Of a stretch of 64,000 bases of DNA, positions 1 to 64,000 are shown piece by piece. Origin of the DNA: Eledone cirrhosa (Eukaryota); contig OZ024766.1 in the NCBI GenBank assembly GCA_964016885.1, positions 21,824,001 to 21,888,000 on the forward strand, given 5' to 3'. Every line of letters begins with the position of its first letter. Position 1 is the first letter of the stretch. The notes below the pieces were generated by a model that was not told the origin of the DNA, searched no databases, and was given only the letters and a program-made list of their open reading frames with translations. The position numbers and the translations under genes were made by a program.

Positions 1-620
1 GCCCTTCCTAACACCAACCTCATTTACAGTGAGTGCTGGGTGCTTTGTTGCTGTGGCACCTCCACGACCACTTTACAGTGAGTGCTGGGTGCTTTTTTTG
101 CCGTGACACCTCCACGACCACTTTACAGTGAGTGCTGGGTGCTTTATTGCCGTGGCACCTCCACGACCACTTTACAGTGAGTGCTGGGTGCTTTATTGCC
201 GTGGCACCTCCACGACCACTTTACAGTGAGTGCTGGGTGCTTTTTTTGCCGTGGCACCTCCACGACCACTTTACAGTGAGTGCTGGGTGCTTTTTTTGCC
301 GTGGCACCTCCACGACCACTTTACAGTGAGTGCTGGGTGCTTTTTTGCCGTGGCACCTCCACGACCACTTTACAGTGAGGGCTGGGTGCTTTTTTTGCCG
401 TGGCACCTCCACGACCACTTTACAGTGAGTGCTGGGTGCTTTTTTGCCATGTCACCTCCACGACCACTTTACAGTGGAATGATAGGGACCCCAGTCCCTA
501 TCATCTCATTTCTACAGCTGAGTAAACTGGAGCAATGTGAAATAAAGTGTCTTGCTCAAGGAAACAACACATCACCCGGTCTGAGAATTGAACTCACAAC
601 CTTTCGATTGCAAGGCCAAG
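1..620 (-). mobile_element. tRNA-derived SINE (family 1) with internal 49-bp tandem array (~9 units)
   Basis: Unit CCACTTTACAGTGAGTGCTGGGTGCTTTTTTGCCGTGGCACCTCCACGA followed by the reverse complement of the SINE body and B-box (510-620). Confidence 0.8.
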
Positions 621-777
621 CTCTGCCATTGGGGTTAAACTTTTTCCTATTACCCACTCTACTACCCTAAGTATTGAGTACTCTGGTGCGTTATGGTCCA
701 CCTGGTTCCTCACCACAATTCCTTCGTTATATATATATATATATATATATACACACTTGAATGTAAACTCTTTACAC

Positions 778-824
<47 letters not shown>

Positions 825-871
825 TATATGTATATATATATATATGTGTCATATATAATTTGTCTCAACAG

Positions 872-1202
872 GAAATTGGGATGGATTTGATAGCAAAGAG
901 AGACAAAGAGCTGTGTTGGTAAGTACATCACTGCTGCTGTTGTTGTTGTTGTTGTTGTTGTGGTATTATGTTGGTAAGTACGTGACTGCTGCTGTTGTTG
1001 TTGTTGTGGTATTATGTTGGTAAGTACGTGACTGCTGCTGTTGTTGTTGTTGTGGTATTATGTTGGTTGTGAAAACAAAAGATCTGTAGAATGTTTAATG
1101 TATATATATATATATATATATATATATGTTTATATATATATATGTTTATATATATATATGTGTGTATATATATATATATATATGTTTATATATATATGTG
1201 TG

Positions 1203-1238
<36 letters not shown>

Positions 1239-1239
1239 C

Positions 1240-1288
<49 letters not shown>

Positions 1289-1290
1289 TG

Positions 1291-1321
<31 letters not shown>

Positions 1322-1385
1322 GTATATATATATATATATGTATATATATATGTATATATATGTATATATATACATATATATATAC

Positions 1386-1416
<31 letters not shown>

Positions 1417-1511
1417 CATATATATATATATACATATATATGTATATATATATATATATATACATATATATGTATATATATATATACATATATATGTATA
1501 TATATATATAC

Positions 1512-1542
<31 letters not shown>

Positions 1543-1756
1543 TATATATGTATATATATATATATATATACATATATATGTATATATATATATACATATA
1601 TATGTATATATATATATATATACATATGTATATATATATATATATACATATATATGTATATATATATATATATACATATATATGTATATATATATATATA
1701 TACATATATATGTATATATATATACATATATATGTATATATATATATATACATATA

Positions 1757-1794
<38 letters not shown>

Positions 1795-1854
1795 TATATG
1801 TATATATATATATATATATACATATATACATATATATATATATACATATATATG

Positions 1855-1890
<36 letters not shown>

Positions 1891-4800
1891 CACTACTACA
1901 CTACCACCTCCACCACCACCACTTAAACCCCACCCCCCACTACACCACCACCACCTCCACCATTACCCTTCTATCTATTTCCAGCCGTGCGTTCGACACA
2001 TTTAAACACCGCCAGCTGATGCTGCTGGGTCGGACAGAGCCCACTCGGCTGCCTATTTTCTCGTTCATCGTGAGGGTACCCCTTAAGGGCAAGTTCCTTC
2101 ACCACAACTTCGTCTCCGTCTTACTCAACGATCTCTTTGGAATCCAGGCACGTGGAGGCTGCGCATGTGCAGGTCCGTATGCACAGGTAAAATACTCATC
2201 TCTTTTATTTATGCATGTATCAGCATCATCATCATCATCGTTTAAAGTCCATCTTCCACGCTAGCATGGGTTAGACGGGAGTTGTCCCACTTGAGGCAAG
2301 GTTTGGTTGGGTGACCGTGTCTCGCTTGTATAGGACTGCATCTGGCTGGGTGCCCTTCCTAACACCAACCACGTTTACAGTGTCGACTGGGAGCCTTTTT
2401 ACTGTGTCTCCTACACGACCACTTTACAGTGGACTGGGAGCCTTTTTACTGTGTCTCCTACATGACCACCTTACAGTGTGGACTGGGAGCCTTTTTACTG
2501 TGTCTCCTACATGACCACTTTACAGTGTGGACTGGGAGCCTTTTTACTGTGTCTCCTACATGACCACCTTACAGTGTGGACTGGGAGCCTTTTTACTCTG
2601 TCTCCTACATGACCACTTTACAGTGTGGACTGGGAGCCTTTTCACTGTGTCTCCTACATGACCACTTTACAGTGTGGACTGGGAGCCTTTTTACTGTGTC
2701 TCCTACACAACCACTTTACACTGTGGACTGGGAGCCTTTTTACTGTGTCTCCTACATGACCACCTTACAGTGTGGACTGGGAGCCTTTTTACTGTGTCTC
2801 CTACATGACCACTTTACAGTGTGGACTGGGAGCCTTTTTACTGTGTCTCCTACATGACCACCTTACAGTGTGGACTGGGAGCCTTTTTACTCTGTCTCCT
2901 ACATGACCACTTTACAGTGTGGACTGGGAGCCTTTTTACTGTGTCTCCTACATGACCACTTTACAGTGTGGACTGGGAGCCTTTTTACTCTGTCTCCTAC
3001 ATGACCACTTTACAGTGTGGACTGGGAGCCTTTTCACTGTGTCTCCTACATGACCACTTTACAGTGTGGACTGGGAGCCTTTTTACTGTGTCTCCTACAT
3101 GACCACCTTACAGTGTGGACTGGGAGCCTTTTTACTCTGTCTCCTACATGACCACTTTACAGTGTGGACTGGGAGCCTTTTTACTGTGTCTCCTACATGA
3201 CCACTTTACAGTGTGGACTGGGAGCCTTTTTACTGTGTCTCCTACATGACCACTTTACAGTGTGGACTGGGAGCCTTTTTACTGTGTCTCCTACATGACC
3301 ACTTTACAGTGTGGACTGGGAGCCTTTTTACTGTGTCTCCTACATGACCACTTTACAGTGTGGACTGGGAGCCTTTTTACTGTGTCTCCTACACGACCAC
3401 TTTACAGTGTGGACTGGGAGCCTTTTTACTGTGTCTCCTACATGACCACCTAGTGCGCCTATGACAATCGGGACCACTTTGACTTCATGGCAGTTCCAAA
3501 TCCTTTTTACCTCCCACTTTAAGTCCTGGTATCGGTTAATTTTCTCCCTCTCCCTCTCTTGCACTCTCGTGTTAAAGGGTCAGGCTACATCTACAATCAG
3601 GCATGATCTTTCTTCCTTGTCCAAAACCCACCAGGTCAGGCCTATTGTGTTCTAATTTCTTGTCCGTCTGTATCCTAAAATCCCACAGCACCTTCACCTG
3701 ATCCTTTTCTATCACTGACTCTGGCTTATGCTCATTTTTATTATTATTATTCCTCTGTCTGGTGGCAGTTGCGAAAGAGATTATATGGTGGACCAGGTTG
3801 AAAGGACTAAAGACAGACACTTTTCTCTTCGGCCAATCCCTCATCAACTTCTTCAAGTTTCACCTGGAAAGGAAGGTGAGGGTGGAGAGAGAAGTGCTGC
3901 CCCCCAGTACATTTGCTAAAAGGTGGGTGAATGTGGCGAGAATGGCTCGTGTGAATGGGCCTACTCTGACCATGCGCCTATAGGCTGGCTAACTTGAGGA
4001 GAGGGGTGCTCTCCTGGGTGCCCTAGAAGCGCAGGGTGGTTCAGGATTGGTGGGGTACCCGAATCACCCCAGAGTCGTCCACACCCTATCGGGGAATCTA
4101 TTTTGTTATATTTTGCATAGTTTATTTTATATTTTATATCTTCATTGTTAAATTAGTCTCGCCATTGTGCCCTTTTACTCGACCTTATTGTAAACCCCCC
4201 ACTGTCCCCGTCTTTGTATTGTCCCCTACATGTCGGCCCTTGTGGCTAATAAATGAAATCATTATTATTATTATTAGGGCGGTGGATTGGCAGTATCAGT
4301 AGAGGGTCAGACGCCATGCTTTCCAGCATAGTTACGTCCCTTTATGATCTGAGTTCAAATCCCGCCGAGGTTGACTTTGCCTTTCATCCTTACGGGGTCG
4401 ATAAAATAAAAGTACCAGTAATGCACTGGTTTATTGCTGGCCTTGTGCCTAAAGTAGAAACAATTATTATTATTATTATTATTATTATCACCCCTACAGA
4501 TGTTACTGGGCATCTCAGAGAGTCTAGCAAACGTCTTCACCAGATTTATAAACAATAAAGAGAAGTAAGTATTTTTATCTGGATTTTGGAGATTTAAAAA
4601 AAAAATATATATTTTTACCTTATTTGGTATTTTTTGAAGTATTATTTTAGGGTGGTTGATAGGCAGTATCGGTAGAGGGTTGGACGCCATGCTTTCCAGC
4701 ATAGAGTTACGTCCCTTTATGATCTGAGTTCAAATCCCGCCGAGGTTATCAACTTTGCCTTTCATCCTTACGGGGGTCGATAATATAAAGTACCAGTAAT

Positions 4801-5006
4801 ACACTGGGGTAATTGCTGGCCTTGTGCCTGAAGTAGAAACAATTATTTTAGTTCCTCTCTCTCCATATTGGTGTAGATGTAGATGATGATGATGTGTGTG
4901 TGTTTATGTATGTATGTGTGTTTATGTATGTATGTATGTATATGTATGTATGTATATGGATGTATGTATATATATATATATATGTATGTATGTATATGGA
5001 TGTATG

Positions 5007-5037
<31 letters not shown>

Positions 5038-5048
5038 ATGGATGTATG

Positions 5049-5081
<33 letters not shown>

Positions 5082-5096
5082 GTATATGGATGTATG

Positions 5097-5131
<35 letters not shown>

Positions 5132-5176
5132 ATGGATGTATGTATATATATATATATGTATGTATGTATATGGATG

Positions 5177-5219
<43 letters not shown>

Positions 5220-5230
5220 ATGGATGTATG

Positions 5231-5263
<33 letters not shown>

Positions 5264-5274
5264 ATGGATGTATG

Positions 5275-5307
<33 letters not shown>

Positions 5308-5466
5308 ATGGATGTATGTATATATATATATATGTATGTATGTATATGGATGTATGTATATATATATATATATATATATATGTATGGATGTATGTATATA
5401 TATATATGTATGTATGTATATGGATGTATGTATATATATATATGTATGTATGTATATGGATGTATG

Positions 5467-5499
<33 letters not shown>

Positions 5500-8400
5500 G
5501 TATATATATATTGTTCTTCTTTTTGGTAAATATCATCTTGGTTAAGAGAGTGGGACTGGCTTTGTGCAGTGCCTTTGCTCACTATAAAAGCTTCACGGCA
5601 CAGGCATTGCTTTATATCTGGAGATCTCTCTGCCCTTGTCGTCACATGGTACCATGGGCCCAGCACTATGTGTCAGTAATTGTCACAAGTGTAGTATTTG
5701 TACCAGAGTTTTCAAGTCGCTGGCTGGACTAAAAAGTCACACTCGTTCAGCGCATCGGTAGGGGTTCTCCTACATGGATATAAAGTAGTGGCCGTACTCG
5801 AAAACGAGTTGGCAGCCACCATATATATATATATATATATCATCATCACCGTTTTACGTCCGTTCTTCCACGCTAGCATGGGTTAGACGGGTTGTGTGCA
5901 GTGTCTGGTCGGCTGACCATGCCTTGCTCATACAGGAACTGATCTGGCTTGATTTCTACAGCTGGATGCCCTTCCTAACACCAACCTCATTTACAGTGAG
6001 TGCTGGGTGCTTTTTCGTGGCACCTCCACATCCACTTTACAGTGTGGGCTGGGTGTTTTTTTGCTGTGGCACCTCCACGACCACCTCGCGGTGGGGGGTG
6101 TGGGGGCATATTGTTTATATGCTTCAGCATGTACCCATGGGAGGTCGGGTACTCTGTATTACTGCGTGACGCCATATGTATGTATGTATGTATATGTATG
6201 TATGTATATATATATATGTATGTATGTATGTATGTGTGTGTATATATAGAAGTCGCAGTGGTGGACACATTTTTCAAATGCAGGTGGGTTCTATAGAAGT
6301 GGTTGATAGCTTCCGGTACCTAGGTGATCAGATTAGAAAGGGAGGGGGTGTGTTCCGAGGCCATAGTGTCTAGAATAATGAAGGGTTGGAAGAAGTTTAG
6401 GGAACTGCTTGCTCTGTGGACAAAGAAGGGTTTCTCCCTGCGTACAAAAGGCCGGTTATATGATGCCTGTGCGAGGAGCGCAGGTCATTTTTGGAGTCAT
6501 AGCAGTGAAAGACTGAAGAATAACATGGTCAGCTGTACAAAAAGGGTTTTATTTACTGTAAATAAAACCCTTTCTGTACAGCCGACCATGTTTTTATTCC
6601 CTCTTTCTCTCTATATATATATGTTTATGAAGACTTCTAATGAATATTTTGTAATTTTTTTTTATTTTTTGTCCCCTTTTAGCAGTTCAATGTGGTCTCC
6701 TATGGAAGTTATGAAGTAAGTATTCTCTAGGGATTTCTTTGTTTTGTTCCCTCACAAGAAAGCACCAAGTCTACTCTGTAAAGTGGTTGTGCTGGCGACA
6801 CAACAAAAAGCACTCACCAAGGTGGTGATAGTACATGAAGTATATGTTTAAGGTAGACCCAGAAAATCCTGGGATAATTTGATAAATTCCGACCTTACAC
6901 ACTTACACCTCTCCAAGACAATGTCACTGGACCGAGATCTTTGGCGCTACACAGTAATACAGAAGACCCACCTTGCCTATGTAGAAAGCAAAACCTACTG
7001 TCAGTAGGCCCCTCTTAACCAAACATACACCCATGTCCCACTGCCCCTACTCCATCTTCCCACTCCCACCAACACCAGCCCTTTCTCTGTAAAGTTATGT
7101 TGGTACCACAACATCCAGTCAACCACCACCACCACCGCCACCACTACCACCACCACCGCCACCACTACCACCGCCACCACCACCATCACTACCACCACCA
7201 CCACTACCACCATTACCACCACCGCCATCAGCACCACCACCACCATCACTACCACCAACACCATCACCACCACTACCATCACCATCACTACTACCACCAC
7301 CACTACTACCATCACCACCACCACTACCACCATCACCATCACCACCACCACCACTACCATCACCATCACTACTACCACCACCACCACCACTACCACTACC
7401 ACCATCACCACCACCACCACCACTACCACTACCACCATCACCACCACCACCACAACCACTACTATCACCACTACCATCACCACTACAGTAGCCTTGCCCA
7501 ACCTTCTCCCAGTATATCTCTCTCTACTACCATCACTCTCTCTCTTCCTATCCCAGGCCAGGTTTCACGCGCCTCAACCTGCCATTCTTCTATGACGATG
7601 CTACAATTGACTACATCCTGAAGGCACTCAAGATGGTCGCAGACTACGGTTGGCAGTTACTTCCCTTGGTAAGTTACCTCTCTAACACTTAAGCCTTCAA
7701 ACCGGCCATAACCCCCTCACTTCTTTCTGTTCAAACTGGTTGTAACTTCCTTAAACTAAGTATGAGTGGCTTGTCCTCAAAATAAATAATACCAAAATCT
7801 CATAGATTCAATATTATGTGAATTATTGAATAAAGTAAAGCCTTTACTGTGTTGTTTTGTACTAAATGTTTATAGTATCTTTACTGGTGGACAGATTGTT
7901 GTGAACATTTACAGTATTACAGTAAAGACTTTAATATTTAATGTGATGTAGTCATAGTGTTGTTTTGTACTAAATGTTTATAGTATCTTTACTGGTGGAC
8001 AGATTGTTGTGAATATTTACAGTATTACAGTAAAGACTTTAATATTTAATGTGATGTAGTCATAGTGTTGTTTTGTACTAAATGTTTATAGTATCTTTAC
8101 TGGTGGACAGATTGTTGTGAATATTTACAGTATTACAGTAAAGACTTTAATATTTAATGTGATGTAGTCATAGTGTTGTTTTGTACTAAATGTTTATAGT
8201 ATCTTTACTGGTGGACAGATTGTTGTGAATATTTACAGTATTACAGTAAAGACTTTAATATTTAATGTGATGTAGTCATAGTGTTGTTTTGTATTCTTCC
8301 AGAATTTCTGACTAATGCGACTTTGCGTGAAACAGGGCGTTCAATGTTTATCTGTCTTTTCACTTGTTTTAATTCCAGTATGTCTGTGACCCCAAAACTG

Positions 8401-9266
8401 GGGGCTACACCCACAAAAAGTTTGAAAAACACTACGGCAGCACCTCATTCAGTCTACATGACGTGAGGTTAAAGGGAGATAAGTTTGTCAACACCAATCC
8501 ACGGTTATCGTCCTTGAAAGGGGATTACCAGCTTGAGGTAGCCATTGCTTATATTTTTGCGTCATCACCATCTCCACCATCATCGTAACCTCTATTATCT
8601 TAAACATCATCACCATCACCAACATCATTATCATCATCATCATCACCTTGTGCCTAAAGTAGAAACAATTATTATTATTATTACGTTTATGATCTGAGTT
8701 CAAATCCCGCCGAGGTTAACTTTGCCTTTCATCCTTACGGGGTCGATAAAATAAAGTACCAGTAATGCACTGGGATAATTACTGGCCTTGTGCCTTAAGT
8801 AGAAACAATTATTATTATTATTACGGCCAATCCCTCATCAACTTCTTCAAGTTTCACCTGGAAAGGAGGGTGAGGGTGGAGAGAGAAGTGCTGCCCCCCC
8901 CCCCCCCCCCCAGTACATTTGCTAAAAGGTGGGTGAATGTGGCAAGAATGGCTTGTGTGAATGGCCCTACTCTGACCATGCGCCTATAGGCTAGCTAACT
9001 TGAGGAGATGGGGTGCTCTCCCTGGGTGCCCTAGAAGCGCAGGGTGGTTCAGGATTGGTGGGGTACCCGAATCACCCCAGGGTCGTCCACACCCTATCGG
9101 GGAATTTATTTTGTTATATTTTGCATAGTTTATTTTATATTTTATATCTTCATTGTTAAATTAGTCTTGCCATTGTGCACTTTTACTCGACCTTATTGTA
9201 AACCCCCCACTGTCCCCGTCTTTGTATTGTCCCCTACATGTCGGCCCTTGTGGCTAATAAATGAAA

Positions 9267-9297
<31 letters not shown>

Positions 9298-11384
9298 CTA
9301 GGATATCCTGCACGAAGCCTTCCACTTCATACAGGACGCCCAACGGGAGTTGAAGGTGAGAACCTTTGTTAAGTTATGTTCCAAACACCATAGACAGTGT
9401 CTGTCACTAGAAATATGGTAATGAAAGGGTTAAAGTGGTTATATTTATCTAAAAACCTTTGTGAAGTTATGTTCCATTAGAAATATGGTAATGAAAGGGT
9501 TAAAGTGTTTATATTTATCTAAGAACATTTGTGAAGTTATGTTCCATTAGAAATATGGTAATGAAAGGGTTAAAGTGTTTATATTTATGTAAGAACCTTT
9601 GTTAAGTTATGTCCCAGTAGAAATATGGTAATGAAAGGGTTAAAGTGTTTATATTTATGTAAGAACCTTTGTTAAGTTATGTCCCAGTAGAAATATGGTA
9701 ATGAAAGGGTTAAAGTGTTAATATTTATCTAAAAAGCTTCCATCATAATTTTATGTAAGAACCTTTGTTAAGTTATGTTCCGTTAGTTAATTAACTGTCT
9801 CTTAATTAAATTTTACTGATGCATTATTTTTTCTACTTTTCTTTTTCCTTCAAACCACCCTCACTCCACCCATCCCTCTTCCCCTCACTCACACTCCACC
9901 TTCACTCAACTCTAACCTAACTCCACTCTACCCCCACTCTACTCATCCCTCTTCCCCCACTGCACACTCCACCCATCCCTCCCTCACTCACTCACACTCC
10001 ACCCGTCCTTCCACGCCCACTCCACTCACACTGCACCCTCACTCCACCCCCACCCACTCCACTCCCTCACTCACTAACACTCCACTCCCGCCCTCACCCT
10101 CACTCCAAACCCTCGCTCCACTCCACCCGTCCTTCCACCCCCACCCCACTCCACCCTCACTCCAAACCCCCGCTCCGCCCTCACTCCACTCCACCCGTCC
10201 TTTCCACCCACCCACCCCCACACACTCCACTCCCTCACTCACTCACACTCCACTCCAAACCCGTCCTTCCACCACTCCAAACCCCCCACCCCACACTCTC
10301 GACTCCCCACCCCACACTCCAGCAACAGTCGTTTGAGCCGGAGGAGGACTCCATCGACAAGCTGATCCCGGAGAAGCTGCGGAAGCTGCGCTGGTTCCTG
10401 ACGTCGTCGGAGGCGCTGGAGCAGCTGAAGAAGTCGCGCGGCTTCCGGCGGCTCGACTCCACGTCGGGGGCGGCGCAGTGCGCGGCGCCCTTCGTGCCGC
10501 GCCAGTCGACGCGCCGCATGACGATGGACCCGAAGTACCGCGAGGAGATGAAGGCCTTCCTCAGCATCAACACCACGTGCAGCGCAGACTGCTGCAGCTT
10601 CGACGACGACGAGGGCGGCGGCGGCGGAGGGGACGACGGCGGCGGCGGAGGCGGGGACGAAGGGGACGGCGGCGGTCAGAAGCACCAGTGTTGCCAAGGC
10701 GACGGAGGCAGCGGCGGCAGCAGCAGCAGCAGTCAGAAGCACCAGCGTTGCCAAGGCGACGGCAGCAGCAATGGCAACAGTGACCATAGCCACGCCCACA
10801 GCGGCGGCCATAGCCACGCCCACATCAGCGACCACGGCCACGCCCACATCAGCGACCACGGCCACAGCAGTGGCCATAGCCACGCCCACAGCAGCGGCCA
10901 TAGCCACGCCCACAGCAGCGACCATAGCCACGCCCACGGCAGCGGCCATAGCCACGCCCACGTGACAGTTCTTGAGCCGGGTAATGGCTGTGTACCCGTT
11001 GACGGTAATGGAAACGCCACGGGGAGCGACGGTGGGCGGTGCCAGCCGGATGAAGACGACGACGGGGCGGGACCCGAGCAGGCGAATGGCTTCCGGAAGC
11101 AAGGCGGGGGCCTCTGCCCGCAGCCGACCGACACCGCCAGCCGGCGGAGGGCCAACAGGCTGAAGGGCAGCGGCCCGGCGCCCTGCTGGAAGTTTGGCGA
11201 CCCCAGCGATGGGACGCAGCCAGTCATGAAACCGAGGTCTCCGACAGCCACCCCTCCGACATCGCTGAGAGATTGTACGAATGGTAGCGGTGGTGGTGGT
11301 GGTGGAGGTGGTGGTGGTGGTGGCCCCAGTGTTGTGTCGCCAGGTCTCACCCGGCAACAGAAATTCCGCGAGACAGATATATAA
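872..11384 (+). CDS. 3' part of a PLP-dependent class-V aminotransferase / cysteine desulfurase-like gene (5' exons lie left of the window)
   Basis: Phase-consistent AG..GT exons: 872-918 ([15 protein letters not shown]), 1985-2186 ([40 protein letters not shown]), 4500-4564 (MLLGISE..), 6683-6715, 7557-7668 ([28 protein letters not shown]), 8379-8537 (YVCDPKTGG..), 9302-9355, 10323-11384 (..[10 protein letters not shown].., stop TAA). RGGCACA is equivalent to the catalytic-Cys motif (RxGHHCA) of group II cysteine desulfurases. Confidence 0.85.
1097..1890. repeat. (TA)n-based microsatellite
   Basis: Direct; similar tracts at 4893-5510, 14300-14600, 16990-17590, 40220-41525 and 44065-45310. 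Confidence 0.95.
2225..3450 (-). repeat. SINE 3' tail with 49-bp variant array (~22 units)
   Basis: Unit GTGGACTGGGAGCCTTTTTACTGTGTCTCCTACATGACCACTTTACAGT after a (CAT)n/GCTAGCATGGGTTAGACGG tail; same variant on the opposite strand at 42715-44065. Confidence 0.85.
3449..3732 (-). mobile_element. Decayed fragment of an R4/Dong-like non-LTR retrotransposon (restriction-like endonuclease domain)
   Basis: Translates as [49 protein letters not shown], interrupted by a frameshift and a stop. Confidence 0.7.
3752..4260 (+). mobile_element. 3' end of a Tx1/L1-clade LINE
   Basis: ORF2-like C-terminus ([31 protein letters not shown]) plus 3' UTR ending AATAAATGAAATC(ATT)n; near-identical copy at 8825-9270. 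Confidence 0.65.
4277..4848 (+). mobile_element. Two copies of tRNA-derived SINE family 2
   Basis: B-box GAGTTCAAATCC, core CTTTGCCTTTCATCCTTACGGGGTCGATAAAATAAAGTACCAGT and AAGTAGAAACA(ATT)n tail; other copies near 8685, 14730, 28745, 29590 (-), 40055 and 62165. Confidence 0.75.
5841..6173 (-). mobile_element. RTE-LINE 3' end joined to the SINE-1-type tail
   Basis: Near-identical reverse complement of 60872-61225. Confidence 0.75.
6282..6485 (+). mobile_element. RTE LINE fragment
   Basis: [35 protein letters not shown]; further RTE remnants at ~6830-7050, 42310-42640 and 47830-48450. Confidence 0.75.
7848..8292. repeat. 108-bp tandem repeat x4
   Basis: GTGTTGTTTTGTA recurs at 7957, 8065, 8173, 8281. 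Confidence 0.9.
8825..9270 (+). mobile_element. Tx1/L1-clade LINE 3' end, second copy
   Basis: Near identical to 3831-4260; flanked by (ATT)n on both sides. Confidence 0.65.
9409..9782. repeat. 70-bp tandem repeat x~5 containing a MITE-like end (GAAAGGGTTAA)
   Basis: AGAAATATGGTAATG recurs at 9409, 9479, 9549, 9619, 9689. Confidence 0.85.
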
Positions 11385-11554
11385 ACAAGAAGCAAAAGAA
11401 AATTTCAAAGATACGAAAGATTTCCTGGTGTAAAGCCAGGTGCACTTCCGGGTTGGTATCCAGTTTTGGGGTGAAATTCCAATTAGAAAATCCAACGAAC
11501 TTTGAGAGGTCCACGTAAGTGTTGAGATATATATTTATATATATATATATATAT

Positions 11555-11685
11555 ATAGGAACGAGTAGGACCCCCGACGGCAGAGCTCAAGCCGTTTCGA
11601 CGGCTAATTCTGGACTAAAATTTTAGTCCAGAATTAGCCGTCGAAACGGCTTGAGCTCAGCCGTCGGGGTCCTACTTGTTCCTAT
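11555..11685. repeat. Spacerless palindrome (76 bp perfect core, ~130 bp imperfect)
   Basis: 11583-11620 is the exact reverse complement of 11621-11658. Confidence 0.95.
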
Positions 11686-11796
11686 TACCCACTCTACTAC
11701 CTTAAGTATTGAGTACTTTGGTGCGTTATGGTCCATCTGGTTCCTTACCACATTTCCTTCGTTATATATATATATATATATATATAGATGTGTGTG

Positions 11797-12067
11797 TATG
11801 TAAAAGGTAAACAGAAATAACAACACAATCAGTACAGTATATGGAAGGGATATATTAGGTTAACACTTGATATAGCAGGAAGAGGGTCTTAATATTTTGG
11901 ACGCTAGTCCTTCATCAGAAGAAAGAATGAGAAATAAGATAGATCGAGGGGACCGGGCGGGGGGGGGGGGGGGGATGTCTTTATATTTAGATAAAAATAA
12001 CAGGTACATTCCTGTTATTCCATATACTGTACTGATTGTGTTGTTATTTCTGTTTACCTTTTACATA
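11797..12067 (-). mobile_element. Penelope-like element remnant with 50-bp inverted termini and a decayed hammerhead motif
   Basis: 11797-11846 is the exact reverse complement of 12018-12067; internal minus-strand CTGATGA-AGGAC-TAGC-GTCC-AAAATATT; homologous copy at 41522-41643. Confidence 0.6.
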
Positions 12068-12149
12068 AATATATAACACTATATTGATTATCCAAATAAA
12101 TTTTTGGGGCGGGTAGAACACATCTTCCTCAACACCGACGATATATTGA

Positions 12150-13920
12150 TTCAATATTTGGTCAAAGTTTGCGTCAGCACTGGTCAAAATCTGTGATAAC
12201 ATTGTAAAAATATTGGGTCAACTGTGGCCAAACTTTTGGTTTGTTCTGGCTTAATTTTGGGTTAACATTACATAAACCTCAGGGCAACAGTGGCCCTAAT
12301 CTGTTTGAATATTTGCCAAACTTTGACTCAAAACTGGCCCAAATCCTTCTGAATATTGGTCAAAATCTGTTTGAATATTTACCAAACTTTAGCTCAACAC
12401 TGGCCAGAATTTGTCCCAACTTTGGTCAAAATCTGTCTCCCATATTGGCCAAACTTTAGTCCAACACCAGGCAAACTTTGACTCAACACTGTCTGAAATC
12501 TGTCACAACTTAGGCCCAAATATGTCTGAATATAGGGTAAATTTCGGCTCAACATAGAGCATACTTTTGCTCAACACTGGACAAAATCTGTCACAATTTT
12601 GACCAAAATCTCTTTGAATAATGGCCAAAGTTTGGCTCAACACTAGGCAAACTTTGGCTCAATATTGCTCAAAATCTATCTGAATATTGATCAAATTTTT
12701 ACTCAACATCAAGCATACTTTTGCTCAAGACTTGCCAAAACCTGTCACAACATTGACCAAAATCTGTCACAACTTTGGCCCAAATTTCTTTGAATATTGA
12801 CCAAACTTTAGCTCAACATTGGCCAAAGTTTGGCTCAACACTGGCCAGAATTTGTCACAACATTGGCCAAAATCTGGCTCCTTATTGATCCAACTTTATC
12901 TCAACACTAGGCAAACTTTGGGTCAACACTCTCAAATCTATTGCAACATTTGCCAAAATTTGTTTGAATTTTGGCTCAAGCCTGGTCAAACTTTGGTGGC
13001 TCAAGACTGGCCAAACTTTGGCTCAAGACTGGTCAAAGTTTTGTGGCTCAAGACTGACGAAACTTTGGCTCAAGACTGGTCAAAGTTTTGTGGCTCAAGA
13101 CTGGTCAAAGTTTTGTGGCTCAAGACTGGCCAAACTTTGGCTCAAGACTGGTCAAAGTTTTGTGGCTCAAGACTGACGAAACTTTGGCTCAAGACTGGTC
13201 AAAGTTTTGTGGCTCAAGACTGACGAAACTTTGGCTCAAGACTGGTCAAAGTTTTGTGGCTCAAGACTGGCCAAACTTTGGCTCAAGACTGGTCAAAGTT
13301 TTGTGGCTCAAGACTGACGAAACTTTGGCTCAAGACTGGTCAAAGTTTTGTGGCTCAAGACTGGCCAAACTTTGGCTCAAGACTGGTCAAAGTTTTGTGG
13401 CTCAAGACTGATGAAACATTGGTGACTCAAGACTGGCCAAACTTTGGTGACTCAAGACTGGCCAAACTTTGGTGGCTCAAGACTGGCCAAACTTTGGCTC
13501 AAGACTGGTCAAAGTTTTGTGGCTCAAGACTGACGAAACTTTGGTGGCTCAAGATTGGCCAAACTTTGGCTCAAGACTGGTCAAAGTTTTGTGGCTCAAG
13601 ACTGACGAAACTTTGGTGGCTCAAGACTGGCCAAACTTTGGCTCAAGACTGGTCAAAGTTTTGTGGCTCAAGACTGACGAAACTTTGGTGGCTCAAGACT
13701 GACCAAACTTTGGCTCAAGACTGGTCAAAGTTTTGTGGCTCAAGACTGACGAAACTTTGGTGGCTCAAGACTGGCCAAACTTTGGCTCAAGACTGGTCAA
13801 AGTTTTGTGGCTCAAGACTGATGAAATATTGGTGGCTCAAGACTGGTCAAAGTTTTGTGGCTCAAGACTGACCAAACTTTGGTGGCTCAAGACTGGCCAA
13901 ACTCTGGCTCAATGTTGACC
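12150..13920. repeat. 11-bp-periodic satellite (22/25-bp units, 47/72-bp higher-order repeats)
   Basis: GGCTCAAGACT followed by GGCCAAACTTT, GGTCAAAGTTTTGT or GACGAAACTTT; degenerate on the left, homogeneous on the right. Confidence 0.9.
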
Positions 13921-14324
13921 AAAATCCTGACTCGCTGACCATCCAAATTTTGGTTCAACTTTACACTTAAATTCCTCACCTGACCTCTGCCTTCTTCACC
14001 CCACCCCCACCCCCACATTGCCCCCTGTTGACCTCTCAACCCTGCTTGACCTCTGCCTTCTTCACCCCACCCCCACCTCCACATTGCCCCCTGTTGACCT
14101 CTAGGATATATGAGTGCCACATAGCAGGACCTGAACATGTATGAGAAGGACACTGGCACATATCCTCATTGACTATATAAATATATATACATATATATGT
14201 ATGTATATATATTTATATATGTGTGTATATATATATAGAAAGAGAAATGGCTCCTACAGGAGTAAAACTGTTAAATTCGAAGGAAATCATCAGGCAAGTG
14301 TGTATATATATATATATACACACG

Positions 14325-14378
<54 letters not shown>

Positions 14379-14391
14379 CACACACAAATAC

Positions 14392-14426
<35 letters not shown>

Positions 14427-14467
14427 TACATACACACTCACACACACATACATACACACTCACATAC

Positions 14468-14498
<31 letters not shown>

Positions 14499-14548
14499 TA
14501 CATATATACACACACACACATACATATATACACACACACACACACACA

Positions 14549-14600
<52 letters not shown>

Positions 14601-14729
14601 CATTCAAATATTATAGACATATACATAAATAATTAAATACAGAAATATACAAAAAAAATATATATATATATATATAAAGATTGCTAAAACTTACTGTTGT
14701 TGTTGTTGTTGTTACTGCTATTATTGCTG

Positions 14730-15332
14730 TGGATCGACAGTATCAGTAGAGGGTCGGACGCCATGCTTTGCAGCATAGAGTTACGGCCCTTTACGGTCTG
14801 AGTTCAAATCCCGCCGAGATTAACTTTGTCTTTCGTTCTTACAGGGTCGATAAAATAAAGTACCAGTAATACACTGAGGTAATTGCTGGCCTTGTGCCCC
14901 CAAAAGTAGAAACAATTATTACGGGGTTAGTAAAATAAAGTACCAGTAATACACTGGGGTAATTGCTGGCTTGTGCCCCCCAAAATAGAAACAATTATTA
15001 CGGGGTTAGTAAAATAAAGCACCAGTAATACACTGGGGTAATTGCTGGCTTGTGCCCCCAAAAGTAGAAACAATTATTACGGGGTTAGTAAAATAAAGTA
15101 CCAGTAATACACTGGGGTAATTGCTGGCCTTGTGCCCCCCAAAATAGAAACAATTATTACGGGGTTAGTAAAATAAAGTACCAGTAATACACTGGGGTAA
15201 TTGCTGGCTTGTGCCCCCAAAAGTAGAAACAATTATTACGGGGTTAGTAAAATAAAGTACCAGTAATATACTGGGGTAATGGATGGCCTTGTGCCCCCAA
15301 AAGTAGAACCAGGTATTACGGGGTCAGTAAAT
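14730..15332 (+). repeat. SINE family 2 with its ~80-bp 3' segment tandemly amplified (~6x)
   Basis: CGGGGTTAGTAAAATAAAG at 14922, 15001, 15080, 15160, 15239; similar arrays at 29090-29600, 29810-30490, 34765-35210 and 45810-46290. Confidence 0.85.
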
Positions 15333-15549
15333 CTTTCAAAATTCTTCATTAATTAATTAAAATACAGGGTCCCTGTTTAAATTAAAATCTTCCAACATAA
15401 TTTTATACAAGAACCTACTTTAAGTTACTTTCTTAGTAATGAAATAATTAATAATTTTAGTAAATCTTTCAAAATTCTTCATTAATTAATTAAAATACAG
15501 GGTCCCTGTTTAAATTAAAATCTTCCAACATAATTTTATATAAGAACCT

Positions 15550-15720
15550 TACATCACGAGATATGACCCACCCAGCAAAGCTGTCTCAATACTTGTGATA
15601 TCGGCCCTCTTGAGGCCTTCGTTGTTTGTTATATAGTCCTGCTAATGGATGTCCACGATGGTGAGAAGACATCGCTGGTTGAATCTTTCCAGTAGCTTGA
15701 TCTGCTTCCAGTACAAGACC
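15550..15720 (-). mobile_element. RTE-BovB-like LINE remnant
   Basis: Minus strand IKLLERFNQRCLLTIVDIH*QDYITNNEGLKRADITSIE resembles the RTE C-terminal LERFHQRCLR..WQD motif. Confidence 0.55.
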
Positions 15721-15849
15721 CAAGTTTAAGCTCCGTGGCGGAGGGTAGTGACTACAACAGCTCTGTAGACTCTGTAGAGCCCCTACTGCGCCAAATTGAT
15801 AGATCACAGCTCTTGATACTATGATGAGGTTAGAATGGTTCAGGAAAGC

Positions 15850-16875
15850 TTGGTTGGTCACGCTTGGGGACCCAGCCAAATCAGTTGGAGACAGTTGCTT
15901 CTAACAGGACCCACTGCTAGGAGTGTTTGAGGGCTCTTCACCCCCCCCCCCCCCCCCCGCGACCTTCTCAGGACTAAGTGGGTAAGGAAGAAGGGTATAT
16001 AGGGATGACACTAGTGCCAAGCTGTCTCCGTCTTTCCCTTGGATAACAACATATATTGCTGGGGGACAGATTTTACAGGAGACCCTGAGGTAGACCTGGA
16101 GCAAGATGGTTGGGTAACATCCATGAGCTTGGCCGGTCTTGCTTGGGGACCCAGCCAGATCAGTTGGAGACAGGTGCTTCTGACAGGACCCACTGCTAGG
16201 AGTGTTTGAGGACTCTTCACCCCCCACGACCCTCTCAGGACTAAGTGGGTAAAGAAGAAGGGTATATAGGGATGACACTGGTGCCAAGTTGTCTCTGTCT
16301 TTCCCTTGGATAACAACATATATTGCTGGGGGACAGATTTTACAGGAGACCCTGAGGTAGACCTGGAGCAAGATGGTAGGGTAACATCCATGAGCTTGGC
16401 CGGTCTTGCTTGGGGACCCAGCCAGATCAGTTGGAGACTGTTGCTTCTGACAGGACCCACTGGAAGGAGTGTTTGAGGACTCTGGCCCCACGACCCTTTC
16501 AGGAATAAATGGGACAGATTTTTACAGGAGACCCAGAGGTAGACCTGGAGCAAGATGGTAGGGTAACATCCATGAGCTTGGCTGGTCTTGCTTGGGTGAC
16601 CCAACCGGATCAATTAGAGATGCTTGCTTCTGACAGGACCTGGTCGTAGAAGTTCTTTGAGGACTCTTCAACCCACCCCCCGAACCCACCCACGACTTTC
16701 TCAGGAATAAGTGGGTAAAGAGGACAAAAGATGAAGAAAAAGGGCAAAAGATGAAGGCAAAGGACAAAAGATGAAGAAAAAGGGCAAAAGATGAAGGCAA
16801 AGGGCAAAAGATGAAGAAAAGGGCAAAAGATGAAGAAAAAGAGCAAAAGATGAAGAAAAAGGGCAAAAGATGAAG
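15850..16875. repeat. ~270-bp tandem repeat (3-4 units) plus a 19/20-bp purine-rich repeat downstream of the CPSF3 stop
   Basis: GCTTGGGGACCCAGCC at 15862, 16141, 16408 and a variant at 16590; GGGCAAAAGATGAAG units at 16720-16875. Confidence 0.85.
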
Positions 16876-16989
16876 GTGTCTCTTTATTCTTTCTCTCTTT
16901 TTTTTTTCCATTTTTTTTTTTTCATCATAGAAAAATAACAAAAATATATCTTGTCTTGGTGGGAGACGAACAAGGGCAAAGTACTTAAA

Positions 16990-17031
<42 letters not shown>

Positions 17032-17434
17032 ACAGTGAGTGTCTGTCTGTGAATGTATGTATGTATATATATATATATATATATATATCTGTCTATGAAT
17101 GTGAGAGTATGTATATATATATATATGTATGTATATATATATATGTATATATATATATCTGTCTATGAATGTGAGAGTATGTATATATATATATATGTAT
17201 GTATATATATATGTATGTCTGTCTATTAATGAGTGTATATATGTATATATATATATATATCTGTCTATGAATGTGAGAGTATGTATATATATATATATGT
17301 ATGTATATATATATATATATGTATGTCTGTCTATTAATGAGTGCATATATATATATATATATATCTGTCTGTCTGTCTGTGAATGAGAGTGTATATATAT
17401 ATATATATATATCTGTCTATGAATGTATATATGT

Positions 17435-17472
<38 letters not shown>

Positions 17473-17537
17473 CTATGAATCAGAGTGTATATATATATAT
17501 ATGTGTGTGTCTCTCTGTCTATGAATGTGAGTGTATG

Positions 17538-17577
<40 letters not shown>

Positions 17578-17611
17578 TGTGTGTGTGTGCCACAAGTATC
17601 TCCTGCCTCCT

Positions 17612-45644
<28,033 letters not shown>

Positions 45645-48600
45645 CTTGCAGATGTGAAGAATAAACACACAAGACTTGCAGCGACACCTATATAAACACG
45701 GGTGGTTACCTCCCCTTTCGTTTACTGGCTGGGCGGCGCCATATTAAGAGGGGGGAGACCGGTCGGCTGGTGTGCTAGAAATAGCAGTCAAGTCTCCATC
45801 ATAGTAGCGGTTTCTACTTGAGGCACAAGCCCAGCAATAACCTCAGTGTATTACTGGTACTTTATTTTACTGACCCCCGTAATAACTGTTTCTACTTTTG
45901 GGGACACAAGGCCAGCAATTACTCCAGTGTATTACTGGTACTTTATTTTACTGACCCCCGTAATAACTGTTTCTACTTTTGGGGACACAAGGCCAGCAAT
46001 TACCCCAGTGTATTACTGGTACTTTGTTTGACTGACCCTGTAATCATTGTTTCTACTTTTGGGGACACAAGGCCAGCAATTACCTCAGTGTATTACTGGT
46101 ACTTTGTTTGACTGACCCTGTAATCATTGTTTCTACTTTTGGGGACAGAAGGCCAGCAATTACCCCAGTGTATTACTGGTACTTTGTTTGACTGACCCTG
46201 TAATAATTGTTTCTACTTTAGGCACAAGGCCAGCAATTACCTCAGTGTATTACTGGTACTTTATTTTATCAACCCTGTAATTAAGATATTAACTTAATAA
46301 TGAAATAATTAATAATTTTATTAAATACTTGAAAATTATGTTGGAAGGTTTTAATTTAAATAGGAACCCTGTATTTCAATTAATTAATTGCTTCTACTTT
46401 TGGGGGCACAAGGCCAGCAAATACCCCAGTATATTACTGGTACTTTATTTTACTGACTCTGTAATACCTGTTTCTACTTTCGGCACAAGGCACAACATTT
46501 AAACGCTATATGAACCAAGAAGAGACAACACCAAAATGTGTGTTTTGTAGAGAAGATCATTTAATCATCATCATCATCATTTCATTTTTAAGTCCACTTT
46601 TCCCTGCTAGCAAGGGTGGGACGGGAACTGATTCTGGCTTGATTTCTACAGCTGGATGCTCTTCCTAACACCAACCTCATTTACAGTGAGTGCTGGGTGC
46701 TTTTTTGCCGTGGCACCTCCACGACCACTTTACAGTGTGTACTGGGTGCTTTTTTGCCGTGGCACCTCCACGACCACTTTACAGTGAGTGCTGGGTGCTT
46801 TTTTGCCGTGGCACCTCCACGACCACTTTACAGTGAGTGCTGGGTGCTTTTTTACCGTGGCACCTCCACGACCACTTTACAGTGTGGACTGGGTGCTTTT
46901 TTGCCGTGGCACCTACATGCCCACTTTACAGTGTGGACTGGGTGCTTTTTTGCTGTGGCACCTACATGTCCACTTTACAGTGTGTACTGGGTGCTTTTTT
47001 GCCGTGGCACCTCCACGACCACTTTACAGTAAGTGCTGGGTGCTTTTTTGCCGTGGCACCTCCACGACCACTTTACAGTGAGGGCTGGGTGCTTTTTTAC
47101 CGTGGCACCTCCACGACCACTTTACAGTGTGGACTGGGTGCTTTTTTGCCGTGGCACCTACATGTCCACTTTACAGTGTGGACTGGGTGCTTTTTTGCTG
47201 TGACACCTCCATGTCCACTTTACAGTGTGTACTGGGTGTTTTTTTGCCGTGGCACCTCTACGACCACTTTACAGTGAGTGCTGGGTGCTTTTTTGCCATG
47301 GCCCCTCCACGACCACTTTACAGTGAGTGCTGGGTCCTTTTTTGCCGTGGCACCTCCACGACCACTTTGCAGTGGAATGATAGGGACCCCAGTCCCTATC
47401 ATCTCATTTCTACAGCTGAGTAAACTGGAGCAATGTGAAATAGAGTGTCTTGCTCAAGGAAGCAACACATCAAAACTAATCTATTTTAGAAGTTAACTTT
47501 CAGAAGTTGTTTCCCTTTTCTCTCTTTGCATCATGGCAGTAACTGGTGCAGTAACACATTTACTGAATATCTTGAATATCTCCAACTGTTTCTGTGGAGC
47601 TCACATGTTGGTGTGATCATTGGTTTCCAAGTCCACTTATGGCCACCACTGTTTATTGGGGGAGGCACTTCCAAACAGACCCTTCACTGGACATGCTGAC
47701 AAATATATTAAAAGGAAGTTCTTTCCTCCAACAATTTTCACCCCAAACAGAGGAGAGTTTCATATTGTCAAAAAGAGAGGTAAATCTTTAGTGGTGGAAT
47801 TGTCAGGCTTAATTATATATGTAATTCGACACATAGAAGTGGTTGATAGCTTTTGCAATCTAGGTGACTTAATTAGCAGTGGAGGGGGCTGCTCTGAAAG
47901 ATGAATAGCTAGAATAAGGGTAGGATGGAAAAAGTTTAGAGAGCTACTGCAACAGTTGACCACAAAAGGTTTCTCTCGCTGTAGTAAAGGACGACTGTAT
48001 GACACATGTGGGTGATGTGCAATGATGTATGGTAACTAAACAAGGGCTGTGACTGCAGAGGGTATGTAGACTGGAGAGAAATGAAACAACCATGTTTTGT
48101 AGGATATGTTGTGTAAGTGTGAGAGAAAGGCAGAGTTTGGACGAGTTCAAGAAGAAGCTGGGTTTAAGAGTGATCTGAAGTGGTGTGTAAGACAGAAGAC
48201 TGTTTGTACAGACATGTGATGAACATGGATAATGACCACTGGGTGAAGAAGTGCCAGGACATCCCAGTAGAAAGAAGACCAAGAAAGACCTGGACAGAGG
48301 CTGTGTGAACTGACTTCAAATCACTGACTTTCACAGAGGAGATGACAAAGGAACACGACAAGTGGAAAGATGCCATGTTGAGAAGGACCTGTCCAACCAA
48401 GCAAGCATGGAAAGACGGACATAAAAACAGTGATGATGTTGATGAAGATGACGTACATATACACACATACATACACAAATAAGTCAAATACAGATACAAA
48501 CATATACATGGACACAAATTTCTACACACATACATTCACATATATATAGCGTATGTAAATTCTGAACGCTACAGATTTGTCAGCACAAGTCTTGGTTACA

Positions 48601-49179
48601 ACTTCTACAAATAAAATGAAAGGAGAAGAATTTCTTAGTAAAACAGTTTTATTCAAAATATTAACAACATTGGTGGCACTATTTTGGGTGAGTGATATGC
48701 TTTTTATTTTGGGTGAGTGATATGGTTTTTATCTTGTCTGATTGTGTTGCATTAAGTAACCTTTACAAGAGAATGATTTACCACAGACATCACAGTGATA
48801 TAGTTCCTCTCCTGTAAATGCTAGAGTCTAGTGAAGCCACAATATTTAGACAATGATTTACTGCAGATATCACAGTGATATGGTTCCTCTTCTGTAAATG
48901 TTAGTGCCGAATGAAGTGAGTTATTTCAGAGAATGATTTCCCACAGATATCACAGTGATATGGTTTCTCTCCTGTATGTATATGTTTGTGTCTAGTTGAA
49001 CAAGCTTTCATGGATAACAATTTACCACAAATATTACAGTGATATGGCTTTTCACCAGTATATATATGTTTGCATGAAGTTAATGTAGCAATGACAAAGA
49101 ATAGTACAGTAGTATGGCTTCTCATATGAATGTATTTATGTTGACTTCACCATTTTGAGAATATGAGATATTTTTTTGG

Positions 49180-50373
49180 TTATGGGTTCTCACCCGTATG
49201 CGTATATTTGTGTCTAGTTAAACTACTTGATACAGAGAATGATTTACCACAGATATCGCAGTGGTATGACTTGTCTCCTGTATGGGTATGTAAGTGTTTA
49301 GTTAAGTTACTACTTACAGAGAATGATTTACCACAGATATCGCAGTGGTATGGCTTGTCTCCTGTATGGGTACGTTTGTGGCTAGTTAAGTTACCACTTA
49401 TAACGAATGATTTACCACAGATATCACAGTGATATGGCTTGTCTCCTGTATGTATACGTTTGTGAGTGGTTAAGTGACTACTTATAAAGAATGATTTACC
49501 ACAGATATCACAGTGGTATGGCTTATCTCCTGTATGGGTACGTTTGTGTATAGTTAAGGTACTATTATCAGAGAATGATTTACCACAGATATCACAGTGG
49601 TATGGCTTGTCTCCTGTATGGGTACGTTTGTGTGTAGTTAAGTGACTACTTCGAGAGAATGATTTACCACAGATATCACAGTGGTATGGCTTGTCGCCTG
49701 TATGTATACGTTTGTGGGTAGTTAAGGTACTACTAACAGAGAATGATTTGCCACAGATATCACAGTGGTATGGCTTGTCTCCTGTATGTATACGTTTGTG
49801 TCTAGTTAAGGTACTACTAACAGAGAATGATTTGCCACAGATATCACAGCGGTATGGCTTGTCTCCTGTATGGGTACGTTTGTGGCTAGTTAAGTTACCA
49901 CTTATAAAGAATGTTTTACCACAGATATCACAGTGGTATGGCTTGTCTCCTGTATGGGTAGATTTGTGTGTAGTTAAATTACTTGATGCAGAGGATAATT
50001 TACCACAGATATCACAGTGGTATGGCTTGTCTGCTGTATGTATACGTTTGTGTCTAGTTAAGTGAATACTTTGAGAGAATGATTTACCACAGATAACGCA
50101 GTGGTATGGCTTGTCTCCTGTATGGGTACGTTTGTGTGGAATTAACTGACCACTTTGAGAGAATGATTTACCACAGATATCGCAGTGGTATGGCTTGTCT
50201 CCTGTATGTATATGTTTGTGGCTAGTTAAGGTACTACTAACAGAGAATGATTTACCACAGACATCACAGTGATATGGTTTCTCTCCTCTAGAATTTGACA
50301 TCTCTTCTGGAATAGCCATATCTCTAGACAATGTTTCACATTTAATCTTCTTCTCACTCAATTTAGTTTCCAT
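49180..50373 (-). CDS. C2H2 zinc-finger protein, 13 tandem fingers, no KRAB domain (ZNF-A)
   Basis: 397-aa ORF: 35-aa leader plus 13 C-x2-C-x12-H-x3-H units with TGDKPY linkers; candidate 5'-UTR intron acceptor at 50760-50761. Confidence 0.92.
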   Translation of the reverse strand: METKLSEKKIKCETLSRDMAIPEEMSNSRGEKPYHCDVCGKSFSVSSTLTSHKHIHTGDKPYHCDICGKSFSQSGQLIPHKRTHTGDKPYHCVICGKSFSQSIHLTRHKRIHTADKPYHCDICGKLSSASSNLTTHKSTHTGDKPYHCDICGKTFFISGNLTSHKRTHTGDKPYRCDICGKSFSVSSTLTRHKRIHTGDKPYHCDICGKSFSVSSTLTTHKRIHTGDKPYHCDICGKSFSRSSHLTTHKRTHTGDKPYHCDICGKSFSDNSTLTIHKRTHTGDKPYHCDICGKSFFISSHLTTHKRIHTGDKPYHCDICGKSFVISGNLTSHKRTHTGDKPYHCDICGKSFSVSSNLTKHLHTHTGDKSYHCDICGKSFSVSSSLTRHKYTHTGENP

Positions 50374-51674
50374 GTTTCTTCTTCCCTTGGCAGAATTTAC
50401 AGATGTTATTCTTGTCTTATTTTATATATTATATTCCTGAAGATATTTCTTCTGCTATATTTCCAGCAACTGATCTCAGTCAAGATTTGAAGATGATGCA
50501 AACTTCTTTCTGATCCAAGTTTAGTTAAGATTCAAAATCATCTTGTAAATATTTCAGAGGCTGATGAAACAATACTTTTCCAAGAATTTTTCCAAGACAC
50601 ACAGTTCCGAGGAAATATTTCACAGTAATTCTGCCGTAGATTTATATAAACAGTGTTATATGAGTTCCGTATGAAAAGCTTTAGTCTTGAAATGATGATA
50701 AATAGAGGGGATGTATTCAAGTTTTAAAAAATAATTTTATCCCAATGTCATCTGATATTCTGAAATAAGAAAGAAATAGTATGAGATAATAGAGAATTCT
50801 TTAGAAATAGAGATAGATTTAACATTGGAAATTTTATATTTCTATATTGATAAACTGTAGATATCAACTTTCCTGTCCAGAGTTATTCTCTCCAATGTAA
50901 GCAGTGATATTCCAAGATGCTCTATAAACTATATTCTTCTAACTCTTGGGAGGTCTGCTCTATAGCCTTTACCCAAGAACTTCATTCTTATATGACATTC
51001 TAACATGGTAATTGTCTGAGACCTGAGATGTGCAACTTGACAGTTCCTTGAGTAACAGTTCTTTCTACCTGGAAGGGGAAAAGTGCTGTGTAATTGCTTG
51101 GTAACAGTCAAAGAATTCTCACACATGGCTACCCTAGGCACCCCGTTAACATGACTTGTGTTAGGCTTGTAGACATAATTAGCGGGAATTTTTATTCGTA
51201 GGGCTTTCCATAATTTTAGCACTATTTTTTTCTTTTCTGTTTGGTTGCCTTTCCACTCATCAACCACTTTACAGCAAGGACTGGGTGTATTGTTTGTGGC
51301 ACAAGAGAGGTTATTTTAATGGTCTTAAGAGCTCATATACATACATATATATATATACATATGTTTAGTTATTTATATGTCTAGATATTTATATATATAT
51401 ACATATAAATTTCACCAGAGATAGAAAACCAGAATTAGTCATTTAGTTTACATATAAATTTCACCAGAGATAGAAAACCAGAATTAGTCATTTAGTTTAC
51501 ATAATGAGACCCTAACCCATACTATTTATTTTAAATGGGTGGAGTGAATTAAGAGTGGGGTGGTGGTGTAAAAAATCTGAAAATTAAATGAGGGTGGGGG
51601 AAAATTATTTGAGACCAAAGTGAGGGTGGGGGACAATTATTTGAGACCAAAGTGAGGGTGGGGGACAATTATTT

Positions 51675-52070
51675 GAGTTACACACACATCTGAGTTACAC
51701 ACACATCTGAGTTACACACATCTGAGTTACCCACACATCTGAGTTACACACACATCTACTGAGTTATACGCACATCTGAGTTATACACACATCTGAGTTA
51801 CACACACATCTACAGAGTTACACACACATCTACTGAGTTATACACACATCTGAGTTATACACACATCTGAGTTACACACACATCTACTGAGTTACACACA
51901 CATCTACTGAGTTACACACACATATCTACTGAGTTACACACACATCTACAGAGTTATACACACATCTACTGAGTTATACACATATCTACTGAGTTATACA
52001 CACATCTGAGTTACACACACATCTACTGAGTTACACACACATCTACAGAATTATACACACATCTACTCAT
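51675..52070. repeat. ~17-22-bp minisatellite upstream of the ZNF-A CDS (mirror at 54190-54560)
   Basis: TGAGTTACACACACATCTAC units. Confidence 0.9.
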
Positions 52071-52292
52071 ACATATTTATAAATAGACACATTATACAAA
52101 ATACAAAATAATTATTATATACACTCACATCTATGAATGATTTAGGAAGAGCTGGTGAAACACTATAGCAATATGTGTGTTGCACCCTTTTTTGTTTTAC
52201 CGGCTACATAGCCTATCCCTATTCTTATATCAGATGTGAAGGTATTATCTTGTCTAGTATGTATAATGTATGTATACAATATATATATACAC

Positions 52293-52325
<33 letters not shown>

Positions 52326-53120
52326 TTTATATATATATATATATACTTTATATATATACTTTATATATATATATATATACTTTATATATATAAAGTATAT
52401 AAATATTTAAGCAGAAAATAGGGGAAAAATTAGTCAGAAATATTTTAAATATAAAACGGAATAAATTAATGAAAGAAACGTAAAACAGATAAAAGTTGTT
52501 GAAATACCTTGAAAATATAAAATATAGAAGAAAGAGGCAGGAATTGATTGAGTTTGAAGTAAATTAATGAATGAACGAAAGTAGGTGGGGCAGGAACAGG
52601 AAGTAAAGACAGTACAGTCTCGCAGTGAATGGTAAGGTTTAGAGTAAGAATTATTTTATTCCTGGTTGTATAAATAACATTACAAATTATACTTAGACGA
52701 ATAATGTGCTGTATTAAATATATATATATATATAAATATATATATCACAGGGCCGAACAGCAAGTACAGTCTCGCAGTAAATGGTAAGGATTAGGGGAAG
52801 AATTATTTTATTCCTGGTTGTATAAATAACTTTACAAATATCACAAATATCAAATAGATAAAAAAAAATATATACCTATATATATATATTATATATATAT
52901 ATATATATATGGCATACGTCAAGACGGGCGGTCAGAAAAGTGAAAGTCTTGACGTATTCCCAACTCCTTTGTAGTGCTATATATATATATATATATATTT
53001 TAAATTTTGTTTATCTATTTATTTGTGATATTTGTAAAGTTATTTATACAACCAGGAATAAAATAATTCTTCTCCTGATCTTTACCATTCACTGCGAGAC
53101 TGTACTTGCTGTTCGGCCCT

Positions 53121-53155
<35 letters not shown>

Positions 53156-53411
53156 GATATTAAATAAATGGAAACTATATTTATAAAACCATATTTATTT
53201 CATATTATCCCAACAATTTTAAATAGAACTTTTGCATATATATATATATATATATATATAAGATCAAAAAAAAAATATATATATATATATATTTACTACA
53301 CCACATTATTCGTCTAAGTATAATTTGTAATGTTATTTATACAACCAGGAATAAAATATTTCTTCCCCTAATCCTTACCATTCACTGCGAGACTGTACTT
53401 GCTGTTCGGAC

Positions 53412-53449
<38 letters not shown>

Positions 53450-53804
53450 TACTATAGCACATTATTCGTCTCAGTATAATTTGTAATGTTATTTATACAA
53501 CCAGGAATAAAATAATTCTTACTCTAAACCTTACCATTCACTGCGAGACTGTACTGTCTTTACTTCCTGTTCCTGCCCCACCTACTTTCGTTCATTCATT
53601 AATTTACTTCAAACTCAATCAATTCCTGCCTCTTTCTTCTATATTTTATATTTTCAAGGTATTTCAACAACTTTTATCTGTTTTACGTTTCTTTCATTAA
53701 TTTATTCTGTTTTATATTTAAAATATTTCTGACTAATTTTTCCCCTATTTTCTGTCTAAATATTTATATACTTTATATATATAAAGTATATATATATATA
53801 TAAA

Positions 53805-53849
<45 letters not shown>

Positions 53850-55815
53850 ATATATATAAAGTATATATATATATATAAAGTATATATATATATATATAAA
53901 GTATATATATATATATATATAAAGTATATATATAAATATATGTGTATATATATATATATATATGCATATATATATGTGTATATATACATACATACATTAT
54001 ACATACTAGACAAGATAATACACCTACACATCTGATATAAGAGTACGGACAGGCTATGTAGCCGGTAAAACCAAAAGGGGTGCAACACACATATTGCTAT
54101 AGTGTTTCACCAGCTCTTCCTCAATCATTCATAGATGTGAGTGTATATAATAATTATTTTGTATAATGTGTCTATTTATAAATATGTATGAGTAGATGTG
54201 TGTATAACTCAGTAGATGTGTGTATAACTCAGTAGATGTGTGTGTAACTCAGTAGATGTGTGTATAACTCTGTAGATGTGTGTATAACTCTGTAGATGTG
54301 TGTGTAACTCCGTAGATGTGTGTGTAACTCAGTAGATGTGTGTGTGTAACTCATGTGTGTAACTCAGTAGATGTGTGTGTAACTCAGATGTGTGGGTAAC
54401 TCAGATGTGTGTGTAACTCAGTAGATGTATGTATAACTCAGTAGATGTATGTATAACTCTGTAGATGTGTGTGTAACTCTGTAGATGTGTGTGTAACTCT
54501 GTAGATGTGTGTGTAACTCAGTAGATGTGTGTGTCACTCAGTAGATGTGTGTGTCACTCAAATAATTGTCCCCCACCCTTACTTTGGTCTGAAATAATTG
54601 TCCCCCACCCTCACATTTTGTCTCAAATAATTGTCCCCCACCCTCACTTTGGTCTCAAATAATTTTCCCCCACCCTCACTCATTTAATTATCAGACTTTT
54701 TACACCACCACCCCACTCTTAATTCACTCCACCCATTTAAAATAAATAGCATGGGTTGGGGTCTCATTATGTAAACTAAATGACTAATTCTGGTTTTCTA
54801 TCTCTGGTGAAATTTATATGTATATATATATATAAATATCTATACATATGTATACGTATATAAATATCTAGACATATGTATATATATATATATATGTATA
54901 TATATATGTATGTATATGAGCTCTTAAGACCATTAAAATAACCTCTCTAGTGCCAAAAACTATACACCCAGTCCTTGCTGTAAAGTGGTTGATGAGTGGA
55001 AAGGCAACCAAACAAAAGAAATAAAATAGCGCTAAAATTATGGAAAGCCCTACGAATAAAAATTCCCACTAATTGTGTCTACAAGCCTAACACAAGTCAT
55101 GTTATTGGGGTGCCTAGGGTAGCCATGTGTGAGAATCCTTTGACTGTTACCAAGCAATTACACAACACTTTTCCCCTTCCAGGTAGAAAGAACTGTTACT
55201 CAAGGAACTGTCAAGTTACACATCTCAGGTCTCAGACAATTACCATGTTAGAATGTCATATAAGAATGAAGTTCTTGAGTAAAGGCTATAGAGCAGACCT
55301 CCCAAGAGTTAGAAGAATATAGTTTATAGAGCATCGTGGAATATCACTGCTTACATTGGAGAGAATAACTCTGGACAGGAAAGTTGATATCTACAGTTTA
55401 TCAACATAGAAATATAAAATTTCCAATGTTAAATCTATCTCTGTTTCTAAAGTATTCTCTATTATCTCATACTGTTTTTTTCTTATTTCAGAATATCAGA
55501 TGACATTGGGATAAAATTATTTTTTAATCTTGAATACATCCCCTCTATTTATCATCATTTCAAGACTAAAGCTTTTTCATACGGAACTCATATAACACTG
55601 TTTATATAAATCTATGGCAGAATTTGTGTGAAATATTTCCTCAGAACTGTGTGTTTTGGAAAAATTCTTGGAAAACTATTGTTTAATCAGCATCATCTTC
55701 AGATCTTGACTGAGATCAGTTGCTGGAAATATAGCAGAAGAAATATCTTCAGGAATATAATATATAAAATTAGACAAGAATAACATCTGTAAATTCTGCC
55801 AAGGGAAGAAGAAAC

Positions 55816-57513
55816 ATGGAAACTAAATTGAGTGAGAAGAAGATTAAATGTGAAACATTGTCTAAAGATATGGCTATTCCAGAAGAGATGTCAAATTCTA
55901 GAGGAGAGAAACCATATCACTGTGATGTCTGTGGTAAATCATTCTCTGTTAGTAGTACCTTAACTACCCACAAACATATACATACAGGAGACAAGCCATA
56001 CCACTGCGATATCTGTGGTAAATCATTCTCTCAAAGTGGTCACTTAACTCCACACAAACATACCCATACAGGAGACAGGCCATACCACTGCGATATCTGT
56101 GGTAAATCATTCTCTGTTAGTAATAGCTTAACTAGACACAAACGTATACATACAGGTGAGAAGCCATACCACTGTGATATCTGTGGTAAATCATTCTCTG
56201 ATAGTAGTACCTTAACTGGCCACAAACTTACACATACAGGTGAGAAACCATACCGCTGCGATATTTGTGCGGACTCATTCTCTGATAGTAGAACATTAGC
56301 TAATCACAGACGTTTACATACAGGAGACAAGCCATACCACTGTGATATCTGTGGTAAATCATTCTTTACAAGTAGTAACTTAACTATACACAAACGTATA
56401 CATACAGGAGACAAACCATATCACTGCGATATCTGTGATAAATCATTCTATCAAAGTAGTCACTTAACTTCCCACAAACGTACACATACAGGACACAAGC
56501 CATACCACTGCAACATCTGTGGTAAATCATTCTATGTTTGTAGTACCTTAACTAGACACAAACGTTCCCATACAGGTGAGAAACCATACCGCTGCGATAT
56601 CTGTGGGGACTCATTCTCTGAAAGTAGTACATTAGCTAATCACAAACGTTTACATACAGGAGACAAGCCATACCACTGTGATATCTGTGGTAAATCATTC
56701 TCTCATAGTGGTCAGTTAACTCCACACAAACGTATACATACAGGAGACAAACCATATCACTGTGATATCTGTGGTAAATCTTTCTCTCAAAGTGGTGCCT
56801 TAACCAGCCACAAACGTACCCATACATATGAGAAACCATACCACTGTGATATTTGTGGGCAATCATTCTCTGAAAGTAGTCACTTGACTAGTCACAAACG
56901 TATACATACAGGAGACAAGCCATACCACTGTGATATCTGTGGGGAAGCATTCTCTCGTAGTGGTAATTTAACTTCCCACAAACGTATACATACTGGTGAC
57001 AAGCCATACCACTGTGATATCTGTGGTAAATCATTCTCTGGTAGTAGTGCCGTAACTAGACACAAAGTTATACATACTGGAGACCAGCCATATCACTGTG
57101 ACGTCTGTGGTAAATCATTCTCTCGAAGTAGTACCTTAACTAGTCACAAACGTACACATACAGGAGACACGTCATACCACTGTGATATCTGTGGTAAATC
57201 CTTCTCTGGAAGTGGTACCTTAACTAAACACTTACGTACCCATACAGGAGACAAGCCATACCGCTGTGATATCTGTGGTAAATCATTCTTTACAAGTAGT
57301 GACTTAAATAGCCACATACGTATACATACAGGTGAGAAGCCATATCTCTGTGATATCTGTGGTAAATCATTCTCTCAAAGTGGTACCTTAATTAAACACT
57401 TACGTACCCATACAGGAGCCAAGCCATACCACTGTGATATCTGTGGTAAATTATTCTCTGAATCAAGTAATTTAACTAAACACAAATATACCCATACAGG
57501 TGAGAAGCCATAG
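55816..57513 (+). CDS. C2H2 zinc-finger protein, 19 tandem fingers, no KRAB domain (ZNF-B)
   Basis: 565-aa ORF with almost the same leader ([16 protein letters not shown]) plus 19 fingers; candidate upstream acceptor ttatttcag ending at 55491. Confidence 0.93.
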
Positions 57514-58977
57514 CTCTGAGATATTCTCTGTATCAAGTAGTTTAACTAAACACATATAGGTGAGAAACCATATCAATGTCATATCTCATTGTCTGAAAAT
57601 GGTGAATTAAACACATACATTCATATGAGAAGGCATGCCACTGTTCTATTCTCTTTCATTGCTACATACAAACATTTATATACAGGAGAGAAACCATATC
57701 ACTGTGATATCTGTGGGAAATCATTCTCTGAGATAACTCACTTCATTTGGCACTAACGTTTACAGGAGAGGAACTATACCACTGTGATGTCTGCAGTAAA
57801 TCATTCTCTAAATGTTGTGGCTTCACTACACACTAACATATACAGTAAAGGAACTATATCACTGTGATGTCTGGTAAATCATTCTTTAAATATTGTGGCT
57901 TCACTAGACACTAACATATACAGGAGAGGAACTGTGATGTCTGTGGTAAATCATTCTCTTGTAAAGATTACTTAACGCAACACAATCTGAGAAGATTAAA
58001 ACCATATCATTCACCGAAAATAGTGCCACTAATGTTGTTAATATTTTGAATAAAACTGTTTTACTAAGAAATTCTTCTCCTTTCATTTTATTTGTAGAAG
58101 TTGTAACCAAGACTTGTGCTGACAAATCTGTAGCGTTCAGAATTTACATACGCTATATATATGTGAATGTATGTGTGTAGGTATTTGTGTCCCCTTTTGT
58201 TTGTTGCATATGTAGTGGATAAATGTATTCTTTTGTGTATGAATGATAAAAAGAATAATGCCAGAATTGTGATGTTGACAATGTTTATTTTACAATAACA
58301 ATATTAACTTCTTGCTACATTGAATATCAAGTAATAAAAATGGGACAGGAATTATCACTACATCAATTTGTTGACTAGCTACTTCGAGCTAGCGTGCATG
58401 TATGTATCAATACAACGACACAAGAGAAGTGATTCAACAGAAAGACAAAAGAATAGATAAAACACAGAAGTAAACAGTATAATGAAACCTATTGAGTGTG
58501 TGTGTATCCTTACTATTTGTTATTCCTCACAAGGACTGCTGCTTTGGTCTCTCTTGTTTGGTGGCGTAGTCTGTGGCCAAGAAGGTGAGAGCCAGTAAGG
58601 CCAGGAGAGAGATAGAGTAAAAGGTCAGTAGAAGTCTGTAGACCCCAAGAGGTCTGTAGAACGTGAATGTTTCACATCATTATTCTCTCAAGCACTGCTG
58701 CTTCGTGGTCTGGCTTCTGGATTCCCTTTGTACTTGTATTTATAATAACCGTATAGCTAGAAGGATGTGTATAAGGGGTTGATTTATGAATAGCCATGTG
58801 AGTTTCATCTATCATGAAGCTGGGGTCACAGGTCAAGTGGCATGTATGTTCATCATTGTTGTCTCGTGACAGGACAATGGTGGGAAACTCGCAACGATAG
58901 GTGGTCCCAGATGCGAGAACTCTTAGATTCGGTTTTGAATCTTCGCCAGGTAATTTATAGGAGAATTCCGTTTACAC

Positions 58978-59155
58978 ACATATTAATGACATAGATGGCA
59001 ACTTAAAGTATGTCACAGTACTGAAATATGCAGATGACATCAAGCTGTCCCTTGAGATAAAAAGGACAGATCCTGAACTCTATAGATCTGGACACAATGG
59101 ACCATGGACTGGCAACTCAAACTGGCTGTGTACAAGTGTACGACCATGCATTTAT
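58978..59155 (+). mobile_element. CR1/L2-type RT remnant
   Basis: INDIDGNLKYVTVLKYADDIKLSLEIK containing the YADD motif. Confidence 0.6.
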
Positions 59156-59159
59156 CTAT

Positions 59160-59795
59160 CTATTTAAAGCTGTATATAGCTATGGTGTGGCCAGACTTAG
59201 AATTTGCATGACCTGTCTGGAACCCCTATCTTGCTCAGAACATTGACCTCCTGGAAATTGTTTAGAGACATGCAACCAAGTGAATACCCTCCATCAAGCA
59301 TCTACCATACTCTGAATGCCTTGCCTCCCTGGGTATGGATACATTGAAGGTCCGACGTCTGGAACTTGCTACTTATTACACCTGAGCATCGGCCACTTAT
59401 AAAATCTACTTTCTTAGATAGCTGGCCTGTGTTCCCAGTACGTCTGTTATGTACCCATAGTTTGTATTTGGGACATAAAATGGAATTTCTACCTACTCCT
59501 TTCCTACACACTGAAGATGGCCATTTCCCAGAGGGCACCTGTGCCCTATTTTCCTTCCTACAAACTAGAACTTTAGTCTTAGACAAGTTAACTTTACGGC
59601 CTTTTGATTCTAGGCCATGCTTCCATGTTTGGAATTTCTGATCTAGTTCAGCTGTTAGATCATCTGCGTATAGAAGTTCCCATGGGCAGCCTGTCTTAAA
59701 CTCCTCTCTTTTAGCCTGAAGGGCAATAATAAATAGGAAGGGGCTAAGAACACCAACTTTTAAACTAAATTCTTCACTGTGTTCATTGGTAATTC
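59160..59795 (-). mobile_element. Decayed RTE LINE fragment (mirror at 62307-62562)
   Basis: PWELLYADD..KVNLSKTKVL..CRKGVGRNSILC. Confidence 0.75.
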
Positions 59796-59991
59796 TATAT
59801 ATATATATATATACAAATTTATGTGTATATATATATATATATACACATATTTATGTGTATATATATATATTTACTACACCACATTCTTCGTCTAAGTATA
59901 ATTTGTAATGTTATTTACAAAACTAAGAATAAAATAATTCTTGAGATATTCACTGCGAACCTGTACTTTCTCTATATCTTTTTCGGACCTG

Positions 59992-60039
<48 letters not shown>

Positions 60040-60042
<3 letters not shown>

Positions 60043-61226
60043 AAGGGCCTCAAAGTCAACATGACAAAGACTAAGGTCCTTATAAGTAGACGAGAAAACA
60101 GAACCCAGATCCCCTCAGGGAAATGGCCTTGCTCAGTATGTAGGAAAGGTGTAGGTAGGAACTCCATTCTTTGCCCCAAATGCAAACAATGGGTACACAA
60201 GAGATGTAGCGGGATCTCAGGAAGCTTAATTAAGAATGTAGGATTCACATGCAGCAGCTGTGCTGAAACAGCAAGCAAACAGCCACAGGAAACAAGTACC
60301 ACCAATCTCTGGGAGGGCCCTGTAGAAACAGTAGACAGCTTCTGCTACCTAGGTGACCGAATTAGCAACGGAGGTGGGTGCTCAGAAAGTACAATAACTA
60401 GGGTAAGAACGGGATGGAAGAAGTTTAGGGAACTACTACCACTGCTAGCTGCAAAAGGCTTCTCCCTCAGAATGAAAGGCAGACTGTATGATGCGTGTAT
60501 CCGAACAGCGATGTTGCATGGTAGTGAGACCTGGGCGCTGAAGGTGGAAGACTTACGTAGATTAGAGAGAAACGAAGCCTGCATGCTCCGATGGATGTGT
60601 AACAGTAATATACGTGAACGACAAAGCATAAATGAATTGAGAGAGAGACTGAGCATAAGAGGAATCAAATGCTGCGTGCAGGAGAGGCGGTTACGCTGGT
60701 ATGGACATGTGATGCGTATGAAGGATGACAGCTGCATAAAAAGGTGCAGAGCACTAGAAGTTGATGGAAACCGCGGAGTGGGGAGACCCAAGATGACTTG
60801 GGATGAGGTGATAAAAGCCGACCTTACCCAACTACACCTCTCAAAGTCAATGACACACGACCGTGACTTCTGGCGTCACGCAGTAATACAGGGTACCCGA
60901 CCTCCCATGGGTACATGCTGAAGCATATAAACAATATGCCCCCCCCCCCCCCCACCGCAAGGTGGTCGTGGAGGTGCCACGGCAAAAAAGCACCCAGCCC
61001 ACACTGTAAAGTGGACGTGTAGGCGCCACGAAAAAGCACCCAGCACTCACTGTAAATGAGGTTGGTGTTAGGAAGGGCATCCAGCTGTAGAAATCAAGCC
61101 AGATCAGTTCCTGTATGAGCAAGGCATGGTCAGCCGACCAGACACTGCCCACAACAGGACAACCCGTCTAACCCATGCTAGCGTGGAAGAACGGACGTAA
61201 AACGGTGATGATGATGATGATGATGA
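60040..61226 (+). mobile_element. 5'-truncated RTE-clade LINE with an open 3' ORF and SINE-type tail
   Basis: Open frame to 60921: GLKVNMTKTK..CSVC..C..C..WVHKRC..FCYLGD..LHGSETW..RRLRWYGHVMRM..GRPKMTW; tail ends (GAT)n; sits inside a (TA)n tract. Confidence 0.9.
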
Positions 61227-61239
61227 TATAATATATATA

Positions 61240-61900
61240 GGCATACGTCAAGACGGGCGGTCAGAAAAGTGAAAGTAAATTTATTTTCATTTTCGTGTGT
61301 GTGTTTAGATCTAAATTAGTGTCGTTTTAACTGATTATATATATATATGTATATGTGTGTGTGTGTGTAGTTGACGGTTGTGAGAAGAGTACTCAATACC
61401 GAAGTAATCTTGTAATGAGGCTTGCAGAATGGTGAGTCCGCCATTCTGGATGCTGCTGCCTTGCAGAAGTCCCAAATCGAAGCTCTGACACTCTCGTCCC
61501 CATCATTCAGCAGGGATTTTGCCAGGCAGCCGCATCATCTCCGATGGTTGGGCTTCCTATTTGGAAATTGAAGGTGGGATTTACGTTCATGATGTTGTGG
61601 TGCACGAACGGAACTTTGTAGATCCTGCAGACCTTGATGTGCACACACAGCTCCTAGAGAGCACATGGAGCCGTGCAAAGAAGAAGCTTCGTCGCCAGCA
61701 TGTGCAAGCCTCATTATAAGAATACTTCGGTATTGAGTACTCTTCTGTCAACCGTCATGCCACGGAATTTGGCTCTCAGAAATGAAAGAAGAATTTAACG
61801 TCATTCGTCAACCTTCGTTTATTTCCGTATCACCACGCGTTTATTTCCGTATCACCACGCGTTTATTTCCGTATCACCACGCGTTTATTTACGTTAGCGT
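61240..61900 (+). mobile_element. Merlin (IS1595/ISXO2-like DDE) DNA transposon remnant
   Basis: 61466-61700 translates EVPNRSSDTLVPIIQQ/(frameshift)ILPGSRIISDGWASY..HDVVVHERNFVDP..VHTQLLESTWSRAKKKLR; probable terminus GGCATACGTCAAGAC at 61240; 22-bp repeats x3 at 61817-61890. Confidence 0.75.
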
Positions 61901-63479
61901 AGTAATCGATGAAAATATATTTATTTCGCACTGTATATCAAATTAGAAAACAAGTCAGCGTAATCGATTTGTTCCCCACCACCACCATGTGTAAATAAAT
62001 AAACTTGGAAATCACCACGTTGTACACGTATTTGCAACTTGAAAAATATGAATTCTACATTATACTCCAGCGTAAATGGAATTAATTATGGCAATATTTC
62101 CATGGCTTCTACTACTACAGCAGATACCATTAATTGGTTGAAAAAACATGGACTTAATCCTGTCCATTGGCAGTATCGGCAGAGGGTCGGACACAATGGT
62201 TTGACGCATAGAGTTACGTCCCTTTATGATCTGAGTTCAAATCCCGCCGAGGTTAACATTGTCTTTCATCCTTACTAGGTCGATAAAATAAAGTACCAGT
62301 AATGTACTAACAGCTGAACTAGATAAGAAATTCCAAACATGGAAGCATGGCCTAGAATCAAAAGGCCGTAAAGTTAACTTGTCTAATACTAAAGTTCTAG
62401 TTTGTAGGAAGGAAAATAGGGCACGGGTGCCCTCTGGGAAATGGCCATGTTCAGTGTGTAGGAAAGGAGTAGGTAGAAATTCCATTTTATGTCCCAAATA
62501 CAAACTATGGGTACATAACAGACGTACTGGGAACACAGGCAAGCTATCTAAGAACGTAGATTGTACACAACCAGCTTGAGTTGCCAGTTCGTGGTCCATT
62601 GCTGCTTTGTGTCCAGATCTATAGAGTTCAGGATCTGTCCTTTTTATCTCAAGGAACAGCTTGATGTCATCTGCATATTTAAGTTGCCATCTATGTCAAT
62701 AATATGTGTGTAAACGGAATTCTCCTATAAATTACTTGGCAAAGATTTGAAACCGAATCTAAGAGTTCTGGCATCTGGGACCACCTATCGTTGCGAGTTT
62801 CCCACCATTGTCCTGTCAAGAGACAACAATGGTAAACATACATGCCACTTGACCTGTAACCCCAGCTTCAAGATAGCTGAACCTCACATGGCTACTCATA
62901 AATCAATCCCGTATACACATCCTTCTAGTTATAGGGTTAATATAAATACAAGTACAAAGGGAATCCAGCAGCCAAACCACGAAGCAGCAGTCCTTCAGAG
63001 AATAATGATGTGAAACATTCACGTTCTACAGACCTCTTGGGGTCTACAGACTTCTACTGACGTCTACGGACCTTTTACTCTATCTCTCTCACCGTCTCAG
63101 CCACAGTCTACGCCACCAGAAAAGAGAGACCGAAGCAGCAGTCGTTGAGAGGAATAACAAATACTAAGGATACACACACACTCAGTAGCTTTCATTATAC
63201 TGTTTACTTCTGTGTTTTATCTATTCTTTTGTCTTTCTGTTGAATCACTTCTCGTGTATCGTTGTATTGATACATACATACACGCTAGCTCGAAGTAGCT
63301 AGTCAGCAAATTGATGTAGTGATAATTCCTGTCACAAATTTTTATTACTTGATATTCAATGTAGCAACAAGTTAATATTGTTATTGTAAAATAAACATTG
63401 TCAACATCACAATTCTGGCATTATTCTTTTTATCATTCATACACAAAAGAATACATTTATCCACTACATATGCAACAAA

Positions 63480-64000
63480 CAAAAGGGGTCCAAATTTCTA
63501 CACACATACATTCACATATATATAGCGTATGTAAATTCTGAACGCTACAGATTTGTCAGCACAAGTCTTGGTTACAACTTCTACAAATAAAATGAAAGGA
63601 GAAGAATTTCTTAGTAAAACAGTTTTATTCAAAATATTAACAACATTGGTGGCACTATTTTGGGTGAGTGATATGGTTTTTATCTTGTCTGATTGTGTTG
63701 CATTAAGTAACCTTTACAAGAGAATGATTAACCACAGATATCACAGTGATATAGTTCCTCTCCTGTATATGTTAGTGTGTAGTGAAGCCACAATATTTAG
63801 AGAATGATTTACTGCAGACATCACAGTGATATGGTTCCTCTCCTGTAAATGTTAGTGCCAAATGAAGTGAGTTATTTCAGAAAATGATTTCCCACAGATA
63901 TCACAGTGATATGGTTTCTCTCCTGTATGTATATGTTTGTGTCTAGTTGAACAAGCTTTCATGGATAACAATTTATCACAAATATTACAGTGATGTGGCT
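63480..64000 (-). other. 3' flank and decayed fingers of a third ZNF paralog (ZNF-C) whose CDS would lie right of the window
   Basis: Direct copy of ~48515-49050 (ZNF-A downstream region with degenerate [13 protein letters not shown] units) and inverted copy of ~57670-58190. Confidence 0.75.

Follow-up and report, generated by a model that had tools for sequence, protein, structure and literature searches.

Two deleted copies of a Merlin DNA transposon lie at the two breakpoints of an apparent 8.3-kb inversion in a direct tandem array of C2H2 ZNF genes of Eledone cirrhosa, and the inversion was probably made through them. We consider the copies the likely cause because a deleted copy and apparently exchanged target duplications are present at each breakpoint. 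The window is the whole stretch of 64,000 nucleotides that was analysed (C27:21,824,001-21,888,000), and the genome searched amounts to 3.0 Gb. Judging from sequence comparison, the "palindrome" and the "second inversion" of the original prediction are the two breakpoints of one event in a direct array. That prediction tied Merlin ends to rearrangement, which holds in so far as they occur at both breakpoints with exchanged duplications; the rearrangement itself appears to be one inversion and not a set of inverted duplications. The features of the region, by position in the window and strand, are the following.

49180-50373, minus: coding frame of ZNF gene 1, 397 aa with 13 in-frame C2H2 motifs (ORF scan, finger map); not inverted
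52611-52862, plus: upstream units of gene 1, A (52611-52715) and B (52746-52862)
52902-52910, plus: putative target duplication 1, first copy, 9 nt of (TA)n, low in information
52911-52947, plus: Merlin family-1 terminal inverted repeat (TIR) positions 1-37, subfamily A variant, 37/37 identical to the ends of copy L002
52946-52960, minus: opposite TIR, last 15 nt, one mismatch; join 1 with 2-nt microhomology
52960/52961: left breakpoint
52961-52969, minus: putative target duplication 2, first copy
52961-52977, minus: family-2 TIR positions 2-18, inverted, 15/17 match
52961-61239, no strand: apparent inverted segment of 8,279 bp with gene 2, its flanks, unit U and the RTE
53010-53555, minus: upstream units of gene 2, B-like 53010-53126, extra ~53276-53399, A-like 53449-53555
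55816-57513, plus: coding frame of ZNF gene 2, open, 565 aa with 19 C2H2 motifs; the flipped gene
59871-59995, minus: unit U, which would have followed unit B of gene 1 before the inversion
60042-61230, plus: 5'-truncated RTE LINE inside (TA)n, likely a later insertion
61231-61239, minus: putative target duplication 1, second copy, inverted
61239/61240: right breakpoint
61240-61757, plus: Merlin family-1 non-autonomous copy, positions 1-536 of the 686-bp copy L002; transposase fragment 61439-61716
61757-61761, plus: probable opposite TIR, short, last 4-5 nt; join 2 with 1-nt microhomology
61762-61770, plus: putative target duplication 2, second copy
61762-62163, plus: family-2 element from TIR position 10 onward
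62307-64000, minus: ZNF gene 3, 3' flank and end, not inverted; the gene runs to ~66,500, beyond the window

The tandem array and its flipped gene

When the window is extended by 40 kb to the left and 80 kb to the right, the region contains five C2H2 arrays on strands - + - - -. Units A and B, which lie upstream of gene 1, recur in the best-scored 40 paralogous upstream regions. At the un-inverted junction between genes 3 and 4, unit A is followed by unit B, then by (TA)n, by unit U and finally by the 3' flank of the next gene. If 52961-60040 is flipped back, with the RTE and the element left out, all of the BLAST pieces obtained against the neighbouring units (92/92) are plus-strand, one of them spanning 6,276 aligned columns, and the flip rebuilds a B-(TA)n-U junction that is present in the neighbour and in 17 paralogous loci. 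Since both the colinear direct array and this junction are thereby restored, a single inversion, not two, best accounts for the layout. Unit U had been described as a decayed copy of the upstream unit; instead, 122 of its 125 positions (97.6%) agree with the third of the upstream units in the neighbouring gene, which is not inverted. Gene 1 now has no third upstream unit and stands head-to-head with gene 2.

The intron of gene 2 differs from that of gene 3 at 1 of 550 positions (0.2%), from that of gene 4 at 4 of 550 (0.7%) and from that of gene 1 at 16 of 549 (2.9%). Its 5' exon lies 2.5-3.0% from genes 1, 3 and 4 alike and does not discriminate among them, and the proximal 199-bp segment is near-identical in all genes and hence uninformative. 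The fold-back repair suggested earlier would have made gene 2 a copy of gene 1, yet its intron is nearer to gene 3, which contradicts duplication by that route. The inversion reoriented a gene and added none. A ZNF "palindrome" can thus consist of a single flipped unit of a direct array, with no duplication involved, and this speaks against the view that inverted duplication powered the present expansion.

Merlin ends at the two breakpoints

The first 37 nt of the central hairpin are, as had been noticed, identical (100%) to 61240-61276, and a genome-wide check agrees with the proposal that they form the TIR of a Merlin family, here called family 1. Their first 25 nt have 52 exact matches in the genome against 0 for the control, many of them arranged as facing pairs 459-690 bp apart. 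A 16-mer searched with one mismatch allowed gives 931 matches against 61 for its control, from which we estimate roughly one copy per 7 Mb (931 minus 61 termini over 3.0 Gb). Thirty-seven family-1 loci were examined for target duplications and 31 of them are two-ended. Among these 31, 17 have exact 9-bp duplications (9/9), the commonest length, four have exact 8-bp duplications (8/8) and two have near-exact ones; the flanks of the other eight are discordant, two of these matching at 7/9. TA flanks occur in 16 of the 31. Five copies with both ends and non-matching flanks (L015, L017, L029, L108 and L001) may represent adjacent deletions or more distant rearrangements; around the first four, a search over 20 kb to either side yielded no partner with a crossed duplication.

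PMC8101967 defines Merlin by 5'-GG TIRs of 24-462 bp, duplications of 8 or 9 bp and a DDE_Tnp_IS1595 domain. Family 1 is alike in all of these: its ends begin with 5'-GG, the TIR of its subfamily A is 205 bp long, its duplications measure 8-9 bp and the domain lies inside the element. Because the TIRs, duplications and transposase domain agree with the definition, the 37-mer can be assigned on sequence grounds to a Merlin family. Unlike the superfamily as defined there, subfamily A is a fold-back-like derivative of ~686 bp, with 205-bp TIRs flanking a 275-bp transposase fragment that is found in either orientation; in the copy at L021:1501-2190, the fragment between the 205-bp TIRs runs opposite to that of L002. 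Another copy, 2,004 bp long and with the family-1 TIR (L154:1005-3008, which is C2:151474005-151476008), has a 9-bp (TA)n duplication and a stop-free frame of 330 aa matching PF12762 DDE_Tnp_IS1595 at E 8.8e-23. PF12762 is the sole Pfam family in this frame at E<=0.001, with no Zn_Tnp_IS1595 N-terminal domain, and candidate acidic residues for a catalytic D-D-E triad are visible. This copy appears to be of the autonomous type and is a candidate transposase source. Two family copies are found 1.07 kb apart at C2:196228722-196232495 (L105, L155), one of subfamily A whose flanks are discordant and one of 2 kb with an 8-bp duplication and a shortened frame; a local hop may have produced the pair.

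The hairpin at 52911-52960 has the predicted 14/15 stem and 20-nt loop and is centred on the axis of the palindrome. Its predicted DNA fold has an energy of -10.2 kcal/mol (z -4.2), and equal stability was reached in 0 of 200 shuffles. The innermost arm match (52852-52862 and 53010-53020) is exact over 11 nt and is separated from the hairpin by spacers of 48 and 49 nt that are mostly (TA)n. Because the corresponding (TA)n tract ranges from 30 to 73 nt among the 17 paralogous units where it was measurable (29 loci scanned), the exact centring is a coincidence of microsatellite length. The presence of the hairpin as the sole non-microsatellite sequence at the centre is not a coincidence. The 50-bp form consists of TIR positions 1-37 joined to the last 13 nt of the opposite end over a 2-nt microhomology; the TIR sequence retained is symmetric (37+13 nt) and the middle of the element is absent. 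We also considered whether the hairpin belongs to a common free MITE family of 50 bp and rejected this, as the genome search returned a single match in 3.0 Gb, at its own locus, and there is no direct duplication. A comparable mini derivative of family 1, reduced to 34 bp but with its 9-bp duplication intact, lies at L023:1501-1534.

At the right breakpoint, a Merlin transposase remnant had been placed about 200 bp downstream of the 37-mer. The remnant is real (61519-61716, Pfam PF12762 DDE_Tnp_IS1595, E 4.3e-8), but it is not separate from the 37-mer, the two being parts of one element copy at 61240-61757; the transposase fragment of the window is 78% identical to L154 over 64 aa. The copy at 61240 diverges by 2.5-3.1% from five subfamily-A copies, which differ among themselves by 1.3-2.1%. 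The gene units diverge by 0-5% depending on the segment, and the family-2 copy by 4.5-7.6% from its relatives. The RTE lies within (TA)n at 60042-61230, as described, and has 0 substitutions in 1,187 aligned sites relative to a copy 9 kb downstream (L034:5254-6440), which is the 3' part of a longer RTE in the upstream region of gene 3. Such identity indicates very recent local copying or conversion. Since these divergence levels fit it, we infer the order of events as array, then family-2 insertion, then family-1 insertions and inversion, then RTE.

Both Merlin copies are without a direct duplication as found, and taken crosswise their flanks pair at 9/9 and 6/9. The first pair joins 52902-52910 with the reverse complement of 61231-61239 (9/9); being (TA)n, it has a chance probability of about 50% and serves as a parity check only. 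The second pair falls within family 2, an older dispersed family whose TIRs start with GG and resemble those of family 1. Duplications of 8 bp were read by eye at three family-2 loci (L077, L080 and L095), and with its GG TIRs and these duplications the family would be an older, Merlin-related TIR element. Positions 10-18 of its TIR are present at both breakpoints in inverted orientation, each time abutting a family-1 terminus, and the overlap is exactly 9 bp. The family-2 match at 52961-52977 is the only such site with at most two mismatches in 1,968,000 positions scanned. The two copies of duplication 2 agree with each other at 6/9 and with family-2 sequence at 7/9 and 8/9, a poorer agreement than in any of the 23 pairs of the family-1 census that are exact or near-exact, or in its two pairs at 7/9. 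With moderate confidence, we conclude that the target duplications have been exchanged between the breakpoint copies. Empty site 1 is represented by the paralogues and empty site 2 by family-2 copies; the available runs yielded no orthologous allele.

Two other assignments were dropped on the way to family 2. The 17 nt that follow the hairpin were considered as unique flank; pattern searches with them gave only chance-level results, and their identity came through the family that lies behind 61762. Position 61761 was considered as the start of a Chapaev-like end, and the family-2 alignment puts the TIR start 9 nt earlier.

Routes to the inversion

Exchanged target duplications are diagnostic of element-made inversions in Drosophila, as described for Galileo and BuT5 in PMC2775673 and PMC3698922. 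The same papers supply the closest parallels. The Galileo inversions 2j, 2q7 and 2z3 of Drosophila buzzatii likewise have a cut-and-paste element with long TIRs at both junctions, exchanged target duplications and other elements accumulated at the breakpoints (PMC2775673). Unlike Galileo, which belongs to the P superfamily and made inversions of cytological size, the element here is a Merlin (IS1595-related) and the segment is 8 kb; also unlike those cases, our copies are too deleted for their orientation or chimerism to be read, and the pre-inversion state is reconstructed from paralogues. The inversions 2s and 2x3 of the Drosophila repleta group, attributed to the MITE BuT5, similarly have non-autonomous copies at both breakpoints, exchanged duplications of 8-9 bp and an autonomous partner elsewhere in the genome (PMC3698922). 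BuT5 belongs to another superfamily; in our case one of the two targets is located within the TIR of an older related element, and a tandem gene array surrounds the inverted segment. The class of mechanism is already known from Drosophila; what the window adds is a DNA transposon tied to one rearrangement at base resolution, and a cheap genome-wide test, namely a search for Merlin end pairs with crossed duplications.

In the course of events that we propose, the tandem array would have been present first, and a Merlin family-1 element would have entered the (TA)n that separates unit B from unit U upstream of gene 1. Another family-1 copy would have come to lie 8 kb away, inside the TIR of the older element, where it duplicated 9 bp, and an exchange between the two copies would then have flipped the intervening segment. 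The central copy would later have been cut to the 50-bp hairpin by a microhomology deletion and the other copy would have lost 145 nt, with the RTE arriving last. Unit U and its flank are absent at the junction of genes 2 and 3, and a further deletion would be needed there. Palindromes are unstable, and the shrinkage of the central copy may have followed from its position on the axis of long inverted arms.

Within the reading that Merlin made the inversion, ectopic recombination across the long TIRs is slightly favoured and takes somewhat less than half of the weight, hybrid-element insertion a little over a third and cut-and-rejoin at the inner ends about a fifth. The slight preference for recombination arises because duplication 2 and the adjoining end look too old for a clean one-step insertion, and because family copies can lie close together (1.07 kb apart in one pair). 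According to PMC2775673, recombination and hybrid insertion lead to one and the same product, and only chimerism tells them apart; the same source indicates that hybrid element insertion of the P element and reversed-ends transposition of Ac/Ds would lead to an identical end product if both ends came from one sister-chromatid site. In hybrid-element insertion, transposase would pair the ends of sister copies after replication and insert them 8 kb away, so that the inversion and the second copy arise in one step. This gives the identical exchanged pattern (PMC2775673), requires only one prior insertion in a family as sparse as family 1, and could draw on the autonomous-type copy with a matching TIR. 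It predicts, however, copies that are identical and a new target that is cleanly duplicated, whereas there is one mismatch in the 15-nt end and there are three in duplication 2, and the close pair at C2:196.23 Mb illustrates that neighbouring copies arise otherwise; taken by itself it is unlikely, though a serious contender. Under cut-and-rejoin, two copies that had already been deleted would have been cut at or near their inner ends and the segment rejoined upside down by error-prone end joining. A flip of exactly 52961-61239 would then leave a mini copy of 50 bp flanked by a direct (TA)n duplication, resembling L023 with its 34 bp and intact 9-bp duplication, and the three substitutions clustered within 12 nt of the left junction, together with the 1-2 nt microhomologies at both internal joins, agree with such repair. 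Yet the family-2 copy is diverged near its other junction too, so the cluster need not have been born of repair, and the inner ends are joined by only 15 nt of homology; we regard this route as improbable.

The remaining explanations leave Merlin without a part in the inversion or give it a larger one. It is quite improbable that Merlin was a bystander, with staggered breaks or recombination in (TA)n as the source of the inversion and a later colonisation of the (TA)-rich breakpoints by the elements. About half of the two-ended family copies are TA-flanked, and PMC2775673 and PMC3698922 document secondary colonisation of breakpoints; later colonisers, however, have direct duplications of their own (PMC2775673), which these two copies do not, and the family-2 TIR is split exactly at both Merlin termini with the 9-bp overlap. 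A flip produced by misassembly at inverted repeats is very improbable, even though the region is palindromic and rich in microsatellites and neither junction is covered by the reads or contigs of five runs. The best of seven runs contains 24% of the words, and as the repeat filter skipped 52854-53010, the outcome of the read check weighs neither for nor against. What speaks against an artefact is that the sole bounding inverted homology is 15 nt with a mismatch, that the flanking gene copies are several percent apart, and that an old TIR divided with an overlap of 9 bp is not what a misjoin would be expected to produce. Least credible of all is the original model, in which fold-back repair or aberrant transposition at a Merlin end yields inverted ZNF duplications and drives the C2H2 expansion. 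The hairpin is indeed central between head-to-head arms, and Merlin ends occur at both strand switches of this cluster; against the model stand the plain direct array obtained by flip-back, the closeness of the gene 2 intron to genes 3 and 4, and the strand pattern and family-1 loci described in the next section.

A stronger version of the preferred, Merlin-made reading is that Merlin transposase makes inversions through end pairing of sister copies, often enough to reorient genes of C2H2 clusters. This is rather doubtful. If true, it would demonstrate at the level of breakpoints that the Merlin/IS1595 lineage of eukaryotes carries out alternative transposition, and that a DNA transposon has rearranged a ZNF cluster of the coleoid type, with direct arrays turned into head-to-head palindromes. 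A search of open-access literature listings found no report of a Merlin-bounded inversion or of alternative transposition by Merlin. PMC13282606 names Merlin among recently active families, and PMC9795677 reports tandem C2H2 clusters without breakpoints.

C2H2 clusters and Merlin copies elsewhere

The generality of the association was examined in 984 kb of C27 chosen around the upstream-region paralogues together with the window, a sample that is not genome-wide. It contains 55 C2H2 arrays forming 50 neighbour pairs, of which 45 are on a common strand and five are strand switches. Family-1 ends and transposase matches in the 984 kb occur at the two switches of the window only. The other three switches, one of them read in detail and two scanned, have no family-1 or family-2 TIR (<=2 mismatches) and no transposase match. 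Upstream-region paralogues numbered 153 candidates, 40 of which were scored, and nearly all lie on C27 in long same-strand runs. Conversely, among 44 three-kb family-1 loci elsewhere, some of which overlap the same copy, a C2H2 motif was found in one and upstream units in none. For five of the six clearly discordant family-1 copies, no crossed-duplication partner was found in 40 kb each (within 20 kb). Merlin had been proposed as a mechanism of C2H2 expansion; the expansion here appears to have proceeded by direct tandem duplication, and the sample lends a driving role of Merlin no support.

Two same-strand runs of C27, at 19.43-19.66 Mb and 19.94-20.06 Mb, comprise 27 and 18 C2H2 arrays with a period of ~7-8 kb, and their upstream regions are 95-99% identical. 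By this measure both runs appear to be very recent direct tandem expansions. A weak match to the inner parts of the autonomous copy, without TIR, lies in a same-strand array at C27:19,589,668-19,590,289.

At C27:19924225-19935232 (L136, L137) there is a head-to-head ZNF switch with no Merlin. Its two genes are truncated by RTE pieces at near-equal intron positions (91 and 85), and the interval between them contains tandem repeats of an RTE segment and an inverted repeat of 819 bp with 94% identity. Long arrays of a 49-bp satellite, whose unit derives from a 3' segment of an RTE, occur on both strands in the window and its neighbours (L042-L045); the arrays at 2429-3449 and 43158-43790 are 97-98% complementary.
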